Part shown: positions 1 through 64,000 of the stretch, one piece after another
How the letters are laid out: every line of letters starts with the position of its first letter
Numbering within the stretch: the first letter of the stretch is position 1
Source of the DNA: Dictyostelium discoideum
Taxonomy: Eukaryota
Assembly: GCA_000004695.1 (NCBI GenBank)
Contig: CM000152.2
Coordinates: 6,293,300-6,357,299, forward strand
Direction of reading: 5' to 3'
Length of the DNA: 64,000 bases
Notes under the pieces: generated by a model
Database searches by the model: none
Told to the model about the DNA's origin: nothing
What the model saw: only the letters and a program-made list of their open reading frames with translations
Program-made: the position numbers and the translations under genes

Positions 1-127
1 TTATTTTTATTATGAAAATAAGAAATATTAAAAAAAAAGATTTAATTTGATCTAATTTTCCAGTTTCACAAATATCTTTGAATGAATTTTTTGTTGGAAA
101 AAAAAAAAAAAAAAAAAAAACAATTAA

Positions 128-468
128 CTAATTTTTGAAATTTTTATGAGAGATCATATCTTCAATGATATCGGAATCCATAGAGATATTAATTTTCTTT
201 TCTTTTCCAAGATCCTTTTCTCTTTCTCTTTCTTTTTCTCTTTCTCTTTCTCTTTCCTTTTCTTTTCTTTTTTCTCTCTCTTTTTCTTTTCTTCTTTCTC
301 TTTCCTTTTCACTCTCTCTATGAGATGGTGAGGGTGATGTTGAAGAATGTTTATTACTATTACTACTACCACTTAGAATATTGTTTTGATTATTATTGTT
401 ATTATTATTATTATGGTGATTCATAAAAATTCCTCCACTCATCATTCCATTGCTATTATTAAAATTGC

Positions 469-499
<31 letters not shown>

Positions 500-1251
500 A
501 TTATTATTATTTATATTATTATTTATATTATTATTTATATTATTATTATTATTACTATTATTATGGTTGTTGTTGCTATTATTATTATTGTTAATATTAT
601 TAATAATATTATTAATACTATTGCTATTACTGGCACTGCTACTACTATTACTACTACTTTTTCTTTCTCCTCTATCTCTTGACTTTTCTTTATCTCTATC
701 GCTTCTTTCGGATCTTTCTCTTGATTTCTCTTTATCTCTATCACTTCTATCACTTCTGTCGCTTCTTTCACCTTTATCTCTATCACTTCTTTCACTTTTA
801 TCTTTGTCACTTCTATGACTTCTATCCCTGTCCTTATCACTTCTATCTTTATCACTTCTTTCTTTTCTTTTTTCTTTGTCTCCACTACTACTGCTACTAC
901 TGCTACTGCTACTACTTTTATGATGGTGGCTTCTATCCCTATCCCTGTCTCTATCTCTATCACTTCTATCTCTATCTCTGTCTCTATCTCTATCTCTATC
1001 TCTATCTCTATCTCTATCGCTTTTATCACTCTTAATATTTACACTTCCACTTCCACCACTACTTCCATTGATTTGAATCGGAGGAGGGGGTGCCATATTA
1101 GATGAGTGAGATGAAGATGAAGTTGTATTATTTAATGGCTTGTTACCATTGTTTTTATTAATATTACTATTGTTATTATTACTATTGCTATGGTACTGTT
1201 GTTGCTGTTGCTGTTGTTGTTGTTGTTGTTGCTGTTGCTGTTGCTGTTGCT

Positions 1252-1282
<31 letters not shown>

Positions 1283-1954
1283 TTCATTACTTTGAAGTGC
1301 CGCTTTTGCATCTTCTAATTTCTTTTCTTTTTTTCTTTCAACTGATCTAACACTTGTGTAGGCAGTTGCCAATGATTTTGGAGTGATACCAGTCTCAGCC
1401 AACATATTAACGATTTTTTTGTAAAGGTTTGCTCTAGATGTTTTCTCAATTATTAAACCAGGTGGTTGTTTACCAGATTTCTCTGCTTCAATTAATAGGG
1501 TTGAATTCTTTAATTCAATGATCTCTTTATTGGTTTTAACAATCTCAAATATGATTTCCCTAGCTTCTCTACCCCAAGTGTATTCGGTTGGTTTATCTGA
1601 ACCAGCAGTGACTGCAGCAGAAACTTGTTCATTAAATTCTCTTTTAATTAATTCTTCGAATGAATTGATAAGACCATTTAATTTTTCGATGATCTTTGAT
1701 GATTTATTTTGAGTTTTTTCACCATTTTCCTCCCATGCTTTCTTTAGATGATTTCTAATAGTTTTATCTTTAATACCCCATTTCATTGATAGTCTTGCCA
1801 ATACACTACCTGGTAAAAATCCTTGTGCATTGGTTCTTCTTAACATATCATATAATTGTGCTAATAATCCACTAACTTTTCTTGGTAATAATTTAATATC
1901 ATCTTTTGCTGCCAAACCTAACAAAAATAATAATAAAAATAATAATTAGTATTA

Positions 1955-2019
<65 letters not shown>

Positions 2020-3305
2020 CTTTTTTCTATATGAATATATTTAAAAAAAGGTAATACAATACAAGAATCAATTTCAGATTCTAATTTTACAATCAAATTT
2101 TCAATCTCTGGTGATTGAATATCTAATAATACAAGTTTTGGTTTTTTATTTATACTCAAAGAATCTTCACCAATTTTTCTTTTCTTTGAGGTTGAAGATG
2201 GTGCACTTCCACCATCAGTATCTCTATCACTTTTACTACTTTGGAAATATTCTTCTTCTTCCTCTTCTACTATACCACTATTTTGATTATTATTTTGATT
2301 ATTATTATTACTAATATTATTATTAACACTATTATTACTACTACTATTATTATTAACACTATTATAGCTATTATTACTATTATTGTTATTATTATTATTG
2401 TTATTGTTAATATTATTATTATTATTATTATCATTTTCAGTATCATTATCAATACTATTATTAGCATCATCGTCAACATCTTCTTTATAAGGATTATTTA
2501 AGCTTTGTTTTCTATATTCATCATAATCATCATCCTCTTCATCTTCATAATCTTCATCATAATCCTCATAATAATCGAGTGGTCTTTCTTTATGAGAGAT
2601 ACTACCTTGGTTAACAAAGAATCCACCAAAGCTAGTTTCTAAATCTGCATCAAACTCTTGTACCTCTTCATCGTCTATGAATGAATCATCGTCATCATAT
2701 TGATCCTCTGAAGAGGGTGAATCATCTTCATTGTAATTAATTGCTGAGCCTAATGTATTAATACGTTCAATTTTATCAATAACCTGTGTAAGTCTATTCT
2801 TTGGTTTCAATTGAGTCATTAGTTCTTTTTCAATTTCAAAACTTTCTTTCAAATCATTTGGTGCACCTGGTGCTCTATAAAAACCACTATTAATCTTTGT
2901 TTTGTTTTGCTCTTGAATATGCTTTTTAATCAATTCCTTATAATCTACATCTCCTCTTAAACTTTTTAAATTTACTTCAAATCTCATTGTTTTTAGTGTT
3001 GGTGCTGTTGCTGTTGTCGTTGTTGTTGCTGTTGTTGTTGTCGTAGTTGTTGCTGTTGCTGTTTTTGTTGTCGTGGCTACTTGTGTTTTATTGGTTGATT
3101 GTCCAATAGAATTTGGTGTTGTTGTTGCTGAAGCTGTTGTCATTGATGTTATTGGTGTAGTTGGTGTAGTTGGTGTGGTAGTGGTATTATTTGTTGATGT
3201 TTTTGGTGATCCATTTAATGATGTTGATGAAGATGATGTTAATTCTCCTATTGTTAATGTATCATTACAATTTGATACTATATCTTTTTTATTATTATTA
3301 TTATA

Positions 3306-3338
<33 letters not shown>

Positions 3339-3461
3339 GTTATTATAGTTATTGTTATAATTATTATTGATATTATTATTAATATTGCTATTATTTCTTG
3401 GTGGGGATGACCTAGTCTCCATTGCATCATCCAATTCAATGAAAATTCTTTCTTCAGACAT
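128..3461 (-). CDS. Low-complexity nuclear protein with two exons (3461..2063 and 1917..128, intron about 145 nt). It has an acidic Hpc2/ubinuclein-like 'DSFIDDEE' segment, polyN/polyQ tracts and an RD/RS-type repeat tail.
   Basis: Two long minus-strand ORFs (1899..3461 and 128..1924) lie in different frames. They are joined by a donor TCT T|GTATTG at 2063/2062 and an acceptor TTAG|GT at 1918/1917, which makes a split TGT codon. The 'M' at 1924 in the ORF track is a TTG, not a start. The ATG at 3461 follows an A-rich leader. The acidic block 'DDSPSSEDQYDDDDSFIDDEEVQEF' resembles the HUN (Hpc2/ubinuclein) motif. The C-terminus is DRDRDR/SDRDKE repeats encoded by a compositionally biased region whose opposite strand is also open. 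Confidence 0.5.
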
Positions 3462-4210
3462 CTTTAATATATTTTGGACTTTATCTATATATTCAAGTAT
3501 CTTTTTTTATATTTTTTTTTTTTTTTTTTTAAAAATCTTTTTTTTTTATTGAAATATAAACTATTTTTAAGTTTTATGATTTTGTGAAAATAAAAATAAA
3601 AATAAAAAAATATATTTAAAGATAAAAAAAAAAAAAAAAAAAAAAAAAATTTTGGTGTGATAAAAAATTTATATGTATAAATTAAACAAATAAAAAAAAA
3701 AAAATAAACCTCACCAATGTGTCGGTTGTTTTGGTCAAAAATTAAAAAAATTAAAAAAAAAAAAAAATTTTGTCAATATTTAAATTAAATTTATCCAAAA
3801 AAAAAATAAAAAAAAAAAAAAATAAAAAAAAAAATAAATAAAAAAAATTAATTTTGGAATTAAAACCAAGAAAAACAAAATTTTTTTCCACAAATTATTG
3901 AAGTTCAAAATTTAAATCAAATTTATTTATTTTAAAAAATAGGGGATTAATATAGTAAAAAAGTTTTTATAAATTGATATATATTTATATACATTTATTT
4001 TTAAGGTAATTAATAGGTCATTCAATAATTATTTTTTTTCATTAAATTGTTTGGTAAAAGAAATGAAAAAAAATAAAAAAATAATAAAAAAACAAAAAAT
4101 TTATTTTTTAGGAATCCTTTAAAAATTTATTATATTATGCTTATAAAATAAATAAAAAAGAATAAATTTATTTTAACAATAAAATAAATCAATAGAAATT
4201 TGTGGGTGGT

Positions 4211-4244
<34 letters not shown>

Positions 4245-4515
4245 CAATTTTTTTATTTTTAATTTTTTTTTTTTTTTTCATTTTCTTTTTTTTTTTTTTT
4301 TTTTTGATTTAAAAATCAAAAAAGAAAGCGGCATTATCAAATCTTAATTTGTAATATATATTTATATTATTTATTTGTTTGTTTGTTTTTTTTTTTTTTT
4401 TTTTTTGGGGGGAAAAAAAAAAAAATTAACAAAAAAATAAAAAAAATAAAAAAAAAAAAAAGAAATATATAATATACAATTGTTTATTTTAATTAATAAA
4501 TAAATTATAATATTA

Positions 4516-4555
<40 letters not shown>

Positions 4556-4557
4556 AA

Positions 4558-7500
4558 ATGAATGGATGGGGAGAAAGTGACGAGATAGAAGATTTTGACC
4601 CAGAAGCAGATTTAAAACAACAACCATCACAAAAACATCAACAACAACAACAACAACAACAACAACAAAAATCATCAACAACAACAACAACCACTACAAC
4701 AACTAAAATGAATGGTCATAATAATAATAATAATGGTGGTGGTGGTGGACATAAAAGACAACTTTCATTCAATCAATTAATGGATTCTATTTCAGGTACA
4801 TTACCATTTCAATTAGATATGAATAATGGTACTAGTAATAGTAGTAGCAGTAATAGTAATAATAATAATAATAATAATAGAACCAATACACCAATTAATA
4901 GAATATTTAGTAGTACAAATAGTTTAGAAGAATTACAAAATGGTATGATGATGAATGGTGGTGGTGGACAATCAACACCACCAATAATAAATAATAATAA
5001 TAATAATATAAATGGTCTCAAACAATCACAAGATTATGGTGAAACATTAAAAGAGATGATTAAAACAATTGAAAATTATAAGAAAGAAAACTTTGATTTA
5101 AAGATGCGTATATTTTATATGGATAGTAGTTTATCGATGACTAGTGAAGAAAAAAATATGTTTCAACAAAATATTGATTTAAAAGTTCAATTGGATGAAA
5201 AAACCAAACAATTGGAAGAGAGGGATAATGTAATTGTAAAATTGGATAAAGTGAATCAAGTTTTAAAAGAGAAATTAGAAAAACAAAAACAAAAAGAAGA
5301 GAAATTAAAAAATGAAATTGATCAATTATCAAATATAATTTCAAATCAAAATGATAAAGATAAAGATAAAGATAAGAAAAATAAAGATAACCAATCATCA
5401 TCATCATTACAACAACAACCACAACTACCACAACAACAACAAGTTGTAATTCAATATACAAAAGATCCAGAAGATAAAGATAAAATCATTCAACAACATA
5501 ATATAATTGAAGAATTAAATCATAAAATTGATGGATATGATGATGAGATTAAAGATTTGAAGAATCAAATTTTAAACGCAAATCAAGAATTAAAGAATCA
5601 AAAAAAGAATAATGAAAGATCACAAAAACAATTGGAGGATTCGTTAAGGGAGCAAAGAGCTATTGAACAAGAGATATTGGATAAGAATCAGGAATTACAA
5701 TCGATAAATTTAGAATTAAAGCATAGATTGGATAGATTGAATAATGAATTGGGTGAACAGAATCAATTGGATTCTCAAGAGATTGAACAATTGGAAAAGG
5801 ATTTAAAATCTACTAGATTGAAATTGGAGCAATTGAAAGGTCATTATGAACGTTTGAAACAGCATTATGAGGAATTAAAGAAACATTATGATGAACAGTT
5901 GGACACCATTGAGCAGTTAAAAAACTCGATTTTAGCTTACGAGAATTTACTAATTGAAAAGGATCATGAGATTCAATGCATCTTTGAACAACATCAACAA
6001 GAACTAATACAAATTCAAAACGATCATCAAAAGGCACTTGCTAATAAGGTTGGTGAGATCACAGAATTGCGTTCACAAATCAAGAGAATTCGTGAAGAAT
6101 TCTATGCATCCTCATTGGAAACTCAGCATAGTCAAGCGATTCACGAAAATTATAAACAAGAGATACAAACACTCTCTATGGATATTTCTAAATTGCATCA
6201 ATCCAATCAGGATTTAGAGTTACAATTACATTCTAAAACTATTTTAATCAATGATTATGAGAGAGCGTTGAGTAATTTAGAGAATACTCATAAGGAGTTG
6301 GTTGATGATGTTCAAAAGAAATTACATGAATTTACAATTCAAGCTGATCAACATCAAAAGGAGAAAGATGATTATCGTTTAATTGCATCGGAATTGGTTG
6401 TTGTTAAAAATCAATTAAAAGAATTAAGAGTGGATTATCAAAAATTGGAACAATTAAAACAACAACAATCCGATCAACAACAACAACAATTGATTGACCA
6501 AAAACAATACCAACAACAACAATTTGAACAACAAAAACAAAAATCTGATCAAGAGAATCAACAAAAGTTAATTACTATACAAAAACAAACCTCAAAACAA
6601 TTATTAGATCAAGAAACACTATATAAACAACAATTGGATAAATTGGAGGATACTTATCTATCGAAATTGAATAATCAAAATTCAAATAATCATCAAAAAA
6701 CTGAAACTTTTATTAAAGAGATGAAAGAGAATTATCAACAACTTCATCAAAAGAATATTTTAAATTTCTCAACAACTTTGATAACTATATTATCAACTAT
6801 TTCAAATACATTAATACCTTCAGTTTTGGCTAATCAACAACAACAGCAATTGCTATTCGATGAGAAGGAAGATCTACAAAATTATATTAAAAAATTAAAT
6901 AATAATATCAATGATTCAACAATAACTGATCTTCAAGAATTAATTTCATTAAAGATTGAAGAATGTAAACAATTGAATCAACGTGAATTTGATAATGGTC
7001 TTGTTAAAATTGAGAATGATTTCAATCAACGTTATCAACAATTATCAATACTATTGGATGAGAAATCAATGTTATTGGATCAATTGGAGACACAATTGGT
7101 CGAGGCTAAACAATTGACAACTCAAAATCAATTGATTGGTCAAGAACAACTTCAACAACAATATCAACAACATTTACAAACTTTTAAACTTCAAATTCAA
7201 CAACTTCAAGATCAACTCATTCAAAATAGAAGACAATATCAACAATCATTTGATGATCAAGTTAAACAACTCTCTCAATTTAATCTTGAAAATAAACATT
7301 TAGATCAATCAAATAAACAATTACAACAAAAGTTACAACAACAAATTACAATTTTAAATCAACAACATCAAATGGAATTACAACAACAATATCAACAATA
7401 TCAAAGAGAAATTTATCAAATTCAACAACAATTTAAAAATTTAAATAAATTAAATAATAATAATTCAACTACTACAACAACAACAACTTCATCATCATCC

Positions 7501-7994
7501 TCATCATCATCGTCATCAAATAATATTAATAATAATATTATTAATAATTCAATTGGTAATAAAAGAACACATGAAGATTTACAAACTGTATCAATATCAG
7601 ATTTTGATGATGATAGAAATACTAAACTTGTTAAAAAAGAGAATCCAAAAGAAATTAAAGAGATTAAAGATAAAGATTGGGTAAAGAATACTATTGATAA
7701 TTTATTAAAATTAGATAAAGAGACTAAAGAATTAAAAGATCATATTAAAAAGATTGATGATGATATTAAAACAAAGAAAACTTCACTTCCACCAAAATCA
7801 ACTTTGGCAAATGATCAAAAACAATTATTTCCACCACAACCAAAAGAACCAAGACCATCTCAAATCTCTTCATCTTTAATAACTTTAAATCCTGATATCA
7901 TTAAAAATCAAGTGAATTCTTTAGCTCAAATTTTACAATCTTCAACAATTGGTGATAAATATGAAATTTCTCATGATGTAAGTTTTTCCCCAAG

Positions 7995-8037
<43 letters not shown>

Positions 8038-8297
8038 ATACTAATTGGTTAAAATTTTTAAATTTTTAGTTTTTAGTTAATATTAATGAACTTTTTAAAG
8101 AATTACGTTTACATAATCAATTATTATCTTATGAGTTTGATTCAAGAAATAATAAATACAAATCTTTAATAAATGATATAAAAGAAAAAAAACTTAAATC
8201 AAGTAAATCTTCTTCCTCCTCTTCAGCAACAACAACAACAGCAACAACAAACACATCAAGTAGAGCTATTAAACCAACTGCAAAACCAAATGAAAAC

Positions 8298-8375
<78 letters not shown>

Positions 8376-8795
8376 CCAAATAACCAACAACGAATCAACG
8401 ATCAAACCAAATCAATGTACATACAACCTTCATTGCAACCATCCAATAATAAACAACAACAACAAAAATCAGTTTCATCATCAACAACTACTGTTTCCAA
8501 GAACTCGTTAAATAAACCAATTGAAAATGTTAAATCATTAAATCAATCACAAATTCAACAACAAAAACAAACAACTACGACAACAACAACAACTACAAAT
8601 ACGACTAGAACTCAACAACAACAGCATCACCAATCGAAAGAAAATATTATCAATAGTAATGATATAAGATTAAGTGTTGAACCATTACATAAGGATCTTC
8701 ATATTAAAGAAACTCCTTATATTAAATTGGAAAACTCTCAAAAAATTGAAACTATTAACAAACAATTAAATTTACTTAAACAACAAATAAAATAA
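4558..8795 (+). CDS. Long Q-rich coiled-coil protein of about 1380 aa, exons 4558..7977 and 8070..8795.
   Basis: The 1164-aa ORF ends in a read-through of the intron: CAT GAT|GTAAGT at 7978. The acceptor TTTTTAG at 8069 restores a frame with no stop through a (CAA)n polyQ tract to the TAA at 8795. Heptad-rich sequence (LEEL.., KNQ..) is typical of coiled coils. The rest is polyQ/polyN/polyT low complexity. Confidence 0.7.
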
Positions 8796-9136
8796 TTATA
8801 AATGAAATATATTTTCATTAGGTTAAAAAAAAAAAAAAAAAAAAATGTTTAATAAAATTATAAATCTTTTTTTTTTTTTTTTTTTTTTTGATTGGATAAT
8901 GCAATTGCAAGTTGCTTCTCCTTGAAATACTTGTTTTCATTTCCAAAAAAAAAAAAAAAAAAAAAATAACAAAAAAAGAAAATTTAATGTCGTGAATCTA
9001 ATTTTATTTTCAGTCTTTTTGAGACACGATGCTTATTGCAAAGTAATATTAAACTAAAAAAAAAAAATAATGTTAGCATCAAAATTTATTTAATTTTTGA
9101 AAATGATAAATATTTAACCTTACTATTGTTTCACTT

Positions 9137-10010
9137 GTGTGTTCACACAACCAAGTTCTTTGTTCTTTCGGATTGGTCAATGCTATTGATTTTTTATCAG
9201 TGGGATTGACAGTTACATTTCGGTACAAGAATTGGTTGGGACTAGTTGAGTTGATTGTGATAGTAAAGTTATTAAAATTAAACCTGGCAATTATCCTGCG
9301 TTATGACACAATGCTTGGTGGCAATCATTTACATTTAATAATATTATGCAATCATGGGCGAAAGTTGGTTTCCTCAAATTTGACATGTTTAATATCATTG
9401 ATGAACGTTTTTTAAATATGAATGCGCCAATTTTGAAAAGTAGATACAAATGTACAATGCTAAAGTTTCCTTCAAATACAACTAATGTTTTGCAGCCGTT
9501 AGATAGCGTTGTCTTCTCATCATTTATAGCACAAATGAACACTTATTGATAGAGTATAAAATAAAATTAATTATATATATTAGTATATTATTTTATATTA
9601 TATATGTATTATAAAACTATTGAATTATACATACCAAACCAGAATTGATAATAAATACATTGCCAACAGACACAGGGAATTCTAGATTTGATTCCTGTAT
9701 CTGCTGCCAAATCAAGCCTCCAGTCATCATAAATTGAATCATGTGGTTTACCAACACGTTCAGTACAGTTACTTAATCATTTATAACATAGTCACGTATT
9801 TTTATTTTTAGAAGTATGAACTTAAGATATACACCAGATAGAATTAATAAAATTCATTCTGAAAAGGTTGGTGAATGTATAATGGAAAAGATAATAAATC
9901 TACTCAATAAGAACCTATTTGGAATTTCAAGAAGTTTTATTGGTAGATTTATCAACTCTGGTATTGTGGAATCACGTGAAAGAATACTTTCATTGGTAAA
10001 CCAAAAAAAA
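9137..10010 (+). mobile_element. Degenerate pogo/Tigger-like (Tc1/mariner superfamily, DDE_1) DNA-transposon fragment.
   Basis: ORF 9346..9549 contains 'KFPSNTTNVLQPLDSVVFSSF'. This is the diagnostic third-Asp block of DDE_1 transposases (..LPPNTTSxLQPxDQGVIxxFK). An upstream piece lies in another frame (9137..9415), and a possible C-terminal piece (9816.., '..RSFIGRFINSG') in a third frame. The island is GC-richer than the flanks and ends in an A-run near 10003. The frames are broken, so this is a relic. Confidence 0.5.
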
Positions 10011-10111
10011 AAAAAAAAAACTAAATTGTTAAAAGATAAGATTTATTTATTTTTTTGTTTTTTTTTCAAAAAAAAAAAAAAATTAAAAATAAACAAGATC
10101 TCTTACTTTTA

Positions 10112-10157
<46 letters not shown>

Positions 10158-10319
10158 TCTAAATATCTCTTAATATAACTTAAAAAAAAAATAATAATTA
10201 ATTTTAAAAATATTTATAAATAAACGATTTCTTAAGAGGGGTTGCTTTAACTGTTCTAATTAAGAAAGTTGAAAACGACGTTTTTAAAAATATATTTTAA
10301 TTTTAATTTTTAAAAAAAA

Positions 10320-10355
<36 letters not shown>

Positions 10356-10439
10356 CAACCTACCGAAAAAAAAAGGCGAGAAAAATTTTTAGTCTTGTAT
10401 CCTTTATCGTATCATATACACAGAAAAAGTTATCACAGA

Positions 10440-11349
10440 ATGAGAGTTTTCAAAGATATTGGTAGGTTTATATATTAATTTATTATCAATTTAACAAGAT
10501 TAACACAAATAGATAAAGATTGAAGAAATTCTTCAAGTTAAAGAAAAAAAAAAAAAAAAAGGAGATAATAATATAAATTTATACAAATATATAAAAAAAA
10601 GAAATACTAACTCTTTCTTTTTTTATTATTATTTTTTTTTTATTTTTTTTTTTATTTTTATTTTTTTTAAATTATAATATATATTATATTATTATTTTAT
10701 TTTTTTTTATTTATTTATTTTTAAAATAAAAATATTAAATAGTTGGTTATTCACATGATGAATTATGCTCAGATGCCTACCCAATGACTGAAATCAACAA
10801 TGGTTTAATCTATGAAGTCCAAGCTAAAATGGTCACCATTGATTTAGATGTTAAAGTTAACACTGGTGCCAACGCTGCTTCTGAAGAAACCGAAGAAGAT
10901 GAAGGTGTTGATAATGCTGGTAGCAAACAAGTTATCAACGTTGTTGATGCTATGAGACTTGTTGAAACCTCATTCGATAAAAAATCCTACACTGGTTACA
11001 TTAAAGCTTACATGAAGGAAGTTCTTGCCAAACTCGCTGACAATAACCCAAGCCGTGTTGACGCCTTCAAAAAGGATGCCGCTGATTTTGTCAAATCAGT
11101 TCTCGGTAAATTCGACGAATACAAATTCTACACTGGTGAAAATATGGATGCTGATGGTCATGTCGCTTTAATGTACTACAAACCAGGTGAAGTTGATCCA
11201 ATCTTTTTATACTTCAAAGGTATGTTATTTAATTTAATATTTTCTAAAAAAAAAAAAAAGAAAAAGAAAAAAAAAAAAAATCAAATTCTAATTTTATTTA
11301 TTTTATTTTATTTGGAAATATAGACGGTTTAGAATCAGTTAAATATTAA
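10440..11349 (+). CDS. Translationally controlled tumour protein (TCTP/p23/fortilin), 174 aa, three exons (10440..10461, 10743..11219, 11324..11349).
   Basis: Exon 1 is ATG AGA GTT TTC AAA GAT ATT G|GTAGGT. Exon 2 follows the acceptor AAATAG|TT and gives 'VGYSHDELCSDAYPMTEINNGLIYEVQAKMV...LVETSFDKKSY...FKKDAADFVKSVLGKFDEYKFYTGENMDADGHVALMYY', which matches both TCTP family signatures. Its donor is AAA G|GTATGT. Exon 3 (ATATAG|AC GGT TTA GAA TCA GTT AAA TAT TAA) gives '..FLYFKDGLESVKY*', matching the TCTP C-terminus 'FFKDGLEMEKC'. Confidence 0.9.
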
Positions 11350-11637
11350 AATAATTTTTTCAAAGTGTTATAATAAATGGTCTTATAAAAATAAAAAAAA
11401 AAAAAAAAAAATATCAATTTTAAATGTGTGTTTATATTTTTATTATTATCATTGAGATTTTTACATTTCTATTATTTTAATTTATTTTTAAAAAAGTATT
11501 TCTCAAAAAATGTTTTATTTATATACCCACAAATAAAATTTTTTTTTTTTTTTTGAATTTATTTTTTATTTTTTTTATTTTTTTATTTTTCATTTTTTCT
11601 TTTTTACCTTTTTCTCATATGAAAAGAAAAAAAAAAT

Positions 11638-12001
11638 ATGAATACATCTAATATAATTAAAAATAATAAATCAAGAGAAGGTTTTAAAAGAAATAATAAT
11701 AATAATAATAATAATAGTTTTGATGCAACCAGTGTTAAACAATTACCAACAACATCAGATGAATTAAGGTATAAACACTACTTTGGAGAGTATTTAGGAT
11801 ATGGAGTGAAAATCATTGATTATGAACAAGGATTAGATTTATATAAACATGGTTCATATGGTAAAGGTATATTATCAAGAAGTTTTCCAATATTTGATAA
11901 TATTAAAAATTCTTCAATAACTGGTTCTGGTTTTCATATTAAAAAAAAAGATAAATTAAATAATAAAAGACCAAGAGATTTTAATAATAATAATGAAAAC
12001 C

Positions 12002-12052
<51 letters not shown>

Positions 12053-12459
12053 CTTCAACAACAGAAAATACAAATGTTTTAGAAGAGGAAAGAGTTATAA
12101 AACAACAAAAAACAACTCATTTAGAGAATCAAGATAATATTAAAATTGATGAAAATAAAATTGAAAATGAAGAAAACCTATTACCAACATCAACATCATC
12201 ATCACCACCAAATACAGAAAAAGTTGAATATTTACAACTAAGTTTATGTGAAGCATTTTATTTAATTTATTCATTAGGTTGTTTAACAATTTTAAGGAGA
12301 CCAAACTCATCTGATAAAATTATTAAAACTAATGATATAGATACAAATAAAAAAACAATGGTTAAAGTAAGAAAATTCATTTTAATATCTCATTATGTTT
12401 TGTTTTTTTTATTTTTTTATTATAGAATGTATATTCTAAAAATAATTTTCACTTTTTTA

Positions 12460-12499
<40 letters not shown>

Positions 12500-12849
12500 T
12501 GACAATCCAAGAATGTTGGAAAGAATTTCAAACAATTGAAAGTTCATTTATTTCAAAATATATTACATATCATTATTTTAGATCATTAGGTTGGATTCCA
12601 AGATCAGGTATAAAGTATGGTTGTGATTATATCCTATATAAATTAAAACCAGATTTAATACATGCACAATATGGTATTATCATTCAAAATAGAAATGAAC
12701 AATCCACAAATAATAATGATAATAATAATAATAATAATGGTGAAATCAATAGTAATCAACCTTTATTTGATGAAAGTAGTGGTAATAGAATTATTCAATC
12801 ATGGGATGAATTATCAGGTATAAATAGAGTATCTGAATCTGTAGCAAAG
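11638..12849 (+). CDS. tRNA-splicing endonuclease subunit Sen54 homologue, exons 1-2 (11638..12366 and 12499..12849). The gene probably continues into a downstream terminal exon.
   Basis: 'YLQLSLCEAFYLIYSLGCL' aligns to the Sen54 'EEALYLLECGS' block. 'YITYHYFRSLGWIPRSGIKYGCDYILYK' aligns to the endonuclease-family 'Y.VF.HLKRLGYVVR.G.KFG.DFLLY' block. The donor AAA|GTAAGA at 12367 and acceptor AAAG|ATG at 12498 bound an intron of 132 nt. This is a multiple of 3, which is why the ORF track reads straight through it. A second donor AAG|GTAAGG sits at 12850. Confidence 0.6.
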
Positions 12850-12940
12850 GTAAGGTTTATAACAATAATGAATTTTTTTTTCCTAAAAAAAAAAAGTTGG
12901 TCGATTTTCTTTTTTTTTTTTTTTTATTTAGGTTTTAATT

Positions 12941-12948
12941 TTATTTTT

Positions 12949-13012
<64 letters not shown>
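12941..13012. repeat. Uninterrupted poly(T) tract of about 70 nt inside the putative Sen54 intron.
   Basis: Directly visible homopolymer. Confidence 0.9.
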
Positions 13013-13015
<3 letters not shown>

Positions 13016-13334
13016 TTTAATCACAATAGCGCTTTCACAAAAAAAAGTTTTTTTATAATTTTTTCGCTATTTTTATTTTTATGATGCAACAAAAAAAGCT
13101 GCAAATATTTTCATTTAAAAAAAAAAAAAAAAAAAAAATTGTAGAAGCAGATTTGGAGTCGTGCAATAATAATGTGAATAAGGCTTCAATACTTTATATT
13201 AAGTTTGTTTGTAAAGGGTCATTTTTTTATCATATTACACTTCTATTTTTTGGTGAAGGGTAAGAAAAAAAAAAAAATTTTTTTACCATTTGTTGTTGTC
13301 ACTAATTATTTTGTGGTAAAAAAAAAAAAAAAGA

Positions 13335-13366
<32 letters not shown>

Positions 13367-13721
13367 AAAGAAAAAAAAAAAAACAAATAATTAAAAACAA
13401 TAGTTTATAAATAGATTATATTTTTTTTATTTTTTTTTTTTTATTTTTATAACTTTATTTTTATTGTTTTATTATCATTTCCGATAAAATTGTGATTTTA
13501 TGCAAAAGGGTTGAATTTTCAGATTTTTTTTTGAAAAGTGGTGATGTGGTCAGAAAATTTTTTTTTTAAAAAATTATTTACACATAATCATAAATGATGA
13601 TTTTTTGGCGACACCAAAAAAAAAAAAAAAAAAAAGAAAATAATAATTAAAAATTAAAGAAAAAAAGAGATAATTAAACCTTTATTATTGTTTATTTTTG
13701 TTTTTTTTTTTTTATTTTTTT

Positions 13722-13830
13722 CTTTTTTTTTTTATTCCAAACTCTTTAAATTACTAATTATTGTTTATTTTTGGTTTTTTTTTTTTAATTTTTTTTTTTT
13801 TTTAATTTTTTATTCCAAACTCTTTAAATT
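13722..13830 (+). repeat. Tandem duplication of about 75 bp. Each copy carries 'TTCCAAACTCTTTAAATTACTAA', a TACTAAC branch-point-like motif.
   Basis: Near-identical copies start at about 13735 and 13810. The second lies about 60 nt upstream of the AG at 13878-13879. Confidence 0.6.
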
Positions 13831-13835
13831 ACTAA

Positions 13836-13873
<38 letters not shown>

Positions 13874-13879
13874 TTATAG

Positions 13880-14098
13880 GGAATTATTGTTTTTAATATT
13901 TTTAAACCAAAAAATCATTCTGAAAAATTTATAAATAGAATTACAGAGTTAAAAAGTAATAATGGTGATATAAATAAATTAAACAATAGAATGAATGAAA
14001 AGACCAAAATAGAACACATTGATCTGGAATCATTATCAGACTATAAGGTTAATATGTGGGAGTTAAAAAGGTGGATTCCTAATAGAACACGAGCATGA
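13880..14098 (+). CDS. Putative terminal exon of the Sen54 gene (72 aa, phase 0, stop TGA at 14096).
   Basis: A 73-codon frame with no stop starts straight after the acceptor ATTATAG| and is preceded by TACTAAC. Its product 'GIIVFNIFKPKNHSEKF...VNMWELKRWIPNRTRA' resembles the Sen54 C-terminal 'EIIFDVYQ...' segment. Phase 0 matches the phase-0 donor at 12850, implying an intron of 1030 nt. Alternative small exons at 13152..13259 (donor GG|GTAAGA) cannot be excluded. Confidence 0.3.
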   Translation, partial: GIIVFNIFKPKNHSEKFINRITELKSNNGDINKLNNRMNEKTKIEHIDLESLSDYKVNMWELKRWIPNRTRA

Positions 14099-14790
14099 AT
14101 ATGCAAGAATATTTATAAATAAATTTTTTAATTTTTTTTTATTTTTAATTTTTTTTTTTATTTTTAATTTTTTTTTTATTTTTAATTTTTTATTTATTTT
14201 AAAATAACATTATTATCGCACAACATAGATCACATGACCATTTTAGGACCGGTCTATTTTATGAAAAAAAAAAAATACTTTGAAAAAAAATAGAAAAAAA
14301 ATTAAAAATAAATAAAATTTTTATTTTTTTTTTTTCGAATTATAACCACCTTCCTTTTTAAAAATCGTTTTTTTTTTTTTTTGAGGGGTTGTGATATTAT
14401 TTTAATTAAAAAAAAAAATGAAAGAAGCATAGTGTTTCCATACATTAATGTTGAAAGTGTGGTGTTTTTCAGACTTTCCTTTTGAGAAATTCATTTGGGT
14501 TTTTTTTTTTTTGAAAACACATCAGATCAAAAAATAATTAAAATTAATTTTATTTTATTTTTATTACTGACCACCCGTCTCCTAAAAAATTTTCAATATA
14601 AAAAGGAGAAAAGAAAAAAAAAAATTTTTCATTTCATTCAACAATTACTTTTTTTTTAGTTGCATAAAAAAAAAACTTATAACAATAATTCATTTAAATA
14701 AATAAAAGTTATTTAAATAAAAACTTCAAATTATATATTCAATTTTTTCCCAATATTTATTTTTAGAAATTCTTTAAAAATAAATATTTT

Positions 14791-14826
<36 letters not shown>

Positions 14827-14945
14827 AAATAATAAAAAAAAAAAAAGACCAAATTAAATAATAATAATAATAATAATAATAATTAATTTTTTTCGTTTCC
14901 AATTATCAACCATAGTGTAATATGTTGGAGTATCTTTTAAATAAA

Positions 14946-14976
<31 letters not shown>

Positions 14977-15345
14977 GTTTTAGTAAATATAATAAACAAT
15001 TTAACCTTTTAAAAATTAAAATTTAAAAAGACAAAAATAAATTGTTTTCACAATAATTAATAATTATAATAATTTTTTAAAAAAATCTCATCAATTGTAA
15101 GTTTTAATTTAAAATGATTTCATTTTATTTTTATCCTTTTTTAAACTTTCATATTTTCATACATTTTTTTTTGTGTCGATTTTTTCAAATAAAAAATAAA
15201 ATAAAAAATAAAAATAAAAAAAAATAATAAAAATAAAAAAAAAAATAATAAAAATAAAAAAAAAAAAAAAAATAAAAAAAAATAAAAAAAAATTACAGAT
15301 AAAAATACATTAATTTTATAATTAATAGAAGGGTCGGAATTCATT

Positions 15346-15383
<38 letters not shown>

Positions 15384-15423
15384 AATAATTTATATCGATC
15401 ATTTAAAGTTTAGAATAAGGAAT

Positions 15424-15461
<38 letters not shown>

Positions 15462-16104
15462 TTTTCAAATGACCTTTTTAAAATATTAGATAACAAAAAA
15501 AAAAAAAAAAAAAAATTATTTATTTATATATATATATCATTTATAAAATAATAATAAATAATTGCAAAAATTTGTTTTTTTTTTTTTTTCTTTTTTAAAT
15601 AAATTAAAAGAAAAAAAAAATCATATGGTAAATTTTGTTTAAACAAGAAATAATTTCCATTCCACTGAAATATAAGATATTATTTGACACACCACACACA
15701 AGATTTATTTTATTTTTTTATTTATTTTTTATATATTTTTTTTTTTTTTTAAAAAAAATTCTTTAAATTAGTTGTCCTAAAATGTGGGGTAATTTATTTT
15801 TTTTTTCCCATTCCATTATTTTATTTTTTTTTTATTTATTTGCCACAAACACGAAAATAATAATAATATATAATATAAAATACATATATTTTTAAATTTT
15901 TTTTTTCCCTTTTTTTTTGTTTCTTTTTTTTTTTTTTTTTTTTAATTTTTTTTCTAAACAAAAAAACATATAAAATTTATGAAAATTAAACTAACATTCT
16001 AAAATTTTTTTATTTAAATTTGTAATTTTATTTATTATATAATTTTTTTTTTTTTTTATAATAGATTTAAATAATCTTTAAAAAAAAAAAAAAAAAAAAA
16101 CAAA

Positions 16105-16738
16105 ATGGATAATAATCAAATTCCAAAAAATTCACCAGAGTCATCTGCAATCAATTCAGCAGAGTCCTCACCAAAATCAAATGTTAGTAGTGATGTTTTA
16201 CATGAAAATCATCACAAAGAACAACAACAACTCCAACAACAACTTCAACAAGAACAACAACAACAACAACTTCCAACAACACCTCAATCAGAACCAACTC
16301 AACGTGTTAATAACAATGAAGAAGGTATTGAGATGGATAGAATTGCCGAAAATTCAAATATTAATGTTCCATCAGATGTTGGAGAATCATCCTTGAAAAC
16401 CATTTCAGGTTACCCAAGCAGTAAAAATACTGAAGCTGGTAGCAGTAGTAGTGGTAAAAAGGAAGAAGATTATAACTATAGATCAACTTGGGTACCAAAA
16501 CTTCATCAAGAATTATTTGAAAATCCAGAAGTTTTGGAGTCAAGAAGAACTAAACAAAGAGCTTCCAATTATAGAAAAACTCTTGAAAGAGAAAAAGAAG
16601 GTATCAAACCATTAGATAATATTTTAGAAGAATTAAAAGCAAATGCAAATGGTTTAACAAAAGCTGAAGCTCAAAAAAGGTAAATTATTATTATTATAAA
16701 TATATATTGTTTTTTTTTTTTTTTAAAATTTATTTTTA

Positions 16739-16777
<39 letters not shown>

Positions 16778-19390
16778 ATAATTTATAGATTAGAAGAAGT
16801 TGGACCAAATGCAATTCCAGATGTTAAAAGATATCCAATTTTAGAATTTTTATATTTTATGTGGAATCCATTATCATGGACTATGGAAGTTGCAGCTATT
16901 GTATCAATTGCATTATTAGATTGGGTTGATTTTATATTGATTTGTGCATTATTACTTTTGAATGCAACCATTGGTTTCATTGAAGAGAATACAGCAGGTA
17001 ATGCAGTAGAGGCTTTAAAGAATTCATTGGTTAGTCAAATCCGTTGTATGAGAGATGGTGAATGGGTTATGTTACCATCACCAGATCTTGTACCAGGTGA
17101 TGTTGTAATGTTAAAGATTGGTGCCATTATTCCAGCCGATTGTAGAGTTATCGAAGCTGAACAAGTTAAAATCGATCAATCTTCATTGACAGGTGAATCT
17201 TTACCAGTCACTAAAAAGATTGGTGATGAAGTTTACTCTGGTTCAGCAATGAAACAAGGTGAAGCAAAATGTGTTGTCACTGCAACTGGTGTAAACACTT
17301 TCTTTGGTCGTGCTGCAAATTTAGTACAAGAAACCGAAGGACATGGTCATCTTCAAGTTATTCTTAGAAATATTGGTCTCTTTTGTATTAGTTTCATCGC
17401 CATTTGGGTACTCGTTGAATTATTAGTTGATTTCTTGGGTTACGATGGTTATTGTCATGGTGTTGGTGGTGGTCGTTGTTTACCATTGAACAATGCTTTG
17501 GTTTTATTGGTTGGTGGTATTCCAATTGCTATGCCAACTGTACTTTCAGTAACCATGGCTATTGGTGCAACTCAACTCTCTAAAAAGAAAGCCATCGTCT
17601 CTCGTTTAGCATCCATTGAAGAATTGGCTGCTATGGATATCTTATGTTCCGATAAAACTGGTACTCTCACTTTAAATATTTTAACCGTTGATGAACCATT
17701 ACCAGTTGGCGATACACCAAAAGAAGATATTGTTTTCCATGCATTCTTGGCTTGTTCCGAAGGCGAAGACCAAGATGCAATCGATAAGGCAATCTCAAAC
17801 TATTGTCGTGATACCTATCCAAATGTTGACTACTCTGGTAATGAAATCGTTAAACATTACCCATTCAACCCAGAAGATAAAAAAGCAATGGGTCTTGTAA
17901 ATGCAAATGGTAAACAATTTAAAACTGCCAAAGGTGCTCCACAAATCATTTTAAGAGAAGCTGATAATTACAAACAAGTTGGTGAAGCCGTTGAAAAAGA
18001 AATTGAAAATCTTGCTGATCGTGGTTATCGTGCTTTGGGTGTTTCAGTCTCTTATGATGCACCAGACTTTAAGGTATGGCATTTCGAAGGTTTAATTCCA
18101 CTCTTTGATCCACCAAGACATGATACTGAGGATACCATCAAACGTGCACTCGAAATGGGTGTATCAGTTAAAATGATCACTGGTGATCAATTGGCTATTG
18201 CTAAAGAAACCGCAAGACGTTTAGGTATGGGTGGTAATCTCTTTACTATTCCATATCTTGAAAACAATGATTTAGGTATCTCTGAAGGTGAAGTCATTGA
18301 AATGGCTGACGGTTTCGCAGAAATGTGGCCAGAACACAAGTACAAAGTCGTAGATCAACTCCAAAAGAGAAAACATGTAGTTGGTATGACTGGTGATGGT
18401 GTTAATGATGCACCAGCCTTAAAGAAAGCTCAAATTGGTATTGCTGTAGCAGGTGCTACCGATGCTGCTCGTTCCGTCTCTGATATTGTCTTAACATCAT
18501 CTGGTCTCTCTGTTATTATCGATGCAATTATCTCATCTCGTAAGATTTTCCAACGTATGAGAAATTACGTTATCTACTCTGTTGCTGCAACCGTTCGTAT
18601 TTGTACAACCTTTGGTATTCTCACAGTCGCTTGGAACTTTAAATTCCCAACCATTGCAACCGTTATCATTGCCATTTTGAATGATGGTACCATGTTAACA
18701 ATCTCTAAAGATCGTGTAAGAGCTAGAAATGAACCAGATCAATGGAATCTTTTCGAAGTATTCACTATGGCACTTTGTTATGGTTTCTATTTAGTAGGTT
18801 CAACCATTGTATTCTTTGCAATCATTCATGATGGTACTTGGTTCCATGATGCTATCAATCTTCGTATCTTAACCGATAATGAACTTCGTGGTCTCATCTA
18901 TCTTCAAGTCTCTATCTCTGGTCTTGCAACTATTTTCGTATCACGTAGTCAAGGTTTCTCTTACTTTGAACGTCCAGGTAATCTTGTAATCTTTGCTTTC
19001 GTTATGTCTCAAATTGTTGCTACCTTTATTGGTGTCTATGGTTTCCGTGGTTATCCACATGATTCCTTTTCCGATAATCCAGATTATCCAGTACATGGTA
19101 CAAATTTCCAAGGTTGTGGTTGGGGTTGGGCTGTTTGTGCTTGGATTTGGTGTTTCCTTTGGTACATTCCAATGGATTTCATTAAATTAGGTGTCACCTA
19201 TATTCTCCGTGGTAAGATTGAACCAATCAATAAAGATGCACTCCGTAAAATCTATGGTTGGTTTGGTAAAGAAATCCCAAAGGAAGCAACTCAAGTCTCT
19301 CATAAAGTTGCTGAACAACAAGCTAAAAGAGATGCTTTACATGCACAAGAAACCCATCATAAATCTGTTGTTACCGATAATAAAGTTTAA
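16105..19390 (+). CDS. patB: Plasma-membrane P-type H+-ATPase (P3A, PMA1/PAT2-like), 1058 aa, exons 16105..16679 and 16789..19390.
   Basis: Exon 1 ends AAA AG|GTAAAT. Exon 2, after TTTATAG|A, continues '(R)LEEVGPNAIPDVKRYPILEFLYFMWNPLSWTMEVAA'. It carries the phosphorylation site 'CSDKTGTLT', the 'TGDGVNDAPALKKA' motif and 'MITGDQ'. The fungal/plant-type plasma-membrane H+ pump architecture is clear. The spliced length of 1058 aa matches my recollection of Dictyostelium PAT2. The gene symbol is given at moderate confidence only. Confidence 0.9.
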
Positions 19391-19850
19391 AATAACAATA
19401 ATATTTAAATAATGTATAATAATTAGTTTTAATAATTTTATGCAACATAATAATATATAAAAAAAAAAAAAAAAAAAAGTAAATATTACTTTTAAAAGTA
19501 ATAAAATCGAAAATAAATAAATAAAATAAAAAAAAAAAAGTGATAATAGAATAAAATTTATAATTACTTTTTTTTTTAAAAAAAAAAAATTATATATCTT
19601 TGTTTTTTTTTTTATTATTATTTTTAATAAACCATTATGATATCGTAAAATATTTTTTTAGGTTTTTATTTTTTTTTTTTTGTTTAGATAATTTTATTAT
19701 GTGAATATCTATTTTTATAACTATTTAAACTAAATTATAATATTTTGTTAATTTTTTATTATTATTTTAATTATCATTTTTACTTTTAAATTATTTCTGT
19801 GGCATTATGTTTTTATTATAGTATTGTTGTTTTTTATTATTGTGATGATT

Positions 19851-19882
<32 letters not shown>

Positions 19883-20160
19883 CACAAACATACTTTTTTT
19901 TCATTTTTTTTTTTTTTTCATATCTCTGGTTTTAATATTTTGTCAAAAAATTTCATTATTTAAACAGTTTTTTAAAAATAGACCAGAGAAATGTCAATTT
20001 TTTTTTATTTTTTTATTTTTTTTTGATGAAAATAAAATATCTTGTGGAAATTTAGGAATGTGTACCCAAAATAAATTTTTTGATGTGTTAATAAAATTTT
20101 AGTAATTTAACATCCACATCAAATTTTTTTTTTTTTTTATTTTTTTTAAAAATTAATTTG

Positions 20161-20167
20161 GGGAAAA

Positions 20168-20210
<43 letters not shown>

Positions 20211-20234
20211 ATGAATAAATAAATAAATAAATAT
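20161..20234. repeat. (AAAT)n microsatellite.
   Basis: About 17 AAAT units with one AATG variant. Confidence 0.9.
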
Positions 20235-20729
20235 ACCCATTCAGTTTTTGATCATATCTTTTAATTTCAAAATTAAAAAATGGTTTATTGAAATACTTTT
20301 TATATTTTTTTTTTTTTTTTTTTTTTTACTTATAATCAGTTTCTTTGTGTAGTCTAAGTGTTGGTTAAACTATATATTTTTTTTTTTTTTTAAAATTATA
20401 TTAGAGTTTCTTAAAAAACCAAATTCACATTTTATTATAAAAAAAAAAAAAAAAAAATAATTAAAAAAAAAGATTAGTTGTATTCTCACAATTCTTTAAT
20501 TTCCAACATTAGTGTTTAATATTAATATTATTTAAAAAAAAATTAATAAACACTGGTAAAAGTGATGGTATCAGTTTATTAATTTACAATAAATATTTTG
20601 TTAATAATCACAATCAAACAATAAATCACCAAATGAAAATAAAAGCGAATCATCCTACCAATTCTTCAAATTTTGAAAGAAATAATGATCAAATGCTCCA
20701 TCAAATACTCGATTTAGTGATAGTAATAC

Positions 20730-22202
20730 TCAAACTATTGGAGTTGAAGGAACGGTAAAAGGTTTGGAAAATCTTGGAAGGATGGGGCAGTTTGGTTGTT
20801 CTTTATTGGTTAAACTATCATTGGATCTGATATATTTTAAATCATCTAAAATACTTTTAATCATTCTTTGTTTTGCTTGATCTTTATCTGTGGCTTCTGA
20901 TACTCTTGATAAATCAATAAAGATATTTATATATTTATCATTTTTTTTGTATTTACAAATATGTCTAATATATAAATCCATATGCTCATAACCTTTACTT
21001 GAGAAAGTATCTGCTGCAGTAGATATTAACTCGGTAAAATCTATACTATTATAGTCATCATTTCCAATTGGTTTTATGAATGGCATAACCAAATGATCTT
21101 TAGCTGAATATGTTTTTATGATTGTTTCAATACCCCAAATGGTACCCCATAATCTTCTTTCTTCTTCTCTTTTCTCTTTTATAATTGTGTTATTGAAAGA
21201 TTTTATGACCAAACTATGACCCTTTTCTGTTAATGCATAAGAGCAATGTCCATGGCCTCCGCCACCCAAATACTTTACTAAATAGATTTCATCTAATAGT
21301 TTTTTATCAATTTCCTTCAAAGTGGTAAGATATTTGCTGGTTGAAATTTCAACCGATTTTGCCTTAAAACATAAAGAATTTGCTTGTAAGAATAATCTTG
21401 TTCCTTCTTTACTTGGATCGAACTGTGATTCTCTCATTTTGAAAATGGTAGAGCAGATTAATTCAAAGAATCCTCTTGGTTTTTCAATATCTCTGAGTGG
21501 GGAGCTACTAAATATTGGTGATGTGGTGTTTGAACTGCTATTGGATGTTGGTGATGTATTTGAGCTGCTATATGTTAGTGATGTGGTGTTTGAACTACTG
21601 GATGTTGGTGATATGTTTGAAAGAATTGATTGGTTTGAACTACTAGTATATAAAACTCTATCAAATTCTTTTATGTTTGGTTTTGATTTTACAGTTTTGC
21701 TAATTTGGATAGGTAAAACAGATGTTGCATGTGGAAGTGTGCTTTGAATATCATTGGCAGCCAATCCTAATGAATCATGCGTGAATAAAGGCATTACTTT
21801 GTTGGGTGTTAATAAAAGTCCAAATGCTTGTAATTTACCAAAAAGATAAGAAAGACCCATCAAATAATCGAATAATTGTCCAATGACCTTTGGATCATGA
21901 AATGAAAGTTCACTACATTTGACTTGAATTAAACCAATATAATTTGTTTTTGACTTTCTTTTTGTTTTTCTATAAGTTCTTTGTTTTCTTTTTCCATTGC
22001 TTTTTGTCTTTTTTTGACTTTCTTTTTGTTTTTCTAAAAGTTCTTTGTTTTCTTTTTCTATTTCTTTTTGTCTTTTTTGACTTTCTTTTTGTTTTTCTAA
22101 AAGCTTTTCATACACTTTGTATGCTTTTTCTATTTCTTTTTCTTTTTGTTTTTCTAAAAGTTCTTCATATGCTTTTTTGTAATCGAGATTATTATCACCC
22201 AT
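20730..22202 (-). CDS. Protein with an N-terminal EKLLEKQKE repeat/coiled-coil region, an S/T-rich linker and a degenerate protein-kinase-like C-terminal domain.
   Basis: Single 490-aa ORF. It has a Gly-rich loop 'YLGGGGHGHCSYAL', a 'VIKSF' (VAIK-like lysine), an 'HMDLYIRHI' catalytic-loop-like element and 'IFIDLS' at the DFG position. I call it atypical or a pseudokinase. Confidence 0.45.
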   Translation of the reverse strand: MGDNNLDYKKAYEELLEKQKEKEIEKAYKVYEKLLEKQKESQKRQKEIEKENKELLEKQKESQKKTKSNGKRKQRTYRKTKRKSKTNYIGLIQVKCSELSFHDPKVIGQLFDYLMGLSYLFGKLQAFGLLLTPNKVMPLFTHDSLGLAANDIQSTLPHATSVLPIQISKTVKSKPNIKEFDRVLYTSSSNQSILSNISPTSSSSNTTSLTYSSSNTSPTSNSSSNTTSPIFSSSPLRDIEKPRGFFELICSTIFKMRESQFDPSKEGTRLFLQANSLCFKAKSVEISTSKYLTTLKEIDKKLLDEIYLVKYLGGGGHGHCSYALTEKGHSLVIKSFNNTIIKEKREEERRLWGTIWGIETIIKTYSAKDHLVMPFIKPIGNDDYNSIDFTELISTAADTFSSKGYEHMDLYIRHICKYKKNDKYINIFIDLSRVSEATDKDQAKQRMIKSILDDLKYIRSNDSLTNKEQPNCPILPRFSKPFTVPSTPIV

Positions 22203-22427
22203 TTTCTATCTGGTGTATTTGATTTGTATAAAGATTTAAATCGTTTATAAATAAATAAATATATTTATTTGGTTTTTGATGATATTAATGAATTTGTTTG
22301 TGTTTGTGGTTGTAGTTGTGGTTGTGGTAGTGTATATTGAGTTTGAATAATTATTTTTTTCTTTTTTTCTCTTCATATTTTAATTAATTAATTTACTATT
22401 ATTATTATTATTATTATAATTATTATA

Positions 22428-22470
<43 letters not shown>

Positions 22471-22887
22471 GTATTTGATTTAATTTGATCAAAATAATAT
22501 AACTATTATAAATATATACTAATTTTATTTAAAATACAAATAAACGAATAAATAAATAATAATAAATAAATAAATGAAAAATAGAAAAAAAAAAAAAAAA
22601 AAGTTAAATAAAAAACCAATAAAAAAAAAAAAAATTTTATTTTGCCAACATAATTTTAATGGTTGTGAAATTAGATTTATTTAATTACCAAATAACCAAA
22701 ATTTTGAATATGTGATAATGGTAGTGGTAATTGTAAAAGTGATACTCAAACAAAAGGATTAAAATGTGAAGAATCAAGATTATTAATTAAATCATCAGAA
22801 CTGATCACAATAAATATAAATAAATATATAAAAAAAAAAAAAAAAAATATTATTAAAAACAATTAAAAAAAAAAAAATAATATAAAA

Positions 22888-22920
<33 letters not shown>

Positions 22921-23218
22921 AAAAAAAAAATATCATCTTCTATTTATATAATCAAAAAAAAAATAAAGAAGAAAATGTGGAGATCCCAAAACTTTGAAAC
23001 AATTCTCATTGATGTAATTTTTTTTATTTATTTATTTTTTTTTTTTATTATTTTTTATGGGTCAACTAATAATAGAATCATAATCTTTTTTCTTTTTAAT
23101 AATAAACAATTTTTTTTATTTTCAATTTTTTTTTTTTTTATTTTAAAATTTTTTTTTTTTTTTTTCACAATTATTTTTCATTAATAATTTTTTATTTTCA
23201 AATAAAGTATTTTAAAAA

Positions 23219-25108
<1,890 letters not shown>

Positions 25109-25208
25109 TAATAGATATTAATAGTATTCAAATTAAACATTTTTAAATTGTAAATAAATTAAAAATAAAGTGTTTAAAGTTTATTTATACAAAAATATAG
25201 ATTTCTCT

Positions 25209-25240
<32 letters not shown>

Positions 25241-25368
25241 TATTTATTTGTTATTAGTATTACAGTTTGGTTTGAGTGATGAGTTATAATGATGAGTCAA
25301 GTTGGGTTGAAATAGTATTATTATTATTATTTATTGTTATTATTTATTATTATTTATTATTAGATTTG

Positions 25369-25953
25369 TTATACATCAACTTGTAATAAACCATATTTTA
25401 TAAAAACAAAAGTTGGAGTAGTTGGATCATCATCTTTATAATACATTAAAGCAACTAAACCATTTGCATCCATACTTGAACCAGTGAAAAAAGAATACTT
25501 TTTAAAGTTTTCACCATCCATCATTGTTTTTACAAAAGATTGTATACCTTTTTGAATGTGTTCAATTTTTTCATTATCTGAATTCGATGGTTGTTGTTTG
25601 ATATGGTTGATTAAATCTTTGATATATAATTTCATATAGGCTAAATATGATTTCTTATCGAATGATGTTTCAACCAATCTTAATTGTTCAACTAAATTAT
25701 TGATTTGAAATGTACCTGCTGCTTCAACATTTTCAAATTCGTCCTCTAAATTTGTTGATAATGTAATAGAATTATTATTATCAACCGTTGTTGAAATTGA
25801 TCCACCTAAAGAATTATTATTTACAACTACATTTAAATCCTTTGTAATCATTTTGGTTTTTACTTCAAATGTTACATCTCCAACCTTTATTTCATATCTA
25901 TCTGTTAATAGATCATCATGGGAATTACCAATTAAATCTTTATATAATTTCAT
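25369..25953 (-). CDS. Second, intronless and diverged TCTP-family paralogue (194 aa).
   Basis: 'MKLYKDLIGNSHDDLLTDRYEIKV' matches the TCTP N-terminus 'MIIYRDLISHDEMFSD'. 'RLVETSFDKKSY' is identical to the block in the gene at 10440..11349. 'KKYSFFTGSSMDANGLVALMYYKDDDPTTPTFVFIKYGL' matches TCTP signature 2 and the C-terminus. The Asn/Ser-rich insertion is specific to this copy. Confidence 0.75.
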   Translation of the reverse strand: MKLYKDLIGNSHDDLLTDRYEIKVGDVTFEVKTKMITKDLNVVVNNNSLGGSISTTVDNNNSITLSTNLEDEFENVEAAGTFQINNLVEQLRLVETSFDKKSYLAYMKLYIKDLINHIKQQPSNSDNEKIEHIQKGIQSFVKTMMDGENFKKYSFFTGSSMDANGLVALMYYKDDDPTTPTFVFIKYGLLQVDV

Positions 25954-26540
25954 TTTTTTTAAAAAAAAAAAAAAAAAGAATAAAAGAAAATTAGATTTTT
26001 CTTTTTTTTTTTTTTTTTTTTTTTTATGAAAAAAAAAAAATAAAAAAAAAAAAATAAAAATAAAAATAAAAAAACTATAATGTTTAGATTTATTAAATAA
26101 ATCATTGTTTATTTTAAATTTGGGGTGTGGTGTCTAAAAATAAAATAAAAAAAAGAAAAAAAAAAACAAAAAAAATAGTTAACACCTAAAGATATAATAA
26201 TAAAATTTGAGAACTTTTATTTTGTAAAGTTTTTTTTTTTTTTCTTTTTTTTTTTCTTAATTATATATTACAAAATATTATTACTTTTTATCTTGAAACT
26301 AATTTAAGGTTGCTTTTTTGATTGGAATAATAATATTCGAAAAAAAAAAAAAAAAAAAAAAAAAATGAAAATAATAAGGTCGTTTATATGATAAAAGTTT
26401 TTTTTTTTTTTTTTTTTTTTTGATGATCTATTTTGATTACTCTGTTTTTGGTACGTATGCCCTGTTTGAAATAATAATAATAATAATAATAAATAATAAT
26501 GTTAGATTTATTAAATTTGGGTGAATTTTTTTTAAGTTAC

Positions 26541-26864
26541 TTACATTGACTCTAATGGTTCCATTAAAAGTATTGAGTTACCTCTAATGATAACCATACC
26601 TATTTCATATTTCTCAGTTGGTGAAACAACTTCAACTGTATCTTTTAATGCTATATTCATAAATGTATCAAATCCTCTTAATATTCCATGTACTGTTCTA
26701 TTTCCATTTAATTTAACTGATTGATGAAAATATAATAAAATAAAATAAAAAAGGTTAATAAAAGAAATCAAAAATACAATTGTAAAAGTGAATTTATACT
26801 TACTTGCTAATTTTTTATCTAATAATTTAGTTAAATCTGGATCTGCTTGTTTACCGAATGTCAT
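26541..26864 (-). CDS. snrpG: Small nuclear ribonucleoprotein SmG (Sm fold), exons 26864..26804 and 26716..26541.
   Basis: Exon 1 'MTFGKQADPDLTKLLDKKLA' ends at the donor A|GTAAGT. An 87-nt intron follows. After the acceptor CAATCAG|TT, exon 2 gives 'IKLNGNRTVHGILRGFDTFMNIALKDTVEV...EIGMVIIRGNSILLMEPLESM'. This is nearly collinear with human SNRPG ('[25 protein letters not shown]...IGMVVIRGNSIIMLE'). Confidence 0.85.
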   Translation of the reverse strand: MTFGKQADPDLTKLLDKKLASKYKFTFTIVFLISFINLFYFILLYFHQSVKLNGNRTVHGILRGFDTFMNIALKDTVEVVSPTEKYEIGMVIIRGNSILLMEPLESM

Positions 26865-27060
26865 TTTAATAGATATGGTTATTACGTTTCACAAAAAATG
26901 ATAAAAATAATTTTAAGAAAAAAAAAAAAAAAAAAAGTGAAAAATGAAAAATGAAAAATGAATTTTTTTTTTTTTTTTTTTTTTTCCAAAAAATGTTTTT
27001 CCAATTTTAATAATTTCATCAAATAAATAAAATTAATTATTTATTTTTTTTATTTATTTA

Positions 27061-27161
27061 TTATTTCTTTTTCTTTTTTTTTAGTGTAAAAATTTTTCTC
27101 AAAATTAATATATTTTTAAAACCTTTACTATTATTATTATTATTTTTATTAATATTATTAT

Positions 27162-27198
<37 letters not shown>

Positions 27199-27750
27199 TG
27201 AAAGTGAAATAGGTGTATTGTTTATAAAATGACTTGGTATTGAAACTGATTTTGTAACATATTGGCTTGGAACAGTAAAAAATTGTGAATTATTATTTTG
27301 TTGATTCAATGTACAATAAGAATTTGTTGGACAAAATGGTTTTGATTCATCAAATGTAAATTCAAACTCTTCATCATTCATAAATGTTTCTAAAATTGGT
27401 ATTGATGAAGAATTTGATGATGGAATTAATTGAGAAAAAAATGTTTCTTCGAATAATACAATTCTATCATCATTGTTTTTATCATCACTGATTTTATTAT
27501 CATTAATTTTATCATCATTAATTTTATTATCATTGGTCTTATTGTTAACAATAGTAATATTATTATTTTTTAATGGTGTAATTGGAGTATTTGGTGTACT
27601 TGGAATACTACTATTATTGCAACAATTATTTGATTTACTATTATTGGAAATTTCAATAGATGATGTACTTGAAGAATATAAATATGCTCTTGCAGCATTC
27701 ATTTCTTCAGGAGTTAAATAAAAATAAAATAAATCTCTGTCAAGTGTCAT
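27061..27750 (-). CDS. Hypothetical Asn/Ser-rich low-complexity protein. The 3' end is possibly spliced.
   Basis: A 229-aa ORF. Its tail runs into A-rich sequence, which is probably intron. I see no recognisable domain. Confidence 0.3.
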
Positions 27751-27754
27751 CGAT

Positions 27755-27813
<59 letters not shown>

Positions 27814-28873
27814 CTTTTTTTTTTTTTTTTTTTAAATAATTTTTTTAATTTATTTATTTAAATGATTAAATAAATTTTTATTTATTTATTAATAATTATT
27901 TGTTTGAATGATTATTTACTTAAAAAAATAATAATTATTAATAAATAAAAATAAATAAAAATTAATATTTGAGTTTGGATTTTATATGAGTTTGAAATTT
28001 GTATAGTATGGAATAAAGGAAATAGTGTATATTCGATATAAATCTATTTATTTATTTTGACAATTTTATTTAAATACTAAATTCCAAATCTAAATTTAAT
28101 ATGGAATATCTTTAATTATTTGTGATGTGTTAATTTTTATTTTTTTTTTTTATTTTTTTTTTATTTAAAAATTTATTTCATGATATTTTTTTTTGCGCTA
28201 GAAATAAAAATAGAATTTAACATAAAATCAAAAATCTACTCATTATTAAAATACCAAAACGAGAAGAAATTTTTTAAAAATAGATTCAAAAAAAAAAACA
28301 TTTTAATTATTTTTATTTTAAAAAATAATTAATAGCAATTTTTAAAACAGTTTAAAAAAAATTATTAAACCCCACTACCACACCGACAATAATAATATAT
28401 TCATTAATTTCTATTTTTACAATTTGTTAATTTTATTATTTCTATTAAACACATAAAAATTTTTTTTTTTTTTTTTTTTATCAAATATAAATTATTAAAG
28501 AACAATTTATTGTTTTTTTTATTATGTAAATAATATTTGAAGTTGTCCAACCTTATTGTTTTAAATCAAAATTATATTATGAAACATAAATATCGCCATT
28601 CATTTTTTTTTGGTCACCTTCTTTAAAAGGGTTAAAAAAAAAAAAAAAGTTTTAAAAAATTTTAATAAATATTGTTATAATTTAAAAGTATAAAAGAATA
28701 ATTTTCAAAATAAATATAAAATAAAAAATAATCAGATAATTTAAATCATTTATAATTTTTTTTTTTTTTTTAATTATTAAATTAAATTTTTAAATAATAT
28801 TAAATTATTATCTTTTTTTTTTTTTTTTTTTTATTATTTTTTTTTTTAATTATTAAATTAAAATATTTAAATA

Positions 28874-29956
28874 TTAATTTTCTTTTAAAAATGAAAACAT
28901 TTCAAAATTAATTGGATCATAACCAACAGAAATTCTAATTTGAGTCGAAGTTGGAGTAATTGAATGAATGAAATTACAAACTTTTGTATGGTTCGAACCA
29001 AAAGAAGTTTGAGTTATTATATTATTATCAAAGAGTAATTGTTTTACAAGTCCAATTGGTTTATTTAAAATTACATTGATTACACTTGGATGAATTATTT
29101 CATTATTGTCGATAGAATTATAATATTTTAAAGCCAATTGATTTGAAGGATCATCAGGATTTGAACTATTTCTGATGAATAAACCATAAGATTTTAAAAC
29201 TTTTGTTAATTCTTGAGTGTTTTTAGCTGATTTTAATAAACGATCAGATAGTGAATCAAAATTTTCAATTAAAATTTTACAATAATCTACACTAACATGA
29301 TAACCCATAATTTTTGAAAATGATTCTAAATTGTTCATAAATTGAGTATGCTTTGAAATGATCATACCCGAAATACATTGACCTGCACTATAATATTTTG
29401 AACAAGAGTTTACAACAATATCAACATCATATTTGAATGGATTTAATATTATATGAGTTAACCAAGTATTATCAACCACTACATAAAGTTTCTTTGATAG
29501 TTGTCTTAGTTTTGGTAAAATTTCAAATGGGAATATATTCCCATTTGGATTTGAAGAACTTTCAACAAAGAGTATATTGGTTGCATCCTTATTACCAAAT
29601 CCACCATTTTTAATCACTTGAAATTGTTGTATGATCGAGTTTGGTTTGGTTACATCTACTTCAATTGTATTGGCACCAAAGGATTTTATAATCTTTGGTG
29701 TATCACAATAAAGTTCATCACTTATAATTATATTTACATTTGGATTCTCTTGTTTAATTAAATTTGCCATTACTAAATAAATTGAACTACTTCCTGATAT
29801 AGTTAGCTTTCCACTTAATTTAACCTTTTTAATATTATGTCCACCAATTGTATGTGCATCTATATACTTTTGAACTATATTAATTTGATCTGGTGAAATA
29901 CTTCTACAATAAATTGGTGTTCCTCTTAAATCTTGAATAACTCTATTCTCTGTCAT
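28874..29956 (-). CDS. Cys/Met-metabolism PLP-dependent enzyme (cystathionine gamma-synthase/beta-lyase/gamma-lyase family), intronless and divergent.
   Basis: 'LFVESSSNPNGNI' matches the 'ESPSNP' motif. 'VVVDNTW' matches '(V)VDNTF'. 'DIVVNSCSKYYSAGQCISGMI' matches the PLP-lysine motif 'DIVVHSATKYL.GH.D...G'. Confidence 0.7.
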   Translation of the reverse strand: MTENRVIQDLRGTPIYCRSISPDQINIVQKYIDAHTIGGHNIKKVKLSGKLTISGSSSIYLVMANLIKQENPNVNIIISDELYCDTPKIIKSFGANTIEVDVTKPNSIIQQFQVIKNGGFGNKDATNILFVESSSNPNGNIFPFEILPKLRQLSKKLYVVVDNTWLTHIILNPFKYDVDIVVNSCSKYYSAGQCISGMIISKHTQFMNNLESFSKIMGYHVSVDYCKILIENFDSLSDRLLKSAKNTQELTKVLKSYGLFIRNSSNPDDPSNQLALKYYNSIDNNEIIHPSVINVILNKPIGLVKQLLFDNNIITQTSFGSNHTKVCNFIHSITPTSTQIRISVGYDPINFEMFSFLKEN

Positions 29957-30300
29957 TTTTATTTTCTTTTTTATTTTTTTAATTATTATTATTTATTTAA
30001 ATGATTTTAAAAAAAAAACAAAAAAAAAAAAAATGTGTGCATAAAACGAAAAAAAAAAACAAAAAAAAAACAAAAAAAAAAACAATTTCTTGGGAAGACA
30101 TTTGGAATTGATAAATTCTCAAGATTTTTTTTTTTTTTTTTTAAAAATATCTTTTTTTTATGCACTTTTAACACAAAAAATAAAAAAAATTTTCACATTT
30201 TTTAATATTAAAAAAAAAAAAAAATTTCAAAAAAAAAATAAAAAAAATAAAAAAAAAATAAAAAAAATAATTAAAACAGTTTTATTGATTGTAAATTGAT

Positions 30301-31975
30301 TTATTGTAATTCTTTTAATTCATGAAATTGAAAAATGAGGGATTCAACAAATTTATTTATTGTTTGAATTATTTCCGGAGGTTGATTTTCTGGATTTTTA
30401 CATTCTAATTCCATTTCATGATATTCACGGTGCAGAGAATATGAATTTAGTATTAAATCAAACAAACCACCTAATATAAATAATTTAGTATATGAGTGGG
30501 AAGAGCTACCTCTAATTGTAGCATAGTAACGTTTGTCTGTGATGTCTACAAGGTTGTACCAGAAAATATATTGATCATGAATCATTTGGGAACGATTCTG
30601 ATGAGTACCAATAACTTTTATTTTTAAATCTTGTAGTTCCTTCTTGGAATAATTTTTGTTTTTATCATATATCCCACCATCTTGAGTGCTATCCAATGGT
30701 TCTAATATTTTTTTAATTTTGTCGTTTTTGTTAAGATTGTTGTTTTCTTTTTTGTATTTATCATTATATATTTGAGCTATGTGTTCAGCTGATAATTTCT
30801 TCAACATTTGTTCGTTCCAAAAAGGACCACATGGTGGTTTTACAAAGTTAGTTTTATATTTGTCATTTAATATTTCCAATGTTGTCCCATGCAATGTCTC
30901 ACCAACAAAAATTAGTTCTAATTCTTTTTTTGAAAAACGAAATAAATTTCCAATAGTTGCAAATTGTTCTATATTTAGATTATTATTAATTTCCACATAT
31001 GGGTTTGAATATCTTGAATATAGATTTGTTGCAATGCAATTGATATGACCAGCGGTATTTTTGGTATACTCGTACAATAGTCCTGTGCTTTCATCATAAA
31101 AAAGGAATGTTTTATGTATGGTTAATAAAGGTTTGACGAATATTTTATTTCTTGAGGAACAGTCACGCCACTCTTCCTTGTTGAGGATAAAATACGACAT
31201 TTCAATTCATCTAAACATTCTTTATTATTTACTAATGCAAAGGCACTATCGCAACATACGATTAAGTTATTCCTTGGATCCTCCCAATTATATTTTGAAT
31301 GTAAATTATCCAAAAGGGTTTTTAATGAATTGAAAGGAGATTGACAGTTTTCTGGTGTTCTTGGACCATAACTAATTACATATGGACAATTACTAATATT
31401 CAATTTGGTTGTTAGACTATATGCTTCAATTCCGACTGAATGGGGTTTGCTATCATTATTAATCAATATATGATCTTTCCCATAATATGCGTATATTGTT
31501 TCATCACAATTGAGAACGTTACCAATATTAATATATTTCAATGCACTGTTCATAAATATTTCACAATACTCTTCAAATCTATGACTTTTCATATCCAAAA
31601 CATTATGTACTGCTGAATATCTATTGTGATCCATCATTTTTAAATTAATTCAGGTGGTATCTTATCATTGTTTTTATTTGAATAAATATTTTTTAAATAA
31701 TCAGTTATAAATTTCCAGAATGTAATATCGGTTAAATCATTTAATCTTGAAATATCCTTCCCTTTATCTAATTTTTTCTCCCTCTCATGTCTAAGATTTG
31801 TATTAATTAATGAAATTAAAAATTTTGATAAATCTTCATTTAATAACAATTTAAAAAAAAATAATTCATTATAAACCTGACCATTATTTTCACTTTCAAT
31901 CTTTTCTCTATTTATTGATGATTTTCTTGGTGTAGTGTTTTCAACAATTTCGCTATAATTAATTGGTCATACTTT
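30301..31975 (-). mobile_element. piggyBac-type (DDE_Tnp_1_7) transposase, near full length at about 555 codons, split into three ORFs by two 1-nt frameshifts. It lacks the C-terminal Cys-rich domain. It is either a domesticated gene or a recent pseudogene.
   Basis: Collinear with piggyBac transposase: 'VYNELFFFKLLLNEDLSKFLIS' matches 'LLCFKLFFTDEIISEIV'. 'RFEEYCEIFMNSALKYINIGNVLNCDETIYAYYGK..INNDSKPHSVGIEAYSL..PYVISYGPRT' matches 'VRKIWDLFIHQCIQNY.PGAHLTIDEQLLGFRGR..IPNKPSKYGIKILMM..GMPYLGRGT'. 'IVCCDSAFAL' matches 'ITCDNWFTS' (second Asp). 'YYATIRGSSSHSYTKLFILGGLFDLILNSYSLH' matches 'SRKTNRWPMALLYGMINIACINSFIIY'. The frame changes lie at the A5 run in TTTAAAAATG (about 31638) and in 'GAAATAAAATATT' (about 31150). 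Confidence 0.7.
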
Positions 31976-32270
31976 ATTATTAAAAATAGAATGGTTAAAT
32001 GTTCAATAAAAAAAAAAAAAAAAAAAAAATACACACACTTTCATTTTAATATTTGTTTTCGAAAATAAATATCTGAATTTTTATTAATTTTTTTTTTTTT
32101 TTTTAATTTTTTAAGGTGTAAAAAAATGTGAAAAATTTTTTTATTTTTTGTCAAAAAGTTTTAAATTTTTTAAAATAAAATGAAATGAAATAAAATAAAA
32201 TAAAAAAAGTTTTAAATTAATAAAAAAAATACTTATAATATATTTATTATTTAATTTTATAAAATTGAGT

Positions 32271-35217
32271 CTAACTTCTAGATGACCTTGAGGATGTTAC
32301 CGTGGTTGATGGTTTTTGGAATTTTCTTTCTCTTTCTCTAATTTTTTCTTTTTCTCTTTCAATTTCTTTTTGTTTTTCAGCTTCTTTTTCTTTTTGTTTA
32401 ATTACTTTTTCATTTTCCCGATTCATTCTTTCAGATTTACTCATCATAGATTGTGATGGTGTTGATGAGGAAGAGGAAGAAGAAGGGGATACATTTGAAG
32501 ATTTTGAAGAGGATCTACCACTTTGTTCTCTTTCATTTCTTGTTGAGGATTTATCTGAATCTCTTTCATTATTCGATGATGTTGAAGATGATGTTGTTGA
32601 GTCTTTTGAATCTTCTTTCTTTCTTGATGATGATGATGATGATGATGGTTCACTTCTTTGTGATTCATCTTTTTTATTTGAATCTCTAGTTCTAGTGTTT
32701 TCATTTTTATCTGATCTATCTCTACTATTGGTAGAGGTTGAGGATGAGTCTCTGTCTCTGTTATCAGAGGTTTCTTTTCTGGCATTTGATGAGGTATCTC
32801 TATCTCTATCTCTATCTCTGTCCCTGTTGCCACTACCACTTGATGAGTATGAATGATCAGAATCTTTTCTACCACCACTACTTGATTGATTACTATCTGA
32901 TGCTCTATCCTTACTTTCTCGTTTACTTCCACTAGTTGTTGAAGAATAATCCCTATTTTCTCTATCTCTATTTGAGTCGCTTTTACTTGATGGATAAGAG
33001 TCATTCTCTCTTTTACCACTACCACTTGAGGATGATGTTTCTCTATCTCTTGTTGAATCTCTATCGTAATGATCTCTAGAACTTCTATTATCTGATCTAT
33101 CATCTCTTTCTTTATCTCTTGTACTTTCGCTTCTTCTGTCGGATGATCTATCTCTATCTCTTTCTCTATCCCTATCTCTGTCTCTATCTCTTCTGCTGCT
33201 GCTGCTACTGTCATGGTCATCCCTATCTCTGTCTCTTCTACTGCTGCTGCTGCTATCATGATCATCCCTATCTCTATCTCTTCTGCTGCTACTGTTACTG
33301 TTGCTATCATGATCATCCCTATCTCTTCGGCTGCTACCACTGTTACTGCTGCTACCACTGTCATGATCATCTCTATCTCTTCTGTTGCTGCTACCACTAT
33401 CATGATCATCTCTATCTCTTCTGTTGCTGCTGTTGTTACCACTATCATGATCATCTCTATCTCTTCTGCTGCTACCACTATCATGGTCATCTCTATCTCT
33501 ATCCCTGTCTCTTCTATCATAGTCATCTCTATCTCTATCTCTGTCTCTTCTATTATCGTAGTCATCTCTTTCCCTTCTTTCTCTATCTCTTTCTCTATCT
33601 CTTTCTCTTTCTCTTTCATCGACATCGTCATCTCTTTTTCTCTTTTCACCATGATAATCACCACCGTATCTGTCAGGTGAACTACCACCACTTGACCATT
33701 CATCTCTTTTTGATGAGGAATAAGGTCTACCACCACCACTACCACTGCCGCCGCTGCCGACACTACTACCACTACCGCCGCTACCATTTGGGGGTGGTGG
33801 ACCACCTTGATAAAAGTAAGGAGGAGGTGGACCGCCAATCATATTTGGAGGTGGTGCACCCCCTCTACCCATATAACCTCCTCTACCACTTGACATTGTA
33901 GCTCCATATGGAGGAGGTGGGAAAGGTGAACCTCTACCACCTCGACCCATATAACCTCCTCTCATTGGTGGAGAATAAAACTCTGGTTGCATTCCAATGG
34001 GTGGTGGTGGACCACCTCTACCACCTCTCATTGAAGCACCTACTGATCTCTTACCACCTCTACCACCTCTTGAATATGGATCAGCATAACCATATGGTGG
34101 TTGTTGTTGCTGTTGTTGTGGTGGTTGTTGATATGGATAAGGCATACCACCAAAATGTGGATGTGAACCACCACCACCACTGCCATTAACACCACCTCCA
34201 TTACCACCATGTTGTGAATTTGACAATGATGATGATGATAAAGATGATTGATGATGAATATTATTTGCAATATTACCACTATTTGTATTATTATTATTAT
34301 TATTATTATGAGAGTTTGAAGAAGAATTTAAATGTTGTTGATTCGATTGATTTGATTGACCTAAACTAATATTCTTAATGGTAGTAAGAGCATTATGATA
34401 ATTTTGTTGAGAAAGTAAACGAATTGTCATCTCTTTACCATTGATTTCTTTTTTCTCAGTTTTTGATTTTGCAAGTTGAGCTTGTTCAATATGTTCAAAC
34501 TCTACAAATGCATAACCTTTTGATTTACCATTATTTTCATTTTCAAAGATCTTTAATGTAACAATCTTTCCAAACTCTAAAAATACATTTTCAAGTTGTT
34601 GGTCAGTTGTCCACCATTCTAATCCACTAATATACAATGCTGGTGATAAATCAGTAGTATCAGTAATTGTCGTTGTTGTTGTTGTTGATGATGATTCTCC
34701 TGATACTGTAGATGATGATCCATTATTTGTTCTATTATTGTTATTATTGTTATTGTTATTTGATGTTGAATTTTGATCATTTTCATCATATGTTCCTAAT
34801 ATATTCTTTATATATATATAAAATGTAATTCAAAAAAATTAGAAAATTAATAATTTTAAAATTAAATAAAATAAAAATAAATTATGTAGTTACATCATCA
34901 TCATTTTCATCATAAGATTTTTCATCTTCAATTAATCTTATACTGTGAGTATTTTCTGTATCATCATCCATATTACTAGCACTTCTTCTTGATTTATTAT
35001 TATTATTATCATCTTCATCTTCATCATCATCTCTACGTGATGATCCATAATTACTATCACTATCTTCATGATTATTCGATTCACTACGTGTATTCATAGT
35101 TTCATCATTTTCATTTCTGTTTCTATATTTATTATCTTCTATTTCATCTTCTCCAAGTTCATCTTCTGTATGTTTCTTTTCATCTTTAAAGTCTCCATAT
35201 ATATCATAATCTTCCAT
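32271..35217 (-). CDS. CFIm68/CPSF6-family cleavage-factor subunit homologue of about 952 aa, exons 35217..34894 and 34805..32271.
   Basis: Exon 1 'MEDYDIYGDFKDEKKH..' matches the CPSF6 N-terminus 'DHIDIYADVGEEF'. Donor GAT|GTAACT at 34893, acceptor ATAAAG| at 34806 (88-nt intron, phase 0). The RRM 'ALYISGLEWWTTDQQLENVF..LKIFENENNGKSKGYAFVEF' matches the CPSF6 'ALYIGNLTWWTTDEDL..IKFFENRANGQSKGFALV'. A Gly/Pro-rich centre (GGPPPP, RGG) is followed by a very long RDRDRDDHDSGSS/RS-like repeat tail and a lysine/glutamate-rich C-terminus. The 'M' at 34637 in the ORF track is a TTG inside the RRM. Confidence 0.75.
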
Positions 35218-35640
35218 TATTCTATTTTATTTTATTTTCTTTATAAAAAATATATTATTATTATTGTTATTATTATATTTGATCGGTAATATTTGTTTAT
35301 AAAGAAATGAAAAAAAAAAAAAATGAAAAAAAAAAAAAAAAATGAAAAAAAAAAAAAAAACAATTTAATTACACAATTTTAATTTGTCCCTTCAATTTCA
35401 AAAATAAATTAAAAAAAAAAAAAAAATTAAAAAAAAATTAAAAAAATGATTATGGTTTGTTAAAATTTTTTTATTTTTTTTTAAAATTTATTAATATTAT
35501 ATTCACTAAAATGGAAATTTGTAGAGACCTAGAAGATTTTAAAAAAAGATTTTTTGTACCAAATTATTTATTGATAATAATTTCTCAATTCAAAGATGAT
35601 GACTTTACCAACAGCAGTTGAACTAGCTTGTTAATTATTA

Positions 35641-35671
<31 letters not shown>

Positions 35672-35764
35672 CCACAGTAAATAAAACTAATTAATACCAA
35701 TTGAATTATTAATTTTATCTTAATCCAGTTTATACTCTTAATTTTTTTTTATTTTTTTGTTTTT

Positions 35765-35800
<36 letters not shown>

Positions 35801-35917
35801 CGCTTTTTTGTGTTCATTTTTATTTTATTCCTTTTTTATTTTATATTACTTTATTTTTTTAAAAACATTTAATCTAGGTTTTTATTGTACAAACAATAAT
35901 CTGAAACATTCATTTAA

Positions 35918-36646
35918 ATGTTTAGGATAGCTAAAAGTTTAAGAAGCAGACTTAGAACTTTTGAAACTATAAAAAACTATGATAAACAAAAAAGAAATGA
36001 AAAAAATCAAGAAAAATTTATTAATACCGCAGGAGTAACACGAGAAAACCTTGAATTAAAAATTAAAGAATCAGAAAATAGACATATACTTGAGAAATTT
36101 ATTACAGTTATTCCCAGCAACTATTCACCAATAATATTAAATAAAGAACAAAAACTAAAAATAACCGATAATAAGTACAAAAGATTACCTCGAGCACAAC
36201 GAGATCAATTAAAATTACAATTACAAGAACAATCCACTTCATTCAGTTACATAAATATAGATGAAATTCAACAACAAAATGATAAAGATGATAAAGATGA
36301 TAACCAAATAGTAACATTAGTTGTTGAAGATAAAGAATATTTTGTTAAATTTAATAACTTTGCATTTTTAGCAGATGTTATCAAATCAGATGTTTTATAT
36401 TTATGTGGTTTGGTTAAAGATTTACCAACAAATCTTAATAGAGATAGTTCATATTTACGAGATACATCACTATTAAAACGTTTTTATGCATTTGGTAAAA
36501 ACAAAAAAAGAGTACCCAGTACAGCATGTGCCAAATGTTTGTTTTTTAATTATGATAAAATAATATTGGAATCTTCAAAGAATATAAAAGAAAAAAAATC
36601 AAACCCCAAAAATGCTTCAAAAAAAAAACAAAATTCAAGAAATTAA
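35918..36646 (+). CDS. Hypothetical basic protein with an N-terminal mitochondrial-presequence-like segment (MFRIAKSLRSRLRTF).
   Basis: A 242-aa ORF with codon usage typical of coding sequence and no recognisable domain. Confidence 0.35.
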   Translation: MFRIAKSLRSRLRTFETIKNYDKQKRNEKNQEKFINTAGVTRENLELKIKESENRHILEKFITVIPSNYSPIILNKEQKLKITDNKYKRLPRAQRDQLKLQLQEQSTSFSYINIDEIQQQNDKDDKDDNQIVTLVVEDKEYFVKFNNFAFLADVIKSDVLYLCGLVKDLPTNLNRDSSYLRDTSLLKRFYAFGKNKKRVPSTACAKCLFFNYDKIILESSKNIKEKKSNPKNASKKKQNSRN

Positions 36647-37180
36647 TATTTTCTACCATAAAATAGCAATTCCTAAATAAAAAAAATAAATAAATAAAAA
36701 AACTTAACTTTTTAAGTTAAAAAAAAAACATTCAAGTTGTGTTTAAAAAAAAAAAAAAAAAAAAAATATTTAACCTCAACCAAAAATAATAATAATAATA
36801 ACCAAATACAAAAATTCTAAATAACTTCTCAAACTAAAATAAAAAAATAATAATAACCAACAAAATAATAAATAAATTTGTATATATATATATTTTATTT
36901 TATTTTGTTTTATTTTTTTTTATTTAAAAAATTAAATATCCCACAATAACCAGTTTTCATATTTAATTATTTTAATTTTTTTTTAATAATCTTTTATTTC
37001 TTTTTATTTTTTTTTTTATCATTTTCTATTATTATTTTTCATCTGCCACTCTTTTCATTTTTAACAAAATTTCAGAAAATTTTCCAATATCCTTTATCAA
37101 TAGACAAGTTTTAAAATATTTCCCAAGAATTTAAAATTTATTATTATTTTTTTTTTTTTTTTTTAATTTATAGGATTAAA

Positions 37181-37525
37181 ATGGAAGAAAAAAAAGAAAT
37201 CGTTTATATCTATGAACAATCCACTGGAATCCTTTATGATGGAGAAGGACATGAAATTTGTAGAGGATATTCTGGTAAAGGTGAACACAAGAATCAACCA
37301 AGTTCTGAGGGTTTAGAAAATTATGGTCCAATACCCAGAGGTACATATTTATTGAAAAAACCCAAAGGTAAGGTAGTGATTGATTTAATACCACTCCAAA
37401 AACTTATAAATGGTAGACATTCATTCCAAATTCATGGAGACAGTATAGAAAATCCAGGTACTGCATCCCAAGGTTGTATTATACTAGGAAAAGATGTTAG
37501 ATTGAAAATTTCTGAACAACCTTAA
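37181..37525 (+). CDS. L,D-transpeptidase-fold Tlde1/DUF2778-like domain protein (114 aa) of bacterial type.
   Basis: 'CRGYSGKGEHKNQPSSEGLENYGPIPRGTYLL' matches the DUF2778 N-terminal block (..G.G...NNP.......GPIP.G.Y.I). 'FQIHGDSIENPGTASQGCIILGKDVR' matches the L,D-transpeptidase catalytic signature H-x(n)-(S/T)-x-G-C-(I/V). Single exon. Confidence 0.65.
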   Translation: MEEKKEIVYIYEQSTGILYDGEGHEICRGYSGKGEHKNQPSSEGLENYGPIPRGTYLLKKPKGKVVIDLIPLQKLINGRHSFQIHGDSIENPGTASQGCIILGKDVRLKISEQP

Positions 37526-38288
37526 ACTAAAAAGTTAATTGTTGTTTACTTTTATAAACCAAATAACATAACAACAGATAGCACCCTTCCAACTCCATCA
37601 CCAATTTCAACTCCACATCCAACCTCTATTCCACATCCATTCTTTTTTCCTTCACCAATCTTAACTCCACCTTCAACCTCAACTCCATCATCAACCACAA
37701 CTGCATCATCAACTTCAACTCCATCATCAACCTCAACCCCCTCATCAACCTCAAGTCTAAAGAATTTCAAATATGCATCATTACTTAAACAACAATCTAA
37801 TAACTTAACAACATCGTCACATGACTATACACAACCACAAACAAAACAAATTCCAACTTCAAATCCCACCTATTACCCTGAACTACCATTTGCATTAAAA
37901 TCACCAGAACAACAAATGTTAGATATTGAATTAATGAAGTATAAATCTTTTTCTCCTAAACCACCATTGAATATGAATAATATAACACCATCGTCATCGT
38001 TGTCATCATCGACTTTTATTAAAACAGAATTACAAAGTAAACCAAATTTAAGTTCATATTATTCTTCCCCCCTCTTCTTCTTCTTTGTCTTCTTTTTCTT
38101 CTTTTTCCTCTTCTTCTTCTGATATCAATAGTATAAGATATTCAAAATATTTTCAAACATCCAATTCATCCTTAGAGAATGTATCCTGTGGTTCATCTTT
38201 TAAAAGTTTTGATACCAGAACTCCAAATCTCTCTCTATTTAGTGATCCTAAAAATTCCTCCATTGGTTTCTCTTATAAATTTGGTTAA
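37526..38288 (+). pseudogene. S/T/P-rich frame with no internal stop that continues in the same frame past the TAA of the Tlde1-like ORF, then shifts frame at a C6 run. It is a decayed or mis-assembled C-terminal extension, or a separate low-complexity gene.
   Basis: The frame of 37181 is open from 37526 to 38121 ('TPSPISTPHPTSIPHP...STSTPSSTSTPSS...'). Removing one C from 'TCTTCCCCCCTCTTC' (about 38070) joins it to the Ser-rich frame ending at 38288. The opposite strand is also open across the C/A-rich part, so the coding call is weak. Confidence 0.3.
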
Positions 38289-38385
38289 TAATTTTTTCAT
38301 CCATCATTTTAGTAGTCCCAGGTAAAAAAAATGTCAAAAAATAAAACCTTCAGAATTAATTCATTCTATTGCAAAGTAGAAAAAT

Positions 38386-38427
<42 letters not shown>

Positions 38428-38537
38428 CTTCCTAGGATAATAGTTTTAAATAAAATGATTAGATATTTTAAATTCTTTTAGTTCTTTAAATTTTTGTTAT
38501 TTATTTATTTTATTTTTATTTTATTTTATTTTATTTT

Positions 38538-39398
38538 TTAATTAATTAATTTTGGTTCAATTTTAACATAAATTAATTTTGAAGGCTCAGATTTTATTGG
38601 TCTTTTTAAATGGGTAATTAATATTTTTGTATGTTGTGGATTAAATTTATCAAATGATAATTCTTTAATGATTAAAGTTTGATCAGATAATAATGAAGCT
38701 TTAAGTTTACTATTTTCCACACCAATATATTCAATTGTAACTTCTGAATTATAGCTATAAAATATTAATGTTGAATTATTTACAAAATCTGATGGATTTA
38801 AATCAATGATTTTTGAGATTTTATTATTCTCATCTTCATCATCATCAATATCATCAATATCATCAAATGAAATTACTTCTACCTTATGATTGATTTCACT
38901 ATCTTTACTAATTACACTAAAATCATAAGTTTCTTCAACTTCATTTAATTGAGAAGTTGCTATCAATGGTTGTTGAAAACAAATTGGTGAATTTGGTGAA
39001 ACTGAACAATTATTATCAATGAAATTATTTTTAACTGCTAATAGTGGTTGTTGTTGTTGTTGTTTATCATTATTTTCATTTGGTAAGAATACTGAATCAG
39101 TTTCATAACCACCATTAAAATTATAAGGTTTAAAATAATCTAAATCAATTGATTCATTTGGTTTTTGTCTATGGAATAATGATAATCTATTTCCTTTTAA
39201 AATTAATAAACTTCTATTGTAACCATCAAATGTTGAAAATGGTCCTGCTGTACCAACTACTGCACGACTAATACGATAAGTGAATGAATCATTTAATGTA
39301 CTTCCAATTGGTTCAATATGAATTTGTGTTGATTTACCTTTTCCATTTCTCCAAACCATATGATCATAATCACATTTTTCTTTAATTTTCCAATACAT
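38538..39398 (-). CDS. HutD/Ves-family cupin protein (PF05962-like) of bacterial type, intronless.
   Basis: 'MVWRNGKGKSTQIHIEP' matches the Ves 'NLWRNAAGETREI' block. 'TYRISRAVVGTAGPFSTFDGYNRSLLILKGN' matches the Ves '[30 protein letters not shown]' block. Confidence 0.7.
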   Translation of the reverse strand: MYWKIKEKCDYDHMVWRNGKGKSTQIHIEPIGSTLNDSFTYRISRAVVGTAGPFSTFDGYNRSLLILKGNRLSLFHRQKPNESIDLDYFKPYNFNGGYETDSVFLPNENNDKQQQQQPLLAVKNNFIDNNCSVSPNSPICFQQPLIATSQLNEVEETYDFSVISKDSEINHKVEVISFDDIDDIDDDEDENNKISKIIDLNPSDFVNNSTLIFYSYNSEVTIEYIGVENSKLKASLLSDQTLIIKELSFDKFNPQHTKILITHLKRPIKSEPSKLIYVKIEPKLIN

Positions 39399-39761
39399 TT
39401 TTATTTTAAAATTATTATTATTATAATTATTATATATTATATAAATAAATTATAATTTAAATATTATTTGAATTTTTTTTTTTTTTTTTTTTTTTTTTAT
39501 ATTAATGAAATTTTAAAATGAAATTTTCAATTTTTAATTACAGCGCAATTGTTAAAAGAAAAAAAAAAATAAAAAAAAAATAAAAAAAAAATTAAAAATT
39601 AAAATAAAAAAAAAAAATAAAAATTAAAATAAAAAAAAAAAAAAATCAAGAGAAGATTTTTTTTTTTTTTTTTTTTTATTTTACTTTTCTTTAAATATAT
39701 AAATATAAGTATATATACATATATATATATATAAATATAAAATTTAAAAAAAAAAAAAAAA

Positions 39762-41057
39762 ATGAATTCAATTCAATTTCCAACACATGAAAAAATTATT
39801 GAAGCAGTTGATAAATTACAAAATGAAGCAATTGAAAAATTAAAACAAATGGTATCATTCGATTCTGTATTAGGTAATGAAAGAGATGTTCAATTATATG
39901 TTGAAGAAGTTTTCAAATCATTAGATTTAAAGGTTGATAGATTTGAAATTGATTTAGAAAAGATTAAACATTTACCAGGTTTTTCACCAGTCAATTGGTC
40001 TTATAAAGGAAAAGAGAATGTAATTGGTATTCATGAACCAGCACCAACTCAACATGCATCAAAACCAGAATCAGAGAGAAAATCATTAATTTTCAATGGT
40101 CATGTTGATGTTGTACCAACAGGAAGAGATGCACTTTGGACTCAAAATCCATTCTCACCATATGTTAAGGATGGTCGTCTCTATGGTAGAGGTAGTGGTG
40201 ATATGAAAGCAGGTATCATTGCATTTATCATTGCCTATAAGGCAATTAAAGAATTGGGTTTTACTCCAGCCGCAAAAGTATTACTTCAAACTGTAGTCGA
40301 AGAGGAATGCACTGGTAATGGAACATTGGCTTGTTTAGAGAGAGGTTACCGTGCTGATGCTGCCATCATTCCTGAACCATTTCCAGAGATTATCACTGCT
40401 CAAGTTGGTTTAGTTTGGTGTAAAGTTAATGTACGTGGTAAACCAGCACACACATTGGAGATGAGTAAAGGTATTAATGCAATCGATGGTGCTATGTATC
40501 TTGTTGGTGAACTTAGAAAATTAGAGGCTGAATGGAACACTGTAAAACATGAAGCATTCTCTGACAAGTTTGACCATCCATTAAATTTCAATCTTGGTAT
40601 GATCAGTGGTGGTGAATGGACCTCTTCAGTACCATGTGAATGTTCATTTGATCTTCGTGCAGGTTTTTATCCAGGTACACCATTGGAAAAAGTTCGTAAA
40701 ACAATCATTGATACTATTGACCGTGCCGCTAAAGAAAAGAATTTACCATACACAATCGAATGGAATGGTTTCCAAGCTGAAGGTGTCACTCATAGTGCCT
40801 CTGGTGATATGATGAAACAATTGGGCGCCACTTATAAATCTGCACTTGGTACTGATGCCATTTATTCACCTGTACTTTGTACCACCGATAGTAGATTCTT
40901 TGAACTTTATTATAATATTCCTGCAACTTGTCTTGGTCCAGAATCAAAAGCAATTCACGGTATTGATGAAAGTGTCTCATTAGAAAGTTTAAGAGATATT
41001 ACAAGAGTTTTAGCTTGTTTTATTTCTGATTGGTGTGGTCTTCAACCACTTCATTAA
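39762..41057 (+). CDS. M20-family metallopeptidase (ArgE/DapE/acetylornithine-deacetylase-like), 431 aa, intronless.
   Basis: Metal-binding and catalytic motifs are present: 'LIFNGHVDVVP', 'GRGSGDMKAG', 'VVEEECTGNG' and a C-terminal 'HG.DE' block. The gene is GC-richer than the flanking genes. Confidence 0.85.
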   Translation: MNSIQFPTHEKIIEAVDKLQNEAIEKLKQMVSFDSVLGNERDVQLYVEEVFKSLDLKVDRFEIDLEKIKHLPGFSPVNWSYKGKENVIGIHEPAPTQHASKPESERKSLIFNGHVDVVPTGRDALWTQNPFSPYVKDGRLYGRGSGDMKAGIIAFIIAYKAIKELGFTPAAKVLLQTVVEEECTGNGTLACLERGYRADAAIIPEPFPEIITAQVGLVWCKVNVRGKPAHTLEMSKGINAIDGAMYLVGELRKLEAEWNTVKHEAFSDKFDHPLNFNLGMISGGEWTSSVPCECSFDLRAGFYPGTPLEKVRKTIIDTIDRAAKEKNLPYTIEWNGFQAEGVTHSASGDMMKQLGATYKSALGTDAIYSPVLCTTDSRFFELYYNIPATCLGPESKAIHGIDESVSLESLRDITRVLACFISDWCGLQPLH

Positions 41058-41164
41058 AAATAAAAACTATTAATTTAAAAACTAATAATAATAAATAATA
41101 ATAAAATATTGTAAAAAAAAAAAAAAAACAATAATAATAGAAGTAATTTATTTTATTTTATATT

Positions 41165-41937
41165 TTATTTTTTAATTAAATTATCATTTTCATCAATTGT
41201 TAAAGAATCTAAACAACCAATTGTTGCTAAAACTTTTAAAATAAATTCATTAAATTCAGGTAACTTTTTACGATATTGTTGTAATAATTGTATTTTATCT
41301 TGATCTGAAGGTTGTTGATCAATTTCTATTATTAATTGTTGTAAACTTTTTACAGTGATAACACTATTTATATATTTTGAATTATCTAATTTTTGAAATT
41401 GTTCATCTGTAACTTTTTTAAAATAATTTAAACTTTCTGAAAATCTACTAACTTTTGAATTATCAATTGGTTCTTTTCTAATTTTAACTTTTTCATCTTC
41501 TGATTCTTCTCCTGATTCTTCTTCTTCTTCTTCTTCTTCCTCTTCCTCTTCATCTCCTTCTTCCTCATCTTCATTTTCAGATGATGGTGATGATGAATCT
41601 GAACTAGATTTTAATTCAATTTCTGATGTTGATAACTTTGGTTCATTCATTTTTATATCATTATCTAATATAGTATCATCTTTTTTATTTTCTTCTTTAT
41701 TTATATTTATTTCTATAGGTGTTTCATGATTATTTACAAGTTCTTTATGTTTTGAAAAACATATTAATGAACAACTAAAAAATTATGTGTTAATATTGTG
41801 AATAATTATTTATTATTTATTATAATAATAACTTACTATTTTATATTTTTACATTTCGGACAAGAATAAATAAATTTTTTTATATTACATATTGAACATA
41901 ATGGATTAGGGTTTTTTATTGTTAAATTATTTTCCAT
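41165..41937 (-). CDS. ZNHIT3-like zf-HIT protein, exons 41937..41837 and 41774..41165.
   Basis: Exon 1 'MENNLTIKNPNPLCSICNIKKFIYSCPKCKNIK' ends at the donor TA|GTAAGT. A 62-nt intron follows. After the acceptor TTTTTTAG|T, exon 2 completes the zf-HIT 'YCSLICFSKHKE'. Next comes an acidic Ser/Glu tract, then a C-terminal 'LQQLIIEIDQ..KIQLLQQY..EFNEFILKVLATIGCL' block that resembles the ZNHIT3 C-terminus. Confidence 0.7.
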
Positions 41938-42076
41938 ACTAATATCTTTAGTTTTTTTTTTTTTTTCGACTGGTCATTATTTTTCGTTTTTTTAATTAAA
42001 TTTATTTTTTTATTTTTTTTTTTATTTTTTTTTTTATTTTTTTTTTTATTTTTTTTTTTCTAAACAAAATTAAAAA

Positions 42077-42109
<33 letters not shown>

Positions 42110-42473
42110 CTCCAAAACTAAATATTTAAATTATTATTATTTTATTTTTTATTATTATTATTTTTATTGTATATACAATTAAAAATAATTAATGTATATC
42201 GATTTTTTTTTTATTTTTTTTTTTATTCGTAATTTTAAAATAACGCGATAATAATCTCGGTTCATTTTAAAATAAAAAATAAAAAAATAAAAAATTAAAA
42301 AAATATCTGAATTTGTGAAAATAACATGTTTTTAATTTTTTTTTTTTTTTAATTTAAAATTTTTTTTATTTTTTTTTTCTTTTTTTTTTTTAATTTATTT
42401 TATTTTCACCATCAAAAACAATTTTTTTTTTTTTTTTTTTTTAATTTATTTTATTTTCACCATCATTAAAACA

Positions 42474-42700
42474 ATGGATAAAGCAAATGATTATTTAAAA
42501 GATTATCAACCAGCTAAATTGGTTTTAGCAACTGCTGGCATAACAGCAGCATCAATTTTAGCATATCAAGCTATCACTGATAGAGGTAATTTTTTTAAAA
42601 AATAAAAATAAAATAACAAATTAAAAAAAAAAAAAAAAATTATTATACTAAAATTTTATTATTTTATTTTTTTATTTTATTATTATTATTATTTTTATTA

Positions 42701-42764
<64 letters not shown>

Positions 42765-44240
42765 GATTTTAAAGATAAATTAAATAAAAAAATATTTAGA
42801 TCAATTAAATCAATGCCAGGTGTTAGTGATATTGTAAAGAAAGAAAGAGCAAAAGCAAAAGTTGAATTAAAGAAAATGTTTAAAACAGATGTTCGTAATG
42901 CACATTATACATTACCATTGAAAGGTATTAAACATGAAGATTTGATTGAAGAAATGAAAGCATTAGCCAAAGTTGATGAATCACATTGGGTAGATTCAAA
43001 AGTGAGTGGATGTGTTTATTTGGGAGAGAAAGAGCATACTAAACTATTGAATGAGGCATATTCATTGTTTTCATTATCGAATCCATTACATCCAAGTGTT
43101 TTCCCATCAATTCGTAAATTTGAAACCGAGAGTATTTCAATGGTTAGTAATATGTTGAATGCACATTCAAAAGTTGTAGGATCATTAACATCTGGTGGTA
43201 CAGAAAGTATTTTCATGGCAGTTAAAGCCTATAGAGATTTCTATAAAGATAGAACTGACAGACCAGAGATTGTAGTACCAGTGACAATTCATGCCGCTTT
43301 CGATAAAGCATGCGAATACTTAAAGATTAGAATCGTGCATATCGATGTGGATCCAGTTAGCTACAAGGTTGATATGGCTGCAATGAAGAAAGCAATCAAT
43401 AAGGATACAATTCTCGTCGCTGGTTCCGCTGTTAATTTCCCACATGGTATTATCGACCCAATCGATGAGATTGCAAAGTTGGCCCAACAATATGATATTG
43501 GTTGTCATGTCGATGCTTGTTTGGGTGGTTTCATTTTACCATTTGCAGAGAAATTAGATTATGATATTCCAGTGTTTGATTTCCGTATTCCAGGTGTAAC
43601 TTCAATGTCTGTCGATACTCATAAATTTGGTTACGCCGCCAAGGGTACCTCTGTAGTATTATTTGGAAATAAAAAGTTAAGAAGAGCAATGTATTTCGTT
43701 GCACCAAATTGGCCAGGTGGTATTTATGCTTCACCAACTTTACCAGGTAGTCGTCCAGGTGGTTTGGTTGCCGCCTGTTGGGCATCATTAGTTTCAATGG
43801 GTAATGATGGTTTCCTCGAGAAAGCAAAAGGTGTAATGGAAACTACAAAGAAGATCATTAAAGGTTTACAATCAATCAATGGTGTTAAAATCATTGGTGA
43901 TCCAAAAGCAATGGTTGTTGCATTCACTTGTGATAACATCTTTTATGTCAATGATTATATGTCAAAGAAAGGTTGGCATTTAAATGCACTTCAAAGACCA
44001 AATTCCTTACACGTTTGTGTTACCGCTAAAATGATTGGTATGGAGTCTTTATTCATTGAAGATCTTAAAGATTCAATTAAATTGGTCAAAGATAATAGTG
44101 GTAGTTTACCAAAAGATGGTACCGCTCCAATCTATGGTTCTGCTCATAGTGTACCTGATAGAGAAATGGTTGGTACTATCTTATCAGATTTCATTGATGA
44201 ATTAATTACACCTGATTATAAACCTTCTCAATCAACTTAA
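42474..44240 (+). CDS. sglA: Sphingosine-1-phosphate lyase (PLP-dependent), 528 aa, exons 42474..42585 and 42766..44240.
   Basis: Exon 1 'MDKANDYLKDYQPAKLVLATAGITAASILAYQAITDR' is a membrane anchor and ends at the donor G|GTAATT. After the acceptor TATAG|AT, exon 2 is collinear with human SGPL1: 'VYLGEKEHTKLLNEAYSLFSLSNPLHPSVFPSIRKFETE', 'SGGTESIFMAVKAYRD', 'HVDACLGGFILPF', 'SVDTHKFGYAAKGTSVVLF' and 'GGIYASPTLPGSRPGG'. Confidence 0.9.
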
Positions 44241-44630
44241 ATAATTAATAAATAATAAATAATATAAATAAATCAATATAAACAATATAAAAAAATTAAA
44301 TAATAAAAAAATGTAATAAATAACTTTAATATCACACTTAAAATAATTTTTATTGAAATATTATTTAAAAAAATTAAAAATTATAATTTCCACCCAGATC
44401 GGTATGAACTATTAATGTGGGATTTAAAAAAAAAAAAATTATTTTTAATTAAAATATTTACTTGGTGGTAAAAATATTAATTTCTATATTTGGCTGGATT
44501 ATTTTTAAATTTTAATTTCCCTATAATCTTTGAAAAAAAACCATAAAAAAAATTAATTTTCTTATTAAATTTACATAATACTTTAATATATAAAATAATT
44601 AATTAGTTAAAATTATATTACACCTTAAAA

Positions 44631-44935
44631 ATGGTAAAATCAAAAAAAATTATTAGAAATAGCAAATTATTAGAAATTCAAACAATGAATGATAAAGATT
44701 TTAAAAGATACTATGGAGTATCCAAGTCTGTATTCTTTTCCCTTTGCGAGAAATTACCAAAGGAGATAAAACAAATATGGGTTCTATGGTTATTTTCATT
44801 TGCAAAGATGGACTATCATTATTTAAAACCGCTTATAATTTTGGGTACACTGAGAAAACTTTCTCAGAAAAAATATGGTTTGTTCTTAATTGCTGTTATA
44901 GAAATTTGAAAATTGATGTAGGTTTTGGCTTATTC

Positions 44936-44992
<57 letters not shown>

Positions 44993-45128
44993 ATTTAAAG
45001 TTAAATATTATAATTTTATATTTTTATAATAATAATAAAAAATTTTTCCAAATGTTATATAAAAATTGTTTTTTTTATTACTTTTTTTGTTCCTTTTTTT
45101 TGTTTAATAATTAAAGTGCACCATTCTA

Positions 45129-45223
<95 letters not shown>

Positions 45224-45831
45224 ATTATTTCTTATTACTAATTGAAAAATAAAAGGATTTTGAATCCAGAAAAATTGATTACGATAATAAAAAGGTAAAA
45301 GATTTAACTAAAAATTCCGATAGAAATTTTCATTTTGCGCTCACAGCATTGGATACAACCGTTTTCCCAATTAGAACAATGGACGATCAATTTTATAGTA
45401 TAAAACACTCAAAGAGATGCCTAAAATACGAAGCAATTGTAACGCTAGATAAGGGAACATGTTGTCACCTCACTGGCCCCCATGTCGGCAGTGAACTTGA
45501 CCTGGTGGTCTACATAAAAGAGGTGGCTCACTTGGATTTACTGCCAGGGGAAAAAATCTTTGCCGACGAGGATTTTTGTTGTAATGAATTTAGTAGTAAA
45601 CTAATTAGACCAATAAAGAAAACCCATGAAACAATGTTGACCAATGAAGAACATTGTTTCAATAATTGGGTTTCATCAAACGGAATTATTGTGAAAAATT
45701 TTTTCAAAGATTTAAAAAAATTTGAGATCCTGAAAGATTGGAGATCATCAATTGATAAACACATGAAAATGGTGTATTTTCTTACATGGGTGGTCAATGA
45801 AGAAAATAAAACCCTATATAAAGAATTATAA
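44631..45831 (+). mobile_element. Harbinger/PIF-type (DDE_Tnp_4) transposase relic. It is frameshifted and interrupted by poly(T) and (ATT)n expansions.
   Basis: N-terminal 'MNDKDFKRYYGVSKSVFFSLCEKL' matches the HARBI1 'DEYLMSMYGFPRQFIYYLVELL' block. In a second frame, 'DGLSLFKTAYNFGYTEKTFSEKIWFVLNCC' matches '[29 protein letters not shown]'. ORF 45349..45831 matches the C-terminal half ('GEKIFADEDFCCNEFSSKLIRPIKK..LTNEEHCFNNWVSSNGIIVKNFFKDLKKFEIL'). The region expected to hold the first catalytic Asp is replaced by simple repeats. Confidence 0.65.
45128..45225. repeat. (ATT)n microsatellite of about 32 units inside the Harbinger relic.
   Basis: Directly visible. Confidence 0.9.
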
Positions 45832-46166
45832 ATAATATGTTTATTTTTTCATTTTTATTTTTTTTTTTTTCTATTTTTAGTTTTGCACTTTTTTTTTAGA
45901 TTTTTATTTTATTTTATTTTTTTTTTTTATTTTTTATTTTTTTTTTCTTAACTTAAAAAAAATCATCATATCACAATATTTGTTTTAATGGAGATACAGT
46001 TTAATTAAAAAAAAAAAACTGGATTTCCCATGTGAAAATTATAATTATATTTATAATTTTCATTTTTATAATTTTTTATTTTTTAATTATTTCGACCCCA
46101 CACATTATTTTTTTATTTTTTTCATTTTTTTTTTTTTTATTTTTATTTTTTTTTTTTCATTCCGAA

Positions 46167-47541
46167 ATGCCTCCCAAGTCCACAACAAACATTGACAATC
46201 AATATTTAAATGATTATATAAAAGATTTAAAAAAATGGCAAATTGAAATTAAAAATAAAGATAAAGAAATTAAACAATCTAAATTATATAATAATAATAA
46301 TAAAAATGATAATAGTACGACAGATCAGCCACAACAACAACAACAGCTAACAACATCACCATCAAAACCAAAAGCTGATAATATAATTGATAATACAAAT
46401 GAATCAATTAAATATAAAGAAAAAGGTAATAAATTATTTGGACAACAAAAATATAAAGAATCAATAGAATATTATACTTTAGCTATTCAATTAGATTCTA
46501 CCAATGCTGTATTATATGGTAATAGAGCAATGGCTTATTTAAAGATGAAAAATTATCAACAATGTGAAATTGATTCAAGTAGATGTTTAAATTTAGATCC
46601 AACTTATACAAAAGCATATCATAGACGTGGTATAGCTAGAGTTGAATTAAAACATTTTGAAGAAGCAATTCAAGATTTTAAACATTTATTAAAATCTGAT
46701 CCATCAAATAAAGATATATTAATTGAATTAAATAAAGCGACATCTCTACTTAAAGATCAAAAAGAAAAAGAAAAACAAAAAGAAATTGATGATAAATTAA
46801 AAAAAGAAAAAGAAGAAAAAGAAGAAAAAGAAAGAAAAGAAAAAGAAGAAAAATCAAAAATTATTCAAGAAATTAAAAATGTTCAACAACCAACACCAAT
46901 AACACCAATAACACCAATAACTTCAACAATTTCTAAATCTTCAAATTTAGTAGTGGAACAACAACCTCAAACTCAGCAACCTCAACAACCAAAAACATTA
47001 ACACTTCAAGAAAGATTAAATAGGATGGCAAATTTGAAAGCACCAATACCAAAGGTTGCACCAAAGAATTCATTTGAATTTGAAAAAGTTTATTTATCAT
47101 TTAATAATGATTTATCACAGTTATATCAATACTTTAAATTAATTGATCCAAATCAATTACCAATTGTGTTGGGTGATGCTTTAACACCTTCTTTATTCTC
47201 TGATATAATTTCTATTTTAGAAAAATATTATTTATTGTAAGTTTTATTATTATTATTGATTTTGTTGTTTTATTTATTTTTTTTAAAAAGAAATAATAAT
47301 AATAATAATAAAGAAAAAAAATATTCTAATAAAATTTAATTTAACATATAGAAATAAGGAATTTAATTTAATATTTAATATTTTAAATAATTTATTAAAT
47401 ATTAATAGAATGTCATTAAATATTCAATTTAGTTCAAAAAATGAAAAATCATCTTTAAAAAACATTATAAATTCATTAAATGATTGCAACACAATTGATA
47501 AATCTAAAATTGATTATTTATTAAATAAATACGCCATTTAG
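46167..47541 (+). CDS. TPR-repeat protein with an RPAP3_C-like C-terminal domain (RPAP3/Tah1-like R2TP adaptor). Main exon 46167..47236 and a tentative terminal exon 47409..47541.
   Basis: The real ATG is at 46167 (MPPKSTTN..). The ORF-track start at 46032 lies in a T-rich leader. Three TPR motifs are visible ('KEKGNKLFGQQKYKESIEYYTLAIQLDSTNAVLYGNRAMAYLKMKNYQQCEIDSSRCLNLDPTYTKAYHRRGIARVELKHFEEAIQDF'). A KE-rich linker follows, then 'FEFEKVYLSFNNDLSQLYQYFKLIDPNQLPIVLGDALTPSLFSDIISILEKYY'. The donor is TT|GTAAGT at 47237. The terminal exon is inferred from the acceptor ATTAATAG| and a phase-compatible frame with no stop. It is weakly supported. Confidence 0.55.
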
Positions 47542-47741
47542 AATATTTAAACCATAATTTCCATAAATTATTTTAATTTCTTTTTTTCTTTTATTTTTTT
47601 TATTTTTTTTGTAAAGAGAAAAAATATAAATAAATTATAATTGTTTTATTCTTTTTTATATATATATACACAATTGATATTAATTTATTTATTGTCTTTT
47701 TTTTTTTATTTTTTTTTTATTTATTTATTTTACATTAAAAA

Positions 47742-48006
47742 TTAAAAGTATTTTGTTCCAATTTTTCTAACCTTTGCATCAAATGCTGTTGATGTTATAG
47801 GTTTATTATATTCATAAAATGGGTTTAATAGTATCTAAATAATTTAAAAAAAAAAAAAAAAAGTTAGTTGGAAAAAAAAAAAAAGGAAAAACAAATAAAA
47901 GAATACAAAAAATTAACTTACTTTTAAATAAAGATCGTGTACTTCAACAAAAAAGTTTTTAATTGCATCTTCATCTTTTTTTTCATGGAGTAACAAAAAT
48001 TTTATA

Positions 48007-48046
<40 letters not shown>

Positions 48047-48510
48047 TTAGGAATATTTTATTAATATGAGATTATCATTATTATTATTAATATTATTATT
48101 TATTTATCTATTTATTTTTTAATTTTTTAATTTTTAATTTATTTTTTTATTTTTTTATTTATTTATTTAATTTTTTTTATTTTTATTCTTTTATTCTTTT
48201 ATTTTTATTTTTTTATTATTTTTTTATTGATCTAATTTATTTTATTTTATTTCATTTTATTTTATTTTATTTCATTTGAATACATACGACCAGCAGTAAC
48301 AAAAGAAGAAATTTGAACTTTATTAAATTTGTCAATTATCTTTAAATACATATTATTTGATTTCCAAACATGTTCTTCAACTATATCTAAAGAACCATGT
48401 GCTATATATTGAAGAACATAGGTTTCTTTCTTTTGTACAGTGATTGGGAATTCGATTTCATATAATGGATTATCATTTTTTCCAATAATTAAAAATGTAA
48501 ATGTTGACAT
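47742..48510 (-). CDS. Sedlin/TRAPPC2 (TRAPP complex subunit), three exons (48510..48288, 48007..47922, 47834..47742).
   Basis: Exon 1 '[63 protein letters not shown]' matches human sedlin '[60 protein letters not shown]'. The donor C|GTATGT makes a split CAT (His) codon. Exon 2 '(H)[28 protein letters not shown]' matches '[29 protein letters not shown]' and ends at the donor |GTAAGT. Exon 3 '[30 protein letters not shown]' matches '[30 protein letters not shown]'. Confidence 0.8.
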
Positions 48511-48674
48511 TATCTATTCTGCTATCTGTTTACTATATATAGTTATATTTATTAAAGATTTAGGAATTCGTTAAAAGTCAACTTTAAAATAAACTGTTAT
48601 TTTAAACTGAAAAAATTAAATATTAAAAAAAAAAAAAAAAATATTAAAAAAAAAAAAAAAAAAAAATCAAAAAT

Positions 48675-48713
<39 letters not shown>

Positions 48714-48828
48714 GAGAGTTTTTATTTTTTTTTTTTACTTTTATTTATTTTTTTTTTTCCAAAATCCAACTCAATTACAATAAAAAAATAATAATAATAA
48801 ATAAAATAATAAAATAATAATTTAGAAT

Positions 48829-51182
<2,354 letters not shown>

Positions 51183-52000
51183 AAAAAAAATAAAAATAAA
51201 AAAATAAAAATCGATCAAGTAAAAAAAAAAAAAAATTAAAATTGTTTTAAAAAATATATTTATAGTTTTAAAATTTATTAATAAAATATGTATACCGTCA
51301 GCTGACGATCACTGACCCACTGTGGGGAAACGGCAAAAAAAATTAAATAATTAAAAAAAAAGTGGTAACTTTTATTTAATTTTTTATTTTATTTTTTATC
51401 TATTTATTTTTTTTTTTTTTTTCATTTATATTTTTTTTTTATTAAAATAAAAAATCAATAACACACCAAGATCACATACTCATGAATTTAATGGATATTT
51501 TTCATATGATAAATTTCAAGAATTTTATTTTCCTAGCCATTGCACTGTTGAATGTCTCAACGATTTCATTGAATCACTTGAGAAATATAAATCCATTTCA
51601 ACTCTCTATAAGTCACTGGAAGTTAACGAAGATGGCTTTTAAAAAAAATAAAAAAATAAATAAAATAAAAAAAAAAATAGAAATATAAAGATTATTATTT
51701 TTTTTATTATAAATAAATAAGATAAAAAAAAAAATAATATTAATTAAAAAAAATAATAATAATAAATTATAAGATTAATAATAATATAATAACTAAGTAA
51801 TAATAATAATAATAAAAAAAAAATAATAATAATTAAATTAATAAATTTGCATTAACCAATTGATTGATTATAATTTTTTATTTTTTATTTTAAATGTTTC
51901 ATTATTATTTTATTTTTTTCTGTTTTTTTTTTTTAATAATCTTTTTTCACCAGCAATCGATTGACCAAGCAATAATTTTGCATTGCTACCAATGTATTAA

Positions 52001-52190
52001 GTAAAATAAAACTTCGAAACTAATTTGTGAAGATCAAGAGTGTTCAAGATCAAAAGGAAATGCAACTTTGTTTTAGATTTAATTAAAAACTAAAAAAAAT
52101 AGAAAAAATAAAAATCGATCTTAACTAACACTTTAGAAAATACATATTTATTAATAGTTTTAAAATTTATTAATAGAAACATTTAAATTT
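52001..52190 (+). repeat. Segmental duplicate, about 90% identical, of the 3' end and downstream flank of the membrane-protein gene (source 51063..51290).
   Basis: 'AAATAAAACTTCGAAA.TAATTTGTGAAGATCAAGAGTGTTCAAGATCAAAAGGA.ATGCAACT..TGTTTTAGATTTAATTAAAAA..CTAAAAAAAAT' recurs, then '..AAAATCGATC..' and '..TTTAAAATTTATTAATA..'. Confidence 0.7.
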
Positions 52191-52457
52191 GACACAAACT
52201 TTTCATTTTTTTTTTTTTTTTTTCGCTGTGGTATGTATTACAACCAATTTTTTTTTTTTTTTTTTTAAATATATTTAATATAAAATATATTCCTCAAAAT
52301 AAAAAACAATTACTAAAAATGGATAATAATTAATTCTAAAAATAAAAGTTTAGATTTAAAAAAAAAAAAAAAAAAATTTCAAGTAAAACGACAACTGAAC
52401 GTTTGGTTTATTCGCCTTTTACTTGAATTTTTTCATAAAAAAAAAAAAAAATTAAAA

Positions 52458-52493
<36 letters not shown>

Positions 52494-52844
52494 TAGTATT
52501 TTTCTGGGGGTTATCAAAAAATTTTTTTTTTTTTTTTTTTTTATTAGTGGTTTTTTTTTTTTCTGTAAATTTGTAACCTTAAAGATAATAAATGAATATA
52601 AACTATTTATATATATAAATATATAATACTAAAAAAATTTAAAAAAACCAAAAAAAAATTAATTTTATTTTTTTTATTTTTTTTTTATTTTTTAATAATT
52701 ATACAAATTACAAATACAAAAATAAATAAATAAAAAAATAAATCATAAAAAAATAAAAAAAATAAATAAAAATCATAAAAATATTATAAATAACAATAAA
52801 ATTAAAAAGTTATTATTATTTATTTTATTTTAATTTTTTTTTAA

Positions 52845-53684
52845 ATGGAAGAAAAAATTAAATCAAATTTAATTCATTCAAAAACTAATGAAGATATTGA
52901 ATTAATTAAACAAAAATTAAAAGAAGACAGAGAATTATTGGAAAAAGAGAGAGCACAATTTGAAGAGGAAAGAAAGATAATATTTGAAAGTTTAAATAAA
53001 GTAGTTGGATCAGGATCAGCCAATATAACCAAGAATATAGCAAAAGCATTAAAAAAAGCAGAGAAAAAGAATGGAGTTGGAAGTAATTTAAATTTAGCAA
53101 ATAGTAGTAGTGGTAGTAATATAAGTGTATATAATAACAATAACAATAATAATAATAATAATAATAGTAATAACATTGGTACACCATTTAATGTACAACA
53201 TAAAGTTCATGTTGATTTCGATTATAAATGGAGTGGTTGTCAAGATTTAGAACAAGTGTTTTTAATTGATTGTATATTGGGTACAGGTAGTTATGGTACA
53301 GTGTATAAAGCCATTCATAAGGATACAAATTTCGTTTTAGCAATTAAATCCATTCCTATCAAAGAATCTGAAGAGATTGAAAAGGAAATTTCAATTCTAA
53401 AGAAATGTAAATCACAAAATATTGTCTCTTATTTTGGTTCAGGTCAACAGGGTGATAATCTTTGGATTCTTATGGAATATTGTTCAGCAAATTCAATTAG
53501 AGATATGTTGGAATTAACTGAAAAATCTTTAACTGAAAAACAAATTTCTGTAATATTACAACAAGCTTTAAAAGGTTTACATTATTTACATCAATCAAAT
53601 ATTATTCATAGAGATATTAAAGCTGCTAATATTTTAATTAATGAAGATGCAATTGTTAAATTAGCTGGTAAATATTATTATTTT

Positions 53685-53715
<31 letters not shown>

Positions 53716-54782
53716 TATTTATATATATATATTATAATACTAATAATATGTTTTACTGTTATTTTTATTTTAAAAAAGATTTTGGTGTTAGTTCACAATT
53801 AGAAGATAGTTTAAGAGGTGAAGCATCTCAATTGGTTGGTACACCACTTTGGATGGCGCCAGAAATTATTAAACGTCAAAATTATAATAATAAATGTGAT
53901 ATTTGGTCATTAGGTATTACAGCTATTGAGATGGCAGAATCATTTCCACCATTATATACTATGCCACCAACTAGAGCAATGTTAATGATACCAAATAAAC
54001 CACCACCTACTCTTTCAAAACCACATCATTTCTCTAAAGAGTTGAATGATTTCATTGGACAATGTTGTCAAAAGGATCCAGAGAAAAGACCATCAGCAAT
54101 AGAATTATTAACTCATCCATTTTTAGTTCAAAATATATCAACTCCTCAAGAGGTATTAAAACCATTAATTGATGAATGTTTAAAAAAAAGTATTAAAAAA
54201 AAGAAACAATCTCCTAATAATGATCAACCACCACCACCTCAAACACCAAATAAATTATCACCACCCGATACTCCATTACCAAATGTACCAGTACTTGGTA
54301 AAAATCAAGGTTTATTAAATAAAAGTAATGGGATGAAAAAATCACATGGATCATCATTGGATGAAGCAGAATCAATGAACACATTCATTTTAAAGAGTAC
54401 CATTGGTAGTAGTAGTAATGGTAGTAATGATACAGGTGGTGATGATTTCGATTGTGGAACTATGATTTTAAAAGATGATACTTGTATTAATGGTAGTGGT
54501 AATGCTGATAAAATTTCAACCATTCCAGCTTTTATCGCTGCTTTAAATAAATCAAATGGAAAAGTTATAACACAGAATCAACAACAACAACAACAACAAC
54601 CAATAGCATCATCTTTACAACAATCAAATCCAATTGCTTCAATTGTTAATGAAAATCAATATCCAAATACAATTGAAAAAAGAGGTTTGTCTTCAATTAA
54701 TTCAAATAATAGTTTATTAATTGGAAATAGTGGTAATAATAAATCTCAAAATTTTAATAACTTTAATAATAATAATAATAAC

Positions 54783-54850
<68 letters not shown>

Positions 54851-55388
54851 ATTTTTAATAAATCAAATTAAAAAAGAATTAATTTTAGATTTTAATGAAA
54901 ATATGAAACAATATATAAATCAACAATTAACAAATTTAAAAGAAGAAATGTTAAAAGAAATTTCAAAGATTGTAATTGCAAATATACCACAAGCACCTAT
55001 TAAAACTTCACAATCTGTATTCAATCAACAATTATCTGCTGCTGCTATAATTCATCCAATTTCTTCATCATCATCATCATCATCATCTTTTTTAAATTCA
55101 TCTCCATCTTCTTCAAATTCATCTGCTACAATATTTAAAAAATTCCCAAATCCACCTCCAACCCCTGTATTAATAAATAAATTACCACCGTCTCAACAAT
55201 CTACACCTGTAACAACAACAACAACAACTTCATCACCATCACCATCACCATCTCCATCTCCATCTCCATCCCCATCATCACCTTTACCATCATCTTCAAC
55301 TTCAACTGTAAATACACCAAATAAACCACCAATTAATTATAGAAAATCAAAAGAATTAGATTCTACTATTAATATTTTTAATGGATTA

Positions 55389-55424
<36 letters not shown>

Positions 55425-56495
55425 AATAGTAACAATAATAATAATAATAACAATGTAATACAATCACCAAAATTAAACAATAGACCTTTATCACCAACCA
55501 CACCAACTAAACAATTTAATAATCGTCCACCTTCTCCTTCAAAGTTTAATAATCGTCCACCTTCTCCTTCAAAATTTAACAATCGTCCACCTTCTCCTTC
55601 AAATAGACCTTTATCACCAAAAAATTCCTACAACTCTTTAGAGAAATCCAATAATGGTAGTATTAGTAATAATAGACCTTTATCACCAAAAAATTCTTTA
55701 GAGAAATCCACTACTCAAAATAATACTAGTAGTGAAGACATAAGTACTACAACTGTTACAGTTACTAGTGAACAGGGTGGAACACCAATTACTACACCGA
55801 TGGCATTTTTACCAAGACCAAAACCATCACCACCACCTATTCCAATGAATAAATCTTCACCAAAGAGAGCACCATCACCATCTTCAAATAGAAGATTGTC
55901 CTCTTCATTTACTGCTCAATCATCAACAGCCTCCACTATCGCTGCTTTAGGTAAACAATCATCAATGTCCCCAAACTCTCCTCTCATTAAAGAAAGAGTT
56001 CCTCCACCACTTCCACCACCTAGAACTACTATTACTTCAAGCACAAATTCACCAATTAAACCTCTATCACCTTTAAATAAATCTCCAAATTCACCATATG
56101 TACCACCAAGAATAACCACTTCTAATATTAGTAATAATAGTAATATCAATAACAATAATAATAATAATAGTAATAGTAGTAGCAATGGCAGTGGTGGTAC
56201 ACCAATTACATTAAAAAGAGCATCAACTACAATATCACCAATAATGATAAGTAGTAACTCACCAAAAGTAATGGGTTCAAATGTTAATAAACCTCTTGCT
56301 TTATCAAGAAACTCAACTGAAATTAATTTACCTTCATCATCTCCTTCAACCCCTCAAAAACCAAATACACCTTCATCAATTCCAACAACTCCAACAACTC
56401 CAACAACAAATGGTGGTAGTGTTTCAAGTAAATCTTCAACTATTGGTCGAAAAACTGTTTTACAAGTAAAATCTATTTTTAGTCCAAAAAAATAA
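52845..56495 (+). CDS. STE20-family Ser/Thr protein kinase (MST/Hippo-like catalytic domain) of about 1180 aa, exons 52845..53667 and 53779..56495, with a long S/T/P/N-rich C-terminal tail.
   Basis: Kinase subdomains: 'LGTGSYGTVYKAIHKDTNFVLAIK', 'HRDIKAANILI', and 'DFG' split by the intron (donor GCT G|GTAAAT, acceptor AAAAAG|AT TTT GGT). Then 'GTPLWMAPEII', the STE20 signature, 'DIWSLGITAIEMAE' and 'HPF'. The domain is collinear with human MST1/2. The tail has PSPS and 'FNNRPPSPSK' repeats. Confidence 0.85.
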
Positions 56496-56910
56496 ATTAA
56501 AAATAAATAAAAAATATTTTTATTTTTAGTCCAAAAAAACAAATTAATTTATTAACACTTTAAAAAAAAAAAATGGAAAATGAAAATATTTTTTTTTTAA
56601 AACAATCATTTAATTTTATTTATTTCCAACATGGATTTACTTTATTTTTTTTATTTTATTTTATTTTTTTTTTATTTTTTTCAAATAAAAAAAATCTCCA
56701 CCAGGACCTCGTTAATATTTATTTCCAACATGGATTTAGTATATAAATATAACACACAAAAATACATAAAATGATTTTAAATAAAAAAAAAAAATAAAAA
56801 ATAATTATGATTTTTGAATTATTTATTATTATTTTTTTTACTTTTAACCTATAATTTTATTTTTAAAAAAAGAAAAAATTAATCAATTTATTATTGCACA
56901 AAAAATAAAA

Positions 56911-56977
56911 ATGAGATTAATATTGGTATTATTAGTTTTATTATATGTTTCTTTTTTAAATGTAGAGGTAAAGATAA

Positions 56978-57014
<37 letters not shown>

Positions 57015-58124
57015 TTTAAAAGAAATTTGTTTTTTTTTTTTTTAAATTTAAATCTTCCACATTTTTTTTAATTATTAATTTAATGATAATAATTTTAAAA
57101 AATAAACAAATAAAATAGACATGTTATTCAAAAATATTAGAAAATAAATATTATTTAAAATCAACTGAATGTAAAACTTTATCATGTGATGGAATTCAAT
57201 ATTTTATTGGTAGTAGTAATAGTTTTGAAATTGGTAGTACAATTACTATTTGTAATATTAATAATCAAGAACTTGCAAAAGAAAAACCAATTGGTAACCA
57301 ATATTCATCTATTGTGACTGATGTCATTCAAGCAGTTGCCAACTCTGTTCAAACTGCAATGAATAGTGCAGTTTCAACTTATTCTTCATTTAGTGGTAGT
57401 GGTGGTGATGATGATGGTGATGATGATGACGATGATAGTGGTTCTGGTTTATATAAAAGCTCAAGAGAATTATATAAAGGTGGTAATGGTAAGGTTGTTT
57501 CAGAAAAACCAATTATATCATTCGATAAAAAACATACTTCAATTGGATCAGATGTTCTTCAGGCAGTTTCCAACCCTGTACAATCTGCAATGAATGGTGC
57601 AGTTTCAACAATTGCTTCATTAAGTGGTGGTGGTTCAAGCGATGATGATGATGATGGTGCTTTTGTTAAAGGTGGTGATAGCGCTTCCTATAAAGGTGGA
57701 TATGGTAAATCAATATCTGATATTCTTGATTTAATTAGACCACCAAGAAATCATTATGCTAAATGTAATAAAATTCTAACTGTTGGTTTGTATGTAAATT
57801 AGCTATTATTAGTTTTTTATTATTTATTAATTTTTTATTTTTTATTTTTAATTTATATTTAAAATCAGAGGTGAAAAGGAAACTACTGATAGTTCTACTA
57901 TTGATGTATCTAAAAAAGTTTGTATTGATTTGTTTGGAATTGAAGAATTTAAATTAGAGGAACAAAGAATTATTTCAGCTGTTCAATCAACTAAAAATGA
58001 TTGCTTCCCAAATGAAGGTCAATTTTATGTCTCTAAAGAAGAATATAATACAATTATTAAACACAGTCAAATTTTAAGAAACCAATGTCACTTAAAAGGA
58101 AAATGTCAATTCACCAAAATTTAA
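56911..58124 (+). CDS. Secreted, Asp-rich, Cys-containing protein with an internal direct repeat. This is copy 1 of a tandem pair. Exons 56911..56967, 57119..57789 and 57869..58124.
   Basis: Exon 1 'MRLILVLLVLLYVSFLNVE' is a signal peptide ending at the donor |GTAAAG. Exon 2 (acceptor AAATAG|, phase 0) carries two copies of 'DV.QAV.N.VQ.AMN.AVST..S.SGGG..DDD.DDD' and ends at the donor TT|GTATGT. Exon 3 (acceptor ATCAG|) gives '..VCIDLFGIEEFKLEEQRIISAVQSTKNDCFPNEGQFYVSKEEYNTIIKHSQILRNQCHLKGKCQFTKI*'. The 'M' codons in the ORF track at 57314 and 57930 are GTG and TTG, not ATG. Confidence 0.6.
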
Positions 58125-58211
58125 TCAATGTGTTTACTTATTGAAAACTCAATGATAATAAAATTTTAAAAAATCAAAATTACCTAATTTTGCCATTAAA
58201 GTTTTATAGGT

Positions 58212-58261
<50 letters not shown>

Positions 58262-59056
58262 ACAATACTAATAATGTTCAACATTTGTTTTTTGAGTTGA
58301 TGGGATATTTTTGAAAAAAGATAGATTAAAATATCTTGTTATAACATTAAAATAATCTAATTTAATTATTAATGTTTATTCTATTGAAATTTAAAAAGGT
58401 TAATAATTTAAAATTTTATTTTAATTTTTAAGATTTCCCAGATACGACACAAGACTGCAGTAATAGTTCAACATAAAAAAAACATTAATATTTAAAGGTA
58501 TCATTTAAAATTACAAAAAATTGTGCAATTTCAAATTTTAATTTTATTTTTAATATTAAAAACAATATTAGTCAAAAAAAAACAAATTTATTTTACATTT
58601 AAGTTTTAAACTTTTAAAAAAAAATGGAAAATGAAAATATTTTTTTTAAACAATTATTTAATTTTATTTCTAAAATGGATTTAGTATATAACACAAAAAT
58701 AAATAAAATGAATGTAACCATCATGATTTTTGAATTATTTTTTTTTTCTTACTTTTAATCAAAAAAAAAATTGGTGGTAAATACAACAAAAAAGATATTT
58801 CATGAAAAAAAAAAAAAAAAAATTAAAAAAAAAAACAAAATGGTTTGAGTTCATAAAAATCCAATTTTTGGGTTTCGGTATTAAAGAAATCCTGGTAGAG
58901 ATTTTTTTTTTTGAAAAAAAATAAAATAAAATAAAAAAATAAAAAAATAAAAAAATAAAAAAAAAAAAAAGAAGGAATATTTTTTTTTTTTTTCTTTTCC
59001 ATTTAAAAAATATTTTTTTTTTTTATAAATAGAAAACAAATAGGCATAAAAAAAAA

Positions 59057-60298
59057 ATGAGATTAATATTGGTATTATTAGTTTTATTATATGTTTCTTT
59101 TTTAAATGTAGAGGTAAAGATAATAAAATAAAAAAAAAATAAAAAATTGTTTCAAAAAAGAAATTTGTTTTTTTTTTTAAATATTTTTAAATCTTCCACA
59201 TTTTTTTAATTATTAATTTAATGATAATAATTTTAAAAAACAAATTAATAATATAGACATGTTATTCAAAAACATTAGAAAATGAATATTATTTAAAATC
59301 AACTGAATGTAAAACTTTATCATGTGATGGAATTCAATATTTTATTGGTAGTAGTAATAGTTTTGAAGTTGGTAGTACAATTACTATTTGTAATATTAAT
59401 AATCAAGAACTTGCAAAAGAAAAACCAATTGGTAAAAAACATTCATCTATTGGGTCAGACGTCCTTCAAGCAGTTGCCAACTCTGTTCAATCTGCAATGA
59501 ATGGTGTAGTTTCATCTATTGGTTCATTAAGTGGTGGTAGTGGTGGTGATGATGATGGTGATGATGATGACGATGATAGTGGTTCTGGTTTATATAAAAG
59601 CTCAAGAGAATTATATAAAGGTGGTAATGGTAAAGTTGTTTCAGAAAAACCAATTGTATCATTCGATAAAAAACATACTTCAATTGGATCAGATGTTCTT
59701 CAAGCAGTTTCCAACTCTGTACAATCTGCAATGAATGGTGCAGTTTCAACAATTGCTTCATTAAGTGGTGGTGGTTCAAGCGATGATGATGATGATGGTG
59801 CTTTTGTTAAAGGTGGTGATAGCGCTTCCTATAAAGGTGGATATGGTAAATCAATCTCTGATATTCTTGATTTAATTAGACCACCAAGAAATCATTATGC
59901 TAAATGTATTAAAGTTTTAACTGTTAATTTGTATGTAAATTTATTATTATTAGTTTTTTATTATTTATTTATTATATTAATTTTTTATTTATCATTAATT
60001 TATTATTTTTTATTATTAATTTTGTTTTATTTTTAAAATCAGAGGTGAAAAGGAAATTATTGATAGTTCTACTATTGATGTATCCAAAAAAGTTTGTATT
60101 GATTTGTTTGGAATTGAAGAATGTAAATTAGAGGAACAAAGAATTATTTCAGCTGTTCAATCAACTAAAAATGATGGCTTCCCAAATGAAGGTCAATTTT
60201 ATGTCTCTAAAGAAGAATATAATACAATTATTAAACACGGTCAAATTTTAAGAAACCAATGTCACTTAAAAGGAAAATGTCAATTCACCAAAATTTAA
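59057..60298 (+). CDS. Copy 2 of the tandem secreted Asp-rich protein gene, exons 59057..59113, 59257..59930 and 60043..60298.
   Basis: The exon structure and splice sites are the same as in copy 1. The signal peptide and third exon are near-identical. The first half of exon 2 has diverged ('GKKHSSIGSDVLQAVANSVQSAMNGVVSSIGSLSGGSGG' versus 'GNQYSSIVTDVIQAVANSVQTAMNSAVSTYSSFSGSGG'). Confidence 0.6.
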
Positions 60299-60414
60299 TC
60301 AATGTGTTTACTTATTGAAAACTCAATGATAATAAATTTTTCAATAAACCAAAATTACCTAATTTTGCCATAAAAGTTTTATTGGTGTTTTTTTTTATTA
60401 TATTATAATAATAC

Positions 60415-60445
<31 letters not shown>

Positions 60446-61924
60446 ATATTCAACATTTGTTTTTTGAGTTGATGGGATATTTTTTAAAAAAAGATAGGCT
60501 AAAATATCTTATTTTAACATTAAAATAATCTATTTTAATTATTAATGTTTATTCTATTGAAATTTAAAAAGATTATTAATTTATATAAATATTTAAAATA
60601 AATAAAATAAAATAATTTAAAATTTTTTTTTTATTATTAAAAACCAAAATATTAAATTAATTTAAAGATTTCTCAGATACGACACAAGACTGCAATAGTT
60701 TCAAATGAAAAAAAACATTAGTATTTAAAAAAAAGAGGTTGAATATCAAAGTTAAATAAAAAAAGGTATCATATAAAAATATTGTACAATTTTAAAAAAA
60801 AAAAAAAAAATAATTTTTTTTTAAATTTTTAAGATTTCTTTGATGCAATACAAGACTAAAGAGGTTAATAGATTTTAGTATAAATAGTTTTAAAATGTTA
60901 AAAGAAAATTAGTTAAGAAAATAATAAATTAATTAGAAATTAATGAGAAATTAGAAAGAATTAAAGAAAATGCTATACATATAAAACTATAAAACCCTCT
61001 TTTAGAGATATATAAATAATAAAACTTCTTGTATTCGTCTCCTCATTGCTAAATTGTCTTCATTTATTTAAGAATAATTAATAAACATAGTTAAATAATA
61101 AATAAATAATATTATATATAGTATACAACAATACATTCTTTATTATACTTAATAACAACAATAATACCACTCTTAAATGATTCCTGGGAATGTTACAATT
61201 TTTTATATTAAAAACTATATTGTAATGGTTAATAATTATTGAGTTTACAGGACCAATCTTATTGAAAAATCTCTGCACCGCAAAATCATTCAAAAACCTC
61301 TTACCTACATTTAATTCAACCAAATTTTTATTGGCAATATCTTGACCCATCGTCTAAAGAAATAGTAAACTCCATTTCCATCAAAGATTTCATCCAAAAG
61401 TCCATTTGCATTTGGTTATTTTTTTTGTCATTCAATTGTTTACGAACATATATTCATTTGCTTGATGCCTTATTGGAATTCCTTGGAAATAATTATTGCT
61501 TATGATCCCAAGATAATAACAATAATAATATTAGTTATATTATTTTCATTGTTTAATAGTTTTTTTTCGTAATAGAGAATTTAAAAAAAAAGTATATATT
61601 AAAAAAATAAAATTAAAAAACTAAGCTTCAAGAATCAATGATTTTTTTTTTCTTTTTTTTTTTCTATTTTTTTTTCTATTTTTTTTCTATTATTTTTTTT
61701 ATTTTTTTTTGTAGTTTAAATTCACACAACACATAATTTTTAATTAATTTTAATTTTTTTATTTATTTTGTAGTTTGAAATTTGTTTATTTCAAAGAGTT
61801 CACAAAAGTGGTTGCTTTTTTGCTCTTAATTTAATTTTTTTATTTATTTTTAAATTATTATTTCAATTTTTTATATTATTTTTTTTTTCCTATTTTTTTT
61901 TTATATTTCTTTTGTTTAAATAAG

Positions 61925-62150
61925 TTAAAAAAAAAATGAATAACACCAAGATCACATGTCCCATGCCAAAATTAATATGGCTGCTGGAATTAATATGGTA
62001 ATTTTGGCATGGGACTTATGTCTGCTAGAATTACCATATTAATTTCAGCAGCCATATTAATTTTGGCATGCACAGACCAACTATTTTAGGCTGAAATTAA
62101 TATGGCTGCTGAAATTAATATGGTAATTTTGGGCATAGAAATATAAAAAA
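61925..62150. repeat. Palindromic repeat cluster with three copies in forward-reverse-forward order. The 45-nt unit is 'AAATTAATATGGCTGCTGRAATTAATATGGTAATTTTGGCATG' and is itself internally repetitive. A 19-nt 'AATAACACCAAGATCACAT' leader precedes the cluster.
   Basis: Copies lie at about 61947-61995 (forward), 62023-62070 (reverse complement) and 62092-62140 (forward). The leader motif also occurs at 51459-51480. Confidence 0.7.
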
Positions 62151-62535
62151 AAAAACTCAAAGTCATTTAATTAATAATAATCATCTCAAATATAAAAGAA
62201 TTAAAAATAATAATAAAAAAAACTCATGGGATTAATTATAGTAACAATACTGACGACAAGAATAATTATAAAATAAAAAAAAAAAAAAAAAAAAAATCTT
62301 TTTTTATCTTATTATTTTTATTTCTTATTTATTTTCATGTGTTCAAAAAAAGTGGTGGTTTAAAACAATTTATTTAATTTTAAACTGTATGATTGTTTAA
62401 ACAATTTCGAAATAAGTTTCTTTAAAGAAATTCTGTATTTCTTTTTTTTATTTTATTTTATTTCATTTCATTCTATTTTTTTTTTTTTATTTTTTTTATT
62501 TTTTTATTTTTTTATTTTTTTTTTGTATATTTAAG

Positions 62536-62537
<2 letters not shown>

Positions 62538-62632
<95 letters not shown>

Positions 62633-62634
62633 TA

Positions 62635-62678
<44 letters not shown>

Positions 62679-62688
62679 ATTACTATTA
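62538..62688. repeat. (ATT)n microsatellite of about 50 units with one interruption.
   Basis: Directly visible. Confidence 0.9.
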
Positions 62689-62975
62689 TTTAATTGACCG
62701 AAGGGATATCTTTTACTTTTTTTTTATATATAATTGTTCGAAACTTTAAAAAATAAAATAAAAAAAAAAAATTAAAAAAAAAAATTTAAAAAAAAGAAAT
62801 ATAAAAAAAAAAATATAAAAAAAAAAATTAAAAAAAAAAAGTATTTTTTTTTTTATTTTTTTATTTTTCTAAAGTTTTCGTTCCAAAAAATGGTCTTCAG
62901 TAAAGACAATAAATTAAATAATCAACTTTCTGCAACAGAAATTGAAAAAATAATAAAAATAAATTAAAAAAACTC

Positions 62976-63642
62976 TTGGAAAAATATGACGAAGATGTAA
63001 AATTTAAAATAGATTATAAATTTCATAATACCAAATTGAGTGGACAAAATATAAGCTATTGGAAAAACATTTTGGATAAACAGTATGTTGTTGAGAATGT
63101 AGAATATGGTACGGCAACTATTAAAGAAGTGTTTTATATTGATAAAGATAAAAAGAAAAAATTGGTACCCAAAAGACTTAGTGAAGATTATAGAGAAGGT
63201 TAGGCTTAACAAAGATGAAGATGGTGTCTCTCATATGATTAATCAAAACCAGTGTCAACAGCACATCAGTAATCATTATAAAGCAGATAATCATTCTGCT
63301 ATTATAAAGGCTTATTACAATACTGAGCCTACTTCTAGAATAGAGGCCACCAAACTCTCAAGTAAAAATAAATTGCAAAGGGATATCGAAATAACCAAAA
63401 GAAAATCAACAGATGACCTAGTTGGAAAAGCAATCGAGCACTCTACCACCGAAGTTAGATCAACACATGAAGCTGCAACAACTTCCAATAATGGTGGAAT
63501 CACAACTCAATCAAACAAAAACAAAACGGGTAAAAAAAGAGCTAATCAATTACAATCTGATGCTGATTTTTTCACCAAAAGATTTTCAAACGAAACTTCA
63601 TCTGTTAGTAACAAAAGAGTAAGTAGAAGAGTAGATAATTAA
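62976..63642 (+). other. Two overlapping hydrophilic ORFs, unassigned, in frames 0 and +1 next to the contig gap. They may be a frameshifted gene or a transposon-derived ORF.
   Basis: The GC content is moderately above the intergenic background. I recognise no domain. Too little sequence separates the two frames for an intron to explain the shift. Confidence 0.2.
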
Positions 63643-63900
63643 AAAAAAAAAATTAAAAAAAAAAAATTATTTTAATTTTTTTTTTTTTTTTTTTATTTTA
63701 TTTTTTTTTTTTATTTTTAATTTTTTTTTTTTGTTAGCCTTAGAAATAAATGAATAATAAAAAAATATATATCAACTAAAAAAAAAAGAAATGAAAATAA
63801 ATTATAAAATTAATAATAAAAATAAAAAGATAAAAATAAATAAAAGATATAAATAAAATAATATGAAAATTTTTTTTTTTTTTTTTATTATTATAATTAT

Positions 63901-64000
63901 NNNNNNNNNNNNNNNNNNNNNNNNNNNNNNNNNNNNNNNNNNNNNNNNNNNNNNNNNNNNNNNNNNNNNNNNNNNNNNNNNNNNNNNNNNNNNNNNNNNN
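63901..64000. other. Assembly gap (run of N).
   Basis: One hundred N characters. Confidence 1.

Follow-up and report, generated by a model that had tools for sequence, protein, structure and literature searches.

This study analyzed a 64,000-nucleotide stretch of the Dictyostelium discoideum genome (hereafter, the window), and the results indicate that its piggyBac-like minus-strand feature is a copy, recently inserted yet already inactive, of a cut-and-paste transposon of the piggyBac superfamily that is approximately 2.26 kb long when intact. We assign this reading a probability of roughly 85%. Its match to a GenBank protein identifies the feature as sslA2, an annotated D. discoideum gene paralogous to sslA1. 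Intact copies of the element, annotated as sslA1, consist of terminal inverted repeats (TIRs) of approximately 43 bp around one gene with one intron, which encodes a putative piggyBac-superfamily transposase of 605 aa. This protein is predicted to have a piggyBac-like N-terminal domain followed by an RNase-H-fold DDD core (D201, D290, and D525) in which the insertion separating the second Asp from the third is enlarged. The element would be excised and integrated at TAA sites by DDD catalysis, with duplication of 3 bp. The SslA element was probably active in the very recent past, in D. discoideum as well as in D. cf. discoideum; its TIRs, near-identical copies at non-syntenic loci, defective copy present at three loci, variable copy number, and presence/absence polymorphism all suggest recent mobility.

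The window was strongly AT-rich (GC content of approximately 20-25%), and the ORF adjoining the feature was 100% identical to DDB_G0282867 of D. discoideum strain AX4. An SslA protein search across 5.8 billion proteins matched just five clusters at 90% identity, none of them from outside D. discoideum and D. cf. discoideum; their members were named SslA1, "suppressor of smlA" (SSLA1_DICDI; two AX4 loci), and SslA2 (ABS29555.1/B0M0P4). The GenBank SslA2 protein (P0019 = ABS29555.1, 424 aa) starts at the ATG at 31637-31635 of the window, just downstream of a 4-bp deletion; it contains a 12-bp deletion specific to the window copy, and its sequence passes from ...DSAFAL directly to WRDCSSRNKIFVKPLL, changing from one frame of the window to the next around the site of a 1-bp deletion. 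Because this protein agrees with the window locus in such detail, the feature was equated with sslA2. The NCBI model of the same locus (P0003) contains a skip that differs from that of P0019. No further copies of the SslA protein were found in the 64-kb window by tblastn, and no tRNA genes were found in it.

A sequence-only reading of the window had described a near-intact piggyBac-collinear frame on the minus strand from 30301 to approximately 31975. This frame was present, divided into three segments that jointly form one long piggyBac-collinear protein. Homology to L001, L006, and other paralogous loci began and ended at 30161 and 32152, and the flanks beyond these positions were unrelated. 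The features of the copy are as follows.

30161..32152, minus strand, whole remnant SslA element, 1,992 bp in length compared with 2,259-2,266 bp for intact elements
30158..30160, minus strand, TAA abutting the 3' TIR, a presumed copy of the target-site duplication (flank counts and empty sites)
30161..30203, minus strand, 3' TIR, plus-strand sequence TGCACTTTTAACACAAAAAATAAAAAAAATTTTCACATTTTTT (exact 25-mer and 29-mer matches, 12-end alignment, and table of termini)
30301..31148, minus strand, C-terminal ORF segment, with the stop codon at 30303-30301
30546-30544, minus strand, codon of the third catalytic Asp (LVDITD), in a block that HMMER aligned with piggyBac GGVD447TLDQ
31148..31151, minus strand, 1-bp deletion causing the second frameshift, GAAATTAAAAT to GAAATAAAAT (alignment with L001, L002, and L006)
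31152..31644, minus strand, middle ORF segment, with two Asp codons, the 12-bp deletion, and the ATG of the SslA2 model
31171..31232, minus strand, 62-nt GT..AG segment, the "intron" of the GenBank SslA2 model ABS29555.1, coding in intact copies
31505-31503 (NCDET) and 31250-31248 (CCDSAF), minus strand, catalytic Asp codons, aligned by hhalign with piggyBac D268 and D346
near 31479, minus strand, 12-bp in-frame deletion (alignment with intact copies)
31645..31651, minus strand, 4-bp deletion in an (AATT)2 repeat causing the first frameshift, AATTAATT to AATT, where intact copies have PPELINLKMMDH
31652..31966, minus strand, N-terminal ORF segment, including YNELFFFKLLLNEDLSKF, homologous to the piggyBac N-terminal domain
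31967..31969, minus strand, premature TGA stop, gta tga cca compared with gtt aga cca in intact copies
31987..31988, minus strand, junction of a 246-bp deletion spanning the ATG and exon 1, the GTATGT..AG intron, and the first codons of exon 2
32113..32152, minus strand, 5' TIR, with its inner part intact and its outer 12 bp (TTGACTTTTAAC) missing or rearranged

The lesions were mapped by aligning the window with the same locus in a second chromosome-level assembly (L003; GCA_054883475.1), which was 99.5% identical to the window locus over 8 kb, with the paralogous loci L001 and L002, and with the intact 605-aa copy L006. The breaks previously placed near 31638 and 31150 were located at 31645-31651 and 31148-31151. 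The claim that two single-nucleotide frameshifts were the only damage proved incorrect; the frameshifts were deletions of 4 and 1 bp, accompanied by the 246- and 12-bp deletions, the TGA stop, and the loss from the 5' TIR. Introns at the two frame breaks were excluded because the breaks are deletions relative to the intact copies and leave no room for an intron. The damage to the 5' TIR sits where the element and the host flank share an ACTTTT microhomology, as revealed by comparison with empty sites, and the outermost 5 nt of the 3' TIR deviate from the canonical CTGAC. All of the deletions, the TGA stop, and the 5' TIR loss were identical in L003; because L003 is an independent assembly, these lesions are not sequencing errors.

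Besides these lesions, the window copy differed from L006 by only approximately nine substitutions in approximately 2 kb. With few substitutions and many lesions, the sslA2 window copy is, as the alignment with its relatives indicates, young but dead, and the passing suggestion in the sequence-only reading that the frame is a very young pseudogene was essentially right. With its start codon and exon 1 gone, and with a stop codon and two frameshifts, the copy would be unable to make a transposase; it is probably not mobilisable either because its 5' TIR is truncated.

The sequence-only reading had reported no obvious inverted repeats. However, TIRs of approximately 43 bp were identified at all SslA copies, in an alignment of 12 ends that was later extended to 15 ends of nine copies. 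Every 5' end was YTGACTTTTAACACAAAAAATAAAAAAAWTTTTCACATTTTTT, and every 3' end was its reverse complement. In the window, the 29-nt core of the TIR occurred exactly twice, inverted, at 30175-30203 and 32121-32149 around the ORF, compared with 0.01 occurrences expected by chance. The flanks of the copies were unrelated directly outside the TIRs. L001 and L006, which lie on different D. discoideum chromosomes, were 99.91% identical, with two differences in 2,263 aligned bases, and L011, L012, and L013 of D. cf. discoideum were the same defective copy, 99.8-99.9% identical and with unrelated flanks. The identity of 99.8-99.9% between copies extended to their noncoding ends. In all assemblies sampled, the SslA copies had differing, non-syntenic neighbours at every locus, and their number varied. 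Because multiple near-identical copies with TIRs occupy unrelated loci, domestication of the sslA2 locus is not supported; multiple copies with TIRs were also what the sequence-only reading had named as pointing to a transposon instead.

The 3' flank started with TAA in seven of eight copies, and the 5' flank ended with TAA in four of six; the TAA/TAA pair was perfect in half of the six complete copies, and in the remaining three it had a single mismatch. The flanking trinucleotides form a direct rather than an inverted repeat and therefore behave as a target duplication. The apparent target duplication of SslA is 3 bp, TAA, as read from the flanks, with no clean occupied/empty pair for an undamaged copy. 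A 2-bp TA duplication fitted just one of the six copies. The earlier observation that TTAA flanks are absent stood insofar as no TTAA duplication was found next to the termini and no 3' flank began with TTAA, but the element is still bounded by TIRs and has TAA flanks. A TTAA was found inside each SslA TIR, 7 nt from the end. The 7 nt outside this TTAA (YTGACTT) are conserved at both ends and are therefore part of the element, and a TTAA duplication with termini CAC...GTG was excluded because the outer YTGACTT is conserved at both ends of all independent copies.

The site of the window copy was examined through orthologues of the neighbouring gene from the D. discoideum strains ACTFIW and ACTFIR and from D. 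cf. discoideum (L008, L009, and L010). The distance from the RRM-protein gene to the Cys/Met-PLP gene was approximately 300 bp in L008, L009, and L010 and approximately 2.3 kb in the window, and SslA sequence was absent between the two genes in all three loci. The insertion in the window is polymorphic, being missing at the orthologous position in both other strains and in D. cf. discoideum. The empty-site junction was ...AAACTTTT-TAA-AAAA... (CTTTT-TAA-AAAA), and the 3' junction of the window copy (GTGCA followed by TAAAAAAAAG...) is compatible with insertion at this TAA. The 5' junction is rearranged at the ACTTTT microhomology, and the window locus alone is therefore no proof of a target duplication. 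A flanking segment of approximately 20 bp appears inverted relative to D. cf. discoideum.

The relationship of SslA to piggyBac became evident only indirectly. Pfam, including PF13843 (DDE_Tnp_1_7), gave no match to the three window pieces, to their stitched 554-aa translation, or to intact SslA1 and SslA2, even at E<=10, and the direct scan by which the sequence-only reading expected its assignment to be confirmed was therefore negative. A shallow SslA profile aligned with piggyBac by hhalign at a probability of 0.1%. In the PDB, this shallow profile gave only a marginal match, to a "nicking endonuclease" over the internal insertion (E 0.0012). As sequence searches of Pfam and the PDB with SslA itself were negative, the homology rests on transitive, profile, and structural evidence.

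An SslA profile searched against 1.84 billion representatives identified 46 relatives at E<=1e-3, the best of which were dictyostelid, from Synstelium polycarpum (1.8e-27) and Tieghemostelium lacteum (DLAC_11814; 3.9e-27); UniRef names DLAC_11814 a PiggyBac-derived domain protein. PF13843 was matched by 18 of 42 SslA relatives themselves. P0023 and P0025, which the SslA profile matched at E 3.9e-27 and 1.2e-17, scored 27.1 and 38.7 bits against PF13843, above its cut-off of 22.4 bits. With a profile of 42 sequences, the top match in the whole PDB was piggyBac (6x67; E 3.7e-8), in two collinear stretches, the second of which spans the third Asp. The broadened profile aligned with piggyBac by hhalign at a probability of 95.2% (E 2.7e-8; 223 columns); the piggyBac reference sequence had been validated beforehand (240 bits in Pfam; 1366 bits against 6x67). 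The conserved N-terminal to C-terminal blocks that had been recognized by eye were aligned by hhalign and HMMER, pairing YNELFFFKLLLNEDLSKF with piggyBac LFFTDEIISEIV, NCDET with TIDEQ, CCDSAF with TCDNWF, and LVDITD...LNSYSLH with GGVDTLDQ...INSFIIY. In these alignments, SslA D201, D290, and D525 correspond to piggyBac D268, D346, and D447. The three catalytic Asp residues were conserved in 42/42, 42/42, and 31/31 sequences, and their codons are present in the window.

An AlphaFold2 model of SslA1 built on the deeper alignment had a pLDDT of 87.1 and a pTM of 0.78, compared with an unusable pLDDT of 33 on a five-sequence alignment. The model has a predicted piggyBac-type fold, with an N-terminal domain and an RNase-H catalytic core that carries an insertion domain. 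Foldseek ranked piggyBac and piggyBat first (1.2e-10), and piggyBac was the best match in the whole PDB by two structure-comparison methods; the alignment behind the model included piggyBac-domain relatives, so the model is not fully independent evidence. Intermediates, profile-profile comparison, and structure thus bore out the assignment to a piggyBac-type transposase. The reported lack of a C-terminal Cys-rich domain was likewise confirmed, with the final 70 residues containing zero to three Cys in SslA and in 10 relatives, and with a model that ends in helices. The ORF was under purifying selection, with a dN/dS of 0.14 at a dS of 0.72 (L006 compared with L002).

Compared with the piggyBac superfamily (T. 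ni piggyBac 6x67, piggyBat 9c0f, and PF13843), SslA is collinear in its N-terminal domain and catalytic core, has an aligned DDD triad whose last two Asp are separated by an insertion domain, and belongs to a TIR-bounded, single-gene element of 2-2.5 kb. SslA differs from the superfamily in its identity of only approximately 12-15%, which the Pfam model does not detect, in its lack of a C-terminal Cys-rich (PHD-like) DNA-binding domain, and in a spacing of 235 aa rather than 101 aa between the second and third Asp. Moreover, its flanks indicate a 3-bp TAA rather than a TTAA duplication, and its TIRs begin with YTGAC rather than CCY, unlike CCC...GGG ends. The domesticated piggyBac genes (human PGBD1-5, ciliate PiggyMac, and Tpb2) are single, syntenic, and without TIRs. 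SslA resembles them in being piggyBac-derived, in keeping the Asp triad, and in having a host phenotype in the literature; however, the SslA copies have retained TIRs, differ between strains in how many there are and where they lie, and are 99.9% identical between loci.

PIF/Harbinger elements have a 3-bp target duplication of the TWA type. The SslA element has an apparent duplication of this type, and a DDE_Tnp_4 ORF adjoins two SslA copies, which may simply reflect the clustering of transposable elements. In contrast to PIF/Harbinger, the SslA fold is of the piggyBac/IS4 type, not DDE_Tnp_4, and the 2.26-kb unit has no Myb-like second ORF. The Tdd, DDT, and thug elements are low-copy DNA transposons in the same genome as SslA, and their transposases are said to have no significant similarity to known ones (PMC5633606). 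The SslA genes differ from these families, which were compared by description only, in being annotated as ordinary host genes, and the SslA element may be a catalogued thug, DDT, or Tdd repeat under another name.

Several other explanations were weighed against that of a dead transposon copy. It is unlikely that sslA2 encodes a functional truncated protein of 424 aa, starting at the ATG at 31637 with 31232-31171 spliced out, that acts as an SslA-like regulator or a transposase-derived inhibitor. Exactly this product is recorded in GenBank (ABS29555.1; B0M0P4), GT and AG dinucleotides are present at the proposed splice sites, and the downstream frame is open for 299 codons. However, the proposed intron is coding in the intact copies and has a GC content of approximately 28%, well above that of the AT-rich genuine intron, and the second annotation pipeline (P0003) bridges the frameshift otherwise, a disagreement with P0019 which suggests that both bridges are modelling devices. 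The product would also be without roughly the first 180 residues and the stretch that directly follows the second catalytic Asp, and its locus is missing in other strains. An intact gene disguised by homopolymer sequencing errors, as the sequence-only reading had allowed, is barely conceivable; the 1-bp deletion does lie within an A/T-rich run, but the same deletions and TGA occur in L003 (unless both assemblies share raw data), the lesions are mirrored in GenBank SslA2, and neither a 246-bp deletion nor a two-base substitution is of the homopolymer type.

The domesticated gene favored by the sequence-only reading, in which SslA would be immobile and serve group-size control with sslA2 as a paralogue, appears quite improbable. 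SslA1 is cited as regulating the secretion or processing of counting factor and as developmentally essential (Gao et al. 2007, as cited in PMC4931340), and the purifying selection on the ORF, the missing Cys-rich domain, and the host-like intron agree with a host gene. Nevertheless, an active transposase would equally be expected to show purifying selection and to keep its Asp triad intact, and both features fit either reading, whereas the TIRs conserved at every copy, the differing non-syntenic loci in each sampled assembly, the near-identity that includes noncoding ends, and the one defective copy at three loci argue against an immobile gene. ACTFIW and ACTFIR yielded no SslA1-type protein except one 78%-identical subfamily copy, and the window copy is both heavily damaged and missing at the orthologous site in these two strains and the sister species. 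That SslA is unrelated to piggyBac, its motifs resembling those of piggyBac by chance in an AT-rich, low-complexity proteome, is very improbable. The absence of PF13843 matches among SslA proteins and the 0.1% shallow-profile probability would agree with chance, but the bridging sequences pass the Pfam cut-off, piggyBac ranks top in the PDB by profile and by two structure methods, and none of the three catalytic Asp columns varies. The results are thus best explained by a recently inserted, inactivated copy of a piggyBac-superfamily transposon.

SslA is described as "a novel protein" in group-size regulation by Gao et al. (2007), as that work is cited in PMC4931340, which lists sslA1 as developmentally essential, of unknown molecular function, and present only in D. 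discoideum. A purely selfish element would not be expected to have a group-size role of this type. According to a 2026 preprint, piggyBac is "not reported in D. discoideum", no published link between SslA and transposases was found in the literature, and the reinterpretation of SslA as a transposase seems unreported. A fuller proposal is advanced here tentatively, as possible rather than probable: SslA1 may be a transposase encoded by a piggyBac-superfamily transposon that is still active or was so until very recently, that escapes detection by Pfam, that has no Cys-rich domain, and that targets TAA rather than TTAA. This protein may feed into the counting-factor pathway, or the antisense phenotype may itself be transposon biology, with no dedicated host gene behind it.

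The window copy is biologically ordinary, a dead and strain-polymorphic insertion in a gene record that was already annotated. The wider finding is that sslA1 and sslA2, for almost 20 years an orphan family of developmental regulators, would be recast as copies of a mobile element that vary in presence and position between strains. This would affect the reading of antisense and knock-down phenotypes, of the "developmentally essential, D. discoideum-specific" class (PMC4931340), and of strain comparisons. It would also add a divergent piggyBac-superfamily lineage to a genome in which piggyBac was said to be unreported, and the two departures of this lineage, the absence of a Cys-rich domain and the apparent TAA duplication, bear on how piggyBac-type transposases recognize their ends and choose their targets.

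Comparison of the host DNA around sslA2, the window copy of the SslA element, with orthologous sites lacking the insertion revealed that a host segment of ~19 nt, TAAAAAAAAGATATTTTT, borders the 3' end of the element (window 30125-30160). In D. cf. discoideum the empty site (L010:~5765-5800) carries this segment in inverted form (AAAAATATCTTTTTTTTAT), and two D. discoideum strains lack it at their empty sites, which suggests that a small rearrangement accompanied the window insertion. About 100 bp beyond the 5' TIR (window 32155-32261) showed ~70% similarity to the flank of the paralogous SslA locus (L001:5693-5811), but not to that of L006, the locus of the intact copy. The similarity to L001 could reflect an AT-rich low-complexity likeness or a common preferred target context. 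The 5' end of the element is only ~120 bp from the stop codon of its upstream neighbour:

Window 32271-34637, minus strand: long RRM-type protein, 788-aa ORF

This neighbour carries extensive RDRD/SSS low-complexity repeats, and its ORF in the window is shorter than the 952-964 aa of the gene models. No tRNA genes were found in the whole 64-kb window.

At another locus, L007, an SslA element is immediately adjoined at its 5' TIR by an inverted solo TIR end of ~22 nt (L007:4790-4840), and the two ends form a perfect palindrome, GTGTTAAAAGTCAA|TTGACTTTTAACAC, which might be a relic of aberrant transposition or of hairpin repair.

The SslA copies also differ in reading frame, in that an A run comprises 7 residues in the L001 copy versus 6 in L006 (GGGAGAAAAAA[A]TTAG; L001:~6330-6450). 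In the GenBank SslA1 entry AAM34288.2 (571 aa) and in P0001, the frame is regained through a GT..AG 'intron' that leaves out the conserved N-terminal block YNELFFFKLLLNEDLSKF...; this 'intron' is either a true alternative splice or an annotation device. A further SslA fragment of 187 aa, P0021 (ACTFIT_002572, 3.6-Mb contig; E 2.7e-108), marks a fourth SslA-derived locus within the same D. discoideum assembly.

Within the protein, an enlarged insertion separates the second catalytic Asp from the third:

Window approx. 30870-31180, minus strand: insertion, SslA1 residues 312-416

In a profile comparison these residues matched PDB 9qgv, a 'nicking endonuclease' of 148 aa, at a marginal level (E 0.0012), and SslA does not conserve that protein's Cys/His positions.

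A Harbinger-type DDE_Tnp_4 ORF adjoins SslA copies in two instances:

P0014, D. cf. discoideum, 20.6-kb contig: DDE_Tnp_4 ORF adjoining an SslA copy
L005:8749-10045: DDE_Tnp_4 ORF adjoining an SslA copy

In one of the two, gene prediction merged this ORF with the SslA ORF (PF13359, E 8e-19). The adjacency may be mere clustering of transposable elements. Because Harbinger elements also produce 3-bp TWA duplications, a functional link between SslA and Harbinger is possible.

What the first reader, a model, noticed from the sequence alone, without database searches (positions are those of the whole stretch)
37181..41057. Three adjacent intronless genes of bacterial type (Tlde1/L,D-transpeptidase-like, HutD/Ves, M20 ArgE-like peptidase) form a candidate horizontally transferred island inside an otherwise typical amoeba gene neighbourhood
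All three ORFs are single-exon. Their flanking genes (CPSF6, ZNHIT3, sglA, sedlin, TCTP) all carry introns. Two of the three (DUF2778/Tlde1 and HutD/Ves) belong to families that, as far as I know, are essentially bacterial. The M20 gene is visibly GC-richer than its neighbours. Their arrangement (+, -, + over 3.9 kb) looks like a block rather than scattered acquisitions. For a bacterivorous amoeba, a retained peptidoglycan-targeting enzyme plus a peptidase would be a plausible prey-digestion or defence module.
Basis: partly seen in the sequence, partly recalled or inferred. Interest (0 to 1): 0.8.

Follow-up and report, generated by a model that had tools for sequence, protein, structure and literature searches.

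The report
Three unrelated genes, not an island
The three bacterial-looking genes in this Dictyostelium discoideum AX4 region are real but were not acquired together: two are old amoeba genes under purifying selection, and the third is a phage-type cell-wall-enzyme gene seen only in some D. discoideum strains, with a broken reading frame that suggests decay.

Summary
The window is D. discoideum AX4. All three ORFs exist at the stated coordinates and match the predicted Pfam families. The "single transferred island" reading fails, because the genes have three separate histories.

- **M20 (DDB_G0282881).** It falls in a 100%-bootstrap group with other eukaryotes: all dictyostelids sampled, Ceratiomyxa, Rhodelphis, and Balamuthia, whose copy has at least 4 introns. 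Alphaproteobacterial enzymes (~50% identity) form the other side of the tree. dN/dS is 0.04-0.08.
- **HutD (DDB_G0282879).** It is found in all four dictyostelid groups and has an intron in D. purpureum. dN/dS is 0.04-0.22. It may be an ancient transfer into the dictyostelid stem.
- **Synteny.** The sglA–zf-HIT–M20–HutD order is conserved out to Polysphondylium.
- **Composition.** GC3 of all three genes (0.07-0.17) is native.
- **Tlde1-like ORF.** This is the only lineage-specific piece. It belongs to a ~120-aa phage/prophage family (PHROG 24118), with at most 51% identity to any bacterial copy. It is not annotated in AX4, and no other eukaryotic copy was found. Its 1.17-kb segment is missing from another D. 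discoideum isolate, and the ORF is absent at this locus in D. citrinum, D. firmibasis and D. purpureum.
- **Likely decay.** An in-frame TAA cuts off the conserved last β-strand, yet the frame stays open for 199 more codons. A second strain carries different frameshifts. This points to a decaying gene.

The parts
37181..37525 (+). Tlde1-like (DUF2778, L,D-transpeptidase fold) ORF of 114 codons plus TAA. The motif His85 (IHGD) and Cys99 (SQGC) are present. It lacks the family's last beta-strand.
   Evidence: Pfam PF10908 E=1.7e-13. PHROG 24118 E=2.6e-28. H85 and C99 are invariant columns in the alignment. A homologue model (pLDDT 91) matches only L,D-transpeptidases.
37523..37525 (+). In-frame TAA, interpreted as a secondary nonsense mutation. 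It aligns with the conserved Asp of the ...S-G-D-x-x-L-x-V-V C-terminus of the bacterial homologues. The next codons, TKKLIVVY, encode the missing strand.
   Evidence: C-termini of about 78 bacterial homologues. The strain behind L004 has GAA at this codon.
37526..38122 (+). Continuation of the same reading frame: 199 stop-free codons, rich in Ser/Thr/Pro, with 18-nt tandem units at about 37598-37772. Probably the former C-terminal extension of the gene.
   Evidence: Translation. About 1 in 10,000 shuffles is stop-free. Repeat family D5. L004 carries +2 and -1 frameshifts here.
38067..38072 (+). C6 run where the AX4 frame slips by one base relative to the downstream tail ORF. L004 has one base fewer here and reads through in frame.
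38085..38288 (+). 'Tail' ORF (...DINSIRYSKYFQ...GFSYKFG*). It is retained in isolate GCA_054859385.1, where NCBI splices it to the DDB_G0282875 orthologue.
36921..38089 (.). 1.17-kb segment holding the upstream AT-rich DNA, the Tlde1-like ORF and most of the S/T/P tract. It is absent from D. discoideum isolate GCA_054859385.1 (M20 dS 0.048 from AX4). Both breakpoints lie in T-rich low-complexity DNA.
   Evidence: blastn and junction alignment
35504..38497 (.). Interval replaced by about 300 bp in D. citrinum. In D. firmibasis it is about 800 bp and holds only a diverged orthologue of DDB_G0282875. tblastn finds no Tlde1 in the syntenic loci of D. citrinum, D. firmibasis or D. purpureum.
35918..36646 (+). 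DDB_G0282875, a 242-aa single-exon gene with no Pfam or PHROG match. It evolves fast (dN/dS 0.94 against the other isolate).
38538..39398 (-). HutD/Ves-family gene DDB_G0282879 (286 aa). Only the N-terminal cupin half matches the family profile, and there is a low-complexity insert. It is under purifying selection.
39399..39761 (.). 363-bp AT-rich spacer between the divergently oriented HutD and M20 genes. A shared promoter is my inference.
   Evidence: Coordinates. The divergent pair is conserved in D. citrinum, D. firmibasis, D. purpureum and P. violaceum.
39762..41057 (+). M20 ArgE/DapE-type deacylase gene DDB_G0282881 (431 aa), under strong purifying selection.

Best explanation
The interval holds three genes with three unrelated histories that are adjacent by chance.

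1. **M20 (DDB_G0282881).** This is a conserved metabolic deacylase of the ArgE/DapE type. It is inherited vertically within Amoebozoa. Its deeper ancestry is bacterial, and the nearest named bacterial relatives are all Alphaproteobacteria. It most likely hydrolyses an N-acylated amino compound with a two-metal centre (inferred from family knowledge).

2. **HutD (DDB_G0282879).** This gene was already present in the last common ancestor of Dictyostelia. It may be an ancient bacterial acquisition. It is a constrained cupin-type small-molecule-binding protein. It forms a conserved head-to-head pair with M20.

3. **The Tlde1-like ORF.** This is the 5' remnant of a gene derived from a widespread phage/prophage family of about 120-aa L,D-transpeptidase-fold Cys/His enzymes. 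In the D. discoideum lineage it sat in one long reading frame, about 369 codons, with a Ser/Thr/Pro-rich tail. It is now being lost:
   - AX4 has a nonsense codon that removes the last beta-strand, plus a downstream frameshift.
   - A second strain has two frameshifts and replacements at two invariant prolines.
   - A third isolate lacks the segment.

   If the intact enzyme were active, it would cleave or exchange the mDAP-D-Ala bond of peptidoglycan stem peptides through the Cys nucleophile. The AX4 product has no obvious signal peptide and is truncated, so it is probably non-functional.
For: **Identity of the window.** Exact matches to AX4 proteins.

**M20**
- 84-74% identity across dictyostelids and 55% to Balamuthia.
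- Ceratiomyxa, Rhodelphis and Synstelium copies identified.
- In an NJ tree, the split of 17 eukaryote-side sequences from 103 bacterial sequences has 100/100 bootstrap.
- An unnamed member of that side sits next to RPB9- and Rpb7-like genes.
- The Balamuthia gene is split into at least 5 exons and has eukaryotic neighbours.
- dN/dS is 0.04-0.08.

**HutD**
- A profile search of 1.84 billion proteins gave 7 hits below 1e-30, then a gap to about 1e-22. Six of the seven were identified as dictyostelid, including Tieghemostelium, Cavenderia and Acytostelium. The seventh (P0010) is an unnamed EukProt entry.
- D. purpureum has a canonical GT..AG intron.
- dN/dS is 0.04-0.22.
- 31-46% identity to bacterial HutD.

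**Synteny.**

**Tlde1-like ORF**
- PHROG 24118; 58 phage genomes; 111 IMG/VR contigs; 158 bacterial genomes at up to 51% identity.
- One homologue sits in a 54-kb phage-like contig.
- It is absent from syntenic loci and from one isolate.
- No AX4 or other eukaryotic protein shares words with it.
- The C-terminal truncation is shown by alignment.
- The downstream frame is open beyond chance.
- Independent lesions occur in L004.
- The fold was confirmed on homologue P0005.
Against: - Only five substitutions separate the two Tlde1 alleles (dN/dS 0.4), so relaxed selection is not shown statistically.
- The 114-aa product keeps both motif residues and could still be active or be rescued by read-through.
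- No expression data were available.
- Whole genomes of other dictyostelids could not be searched, so a copy elsewhere cannot be excluded.
- Whether the 1.17-kb difference is a deletion in the other isolate or an insertion in the AX4 lineage is inferred, not proven.
- The M20 tree contains only the 120 most similar sequences, is distance-based and has no outgroup.
- The taxonomy of HutD's nearest non-dictyostelid relatives is unknown.
Confidence: 0.7

Rival explanations
1. One reading: the three genes arrived together as one bacterial island and are kept as a prey-digestion or defence module.
For: All three match families that are abundant in bacteria. They are adjacent and single-exon in AX4.
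Against: - Their ages differ. M20 is shared with Balamuthia, Ceratiomyxa and Rhodelphis. HutD is dictyostelid-wide. Tlde1 is seen only in some D. discoideum lineages.
- The M20 locus in Caenispirillum has no HutD nearby.
- GC3 is native for all three.
- Relatives carry introns.
- Tlde1 is truncated.
Confidence: 0.03
2. The Tlde1-like ORF is a working, recently acquired enzyme, either as the 114-aa protein or after stop-codon read-through into the S/T/P tail. D. discoideum would use it on peptidoglycan or muropeptides, and it would vary between strains.
For: - The motif His and Cys and other invariant residues are intact in AX4.
- Codon usage is native.
- An AT-rich upstream region is present.
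- The long open frame after the TAA is what read-through would need.
- Homologues in Paraburkholderia, whose relatives live with Dictyostelium (my own background knowledge), reach 50-51% identity.
Against: - The conserved terminal strand is lost.
- There is no obvious signal peptide (by inspection).
- A second allele has frameshifts plus P50L and P92L at invariant positions.
- The segment is absent from one isolate.
- The ORF is not in the AX4 proteome.
Confidence: 0.22
3. The Tlde1-like gene is old in group-4 Dictyostelium and was lost repeatedly, or it moved here from another locus, rather than being gained recently.
For: - Codon and amino-acid composition are fully native, and the gene is joined to a typical Dictyostelium low-complexity tail.
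- The gene is unannotated even in AX4, so its absence from other species' proteomes says little.
Against: - It is absent from the syntenic interval in three species, which would need three losses.
- Low-GC bacterial homologues with GC3 of 0.17-0.24 exist, so native-like composition does not require long residence.
Confidence: 0.15
4. The Tlde1-like ORF is bacterial or phage contamination, or an assembly artefact.
For: Its closest relatives are all prokaryotic or viral.
Against: - It is embedded between AX4 genes on one contig.
- GC is 0.33 and GC3 is 0.157.
- It was recovered independently at 98% nucleotide identity, with the same flanks, in Logan assemblies.
Confidence: 0.01

Closest known systems
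Tlde1 / Tae5 T6SS effectors of Salmonella (DUF2778, PF10908)
   Same: Same Pfam domain and the same type of His...Cys motif. In the Salmonella effector, H121 and C131 are essential and the enzyme is an L,D-carboxypeptidase on mDAP-D-Ala (bioRxiv 10.1101/2020.02.18.954545). A homologue model has the L,D-transpeptidase fold.
   Different: The amoeba ORF belongs to a shorter (~120 aa) phage/prophage subfamily with an N-terminal YEQSTG motif. The His-Cys spacing is wider: 14 residues against 10. There is no T6SS, no immunity gene and no periplasmic targeting. The AX4 copy is truncated.
PHROG 24118: phage proteins of unknown function, for example the DUF2778 protein Y3_191 of Erwinia phage vB_EamM_Y3
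   Same: This is the best profile match (E=2.6e-28, covering 2-110 of 121 positions). Length and domain layout are the same, and identity is 44-47%.
   Different: It is encoded in a eukaryotic chromosome, has Dictyostelium codon usage, is joined in frame to a Ser/Thr/Pro-rich tract, and its reading frame is disrupted.
The 16-18 published candidate bacterial transfers in D. discoideum (Sucgang et al. 2011, PMC3188802, Table 2)
   Same: Bacterial-type domains sitting in native-looking amoeba genes. One of them is a peptidoglycan-related peptidase (Peptidase S13, pscA).
   Different: None of the three families is on that list. All listed genes have D. purpureum orthologues. The Tlde1-like ORF has none at the syntenic locus and varies among D. 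discoideum isolates.
Pseudomonas HutD (PDB 5fcc, 1yll) and E. coli Ves
   Same: The N-terminal cupin half aligns (E about 1e-10) with 31-46% identity to bacterial copies.
   Different: The dictyostelid proteins are about 90 residues longer, with a low-complexity insert and a diverged C-terminal half. They have no hut-operon context, and one carries a spliceosomal intron.
ArgE/DapE-family M20 deacylases of Rhodospirillales (Azospirillum, Caenispirillum)
   Same: About 50% identity over the full length, with the same two domains. Candidate metal and catalytic residues are invariant: H114, D116, D147, E181, E182 and E205.
   Different: The amoeba gene sits in a separate eukaryote-containing clade. 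It is not in a catabolic operon like the Caenispirillum gene.

Membership tests
Tlde1 domain (PF10908 / DUF2778) | Profile match above Pfam's gathering score | tested here: met
   51.5 bits against a cut-off of 30.1, residues 27-109.
Tlde1 domain (PF10908 / DUF2778) | Conserved His and Cys motif of the L,D-transpeptidase type | tested here: met
   H85 and C99 are invariant columns. The role of the equivalent residues comes from the Salmonella work.
Tlde1 domain (PF10908 / DUF2778) | Complete domain, including the C-terminal beta-strand | tested here: not met
   The TAA at 37523 precedes the ...L-x-V-V strand that ends the bacterial homologues examined. That strand is E116-120 in the pLDDT-91 model of P0005.
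Tlde1 domain (PF10908 / DUF2778) | L,D-transpeptidase (YkuD-like) fold | tested here: inconclusive
   The model of the AX4 ORF itself was poor (pLDDT 62) and gave no structural matches. The model of homologue P0005 matched 17 L,D-transpeptidase chains at probability 0.95-1.0.
T6SS effector Tlde1/Tae5 system | T6SS linkage, a cognate immunity gene and delivery to the periplasm | tested here: not met
   The neighbours are ordinary amoeba genes. By inspection, the N-terminus MEEKKEIVYIYEQ has no signal-peptide character.
T6SS effector Tlde1/Tae5 system | L,D-carboxypeptidase or exchange activity on peptidoglycan | not testable with these tools
   Needs a muropeptide assay.
PHROG 24118 (phage protein, unknown function) | Near full-length profile match | tested here: met
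   E=2.6e-28, profile positions 2-110 of 121.
HutD (PF05962) | Profile match above the gathering score | tested here: met
   80.4 bits against a cut-off of 25, but only profile positions 3-93 of 181.
HutD (PF05962) | Bicupin architecture with a second cupin half | tested here: inconclusive
   Neither Pfam nor the PDB profile search matched the C-terminal half. That half is conserved among dictyostelids.
Peptidase M20 (ArgE/DapE type) | Catalytic and dimerisation domains, with conserved metal and catalytic residues | tested here: met
   PF01546 113 bits and PF07687 59 bits. H114, D116, D147, E181, E182 and E205 are invariant in 120 sequences. Their assignment as ligands rests on family knowledge.
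Horizontally transferred gene island | All members acquired together: same age and same donor context | tested here: not met
   Different phyletic depths. No HutD beside the Caenispirillum M20.
Horizontally transferred gene island | Composition or codon usage unlike the host | tested here: not met
   GC3 of 0.07-0.17 lies within the host range.
Horizontally transferred gene island | Absent from the syntenic position in close relatives | tested here: inconclusive
   Met for the Tlde1-like ORF only. Not met for HutD and M20.

The most novel reading that the evidence does not exclude
D. discoideum carries a strain-variable, phage-derived L,D-transpeptidase-fold enzyme. In some wild strains it would be intact as a Tlde1 domain fused to a Ser/Thr/Pro-rich tail, and it would act on peptidoglycan of prey or of resident Paraburkholderia symbionts. 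That would be a very young bacteria/phage-to-amoeba transfer caught while still polymorphic. Separately, the conserved head-to-head HutD–M20 pair could be a co-regulated two-gene unit handling an N-acyl-glutamate-type metabolite.
Probability: 0.12. Interest if true: 0.7.

Novelty: new member of a known kind. Interest (0 to 1): 0.35.

Why it matters
All published D. discoideum transfer candidates predate the split from D. purpureum (PMC3188802). A phage-type cell-wall-enzyme gene that is present, broken or absent depending on the D. discoideum lineage would be a rare view of the short life of a transferred gene in a bacterivorous eukaryote. Such a gene may arrive, gain a host-style tail and then decay.

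The result also corrects a tempting over-reading. Adjacency, missing introns and bacterial-type domains do not make an island. Two of the three genes are ordinary, conserved amoeba genes.

Tried and rejected
- **Structure of the AX4 114-aa ORF.** The AlphaFold model had pLDDT 62 and Foldseek found nothing. I used homologue P0005 instead.
- **PDB sequence search with the Tlde1 profile.** Only a weak L,D-transpeptidase hit, 4lpq, at E=0.56.
- **Transposon-type borders of the lineage-specific segment.** There are no tRNA genes in the window. The only repeats are A/T low-complexity, with no terminal repeats or target duplications.
- **Donor of Tlde1.** The NJ tree with bootstrap gives no supported sister. 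Desulfuromonas/Thiotrichaceae-type sequences are sister in about 47% of replicates and Paraburkholderia in 18%.
- **Dating the transfer by composition.** Rejected, because low-GC bacterial homologues already have GC3 of 0.17-0.24.
- **Co-transfer of HutD with M20.** No HutD lies next to the Caenispirillum M20 or the Balamuthia M20. In Tieghemostelium the two genes share a contig but are not within 8 kb.
- **An intron that would remove the TAA.** No plausible GT...AG of workable size and frame, by reading the sequence.
- **AX4 gene model DDB_G0282877.** By numbering it should lie between DDB_G0282875 and DDB_G0282879. I could not recover it. It shares no words with the Tlde1 ORF, and the 68-aa ORF is not in the collection.
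- **Literature.** No paper text mentions DDB_G0282875 to DDB_G0282881, and no paper links Tlde1 or DUF2778 to a Dictyostelium gene.
- **Phage gene context.** It gave no functional clue.
- **Eichinger 2005.** Not held in the library, so the genome-wide fraction of intronless genes is not cited.

Full report
**1.

The translations of three ORFs are exact matches to D. discoideum AX4 proteins:
- 35918-36646 is XP_639373.1 (DDB_G0282875).
- 38538-39398 on the minus strand is XP_639375.1 (DDB_G0282879).
- 39762-41057 is XP_639376.1 (DDB_G0282881).

All pass Pfam's curated thresholds:
- Tlde1_dom PF10908: 51.5 bits, E=1.7e-13.
- HutD PF05962: 80.4 bits, E=2.4e-22, covering only the N-terminal half of the profile.
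- Peptidase_M20 plus M20_dimer: 113 and 59 bits.

The supporting details of the observation are weaker.
- The nearest upstream gene, DDB_G0282875, is also single-exon.
- The 194-aa ORF at 25369-25953 lies where the intron-free 194-aa D. citrinum TCTP model maps. The claim that all flanking genes have introns therefore looks wrong, although I did not run Pfam on that ORF.
- M20's higher GC (0.354) equals that of sglA and comes from codon positions 1 and 2.
- GC3 is 0.171 for M20, 0.070 for HutD and 0.157 for Tlde1. Genuine-looking ORFs elsewhere in the window range from 0.04 to 0.34. Nothing is compositionally foreign.

**2. M20 is an old eukaryotic gene with bacterial relatives**

Its relatives run as follows:

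| Source | Identity to AX4 |
|---|---|
| D. purpureum | 84% |
| P. violaceum, Tieghemostelium lacteum | 74% |
| Synstelium polycarpum | 68% |
| Balamuthia mandrillaris | 55% |
| Ceratiomyxa fruticulosa | 53% |
| Rhodelphis limneticus | 47% |
| Bacteria | about 50% |

Every named bacterial hit is an alphaproteobacterium: Azospirillum, Caenispirillum, Roseospira, Telmatospirillum or Methylocystaceae.

I built a neighbour-joining tree from the 120 best hits.
- The 17 sequences that include every eukaryote-labelled one separate from the 103 bacterial sequences in 100 of 100 bootstrap replicates.
- Dictyostelia are monophyletic in 100 of 100 replicates.
- One unnamed metagenomic member of the eukaryote side lies next to RPB9- and Rpb7-like genes, so it is not bacterial.
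- The Balamuthia gene is split into at least five exons and is flanked by Yip1 and F-box/RhoGEF genes.

Purifying selection is strong: dN/dS is 0.04 against another D. discoideum isolate, 0.04 against D. citrinum and 0.08 against D. firmibasis.

The bacterial ancestry is therefore ancient, either alphaproteobacterial or mitochondrial. The tree has no outgroup, so it cannot tell these apart.

**3. HutD is dictyostelid-wide**

I searched a profile of seven dictyostelid sequences against 1.84 billion proteins.
- Seven hits fell below 1e-30, and then scores dropped to about 1e-22.
- Six of the seven were identified as dictyostelid, including Tieghemostelium, Cavenderia and two Acytostelium copies, so all four taxon groups are covered. 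The seventh (P0010) is an unnamed EukProt entry.
- The next hits are about 200-aa proteins on short metagenome contigs. One is named Ves. Their taxonomy is unknown.

Other evidence:
- The N-terminal half is 31-46% identical to HutD genes on Rhizobium, Klebsiella and Azospirillum plasmids.
- It matches Pseudomonas HutD structures 5fcc and 1yll at E about 1e-10.
- D. purpureum HutD has a canonical GT...AG intron after codon 46.
- dN/dS is 0.04-0.22.

HutD is thus a constrained gene that, if transferred at all, arrived before the dictyostelid radiation. It is not among the 16 published candidates (PMC3188802).

**4. Synteny**

- The order sglA – zf-HIT – M20 – HutD is conserved in D. citrinum, D. 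firmibasis, D. purpureum and Polysphondylium violaceum.
- M20 – zf-HIT – sglA is also conserved in Tieghemostelium. There HutD is on the same 1-Mb contig but not adjacent.
- The M20 gene of Caenispirillum sits in a catabolic operon with an ABC transporter, an aminotransferase, a BKACE enzyme and a DAO oxidase. No HutD is nearby.
- Balamuthia M20 has no HutD neighbour either.

Nothing supports co-transfer of the two genes.

**5. The Tlde1-like ORF is a different story**

*Family.*
- It matches PHROG 24118 (unknown function) better than Pfam, at E=2.6e-28.
- tblastn finds it in 58 phage genomes at 44-47% identity, mostly 260-kb Erwinia and Dickeya jumbo phages.
- It also occurs in 111 IMG/VR contigs and 158 bacterial genomes scattered across phyla.
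- The best bacterial matches are 51%: Desulfuromonas, a Desulfobulbaceae MAG and Paraburkholderia.
- One metagenomic homologue lies in a 54-kb contig with an integrase, an ERF recombinase and tail genes.
- A confident model of that homologue (pLDDT 91) matches only L,D-transpeptidases. The top 17 PDB hits have probability 0.95-1.0.
- The family's His and Cys are present in AX4. Their catalytic role is known from Salmonella Tlde1.

*Distribution in eukaryotes.* Among 5.8 billion protein clusters, the only other eukaryote-like copy is a 97%-identical Logan ORF, and no annotated AX4 protein contains the domain.

*Age.*
- tblastn finds no Tlde1 in the syntenic loci of D. citrinum, D. firmibasis or D. 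purpureum.
- AX4 35504-38497 corresponds to about 300 bp in D. citrinum.
- In D. discoideum isolate GCA_054859385.1 (M20 dS 0.048 from AX4; D. citrinum is 0.29), positions 36921-38089 are missing. DDB_G0282875 and the 3' tail at 38090-38288 are present.

*State of the gene.*
- The bacterial homologues examined (about 78) end ...S-G-D-x-x-L-x-V-V.
- AX4 reads ...KISEQP-TAA-TKKLIVVY. The TAA aligns with the conserved Asp, and the last strand is encoded after it.
- The frame then stays open for 199 codons of Ser/Thr/Pro-rich sequence. About 1 in 10,000 shuffles does this.
- It then slips by one base at a C6 run into a 67-codon tail.
- The independent allele L004 is 98% identical in DNA. It has GAA instead of TAA. 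It also has a +2 frameshift 14 nt later, a -1 frameshift further on, and P50L and P92L at invariant prolines.
- L004 reads in frame across the C-run into the tail. I take this as evidence that the tail belonged to the same gene, so the other isolate more likely carries a deletion (my inference, about 70%).

Three lineages with three different lesions is the pattern of a gene being lost. With only 3 non-synonymous and 2 synonymous differences, this cannot be shown statistically.

*Timing.* Native-like composition does not date the transfer, because the Snodgrassella homologues already have GC 0.34 and GC3 of 0.17-0.24. The donor is unresolved.

**6. Mechanism**

Shown here:
- family membership of all three ORFs;
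- the L,D-transpeptidase fold of the Tlde1 family (on a homologue);
- presence of the conserved His/Cys motif;
- the truncation;
- the phyletic patterns;
- the selection regimes on HutD and M20.

Inferred:
- An intact Tlde1-like enzyme would use the Cys thiol to attack the mDAP-D-Ala bond of peptidoglycan stem peptides, as Salmonella Tlde1 does.
- The AX4 product is probably inactive, because it lacks a core strand and has no obvious route to a bacterial cell wall.
- M20 is a two-metal N-acyl-amino-acid deacylase.
- HutD is a cupin that binds a small metabolite. Its function is unknown even in Pseudomonas (PMC8034625).
- The conserved 363-bp head-to-head spacer suggests that HutD and M20 are co-regulated.

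**7. Verdict**

- The island interpretation is not supported.
- The part worth keeping is the Tlde1-like ORF. It is unannotated, phage-type, varies among D. discoideum lineages and is probably decaying.
- It is a new member of a known kind (bacterial or phage genes in amoebae), of moderate interest.

Noticed in passing
window 61974-62060: Rfam mir-7131 microRNA precursor: 96 bits on the + strand and 91 bits on the - strand, against a gathering score of 74.
   Followed up: no
window about 44631-45831 (ORFs 44631-44909 and 45349-45831): A gene annotated with DDE_Tnp_4 / DDE_Tnp_1 (Harbinger-like transposase) in the orthologous locus of isolate GCA_054859385.1. The surrounding window 44295-46107 has no counterpart in D. 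citrinum, and 44376-47699 has none in D. firmibasis. This looks like a second lineage-specific insertion about 5 kb from the Tlde1 segment.
   Followed up: partly
window 35918-36646 (DDB_G0282875): An orphan gene with no Pfam or PHROG match. dN/dS is 0.94 between AX4 and another D. discoideum isolate. A 32-47% identical orthologue sits at the same position in D. firmibasis, and D. citrinum has none. It is either evolving neutrally or under diversifying selection.
   Followed up: partly
L009 3410-4639 (D. discoideum GCA_054859385.1): NCBI's gene model splices the DDB_G0282875 orthologue to the leftover 'tail' exon of the Tlde1-containing gene, giving 269 aa. This is probably an annotation artefact caused by the deletion.
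   Followed up: partly
L090-L092 (JGI metagenome contigs of 5.5-6.2 kb): An M20 homologue (P0071) in the eukaryote-side clade lies in tightly packed, apparently intron-free DNA beside RPB9- and Rpb7-like genes. It could come from a compact eukaryote or a giant virus.
   Followed up: no
window 32271-34430: The CPSF6-like gene region reaches GC 0.48 with strong negative GC and AT skew. It carries long overlapping ORFs on both strands. This is low-complexity coding sequence that inflates ORF lists.
   Followed up: no
window 38538-41057 and loci L001-L003, L008: The head-to-head HutD/M20 pair has a short spacer (about 310-510 bp) that is kept in D. citrinum, D. firmibasis, D. purpureum and P. violaceum but not in Tieghemostelium. 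The two genes may be co-regulated.
   Followed up: partly

Follow-up and report, generated by a model that had tools for sequence, protein, structure and literature searches.

How does a chromosome of the soil amoeba Dictyostelium discoideum, in its laboratory strain, come to carry a short open reading frame (ORF) resembling a bacterial cell-wall toxin, and is its short product the working form of the gene? The ORF occupies 37181..37525 of the forward strand (ATG to TAA, 114 codons plus the stop) of the window, i.e., the whole 64-kb stretch of the AX4-type chromosome 3 (6.43 Mb) analysed here, and encodes, counted from the N-terminus, ~90% of a domain of the Tlde1 family (YkuD-like L,D-peptidases). 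A sequence-only reading had described it as a stand-alone 114-aa eukaryotic version of a type VI secretion system (T6SS) effector-type L,D-transpeptidase (Tlde1/DUF2778) with an apparently intact catalytic motif and no obvious signal peptide. The account that we favour, and consider fairly probable, is that the AX4 ORF represents the 5' portion of a Tlde1-family gene gained by horizontal transfer, whose intact protein is a predicted L,D-peptidase and whose AX4 copy has been disabled.

The identity of the domain is established by profile searches, in which the 114-aa ORF matches Pfam PF10908 (Tlde1_dom) with 51.5 bits (E 1.7e-13), well above the gathering cut-off of 30.1 bits, while the intact allele of another D. 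discoideum genome (GCA_054859355.1, referred to as L004) scores 46.8 bits against the same profile. The match to phrog_24118 reaches 99.6 bits (E 2.6e-28) and aligns residues 9-111 with positions 2-110 of the 121 in the profile; DUF5675 gives a weak secondary match, and NCBIfam gave no match for the 114-aa ORF. Specifically, the putative catalytic histidine of the H...SxGC motif, His85 (37433..37435, + strand), is invariant across 123 sequences, and so are Ser96, Gly98, and the predicted catalytic Cys99 within the element Ser96-Gln97-Gly98-Cys99 (37466..37477, + strand), as well as I100, in alignments ranging from 8 to 123 homologues. His85 belongs to the segment matched to the L,D-transpeptidase 4lpq in the profile alignment and, by its position in the motif, is likely the counterpart of H121 of Tlde1a, the Salmonella effector in which the His and Cys of the H...(S/T)xGC motif are essential to toxicity (bioRxiv 10.1101/2020.02.18.954545; PMC9638812). 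The second His of the Tlde1a SHGC motif, H129, which positions D-Ala4 (PMC9638812), is absent from the amoeba domain and is replaced by Gln97; since Gln or Glu occupies this position across the bacterial and phage subfamily of ~120-aa proteins, the replacement is not an amoeba-specific change. A hairpin of the amoeba domain is six residues shorter than in the bacterial homologues.

The AlphaFold model of the 114 residues, obtained with 123 homologues in the alignment, has a mean pLDDT of 90, and its best structural match is Tlde1a, with 97 of the 114 residues aligned; Foldseek and plain sequence searches of the PDB returned marginal matches. The modelled fold is that of an L,D-transpeptidase (YkuD-like), nearest to Tlde1a. 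Neither a signal peptide nor a transmembrane segment is present in any allele, the maximum of the Kyte-Doolittle plot (19-residue window) being 0.5 in the full-length protein. Up to this point the sequence-only reading holds: its ORF coordinates and length are exact, the two peptide blocks it quoted occur verbatim, the eukaryotic Tlde1/DUF2778 domain and its intact His and SxGC Cys are borne out by the profile and the alignment, the structure prediction that it had called for returns the expected fold, and the lack of a signal peptide extends to the full-length allele. Neither of the outcomes that it had named as refuting was observed, and its domain assignment is correct.

The genomic setting identifies the ORF as a resident of the amoeba chromosome. 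Exact look-up of three flanking ORFs assigns the neighbours to DDB_G0282875, DDB_G0282879 (HutD-like), and DDB_G0282881 (peptidase M20), and the accession numbering suggests that DDB_G0282877 is the AX4 model for the Tlde1-like gene. The window is AT-rich (GC 14-35% in 2-kb windows), the intergenic DNA on both sides has a GC content of 13-14%, and the GC3 of the domain is 0.16, compared with 0.07-0.17 in the adjoining genes. Moreover, the locus is syntenic in four further Dictyostelium assemblies or read sets, with divergence at the species level. The flanking amoeba genes and the host-like codon composition indicate a genuine event, and the Tlde1-like gene of AX4 is a real horizontal acquisition from bacteria or their phages. 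No Hcp homologue lies within the 64-kb window, and tblastn with seven downstream immunity-like proteins of bacterial relatives detected no immunity-protein homologue there, in agreement with the earlier remark that the immunity partner is missing.

The claim that does not stand is that of a stand-alone 114-aa enzyme. Judging from the orthologous loci, which were obtained from other Dictyostelium genomes through the neighbouring genes, the 114-aa AX4 ORF owes its length to a nonsense mutation (GAA to TAA at codon 115) and is not the native form: it lacks the terminal beta-strand of the domain, and the intact gene elsewhere encodes 393 aa. The premature TAA (37523..37525, + strand) corresponds to GAA (Glu) in L004 and in L001, a read-set assembly 98% identical to AX4, and to GTA (Val) in L006, from D. 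cf. discoideum. A sequencing error confined to one assembly does not explain the stop, as the same TAA is found in a second chromosome-level assembly of D. discoideum (L078), where 3.1 kb of sequence differ from the window solely in how long a single poly-A run is. The remainder of the domain lies past the stop (37526..37555, + strand; TKKLIVVYFY), aligns to the bacterial '..LEVV' C-terminus, and contains the terminal beta-strand LIVV at ~37535-37546. At the equivalent C-terminus of the homologues, L117 and V119 each reach a conservation of at least 90% across 122 sequences, and in the model of a full-length bacterial homologue (P0004, pLDDT 97) the strand 116-119 follows the last helix; the AX4 stop falls directly past this helix, ahead of the strand. 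The complete domain with its C-terminal beta-strand is absent in AX4 and present in L004 and L006.

Downstream of the TAA, the same frame is open for ~195 further codons; an open frame of this length is very unusual in DNA so AT-rich. Splicing does not account for the TAA: the sole upstream GT (37496) and the nearest AG give an out-of-frame junction, and in L004 and L006 this region codes for the C-terminal, conserved part of the domain. The gene model of L078 spans 37181-38379, but its product has no more than 300 residues, which implies introns that apparently bridge both the stop and a downstream frameshift; this is a point of concern for annotation.

The native gene is best read from L004, whose intact ORF of 393 codons joins the Tlde1 domain to a tail of ~270 residues that is rich in Ser (26%), Pro (14%), and Thr (12%) and ends in ...GFSYKFG. 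In AX4, the corresponding Ser/Thr/Pro-rich tail continues in the frame of the domain at 37556..38122 (+ strand), is orthologous to those of L004 and L006, and runs to a TGA at 38120-38122 that is created by a frameshift, namely a +1 insertion in a C-run at 38067..38073 (+ strand) relative to L001, L004, and L006. Beyond the insertion, the 3' end of the ancestral ORF (…DINSIRYSKYFQ…GFSYKFG, with its TAA at 38286-38288) is preserved at 38074..38288 (+ strand), now in the +1 frame, and matches the C-terminus of the 393-aa protein of L004; the ORF at 38085..38288 lies within this out-of-frame segment. The tail carries a conserved motif of 21 residues, ELMKYKSFSPKPPLNMNNITP (37928..37990, + strand), identical in amino acids in AX4, L004, and L006, whose DNA differences are all synonymous, indicating that the tail is coding; its overall dN/dS among these three alleles is 0.37-0.79. 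A homologue search found no homologues of the tail, and an exact look-up in a collection of 15 billion proteins found neither the 393-aa ORF of L004 nor the 68-aa ORF at 37916. The amoeba polypeptide of ~393 residues has the domain at its N-terminus and, for the rest, consists of a disordered tail rich in Ser, Thr, and Pro that includes a single short conserved motif.

The distribution of lesions across Dictyostelium shows how far the gene has decayed. A fully intact ORF exists in only one of the six genomes or assemblies of the D. discoideum complex that were examined, that of L004, with GAA at codon 115. In L006, the domain is intact and the tail is largely retained, with a frameshift in its final part; L001 has a 2-bp insertion five codons past codon 115 (~120) and a 1-bp deletion near 37916; and in L005 (D. 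discoideum GCA_054859385.1), a 1.17-kb deletion (~36920-38090) has removed the domain along with the promoter region and the greater part of the tail. AX4 combines the TAA at codon 115 with the +1 insertion in the C-run, and the frameshifts and the deletion of the other strains are independent of its lesions. No trace of the gene was found between the same neighbours in D. citrinum (L002) and D. firmibasis (L003). With one intact copy in six, the gene may be dispensable everywhere. Specifically for AX4, the loss of a core strand, the second frameshift, and the independent lesions in sister strains, which speak for relaxed constraint in the lineage, make a null or unstable product most likely; the allele is most likely null or crippled, and the gene is most likely being lost in part of the species. 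This loss of function is deduced from the lesions, and the confident folding of the 114-aa fragment by AlphaFold says nothing about its stability.

Conversely, the same alleles preserve the record of a period of constraint. The dN/dS of the domain is 0.20-0.42 in the three pairwise comparisons among AX4, L004, and L006, with a significant synonymous excess (binomial P 0.0014-0.011), and the neighbouring M20 gene is under more constraint (0.04-0.10). The domain has evolved under purifying selection; the gene is nonetheless disabled in AX4, L001, and L005. These data bear on the view that the gene is a neutral relic, never of use to the amoeba, which entered the genome before the D. discoideum complex diversified and has been decaying at lineage-specific rates. 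The patchy distribution with three independent disabling events, the lack of a secretion signal, and the failure of an exact look-up to find the 114-aa sequence in the 15-billion-protein collection would all suit such a relic. However, a dN/dS significantly below 1 in all three comparisons, the retention of the catalytic residues in every allele carrying the domain, the full amelioration of the codon composition, and a fused tail whose motif has been conserved through synonymous changes only argue for a period of function and leave this view unlikely. Taken with the AT-rich flanks, the synteny, the GC3, and the coding tail, they identify a real, once-functional amoeba gene.

A second alternative retains function in AX4 itself, by taking the 114-residue ORF as a minimal stand-alone Tlde1 enzyme and the downstream frame as unrelated or vestigial. 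The stop spares both predicted catalytic residues, His and Cys, the fragment is modelled with high confidence, and two independent alleles, those of AX4 (codon 115) and L001 (~120), are cut just past the catalytic core; a domain freed of its tail might thus have been selected for. Against this, the stop replaces a codon that is sense in three relatives, and the segment that is lost comprises highly conserved residues and is modelled as a beta-strand in the full-length homologue. Moreover, a further frameshift lies downstream in both AX4 and L001, as decay would predict, and a third strain has deleted the whole domain, so that a functional 114-residue enzyme is improbable.

The origin of the gene that was disabled in AX4 can be traced to a branch of the family. 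A profile search collected 4,452 relatives and an exhaustive phmmer search 1,433 cluster representatives, and nearly all the best-scoring ones are single-domain proteins of ~120 residues that start with M-x-W-x-YEQSTG and end with LEVV, like the amoeba domain. Soil Acidobacteriota, Enterobacterales, and Paraburkholderia with its relatives account for most of the 69 loci in species-representative genomes. Many proteobacterial copies overlap the next ORF downstream, which encodes 112-177 residues with a signal peptide; those of Enterobacterales are in addition immediately preceded by an Hcp gene (PF05638), and this layout of Hcp, gene, and ORF is the classical T6SS effector-immunity arrangement. 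The acidobacterial copies are without T6SS context, their neighbours being housekeeping genes (transglutaminase, PolX, lactonase), and thus not every member of the family is T6SS cargo. Phages carry the family as well: 58 GenBank phage records, almost all from jumbo phages of Erwinia or Dickeya, and 153 IMG/VR contigs contain members, and P0042, one of the best-scoring cluster representatives, sits on a contig with an adjoining tail-fibre gene. Among the 150 fetched loci with a match, the 18 best tblastn scores are all viral; the margin over bacterial copies is small (105 vs 94 bits). Consequently, the label 'T6SS effector-type' of the sequence-only reading is apt for the Enterobacterales cassettes and covers part of the donor family, but the best-scoring relatives are from phages.

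The closest sequence relatives found are the ~121-residue proteins of phrog_24118, encoded by Erwinia and Dickeya jumbo phages (e.g., gp193 of vB_EamM_Alexandra) and many uncultured phages, with 43-51% identity to the amoeba domain. They share with it the length, the M-x-W-x-YEQSTG start, an LxVV end, and the GKGEHKN and FQIHGDS variants; unlike the amoeba gene, they reside in phage genomes, have no eukaryotic tail, and are of unknown role. As far as sequence similarity can tell, the donor family is the ~120-residue single-domain Tlde1/DUF2778 branch of phages, soil Acidobacteriota and Paraburkholderia, and Enterobacterales Hcp cassettes. In a neighbour-joining tree, every sister group of the amoeba sequences has a bootstrap support below 25%. 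Another eukaryotic homologue, P0002 (EukProt 'gene457-578_t'), has a 95-residue N-terminal extension beginning with MGNKSS. Only 43 of 200 bootstraps place it together with the amoeba sequences, so that the tree supports neither a single transfer behind P0002 and the amoeba genes nor two separate ones. More distant relatives are fused to PG_binding_1, Phage_lysozyme, RHS, or DUF5675, or occur in tandem, and these fusions fit a peptidoglycan target for the family.

By analogy with Tlde1a, the intact protein would be a cysteine L,D-carboxypeptidase/transpeptidase acting on the mDAP3-D-Ala4 bond of peptidoglycan stems. Cys99, aided by His85, would be acylated by the mDAP3 carbonyl of a tetrapeptide stem with release of D-Ala4, and the acyl-enzyme would then be hydrolysed or exchanged with a free D-amino acid, so depleting the donors for cross-linking. 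The amoeba might employ such an activity against prey or intracellular bacteria, or on muropeptides. Amoebae have no peptidoglycan of their own, and an immunity protein would be unneeded for this reason. With neither a signal peptide nor a transmembrane segment, the enzyme has no obvious way to meet peptidoglycan; the access route could be the cytosol, a non-classical delivery to the phagosome, or released muropeptides. This point, the Gln at the second His position, and the shortened hairpin weigh against the favoured account.

The same lack of a signal peptide has a different meaning if the domain was repurposed to a cytosolic substrate other than peptidoglycan, for instance as a cysteine peptidase or transpeptidase of amoeba proteins or of other molecules containing D-amino acids, with the tail as a targeting or interaction module. 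The N-terminus of P0002, MGNKSS, which resembles a myristoylation signal, the Gln in place of the second His of the Tlde1a motif, and the conserved motif in a eukaryote-specific tail could be accommodated in this way. Nevertheless, Gln or Glu at this position is common to a subfamily whose members have peptidoglycan-binding or lysozyme fusions or periplasmic immunity-like partners, and we know of no alternative substrate for the L,D-transpeptidase fold, which makes repurposing very improbable. Lastly, bacterial or phage contamination or an assembly artefact, which might be suspected from close homologues that are bacterial or viral save for P0001, P0002, and the Dictyostelium loci L004 and L006, can be dismissed, as the ORF lies between amoeba genes in a 6.4-Mb chromosome, and its synteny in the other four assemblies or read sets and its host-like GC3 refute this explanation.

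The horizontally acquired L,D-peptidase gene, as we read it, has relatives among characterized systems that help to define what is particular to it. Tlde1a (Tae5-STM, STM14_0336; PDB 7UMA) of Salmonella Typhimurium is an L,D-carboxypeptidase/transpeptidase effector delivered by a T6SS (PMC9638812; bioRxiv 10.1101/2020.02.18.954545). The amoeba domain shares only ~20% identity with it and is ~45 residues shorter (~125 vs 171), a difference that bears on the presence of a capping subdomain over the active-site cleft, and the amoeba gene differs in being located on a eukaryotic chromosome, fused to its ~270-residue tail, and truncated in AX4. In contrast to the T6SS effector-immunity modules of the Tlde1-Tldi1 type, it has neither T6SS linkage nor an adjacent immunity gene. 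The L,D-carboxypeptidases Csd6 and Pgp2 of Helicobacter and Campylobacter are more remote, being housekeeping cell-shape enzymes with extra domains and 13-15% identity.

The nearest parallels in concept are found in other eukaryotes. Chou et al. (2015) reportedly described domesticated amidase effectors (dae), derived from T6SS tae genes, in ticks and other eukaryotes. The capture of a bacterial cell-wall toxin by a eukaryote is exemplified by tick Dae2 (bioRxiv 10.1101/2020.04.10.036376), and the NlpC/P60 hydrolases of Trichomonas vaginalis were acquired laterally (bioRxiv 10.1101/320382). In these cases, as at the Dictyostelium locus, the gene of a peptidoglycan-cleaving toxin passed from bacteria to a eukaryote exposed to bacteria, lost its immunity partner, and was kept under selection; stable chromosomal integration, host-like composition, and purifying selection after the transfer are dae-like features of the amoeba gene. 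Conversely, the latter belongs to the YkuD-like superfamily and not to CHAP/NlpC-P60, is without a signal peptide, is polymorphic within one species complex, and is disabled in the reference strain. A literature search retrieved no report of a Tlde1-family L,D-peptidase as a captured immune or digestive factor in a eukaryote, nothing linking Tlde1/DUF2778 to a Dictyostelium gene, and nothing relevant on DDB_G0282877.

Eukaryotes living among bacteria have repeatedly captured bacterial cell-wall toxins as immune or digestive factors, and D. discoideum is widely used as a model of phagocytosis and of the killing of bacteria and symbiosis with them. The gene is probably dead in the window analysed here, and the reference strain is probably the wrong place for functional tests; the function of the intact allele is predicted from its sequence. 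With an intact allele in one wild strain examined, a probable null in the reference, and a deletion in a further strain, nature has already provided the allelic series that an experiment would need. A bolder extension, which we regard as speculative and doubtful, is that the product of the intact alleles edits peptidoglycan from within the cytosol, as an enzyme derived from phages or bacteria and joined to an amoeba-specific disordered tail, acting on bacteria or muropeptides that reach the cytosol or the phagosome, and that the null alleles contribute to the known differences among D. discoideum strains in killing, tolerating, or carrying bacteria (e.g., Paraburkholderia symbionts). If true, this would be the first domesticated Tlde1-family effector in a eukaryote and, at the same time, an immunity polymorphism segregating in a model organism.

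Gene models at the Tlde1 locus differ among Dictyostelium assemblies. In GCA_054883475.1, the second chromosome-level D. discoideum assembly, the model (locus L078, 4015-5213, minus strand) corresponds to window 37181-38379 and shares its start ATG with the window ORF; it yields 300 residues from 1,199 bases and therefore invokes introns, which apparently serve to carry the model past the premature stop and past the frameshift, and it is probably an annotation artefact. In D. discoideum GCA_054859385.1 (L005), a deletion of ~1.17 kb (at ~7182-7195) has taken out the Tlde1 domain together with most of the tail and has left the last ~70 codons in place, and the 269-residue model at the deletion site (7012-8241) is probably the DDB_G0282875 orthologue fused to the remnant of the Tlde1 gene. 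In D. cf. discoideum (L006, 4196-6540), the DDB_G0282875 orthologue and the Tlde1 gene are apparently joined in a single model of 531 residues, and the final part of the tail is frameshifted with respect to that of L004, the D. discoideum locus with the intact ORF. A 72-codon ORF antisense to the Ser/Thr/Pro-rich tail and overlapping it (window 37552-37770, minus strand) most likely arises just as a side effect of the low-complexity composition.

A second eukaryotic protein with a Tlde1 domain, P0002 (EukProt 'gene457-578_t', 227 aa), carries an N-terminal extension of 95 residues whose start, MGNKSSKG, resembles an N-myristoylation signal. P0002 shares about 50-52% identity with phage copies, versus about 41% with the Dictyostelium protein. 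The 120-residue Tlde1 family (loci L076, 8001-8366; L077, 4001-4366; L079-L158) is common in phages: it occurs in 58 GenBank records, most of them from Erwinia/Dickeya jumbo phages, as well as in 153 IMG/VR contigs, and one of the phage copies adjoins a tail-fibre gene. Other relatives contain tandem Tlde1 domains or fusions to PG_binding_1, phage lysozyme, DUF5675 or RHS repeats (P0140, P0141, P0143, P0148, P0160, P0166, P0177, P0195, P0223); among these, P0166 has the C-terminal helix 'LGKDxRLKI' in common with the amoeba protein.

In 14 acidobacterial loci, the Tlde1 gene is followed, about 100 bp downstream, by the gene for a conserved, roughly 203-residue protein (Acidobacteriota loci L008-L021, L067, L075), which has no Pfam match and consists of a Pro/Ala-rich N-terminus and then a hydrophobic segment. 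This protein may serve for immunity, or it may just be syntenic.

In the window, the Tlde1 ORF is adjoined by DDB_G0282879 (HutD-like, PF05962; 38538-39398, minus strand) and DDB_G0282881 (peptidase M20; 39762-41057, plus strand). Both belong to typically bacterial families, as does the neighbouring Tlde1 ORF. The two genes are kept in D. citrinum and D. firmibasis, and they may be older horizontal acquisitions.

Follow-up and report, generated by a model that had tools for sequence, protein, structure and literature searches.

The annotated gene DDB_G0282883 of Dictyostelium discoideum is very probably an immobilised, left-truncated copy of a two-gene cut-and-paste DNA transposon of the PIF/Harbinger type, and in AX4 it is most likely a non-functional pseudogene. 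The first-pass annotation of this DNA was right on the family and on the relic status of the copy and wrong on how it decayed. It had proposed that a microsatellite overwrote the catalytic core, which is false and is the source of the apparent unusualness of the locus. The damage that did occur consists of a missing left end and companion gene, a 1-bp deletion, and the replacement of the catalytic Glu by Lys.

The window, that is the whole 64-kb stretch of DNA that was analysed, has a G+C content of 22.9%. Within it the transposase gene lies on the forward (+) strand, as do all features given below, between a PLP-dependent decarboxylase/lyase-type gene that ends at 44240 and a TPR/RPAP3-like gene that starts at 46167. 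The transposase ATG follows the upstream stop codon by just 390 bp, and there are no tRNA genes between 38 and 52 kb of the window. Three coding pieces are found between the two neighbours, namely an ORF at 44631-44909, a block in the -1 frame, and an ORF at 45349-45831. The AX4 model of DDB_G0282883 (P0005) corresponds exactly to 44631-44877 joined to 45302-45831, and the NCBI protein ACTFIT_012062 (P0003) is exactly reproduced from the window via the junction 44918..45255. DDB_G0282883 is not an ordinary protein-coding gene, for in its passage through a transposase relic with a frameshift the AX4 model has 23 codons read in the wrong frame. The two public gene models are most likely attempts at threading an open reading frame through what is in AX4 a non-functional pseudogene. 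The protein already carries the UniProt label 'DDE Tnp4 domain-containing', and the literature searched mentions neither DDB_G0282883 nor 'dimigraforme'. As a counterpoint to reading the gene as a pseudogene, a protein from Met 44777, where the P0003 model starts, could still be made in AX4.

The transposase domain of this copy is complete and contiguous, and it lies entirely downstream of the simple sequence found in the gene. It had been described as the C-terminal half of DDE_Tnp_4 (Pfam PF13359), with a profile check of the ORF 45349..45831 proposed. That check gave a strong match (hmmscan, E=2.7e-28) for 45319-45828, in which query residues 11-160 cover the full profile, 1-158 of 158, and therefore the whole domain is found downstream of the repeats. 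Exon 2 (45256..45831) thereby contains the complete domain (45349-45798) followed by the stop codon, and tblastn with P0001, an intact 288-aa relative, gave 87.5% identity to the window across 45256-45828. A sequence search of the PDB with P0001 returned no match.

We read the catalytic columns from an alignment of the window protein with 15 relatives. The first catalytic Asp, which had been thought lost, is present at 45352-45354 as the GAT of ALDTT, in the conserved D column of the family alignment; in the P0001 model its counterpart in the mobile copies, D129, falls in the first of the long strands. The second catalytic Asp is also present, as the GAC of FADEDF at 45565-45567, and next to it the conserved KGY has become EDF. 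At 45694-45696 the catalytic Glu is replaced by Lys (AAA), giving IIVKNFF where the relatives have IIVENFF, and the conserved Arg four residues upstream of this column is Gly in the window (45682-45684). The D-D-E triad is consequently incomplete in the window copy (D 45352, D 45565, K 45694), and the mobile copies have the triad D129, D200 and E243.

The roughly 350 bp that were said to replace the catalytic core correspond to a 338-nt GT..AG intron at 44918..45255, with a GTAGGT donor, an AAAAG acceptor and a TACTAAT branch-like motif at 45236-45242. Several in-frame GT..AG junctions are possible, and this one yields the exact P0003 match. The intact 288-aa relatives (P0001 and P0002) are colinear with exon 1 and exon 2 joined at 44917/45256, with 0 residues missing, so that relative to them no coding sequence has been lost. 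An intron is found at the identical position in every copy examined, mobile copies included; D. dimigraforme has one of 306 nt, D. cf. discoideum one of 431 nt and a second D. discoideum assembly one of 313 nt. Four lineages have kept both splice sites, the GTAGGT donor and the acceptor, as well as TACTAAT, which lies about 15 nt upstream of the latter; the intron interior is unalignable. When the coding sequence is spliced in this way and compared with the mobile copies, dN/dS is 0.07-0.13. From the conservation, five independent annotations and the low dN/dS of the spliced coding sequence, we infer that the simple sequence is a spliceosomal intron between the DNA-binding part and the DDE domain.

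Both tracts of simple sequence reported by the first-pass annotation, poly(T) and (ATT)32, do exist inside this intron. The poly(T) tract contains 51 T at 44938..44988 (TRF and regex count), and its length differs between D. discoideum assemblies, with 26 T in L006. The ATT microsatellite spans 45127..45229, and the figure of 32 is close: TRF found 34.3 copies (94%), of which 29 are perfect units at 45134-45220. In the mobile copies of D. dimigraforme and D. cf. discoideum the intron interior is already T-rich with short ATT runs, of about (ATT)6 in D. dimigraforme, and in the D. discoideum lineages ACTFIR and ACTFIW the run at the same place is short and interrupted. Because the relatives share the intron but hold only short ATT runs, the window's run has expanded in its own lineage inside an ancestral intron, removing no coding sequence; of the simple sequence, it alone has grown there.

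These observations also bear on the idea that an expanding poly(T) and ATT sequence overwrote the catalytic core including the first Asp, a microsatellite thus eroding a transposon. Simple sequence does separate two recognisable coding blocks, and the ATT run is far longer than in any of the relatives. However, the complete profile match lies downstream of the repeats with the first Asp in its place, the domain is contiguous, the splice from 44917 to 45256 restores colinearity with intact relatives that have no extra coding sequence there, and the repeats are intronic in an intron that the mobile copies share. We consider this explanation refuted, and we would give it next to no credence.

Exon 1 of the ancestral gene (44631..44917) encodes the N-terminal helix-turn-helix DNA-binding part, broken in the window by the 1-bp deletion. 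The N-terminal block recognised by the first-pass annotation is there as the ORF 44631-44909, and the helix-turn-helix region of the transposase is supported at the fold level; against Pfam, the N-terminal pieces matched no HTH family and gave a single match, to YfhO, which is spurious. The middle block was correctly placed in a shifted frame. Its conserved 'NFGYTEKTFSEKIW' is read in the -1 frame (...KDGLSLFKTAYNFGYTEKTFSEKIWFVLNCCYRNLKID), which stays open to 44917, and the shift is caused by one lost A at 44804..44806, where the window has A3 and all relatives have A4 (GCAAAAGAT to GCAAAGAT, in an alignment with L005, L001, L002 and L009). In AX4 the frame is shifted after residue 59, inside the DNA-binding part. 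The second D. discoideum assembly (L006) has the identical frameshift and 0 mismatches to the window over 44241-46166. One Lys codon is also deleted in the window transposase compared with its relatives, and the non-synonymous changes on the AX4 branch include E243K as well as K201E, G202D and Y203F, the last three beside the second Asp.

The nature of the element becomes clear from its relatives. The close relatives are found only in group-4 Dictyostelium. A word-indexed profile search extended no further than this close clade and is no proof that AX4 is free of other DDE_Tnp_4 genes. D. dimigraforme has three copies, each between different, unrelated genes and all encoding the same 288-aa protein; they are 98-99% identical across about 3.6 kb. 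Six copies in D. cf. discoideum likewise specify one and the same 288-aa protein, and a seventh copy specifies a close variant; these elements of about 3.1 kb are 98.7-99.4% identical among the seven copies. All complete copies start with TGTGATATGG and finish with CCATATCACA, the family terminus sequence being TGTGATATGGTRATT, and in one D. dimigraforme copy the terminal inverted repeat measures 96 nt at 96%. Perfect 3-bp duplications flank 9/9 complete copies (AAT five times and ATT four times). Given these target-site duplications and the 98-99% mutual identity, the family appears to have been recently active in these close relatives. Deletion derivatives exist as well, L017 in D. cf. discoideum and, in D. 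discoideum ACTFIW, a fragment (L016) that shares its breakpoint; the deletion joins element positions 1-950 to 2425-3093. Identity to proteins outside the clade reaches 36% at most, and those of the top matches that have a named source all come from dictyostelids (Synstelium, D. purpureum, Acytostelium, Polysphondylium violaceum and Tieghemostelium). Judged from such matches, this distribution would be as expected from long residence in Dictyostelia.

A complete element carries a companion gene on one strand and the one-intron 288-aa transposase gene on the other. The companion, encoding 298-327 aa, is divergently oriented about 570-610 bp upstream of the transposase gene and is present beside every full copy. 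The first-pass annotation had suggested looking for a Myb-like companion ORF, and an ORF of this kind was indeed found in the full copies of the sister species, whereas the window has none. The Myb-like nature of the companion protein is unproven: it had no match in Pfam, to Myb/SANT or MADF in particular, and its AlphaFold model shows little apart from a three-helix bundle predicted with confidence at the N-terminus (residues 8-60, pLDDT about 90). In Foldseek this model gave nothing significant, the top match being a homeodomain at E=2. Only four homologues of the companion were found in 5.8 billion proteins, and AX4 is absent among them.

According to PMC2213677, the defining features of PIF/Harbinger elements include terminal inverted repeats and a 3-bp target-site duplication, and PMC2836001 states that mobilisation requires two element-encoded proteins. 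The Dictyostelium family is of this type because it combines a DDE_Tnp_4 transposase, here with an N-terminal helix-turn-helix, with terminal inverted repeats, a 3-bp duplication in complete copies and a second ORF adjoining the transposase gene. It departs from other members in two ways. The companion lacks a recognisable Myb/SANT or MADF domain, and the duplicated triplet is AAT/ATT (AWT), whereas that of PIF/Harbinger elements is usually TTA/TAA (TWA).

With the complete elements as a guide, the limits of the window copy could be drawn. The relic extends over 44317..45975 and is homologous to positions from about 1329 to 3093 of the 3093-bp D. cf. discoideum mobile element; in blastn of the full element against the window, 1329-2080 matched 44317-45043 (82%) and 2249-3065 matched 45103-45928 (86%). 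The part upstream of the ATG, 44317..44630, is what remains of the spacer that separates the two divergent genes in a full element, and constitutes the 5' flank and presumed promoter of the transposase gene. Here blocks such as AAAAAAATTAAAAA..TAATTTCC.CCCAGATCGGTATGAAC, AATTTCTATATTTGG and TTAATTTCCCTATAATCTTTG are common to the window, L001 and L002. At the other side a remnant of the right terminal inverted repeat was recognised by local alignment at 45934..45975, with the end ...CTTAACTT(12 nt)CATATCACA. Aligned to 45934-45975, the final 40 nt of the mobile element score 53, versus a maximum of 35 among shuffles (n=300), and the exact TGTGATATG occurs a single time in the 64-kb window, at this right terminus. 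Host flank begins at 45976 with ATA, and the sequence beyond the terminus is common only to the syntenic loci L005 and L009.

The flanks had been named as the place to look for terminal inverted repeats. This succeeded for the right terminus and not for the left, which is undetectable in the window in that about one in ten shuffles reaches its alignment score. One candidate was rejected: ATATCACA at 44329-44336 resembled a terminus but has the wrong orientation for a left end, and matches to the 9-mer with one mismatch are as frequent in the window as chance predicts (14 seen against 8.8 expected). An inverted-repeat search of 44200-46200 was uninformative, with 873 pairs in A/T-rich low-complexity sequence, and the termini were recognised solely by comparing multiple copies from other species. 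No companion-like sequence and no other element terminus is present in the 64-kb window. From the homology that begins only at about 1329, the lack of a left terminus and of a companion, and the 390-bp gap, the window copy appears to have lost about 1.3 kb that held the left repeat and the companion gene as well as a portion of the spacer. It is thus not an autonomous element, having one end, no companion gene and Lys in place of the catalytic Glu, and in these same three respects it differs from PIF/Harbinger elements at large.

Could the AX4 gene nevertheless still supply active transposase in trans and so move non-autonomous relatives (MITE-like or deletion derivatives) at other places in the AX4 genome? 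In favour of this, deletion derivatives of the family exist (L017 and L016). However, the window copy has both the frameshift and the Glu-to-Lys change, no AX4 protein is among the four homologues of the companion in what PMC2836001 describes as a system needing two element-encoded proteins, and the 64-kb window contains no further element terminus. We regard such a source as highly improbable.

A truncated copy is found between the same flanking genes in three other loci from assemblies labelled D. discoideum (L005, L006 and L009). L005 (ACTFIR) and L009 (ACTFIW) have 91-92% DNA identity to the window across 10 kb, and synonymous divergence is 0.10 for the transposase versus 0.07 for the neighbouring PLP gene. 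Since these divergences match, the loci fit an orthologous insertion and truncation that would be older than the split of the AX4, ACTFIR and ACTFIW lineages. In ACTFIR alone, 2 bp are deleted where exon 2 begins, and another 2-bp deletion, common to ACTFIR and ACTFIW, makes the C-terminus shorter. Apart from this, the 284-aa ORF of ACTFIW is intact and keeps D, D and E. The frame is therefore intact in 1/3 of the syntenic lineages only, AX4 and ACTFIR being broken.

We compared selection on these solo copies with that on the mobile copies using Nei-Gojobori estimates for codons 1-280, in which transition bias and the extreme A+T mutation bias are ignored and counts are small. Under these terms dN/dS was 0.07 between the mobile copies of D. 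cf. discoideum and D. dimigraforme, and 0.05 for the upstream PLP gene as a control. Among the solo copies it was 0.50 for AX4 versus ACTFIR, 0.39 for AX4 versus ACTFIW and 0.27 for ACTFIR versus ACTFIW, and the difference between solo and mobile copies is significant (Fisher p=0.0015). Summed over the solo branches there were 14 synonymous and 19 non-synonymous polarised changes, with omega about 0.3 and a binomial p=0.003 against the simple neutral expectation. The downstream TPR gene was discarded as a second control because its value of 0.70 comes from an alignment that runs through low-complexity sequence. We read these figures as strongly relaxed constraint on the solo copies, not clearly zero. 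That the solo copies are not fully neutral, and that the ACTFIW ORF is intact with D, D and E, are counterpoints to the pseudogene reading.

Perhaps, then, the host kept the stranded gene in the D. discoideum complex in the manner of HARBI1, to serve a cellular function, and AX4 has recently lost it or uses a truncated, catalytically inactive form. Under this explanation the locus would be a nascent Harbinger domestication under past host-level constraint (omega about 0.3-0.5), now fading in AX4 while the parent element still transposes in D. cf. discoideum and D. dimigraforme. Loss of terminal repeats, as seen here, is typical of domesticated transposases. Retention of the same locus in three diverged lineages, the intact D-D-E ORF of ACTFIW and solo dN/dS values of 0.27-0.50, under the simple neutral expectation, all agree with it, and D. 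purpureum relatives likewise have Lys in the catalytic Glu column. Domestications of PIF/Harbinger genes are recurrent in insects (PMC9710019), and the window copy resembles these cases, HARBI1 and Arabidopsis ALP1 in being a solo Harbinger-type gene that lacks terminal repeats and is fixed at one syntenic locus across diverged lineages. However, the frame has been broken by independent indels (in AX4 one of 1 bp, in ACTFIR one of 2 bp where exon 2 starts), the C-terminus is truncated by the deletion common to ACTFIR and ACTFIW, and in AX4 the DNA-binding part is frameshifted and the catalytic Glu gone. Solo dN/dS is 5-7 times as high as in the mobile copies and 8-10 times as high as in the neighbouring PLP gene, the substitution counts behind it being small (33 polarised changes). 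Unlike HARBI1-like genes, the locus is confined to the D. discoideum complex, its frame is broken in 2/3 lineages with elevated dN/dS, and no co-domesticated Myb-like partner was found, an AX4 partner derived from the companion being absent among the companion's four homologues. It does not have the intact ORF of a HARBI1-like domesticated gene. A past or partial domestication is unlikely in our estimation, and we give it some weight because the constraint on the solo copies is not clearly zero.

The reading that we prefer, a stranded transposon copy whose gene has become a pseudogene in AX4, would involve the following events. A copy would have inserted between the PLP-dependent lyase and RPAP3-like TPR genes before the AX4 lineage diverged from those of ACTFIR and ACTFIW. 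It would then have lost its left repeat together with the companion gene and some of the spacer, and immobility would be the consequence of that loss. In the AX4 lineage the stranded transposase gene would have gained the 1-bp deletion in its DNA-binding part, Lys at the catalytic Glu and the altered residues beside the second Asp. The ATT tract would have grown within the intron, leaving the coding sequence untouched.

The DNA transposons of D. discoideum named in a review are the Tdd, DDT and Thug families only, with no PIF/Harbinger family among them, and the transposases of these families show no significant similarity to known ones (PMC5633606). This agrees with the earlier remark that the family is uncatalogued in this species. 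Like Tdd-4/5, DDT-A/B/S and thug-S/T, the present element is of class II and resides in the same host genome (PMC5633606), but its protein is clearly DDE_Tnp_4, and it is set apart from those families by description only. Our search found no literature linking Harbinger elements to dictyostelids.

The result is an addition to the known families plus a correction of annotation; it brings no new mechanism and is unsurprising for the field. For the transposon catalogue, it supplies a PIF/Harbinger family that PMC5633606 does not include among the DNA transposons of D. discoideum. The locus is also a clean, small example of the fate of a transposase gene after its element has been immobilised. In the sister species the family represents a natural two-component cut-and-paste system from the same genus and a possible genetic tool. 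If the parent element still transposes there, an endogenous cut-and-paste tool for Dictyostelium may be possible.

Both public gene models of the relic (44631-45831) are artefacts in which an open reading frame has been forced across the frameshift. The AX4 model joins 44631-44877 to 45302-45831 through a GTTTGT donor and reads 23 codons out of frame (MDYHYLKPLIILGTLRKLSQKKY), and in the second model translation begins at Met 44777, which is out of frame. Over 44241-46166, comparison of the window with the second D. discoideum assembly (L006) revealed no substitutions, and homopolymer length was the only difference: the poly(T) run within the intron (44938-44988) is T51 in the window versus T26 in L006, and the two assemblies also differ by two T at 46125-46126, 5' of the next gene. 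That downstream TPR/RPAP3-like gene (46167-47240), aligned with the syntenic ACTFIR locus L005, has an apparent AX4-ACTFIR dN/dS of 0.70, a value probably inflated because the alignment crosses the gene's Lys/Glu-rich low-complexity region.

A candidate for the left terminus of the relic was considered at 44329-44336, where ATATCACA exactly matches the final 8 nt at the right end of the element. It lies close to where homology stops on the left, and the syntenic ACTFIR and ACTFIW loci (L005 and L009) have kept it. It was rejected as a terminus, since its orientation is wrong for a left end and matches of this kind are about as frequent as expected by chance.

Alignment of two D. purpureum relatives, P0013 and P0018, with the family placed Lys at the catalytic Glu column in both (QCVKN and KCIKN), as in the AX4 copy, and P0013 is also without the first catalytic Asp. 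Each of the two proteins ends in a long C-terminal tail rich in Pro and Ser, and it is possible that these are domesticated or dead genes. Two rearranged relics are each annotated as one gene. The D. firmibasis model (L008 5888-7378) fuses the transposase N-terminus and C-terminal tail to the C-terminal domain of the companion, the DDE domain being absent, and the D. citrinum model (L007 3014-4131) fuses the first residues of the companion to transposase exon 2.

More distant DDE_Tnp_4 genes adjoin element copies (L001 7779-10932 and 11334-13298; L011 1909-3168). The proteins they encode are 327 aa or 286 aa long, with about 40% identity over 69 aa in one case, and some of these genes are accompanied by a divergent partner ORF of their own. 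At L001 12570-12778 / 12903-13110 there is an inverted repeat of 209 bp (98%). Several Harbinger families are probably present in the genomes of L001 and L011.

The element itself appears to have been recently active in D. cf. discoideum and D. dimigraforme, with at least seven copies in the former and three in the latter (L010-L015, L001 and L002-L004). PIF/Harbinger transposons usually target TTA/TAA, whereas here the target triplet was AAT or ATT in all nine complete copies. An internal-deletion derivative (L017 3974-5614) joins element positions 1-950 to 2425-3093 and keeps both termini. At a non-syntenic locus of ACTFIW, a strain labelled D. discoideum, a fragment (L016 5095-5580) begins at this same breakpoint and shares 97% identity with the element of D. 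cf. discoideum. Together, these two sequences suggest that a non-autonomous form has been recently active or transferred.

Follow-up and report, generated by a model that had tools for sequence, protein, structure and literature searches.

The canonical Aly lysozymes AlyA, AlyB, AlyC and AlyD each comprise 181 aa (Mueller et al. 2005, cited by PMC8545105 and PMC13399256), and the double mutation E100Q+D109C abolishes AlyA activity (PMC8545105). AlyL carries a 394-aa insertion, the "antibacterial sequence" (ABS), which sits between AlyA residues 84 and 85 and consists of four repeats, each pairing some 10 basic residues with an amphipathic helix, parted by poly(GS) linkers (PMC8545105, PMC13399256). 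Killing of K. pneumoniae by AlyL requires this insertion and not catalysis (PMC8545105, PMC13399256). A 2026 review suggests seeking other proteins with similar domains (PMC13399256).

Here, we analyse a gene pair in a 64,000-nucleotide stretch of Dictyostelium discoideum AX4 DNA (the window) and find by sequence comparison that its products are divergent Aly relatives whose enzyme domain is interrupted, and not a new protein family. The pair lies at 56.5–60.7 kb of the window, with all features given on the forward strand, and corresponds to DDB_G0282893 (copy 1) and DDB_G0282905 (copy 2), both annotated as "hypothetical". The window translations from MRLIL onward are identical to these AX4 proteins and the MRLIL start site is kept across all orthologues; the additional 5' exons of the AX4 gene models are probably spurious. 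The pair may already be catalogued as AlyE/AlyF in a review (Lamrabet et al. 2020). Such a listing would limit the value of the present account, as does the fact that function is argued here by analogy.

Both copies are intact three-exon ORFs; their products, 327 and 328 aa long, bear a signal peptide and two internal repeats of 77 aa. In copy 1, exon 1 (56911–56967) encodes the signal peptide MRLILVLLVLLYVSFLNVE; exon 2 (57119–57789) encodes the N-half of the Aly domain (aa 20–72, 57119–57277), the repeat insertion (aa 73–228, 57278–57745) and the first part of the C-half (aa 229 onward, beginning at 57746); and exon 3 (57869–58124, stop codon 58122–58124) encodes the rest of the C-half, a C-terminal helix and a Cys pair. 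Copy 2 comprises exon 1 (59057–59113, signal peptide), exon 2 (59257–59930, with the N-half at 59257–59415, the insertion of aa 73–229 at 59416–59886 and then the start of the C-half) and exon 3 (60043–60298, C-half). A sequence-only reading of this DNA had described the signal-peptide and last exons as near-identical between the copies, and identity is indeed 100% in exon 1 and 97.7% in exon 3, with 95.6% in intron 1, 96.0% in exon 2 and 93.7% in intron 2. The splice sites that it had called conserved in position and phase are so beyond the pair as well: all 8 genes compared, from 4 species (the two copies and six from other strains or species), share their donor and acceptor positions and the phase. 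The secretion signal it had proposed is the hydrophobic, signal-like N terminus MRLILVLLVLLYVSFL, which aligns with Aly signal peptides and is predicted to be helical over residues 2–16 (AF2); sequence inspection revealed no other hydrophobic segment, KDEL or GPI-like tail in the window proteins.

A family profile compared with 1.84 billion proteins matched, outside the family, only Aly-type proteins. The best match was Acytostelium subglobosum SAMD00019534_058670 (P0013, 4e-20); another was P0014 ("lysozyme", 6e-8), with 62% identity to the D. discoideum protein AlyC; clustering at 90% identity places AlyA and AlyB together with AlyC. Aligned with 24 Aly proteins (hhalign), the C-half scored a probability of 98.8% (E 1e-16) as whole profiles and 99.4% (E 3e-21) as trimmed halves and the N-half 96% (E 5e-9), while crossed N-versus-C controls gave 0.2–0.4%. 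The joint alignment of the family and Aly is collinear with one large insertion only, such that AlyA residues about 20–84 correspond to the N-half and about 85–178 to the C-half. At about 26–31% identity, the family shares with AlyA/B/C/D the order of Cys, aromatic and Gly positions, a C-terminal helix with a Cys-x5-Cys tail and a signal peptide. The C-terminal Cys module, previously taken for a possible disulfide-stabilised domain of an unrecognised family, is instead the second half of an Aly-type double-psi beta-barrel (DPBB), whose first half is the N-terminal 4-Cys region. What stands of the earlier description is the Cys-containing C-terminal module, for which the predicted fold is confident, and the four Cys encoded by the last exon; the module begins upstream of exon 3, within exon 2, at C235, and the four Cys are not at equal positions in the copies (copy 1 has C270F and G288C).

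An AF2 model on the joint alignment reached pLDDT 81–93 over residues 30–70 and 230–320. The canonical Aly members of that alignment largely drive this fold; the family-only alignment gave pLDDT 32. In structure comparison the model recovers a six-stranded barrel with two psi loops, the predicted DPBB fold (RlpA/expansin/barwin-like). Its nearest structural neighbours are the non-hydrolytic DPBB proteins kiwellin, expansins, loosenin and cerato-platanins; these and RlpA-like proteins have no detectable sequence relationship to the family and no comparable repeat insertion. A Foldseek search of the model against the PDB gave no significant match, and the window proteins have no Pfam match, DPBB_1 being hit weakly by one Aly relative only (P0015, E 2e-4, below cut-off).

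The insertion of about 156 aa follows the fourth conserved Cys, lying in the joint alignment between the equivalents of C80 and C85 (C64 and C235) and thus between AlyA residues about 84 and 85, the same place at which the Aly domain of AlyL is split (Jauslin et al. 2021, PMC8545105). The internal direct repeats with Asp runs reported from the sequence are evident as four DNA copies of 158 nt with 79–82% identity and a spacing of 231/234 nt; at the protein level the repeats span 77–78 aa and are 67% identical within copy 2 and 52% within copy 1. In each repeat a short basic stretch (KEKPIGKKH) leads into an amphipathic helix of 28 aa (SSIGSDVLQAVANSVQSAMNGVVSSIGS), which is followed by a Gly/Ser linker (SGGSGG); a run of 5–10 Asp and a YKGGxGK motif complete the unit. 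The hydrophobic moment of the helix is 0.34 and 0.32 over 28 aa, attained by 0.08% and 0.14% of shuffles, and residues 80–107 are predicted to be helical (AF2). Judged by its published description, AlyL resembles the family in its signal peptide, in the long, flexible nature of its insertion and in tandem repeats running from basic stretch to amphipathic helix to Gly/Ser linker. The family has two repeats (three in the paralogue P0008) in about 156 aa, whereas AlyL has four in 394 aa, and it carries the long poly-Asp and YKGGxGK, neither of which the published AlyL account mentions. P0013, too, is interrupted at this site and resembles the family in its C-terminal tail (ISAVQS..., ...LQNQC...CKYNRK), but its insertion is a plain poly-Ser/Gly linker with neither helices nor Asp runs, and it keeps all Aly-invariant residues, including E100 and D109.

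The net charge of the insertion is −8 to −10 and the repeat helices are nearly uncharged, while the protein has a calculated pI of ~4.9 and a net charge of ~−8.5 at pH 7 and ~+26 at pH 3.5. A net acidic insertion with long poly-Asp is unlike typical cationic membrane-active peptides, which counts against an AlyL-like action.

We determined the state of the catalytic pair and found that the E100/D109 columns read K/D in the two window proteins, as they do in the other D. discoideum strains; three other species show E/S or E/I, and P0008 shows gap/S, with three MAFFT modes in agreement. Since S or I occupies the D109 column in the D. citrinum, D. dimigraforme and D. firmibasis orthologues and in P0008, conservation of the pair does not extend across the family, and no member has it intact and in register. 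The D. discoideum copies also have a 4-residue deletion just before the E100 column, and a Glu neighbours that column. Among 40 near-invariant Aly positions, the structural ones (aromatic, Gly and part of the Cys) are kept and most invariant polar residues of active Aly enzymes are gone. Y40, L42, F64, F71, G94 and S111 (AlyA numbering) remain, whereas T43, F45, C46, A66, D67, Q69, R70, G72, C73, P95, G125, W126 and S127 are replaced or deleted, and the family lacks the Aly enzyme motifs Y-x-L-T-x-F-C, A-D-x-Q-R-F-G-C, D-x-G-P and C-G-W-S-D. AX4 copy 1 has in addition G at invariant D92 and F at invariant C124. Equivalents of C31, C52, C58, C80, C85, C115, C124 (F in AX4 copy 1) and the C-terminal Cys pair are kept; five N-terminal or core Cys are lost relative to AlyA/B/C/D, among them C22, C32, C46 and C73. 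AlyL keeps both E496/D505 and lysozyme activity; in the window proteins the catalytic residues are not intact, and they have therefore probably lost lysozyme activity.

The family relationship suggests membership of the bacterial-killing/lysozyme arsenal rather than a prespore or prestalk role, and by analogy with AlyL the pair probably has an antibacterial or wall-binding role. We regard it as about an even call that these are divergent Aly members with a split barrel and a broken catalytic pair that act on bacteria non-enzymatically. The proteins would enter the secretory/endolysosomal pathway and act on bacteria by a non-enzymatic route, as AlyL does; the degenerate barrel would serve as scaffold or for wall binding, and the amphipathic helices would form the active, membrane-interacting part. 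A pH-dependent mask is a possible function of the Asp runs, owing to which the protein is acidic at neutral pH but strongly cationic from pH 3.5 downward. The analyses show homology, fold, insertion site, amphipathicity, residue losses, purifying selection and duplication history; we infer localisation, loss of activity, antibacterial role and pH switch alike. A search for expression, localisation or activity records for DDB_G0282893 and DDB_G0282905 found none, which weighs against this reading.

An unlikely though still sizeable alternative is that the pair encodes non-enzymatic polysaccharide- or Ca2+-binding matrix proteins of multicellular development (sheath, stalk, spore coat), with poly-Asp binding calcium or matrix. 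The non-hydrolytic structural neighbours of the model, the degenerate catalytic residues and the acidic, Asp-rich composition all fit such a role, as does the finding, in sequence and profile searches, of family members only in the D. discoideum species group, a lineage that evolved extra cell types according to PMC6198379. However, in sequence the family stands closest to bacteriolytic enzymes that work in the phagocytic pathway and not to expansins, and the insertion shares its architecture and position with the AlyL antibacterial loop. The pair is also absent from the searchable supplementary text of two cell-type RNA-seq marker papers, a weak point as that text may be incomplete. This alternative is the closest to the idea of the sequence-only reading and is likened to expansin- or cerato-platanin-type barrels, which bind or loosen polysaccharides without hydrolysis.

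Somewhat less probable again is that the proteins are still-active peptidoglycan hydrolases with a decorated loop, like AlyL, in which D255 (the D109 equivalent) and a Glu beside the E100 column would perform catalysis. In favour of this, Asp is still present at the D109 column of the D. discoideum copies, with E245/E247 on either side of the E100 column; the barrel evolves under purifying selection (dN/dS of the C-half 0.27–0.34); and AlyL retains lysozyme activity despite a larger insertion (PMC8545105). Set against this are the S or I at D109 in three orthologue species and P0008, the four residues deleted before E100, the replacement of eight more invariant polar or aromatic Aly positions (including D67, Q69, R70 and GWS(D)), and the changes at D92 and C124 in AX4 copy 1.

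Among orthologues in D. discoideum and close to it, dN/dS is 0.30–0.38, which, taken over the family as a whole, contradicts the first impression of a fast-evolving secreted family; between-strain DNA divergence of the pair (91–94%) is near that of a neighbouring kinase gene (93–95%). Values above 1 occur only in the first repeat helix of copy 1, where a patch of ~40 codons (aa 77–115, 57290–57406; NQYSSIVTDVIQ... versus the ancestral-type KKHSSIGSDVLQ...) has 15 nonsynonymous and 2 synonymous changes and a dN/dS of 2.7, other species carrying the copy-2 type. The claim that the first half of exon 2 has diverged holds for this patch and not for the first 57 exon-2 codons, which differ at just 3 residues. 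The paralogue dN/dS of ~1.1 overall is high because of this one patch. Copy 1 of assembly L005 has copy-2 sequence at every informative site within 57768–57949 and copy-1 sequence elsewhere, with flanks 100% identical to the window, marking a gene-conversion tract. That the pair is functionless, whether as duplicates in decay (incipient pseudogenes) or as artefacts of gene prediction, is very unlikely. In favour of such a view, C270F removes from AX4 copy 1 a Cys that is otherwise invariant while G288C adds a new one, the AX4 annotation contains implausible 5' extension exons, the paralogue ratio is high, and we found no transcript evidence for the pair. The ORFs are nevertheless intact, with identical splice positions and phases in 8 genes of 4 species; orthologue dN/dS is low, the rise in the paralogue ratio is confined to one patch, and three divergent strains keep both paralogue types.

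The tandem duplication is specific to D. discoideum. Comparison of unit 1 (56544–58496) with unit 2 (58599–60729), each comprising 5' flank, gene copy and 3' flank, revealed a core of ~1.55 kb at 91% identity (56901–58410 = 59048–60583, 91.2% over 1553 columns; blastn) and two collinear flank blocks (56544–56621 = 58599–58669, 87%; 58410–58496 = 60646–60729, 85%). The period of 2.05–2.24 kb accords with the earlier view that the whole gene unit is repeated in tandem. A segment of the copy-1 5' flank (56641–56717) is inverted in the copy-2 5' flank (58879–58959, 85%). The third partial flank copy suspected near 60.83 kb is genuine but very short: the 28-nt 3'-flank motif TAAGATTTCCCAGATACGACACAAGACT (58429–58456, and again at 60664–60691) recurs at 60830–60857 in a degenerate copy only ~30–45 nt long, with a chance expectation of none. 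It is scarcely credible that faulty assembly created the duplication and that only one copy exists: one new assembly of a near-identical strain breaks within copy 2 at a (GAT)n run and then runs into low-complexity junk, but in three further independent assemblies (L003, L004 and L005) the two copies again lie side by side, the NQY-type upstream and the KKH-type downstream, and 39 substitutions, 33 of them exonic, tell the copies apart, as do many indels in introns and flanks.

A fuller version of the non-enzymatic reading, which we put forward as speculative and rather improbable in its entirety, is a natural, catalysis-free AlyL design. The barrel would persist purely as a folded carrier or for wall binding; the neighbouring poly-Asp runs, as an intramolecular anionic pro-region, would keep the helices inactive at neutral pH and free them once Asp is protonated in the very acidic Dictyostelium phagosome. 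On this view, the D. discoideum-specific duplication and the helix with dN/dS above 1 would mark a diversification of target specificity. As a correction to the databases, two "hypothetical proteins" that lack a Pfam match gain a family and a predicted fold. The pair is a candidate for the kind of protein that the review proposes to seek: it has the scaffold of AlyL and the insertion site as well, has fewer repeats, carries poly-Asp in addition and is degenerate at the active site. Through it one might learn whether an "enzyme scaffold plus membrane-active loop" recurs and whether such a design can do without the enzyme altogether.

Computational comparison shows that the two adjacent genes DDB_G0282893 (copy 1) and DDB_G0282905 (copy 2), labelled hypothetical or uncharacterised in public protein records, each encode a protein with a signal-like N-terminus and a split amoeba lysozyme (Aly)/DPBB domain. 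A single-sequence search returned only eight relatives, all from Dictyostelium (D. discoideum strains, D. citrinum, D. dimigraforme and D. firmibasis). Pfam gave nothing above its cut-offs for both proteins, an insertion-deleted construct or distant relatives, the only hint among these queries being a weak, below-cut-off DPBB_1 match for the Aly relative P0015, and the two proteins had no match in a PDB sequence search. A family profile run against 1.84 billion representative proteins added five more proteins, every one matching the C-terminal module. Among the profile matches are P0013 from Acytostelium subglobosum (4e-20) and, from Heterostelium, a protein carrying a 'lysozyme' annotation (6e-8). 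The latter shares 62% identity with AlyC of D. discoideum; the 90%-identity cluster of AlyC also contains AlyA (DDB_G0275123) and AlyB. In profile-profile comparison with 24 Aly proteins, the C-terminal half matched at 98.8–99.4% probability and the N-terminal half at 96%, both collinear with Aly, while crossed controls stayed below 1%. The joint alignment reveals one Aly domain, broken by ~156 residues between conserved Cys 4 and 5, and for AlphaFold modelling it superseded the eight-sequence family alignment, which had given an unusable model (pLDDT 32).

The internal direct repeat described in the sequence-only reading lies in this insertion, and we recovered it as four 158-nt DNA copies with 79–82% identity and a period of 231 or 234 nt. 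The two protein repeats of copy 2 share 67% identity, and those of copy 1 share 52%. Each 77-aa repeat runs from KEKPIGKKH through SSIGSDVLQAVANSVQSAMNGVVSSIGS and SGGSGG to an Asp run (D3GD6 or D5), followed by ...YKGGxGK. Over 28 residues, the hydrophobic moment is 0.34 for one helix and 0.32 for the other; 0.08% and 0.14% of shuffled sequences, respectively, attain such values. P0008, a D. firmibasis paralogue, contains three near-identical repeats of 74 aa.

AlyL is likewise composed of the N-terminal 84 and C-terminal 94 residues of AlyA with a 394-residue region between them (Jauslin et al. 2021, PMC8545105). That region holds four repeats with poly(GS) linkers in between, each repeat comprising ~10 mostly basic residues and then an amphipathic helix of ~40 residues (PMC8545105). 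The insertion site is the same as in the window proteins, and with the AlyL loop compared by its published description, our computations show an AlyL-like site and repeat grammar, with amphipathic helices, in both of them. By contrast, Acytostelium P0013 has merely a poly-Ser/Gly linker at this site. The P0013 insertion spans ~70 aa (columns ~180–330 of the joint alignment) in the same loop as in AlyL and the window family; the protein is otherwise a canonical Aly member and, judging from its residues, apparently catalytically competent.

Lysozyme activity of AlyA is abolished by the double substitution E100Q+D109C (PMC8545105), and both residues are invariant in 24/24 Aly proteins. At the corresponding columns, the window proteins and other D. 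discoideum strains have K and D, preceded by a 4-residue deletion and with a Glu in the next column; D. citrinum, D. dimigraforme and D. firmibasis have E then S/I there, P0008 has gap/S, and these readings agree across three alignment methods. Of the 40 positions that are near-invariant in Aly proteins, the structural ones persist (seven Cys, Y40, L42, F64, F71, G94, S111, L118, G146 and F148), while T43, D67, Q69, R70, P95, G125, W126 and S127 are replaced; AX4 copy 1 additionally carries D92 to G and C124 to F (Aly numbering). The catalytic site is thus computationally degenerate, and the residue losses resemble a pseudoenzyme pattern, suggesting that lysozyme activity has been lost. Residual lysozyme activity is a rival reading of these proteins.

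Killing of ingested K. pneumoniae requires the AlyL loop but not catalysis (PMC8545105), and alyL-null cells are rescued by an AlyA chimera carrying the loop and also by catalytically dead AlyL (PMC8545105). By analogy, the window proteins would be delivered into the endolysosomal or secretory pathway; their amphipathic helices would act on bacteria non-enzymatically, with the barrel serving as a scaffold or wall-binding module. More speculatively, the poly-Asp runs could form a pH-dependent mask; the computed net charge shifts from ~−8.5 at pH 7 to ~+26 at pH 3.5, using simple pKa values that are unreliable for Asp runs. A different reading of the same proteins would give them an expansin-like or Ca2+-binding matrix role during development.

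The gene models are explicit and their ORFs intact. Copy 1 comprises exons at 56911–56967, 57119–57789 and 57869–58124 (327 aa), and copy 2 exons at 59057–59113, 59257–59930 and 60043–60298 (328 aa). From MRLIL on, the predicted proteins match the AX4 entries exactly (Q54RV2 for DDB_G0282893 and Q54RV1 for DDB_G0282905). The AX4 models (395 and 356 aa) carry extra upstream exons, MENENIFF..., starting at 56574 and 58626. These segments (56574–56910 and 58626–59056) are translated AT-rich flank, amount to 68 aa in copy 1 versus 28 aa in copy 2, are missing in all orthologue and newer strain models, and sit ahead of the position that aligns with Aly signal peptides; they are probably annotation artefacts burying the signal peptide. 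The D. citrinum orthologue P0005 (379 aa; 11253–11931 of its locus, L001) ends in a low-complexity ...SIICGLLNIQ...ISISIS... rather than the conserved CQFTKI. Because tblastn recovers the conserved C-terminus in D. citrinum DNA up to residue 325, this tail is probably mis-spliced annotation.

The proposal that a whole unit is repeated was borne out by blastn of unit 1 against unit 2, which aligned a core of 56901–58410 with 59048–60583 (91.2% identity, 1553 columns) and weaker collinear flank pieces on both sides. The signal-peptide and last exons are near-identical as claimed (exon 1, 100%; exon 3, 97.7%), with exon 2 at 96.0% and introns at 94–96%. Splice sites, too, are conserved as described: direct junction inspection found position and phase common to both copies and to six additional genes belonging to other strains, D. 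citrinum and D. firmibasis, all of which also share the Leu codon split by intron 2 (TT|GTATGT...AG|A/G). The divergence assigned to the first half of exon 2 is instead confined to a single ~40-codon patch (aa 77–115) that contains 15 nonsynonymous differences against 2 synonymous ones. The third partial flank copy is real but amounts merely to a 28-nt motif at 60830–60857, also found 3' of each gene, where chance would produce none. Since it is unmatched in other species, we interpret it as a duplication-boundary remnant and not a functional element.

Promoter regions are the most rearranged portion of the duplication. A 77-nt piece of 5' flank is inverted between units (56641–56717 versus 58879–58959, 85% identity), and the copy 1 5' flank has a local duplication of TTTATTTCCAACATGGATTTA at ~56621 and 56718. 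G+C content of the window is ~22%, its introns are short and AT-rich, and it contains poly-Asn tracts; no tRNA was found within it and no Rfam family inside the two units, and a sigma-70 promoter/terminator scan was disregarded as inapplicable to a eukaryote.

Collapse to one copy on re-assembly is ruled out by three other D. discoideum assemblies, which retain both copies side by side and in unchanged order. The upstream kinase gene is also present in D. citrinum and D. firmibasis, each with a single copy at the locus; the duplication is therefore real and D. discoideum-specific. Orthologue dN/dS is 0.30–0.38 (0.54 to D. firmibasis), and computation shows the pair to be under purifying selection; decay of the genes is an unlikely alternative. 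Paralogue dN/dS exceeds 1 in the insertion only (1.2–1.6), and as the copy-2 helix type is present in other species, copy 1 is the derived form. Between-strain DNA identity is 91–94% for the pair and 93–95% for the kinase gene, which is syntenic across all species examined and served as the background-divergence control. With divergence so close to that of the control, the family is not conspicuously fast-evolving, and its description as rapidly evolving was rejected as a general statement.

In the strain with 100% identical flanks (L005), copy 1 carries copy-2 sequence at every informative site in 57768–57949 and copy-1 sequence elsewhere, reflecting either clean gene conversion or a mistake in either assembly. 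The assembly of this near-identical strain breaks within copy 2 (L005, 12650–13100), where a (GAT)n run encodes Asp, and goes on into (GGT)n, then a long run of T and (GA)n. The break, which has the appearance of an assembly artefact at the chromosome end, gives rise to P0010, a 129-aa protein annotated as 'partial'. In 5/5 other assemblies (L001–L005), ~4–19 kb separate the locus from the end of a contig or chromosome, which suggests a conserved subtelomeric position, and in L004, another D. discoideum assembly, an rve-integrase retroelement lies directly downstream. The large Ser/Thr protein-kinase gene (52845–56495, + strand) has poly-Asn/Gln and Pro/Ser/Thr-rich tails and reads as two long ORFs with one short intron between them near 53.7 kb. 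About 1.7 kb downstream of the pair, a long near-perfect hairpin (61950–62135) contains a hit to the mir-7131 precursor family, Rfam RF03716, at 61974–62060 on both strands (96.2 bits against a gathering score of 74, E 1e-21), presumably a known Dictyostelium miRNA family; one arm is partly repeated at ~62094–62135.

Literature searches found no paper on DDB_G0282893, DDB_G0282905, Q54RV2 or Q54RV1, and supplements of four genome-wide Dictyostelium studies do not mention the genes; neither source yielded an expression or proteomic record separating the antibacterial reading from its rivals. There is a roughly even chance that family membership is already catalogued, as AlyE/AlyF (Lamrabet et al. 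2020), because consecutive letters would suit two genes in tandem; accessible Dictyostelium papers do not name alyE or alyF. Searches of the accessible literature gave no description of the split-domain architecture, degenerate catalytic pair or AlyL-like repeats for these two genes. Among dictyostelid Aly proteins, the loop at the AlyL site may represent an insertion hotspot, whether recurrent or ancestral.

Follow-up and report, generated by a model that had tools for sequence, protein, structure and literature searches.

A palindromic repeat cluster of Dictyostelium discoideum as the probable left end of a thug-S transposon and the precursor hairpin of mir-7131

Does a 226-nt cluster of alternating palindromic repeats at positions 61925-62150 of a 64,000-nt stretch of Dictyostelium discoideum DNA (the window, here always the whole stretch analysed) belong to a mobile element, to a structured RNA gene or to neither? 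The first-pass annotation of the window had left three options open, namely a MITE-like element, a terminal fragment of an unrecognised transposon and a structured non-coding RNA locus, and had described the cluster as led by a 19-nt motif that recurs 10 kb away. The source is strain AX4, two open reading frames being exactly DDB_G0282857 (20730-22202, minus strand) and DDB_G0282881 (39762-41057); the window has a GC content of ~22% and numerous simple repeats, and it ends in an assembly gap (a run of N, 63901-64000), so that neither the right end of the element discussed below nor its right flank can be seen. The site belongs to chromosome 3 and lies downstream of DDB_G0282881. Judged from its sequence, the cluster is very probably the left terminal inverted-repeat region of thug-S, a ~1.97-kb non-autonomous cut-and-paste transposon whose end would at the same time be mir-7131, with the leader motif belonging to a host gene. 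The cluster is thus real and well characterised, and already known: the transposon family and the microRNA have both been published, with an entry in Rfam.

Inverted- and direct-repeat analysis recovered the three units of ~45 nt in the forward-reverse-forward order that had been described. The first of them (F, 61958-62015, plus strand) is a terminal, self-complementary unit of 58 bp (GTCCCATGCCAAAATTA...TAATTTTGGCATGGGAC), found as an inverted repeat and with a 98% match to element positions 1917-1974; the second (R, 62023-62070, plus strand) is a reverse-complement copy, common to both of two alternative hairpins; and the third (F', 62094-62132, plus strand) is a direct repeat, 97% identical to the first. 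The arms 61962-62009 and 62023-62070 are 94% complementary across a loop of 13 nt, and the arms 62029-62063 and 62094-62128 are 100% complementary across a loop of 30 nt. Each unit does contain a duplicated core, with the structure AATTAATATGG-CTGCTG-(G/A)AATTAATATGG, and the 11-mer AATTAATATGG is present in six exact copies within ~155-170 bp, four on the plus strand and two on the minus strand. The 17-mer unit core occurs at just three positions in the window (0.15 expected), all of them in the cluster.

The capacity of these units to form long hairpins was borne out by folding against 200 dinucleotide shuffles, none of which folded as well: the 226-nt region reached −91.7 kcal/mol (z = −12.1 on the plus strand, z = −10.8 on the minus strand) and the 117-nt F-R hairpin −77.1 kcal/mol (z = −16). 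Two mutually exclusive folds are available, one pairing F with R, the other combining a self-hairpin of the terminal unit with R paired to F'. The latter pairing (62029-62128, plus strand) has a perfect 35-bp stem and a 30-nt loop and is used by the minimum-free-energy structure of the 226-nt region; the same R-F arrangement is found in the terminal repeats of an autonomous relative (the L009 termini). The former corresponds to the mir-7131 precursor hairpin at 61974-62060 (plus strand, F paired with R, 13-nt loop). When the whole window was scanned against Rfam at gathering thresholds, RF03716 (mir-7131) was the only family to match, with no other Rfam family and no tRNA; it scored 96.2 bits on the plus strand and 90.7 bits on the minus strand, over model positions 1-84 of 84, compared with a gathering score of 74 bits. 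The option of a structured RNA locus therefore holds in the specific sense of a curated microRNA precursor. The stem register is that of the model, and the window copy departs from the consensus in two respects: its loop is 3 nt larger, and a copy-specific G replaces the consensus A at 61987, giving GGAATT in place of GAAATT. The miRBase deposit ddi-mir-7131 (Rfam RF03716 family) reportedly goes back to Avesson et al. 2012. Neither the name mir-7131 nor the unit sequence was found in the supplements of PMC11014262, PMC6161686 and PMC4894637.

The same hairpin can be recognised in published small RNAs. Table 2 of Meier et al. 2016 (PMC4894637) gives the thug-S species miRNA_can_D3-5p as UAUGGCUGCUGAAAUUAAUGUGG and miRNA_can_D3-3p as AUUAAUUUCGGCAGCCAUAUU. 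The 5p sequence lies at 61976-61998 on the plus strand with 2 mismatches, with a second match at 62101-62123 (1 mismatch), and the 3p sequence at 62038-62058 on the plus strand with 1 mismatch; the 3p sequence is exact in two sister copies that were retrieved independently (L004:4123 and L005:3998, both on the minus strand). The published 5p and 3p sequences fall on opposite arms of the stable hairpin. By sequence correspondence, the cluster hairpin is an already catalogued microRNA precursor, mir-7131, published also as miRNA_can_D3. The identification of the element as thug-S and as the source of mir-7131 draws on the sequences and text of Meier et al. 2016 together with the Rfam match, and on these grounds the transposon is hardly an unrecognised one, its microRNAs having already been published (PMC4894637, PMC6161686). 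According to the literature, Avesson et al. 2012 were the first to report thug-S-derived microRNAs, which Meier et al. 2016 (PMC4894637) then saw again, and the multicopy microRNA loci are described as part of thug-S and as microprocessor-dependent (PMC6161686, PMC4894637). Like the element described here, thug-S (Glockner et al. 2001; cited in PMC4894637, PMC6161686 and PMC5633606) is a multicopy repeat of the same species and the source of the published miRNA hairpin; no difference from it was found in a comparison that covers published miRNA sequences and text and a window copy cut by the assembly gap.

Granting a thug-S end, the small RNAs could still be self-directed siRNAs that silence thug, a side effect of the palindromic terminal repeat and not miRNAs aimed at host targets, with the repeats selected for transposase binding only. 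We consider this reading a serious rival, though less likely than not. With 94-100% of its bases paired over 35-48 bp, the hairpin is so regular and long that it resembles an siRNA precursor more than the usual bulged miRNA stem; complementary sites are present in every copy, with both arms in both orientations per element; and Meier et al. describe the thug-S miRNA signals as weak and call one thug-S species non-canonical (PMC4894637). Against it, the published species meets miRNA criteria, and the thug-S hairpin small RNAs are down in rbdB- and up in agnA- (PMC4894637, Table 2); they are found mainly in development. DrnB, moreover, is reported to be miRNA-specific, and transposon siRNAs persist without it. 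We retain the reading of the small RNAs as microRNAs; for the window copy itself, both the yield of small RNAs and the strand transcribed are putative.

To which larger unit the hairpin belongs is answered by the other copies. The first-pass annotation had proposed to check copy number and flanking target-site duplications (TSDs), and this check gave five other D. discoideum copies, with perfect 6-bp TSDs in all four that are complete. The copies of this interspersed repeat, which lie on different contigs, are the window copy, L001, L002, L003 and L004 (complete), L005 (partial) and L008 (a long form). In blastn, the window matched L001 (9068-11042), L002 (9081-11035) and L003 (3061-5040) with 95-99% identity, each match starting exactly at 61957, and in an alignment of six copies all bases are conserved from TGTCCC (61957) on, the 30 nt upstream being unrelated. 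The visible part of the element, which starts TGTCCCATGCC, thus extends over 61957-63900 on the plus strand. The four complete copies measure 1564-1980 bp, start TGTCCCATGCC and end GGCATGGGACA (TGT...ACA), and are bracketed by GTTGCA, TATAAC, ATTAAC and CATATT. Comparison of the left 270 bp of L001 with the reverse complement of its right 270 bp revealed perfect 17-bp termini (TGTCCCATGCCAAAATTA / TAATTTTGGCATGGGACA) followed by ~240 bp of imperfect inverted sub-terminal sequence. The inner part of this long imperfect repeat lies in the window at 62133-62200 (plus strand; GGGCATAG, an A-run and CTCAAAGTCATTTAATTAATAATAATCATCTCAAA) and recurs in mirrored form on the right side of complete copies. 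In these copies the outermost 58-bp self-complementary unit stands at both ends in direct orientation, and the mir-7131 model matches only the left end of each copy, a match obtained in L001-L004 and in all copies that were examined. From the shared start, the TSDs and the TGT...ACA ends it follows that the cluster would be the terminal repeat on the left side of a non-autonomous DNA transposon of ~1.97 kb; of the earlier options, those of a transposon terminus and of a structured RNA locus are then essentially right together. Strictly speaking the element is no MITE, being ~1.97 kb long and retaining transposase remnants.

The TSDs and shared ends also bear on the possibility of a free-standing host gene for a microRNA or another structured RNA, lying outside any transposon, with repeats kept for RNA structure only. 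The Rfam match and the extreme folding z-scores would suit such a gene, as would a T-run followed by a G at ~61893-61914, a T-rich tract upstream of the hairpin that resembles the pri-miRNA start motif of PMC6161686. We nevertheless regard it as highly improbable: in all cases the hairpin makes up the opening ~100 bp of a repeated unit of ~2 kb that has TSDs, inverted ends and transposase remnants, and the near-equal scores of the hairpin on the two strands are those expected of a DNA palindrome, not of a strand-specific RNA gene. The orthologous regions of D. citrinum (L006) and D. firmibasis (L007), furthermore, lack the hairpin, with no counterpart of 60320-61957 and no thug motifs in either.

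For the window copy of the thug-S element, completeness and a TSD can be predicted by analogy. The gap appears to take away its last ~75 bp on the right, and the right terminal repeat with them; the hexamer ATCACA at 61951-61956 (plus strand) would be the left TSD copy, on the model of the TSDs of L001-L004, and the hidden junction is predicted to read ...GGCATGGGACA at ~1.97 kb from 61957, then ATCACA and TACTCATGAAT..., followed by a small ORF. Together with ATCACA, the four TSDs make five hexamers that are A/T-rich and without consensus.

We then turn to the 19-nt motif, which the first-pass annotation had taken as the leader of the cluster. It recurs once in the window, as proposed: the copy at 51457-51477 is longer by 2 inserted nt (AATAAC[AC]ACCAAGATCACAT). 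If up to 3 mismatches are allowed, the 19-mer has 2 matches in the window where 0.03 are expected, and the two sites share the 12-mer CCAAGATCACAT without a mismatch. The GC-rich palindrome (CGTCAGCTGACG) was confirmed as well, ~130 bp upstream of the copy at 51.4 kb. The degenerate version reported at 14218, by contrast with these two sites, shares GATCACAT only, is missed at up to 3 mismatches with the 19-mer and up to 1 with the 12-mer, and is attributable to chance. Nor does the motif lead the cluster: the repeat of the six copies begins just after it, at 61957, and the flanks are unrelated. It belongs instead to the host DNA beside the element, as the 5' leader of a small gene that is present in several copies.

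This gene is visible in uninterrupted form elsewhere. The host promoter and 5' leader would occupy 61795-61956 (plus strand), where ~165 nt are homologous to L010:1990-2200, and contain AAAAGTGGT at 61804, T-rich tracts, ATTTCTTTTGTTTAAATAAG and, at 61939-61956, the supposed leader motif. In L010, from D. discoideum strain ACTFIW, the sequence runs on without interruption (...ATCACATACTCATGAATTTAAT...) into a 101-aa ORF, and reads ...CCAAGATCACA|TACTCATGAATTTAAT... in a segment just downstream of a kinase gene; the position is paralogous to that in the window and not an orthologous allele. A second uninterrupted target paralogue lies in the window itself at 51457-51688 (plus strand), with the leader AATAACACACCAAGATCACA, then TACTC and an ATG at 51482, its ORF being frameshifted and shortened. 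Both uninterrupted copies read ...ATCACA|TACTCATG..., and comparison with them puts the thug-S insertion at ATCACA, 5 nt short of the ATG of one gene copy. The recurrence of the motif 10 kb away is therefore due to paralogy of the target, and a further insertion of the element is not needed to explain it. With the kinase gene and the tandem gene as queries, homology searches returned other species only. The orthologous loci of L006 and L007 supply no empty-site allele. Two further candidates were tried and rejected, namely a second element insertion at 51.4 kb, where there are no hairpin units, and a gene that starts from the ATG at 61936 and has the cluster as an intron, which gives no open splice product and whose ATG is that of the host leader, present also in L010.

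These comparisons decide against a MITE or other mobile element with the 19-nt motif as its 5' terminus and with 51459 and 14218 as further insertions or solo termini. The significant recurrence at 51457-51477 and the position of both copies after T-rich tracts speak for it; yet the homology of the six copies starts at TGTCCC, the TSDs bracket TGTCCC...GGGACA with the motif outside, at two places the motif runs into TACTCATG and the ORF without a hairpin cluster, and the 14218 site is not significant. We regard this reading as all but refuted. Chance palindromes in very AT-rich, low-complexity intergenic DNA can be dismissed despite the base composition and the many simple repeats of the window, none of the shuffles having folded as well and the unit being not low in complexity and conserved base for base at five other loci.

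If the cluster is the end of thug-S, its two roles can be connected in a simple scheme. The array of AATTAATATGG motifs may, by its arrangement, be a binding array for the transposase. With the motif pairs arranged head to head, a transcript that crosses the end from outside would fold into a hairpin of ~48 bp and could be diced; the Dicer-like protein DrnB, with RbdB, would then produce small RNAs of ~21-23 nt, as the literature describes for the family rather than for the window copy. The T-rich promoter of the host gene would here be directed into the hairpin and might act as its pri-miRNA promoter. Three gene models of the family (P0010-P0012) begin MAAEINMVILAWDL, inside the terminal repeat, so that the hairpin region falls within their first intron or adjoins it, in agreement with the description by Meier et al.

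The inner part of the element contains what is left of a transposase. With the 469-aa protein P0019 as a tblastn query, remnants of an integrase-type transposase gene were found at 62979-63627 (plus strand): residues 31-99, 89-169 (frameshifted) and 362-469 are present in the window, and ~170-361, the catalytic core, are deleted. A 178-aa frame lies here, 1.1 kb downstream of the cluster (63106-63642, plus strand), and is a fusion of N- and C-terminal transposase remnants without a Pfam domain; indeed, Pfam gave nothing above threshold for the ORFs of 178, 75, 68 and 101 aa. An identical 178-aa protein is encoded at L001 and L002, from a newer D. discoideum assembly, the ORF is 99% identical to DDB_G0271172, and the AX4 genes DDB_G0271172, DDB_G0290953 and DDB_G0281529 encode variants of it. 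An exhaustive, profile-free HMMER search among 1.8 billion representatives connected this 178-aa frame with proteins 382-469 aa in length, which come from isolates of D. discoideum and from D. cf. discoideum. Three such proteins (P0019, P0021 and P0022) carry the Pfam domain rve with 52-60 bits (cut-off 32.6), and the closest PDB matches of the rve proteins are retroviral integrases. A candidate DDE triad was read by eye in the relatives (FDTCY, CDNGSEN, GKIERWN), and no HHCC zinc finger was seen when the transposase N-terminus was read in the same way. Two loci connect these genes with thug-S: L008 has the left 1189 bp in common with thug-S, including the hairpin cluster, followed by an rve gene, and L009 contains, at 4618-7232, a complete 2.6-kb relative with ~130-bp terminal inverted repeats of the same motif. 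As the core is missing from thug-S and the L008 and L009 relatives carry the rve gene, thug-S would be a non-autonomous derivative that arose by internal deletion from an element of ~2.6-3.7 kb encoding an integrase-type (rve, DD~35E) transposase.

The affinities of this transposase are a lead and not a result, and come from profile matches, ends and TSDs; they point to a placement near IS481, IS3EU and GingerRoot. The terminal inverted repeats, the TSD of fixed length and the related DDE-encoding autonomous element put thug-S in the TIR order of class II, and its 1.56-1.98 kb and its N- and C-terminal transposase fragments put it outside the MITEs (< ~800 bp, no coding remnants). For the rve-type DDE transposases of the autonomous relatives the best NCBIfam model is IS481 (83.6 bits), then IS3 (56-59 bits), all below the family cut-offs (83.6 vs 224). 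TSDs of 6 bp are shared with IS3EU, GingerRoot and most IS481 elements, and the TGT...ACA termini are the pattern of IS481EU and occasionally of GingerRoot (PMC10045372, PMC6839031); IS3EU termini are normally TA..TA, and the TG..CA of thug-S fits the minority GingerRoot pattern only. The complex palindromic terminal repeats are not described for the IS3EU/GingerRoot and IS481/IS481EU groups. The Ginger2/Tdd elements Tdd-4 and Tdd-5 (PMC2836005) share the host, an integrase-like transposase and TG..CA-type ends, with terminal repeats of 260-297 bp, but their TSDs are 5 bp long and those of other Ginger2 elements 4 bp (PMC2836005), whereas thug-S has 6 bp in 4/4 copies, outside the 4-5 bp of Ginger2/Tdd.

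How the end of a transposon came to be a microRNA precursor can be approached from the terminal unit. Hairpins of transposon origin that give microRNAs are known in plants and animals, among them the MIR genes derived from MITEs and human mir-548 from Made1. As in these cases, the inverted repeats of a non-autonomous transposon would become a Dicer substrate when transcribed from outside; unlike in them, the thug-S hairpin lies within one terminal repeat, formed by head-to-head sub-repeats, and not between the two ends. The 58-bp terminal unit is absent from the ends of the autonomous relative, and thug-S may have gained it as an extra, self-complementary unit (F) that pairs with the ancestral sub-terminal repeat (R). 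Taken as one proposal, we tentatively suggest, with rather less than even confidence in the whole, that thug elements are rve (DD~35E) transposons with TGT...ACA ends and 6-bp TSDs, nearer to IS481, IS3EU and GingerRoot than to Tdd; that mir-7131 was born from the extra 58-bp unit; and that the window copy is a host-driven pri-miRNA and at the same time a knocked-out gene copy. If true, the extra-unit event would date the birth of the microRNA to one specific rearrangement of a transposon end.

The locus is in this respect a worked example of a sub-terminal array of putative transposase-binding sites that doubles as a Dicer substrate, and it teaches that a striking leader motif beside a repeat can be target DNA and not part of the element. 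For curators of the Dictyostelium genome, the points of use are the proposed transposase class of thug, the 6-bp TSD, the likely origin of thug-S by deletion and of the hairpin from an extra terminal unit, and the insertion that appears to disrupt a small multi-copy gene. The side results are also relevant to a question of Avesson et al., whether new microRNAs in Amoebozoa arise from repetitive elements. The apparent nature of thug as an integrase-type transposon also contrasts with a remark in a review that the transposases of Dictyostelium DNA transposons resemble no known transposase (PMC5633606).

The small multi-copy host gene whose 19-nt 5' leader recurs in the window seems to be a unit that moves or duplicates, as judged from its genomic distribution. 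The ~830-bp segment 51172-52003, in which the leader and a degenerate small ORF lie together with the GC-rich palindrome CGTCAGCTGACG (51290-51335), is missing from the orthologous intergenic region in both D. citrinum (L006) and D. firmibasis (L007). It is flanked by a ~100-bp direct duplication, with copies at 51071-51171 and 52004-52101 that are 95% identical. In the D. discoideum strain ACTFIW, a related unit occupies another position, immediately after the kinase gene (L010:1973-2560). It is this differing position, together with the absence from the other two species and the flanking duplication, that points to movement or duplication.

The motif AAAAGTGGT occurs four times in the window, all on the + strand (13534, 51358, 61804 and 62348), against 0.61 occurrences expected, a count of four being reached in 1 of 100 shuffles. 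Two of the copies precede the leader, 99 and 135 nt upstream, and one lies within thug-S, the non-autonomous DNA transposon inserted at 61957, upstream of its ORFs. The motif, which may be a promoter element, is conserved in ACTFIW as CACAAAAGTGGTAAC.

A three-exon gene is tandemly duplicated in the window (56903-58146 and 59049-60320), its product being a Gly/Asp-rich, secreted-looking protein of ~327 aa. The gene is duplicated in ACTFIW too (L010), and its counterpart is single-copy in D. citrinum (L006 13818-15112) and in D. firmibasis. For the 1.6-kb stretch that precedes the thug-S insertion (60320-61957), no counterpart was found in the D. citrinum and D. firmibasis loci, the contigs of which both end at most ~10 kb from the kinase gene. 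ACTFIW encodes P0022, a diverged thug-like transposase, a few kb past the tandem genes (L010 10001-13599). The region around 60320-61957 looks lineage-specific and repeat-prone.

The long relatives of thug (L008 4074-7094 and L009 4618-7232; proteins P0019, P0021 and P0022) encode an rve/DDE transposase of 382-469 aa, with IS481 as the top profile match; their ends are TGT..ACA and their TSDs 6 bp long. According to a review, the transposases of Dictyostelium DNA transposons are like no known transposase (PMC5633606); the classification of these transposons may be worth revisiting. The 178-aa ORF of thug-S (63106-63642) joins N-terminal and C-terminal parts of the transposase and lacks the catalytic core, the retained N-terminal part being putatively DNA-binding. 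This ORF, 99-100% conserved in three thug-S copies, could encode a truncated-transposase regulator or could merely reflect a recent deletion. Most of the size differences among thug-S copies are explained by a long (ATT)n microsatellite of variable length within the element (62530-62665).

The thug-S copy at L002 (9081-11035) adjoins rDNA: one gene each for 5S and large-subunit rRNA (L002 1412-6910) is found ~2 kb away. At L001, the complete copy is preceded, ~650 bp upstream, by an additional ~90-bp piece of thug terminal-repeat units (8338-8426), an arrangement consistent with the reported tendency of thug elements to insert close together.
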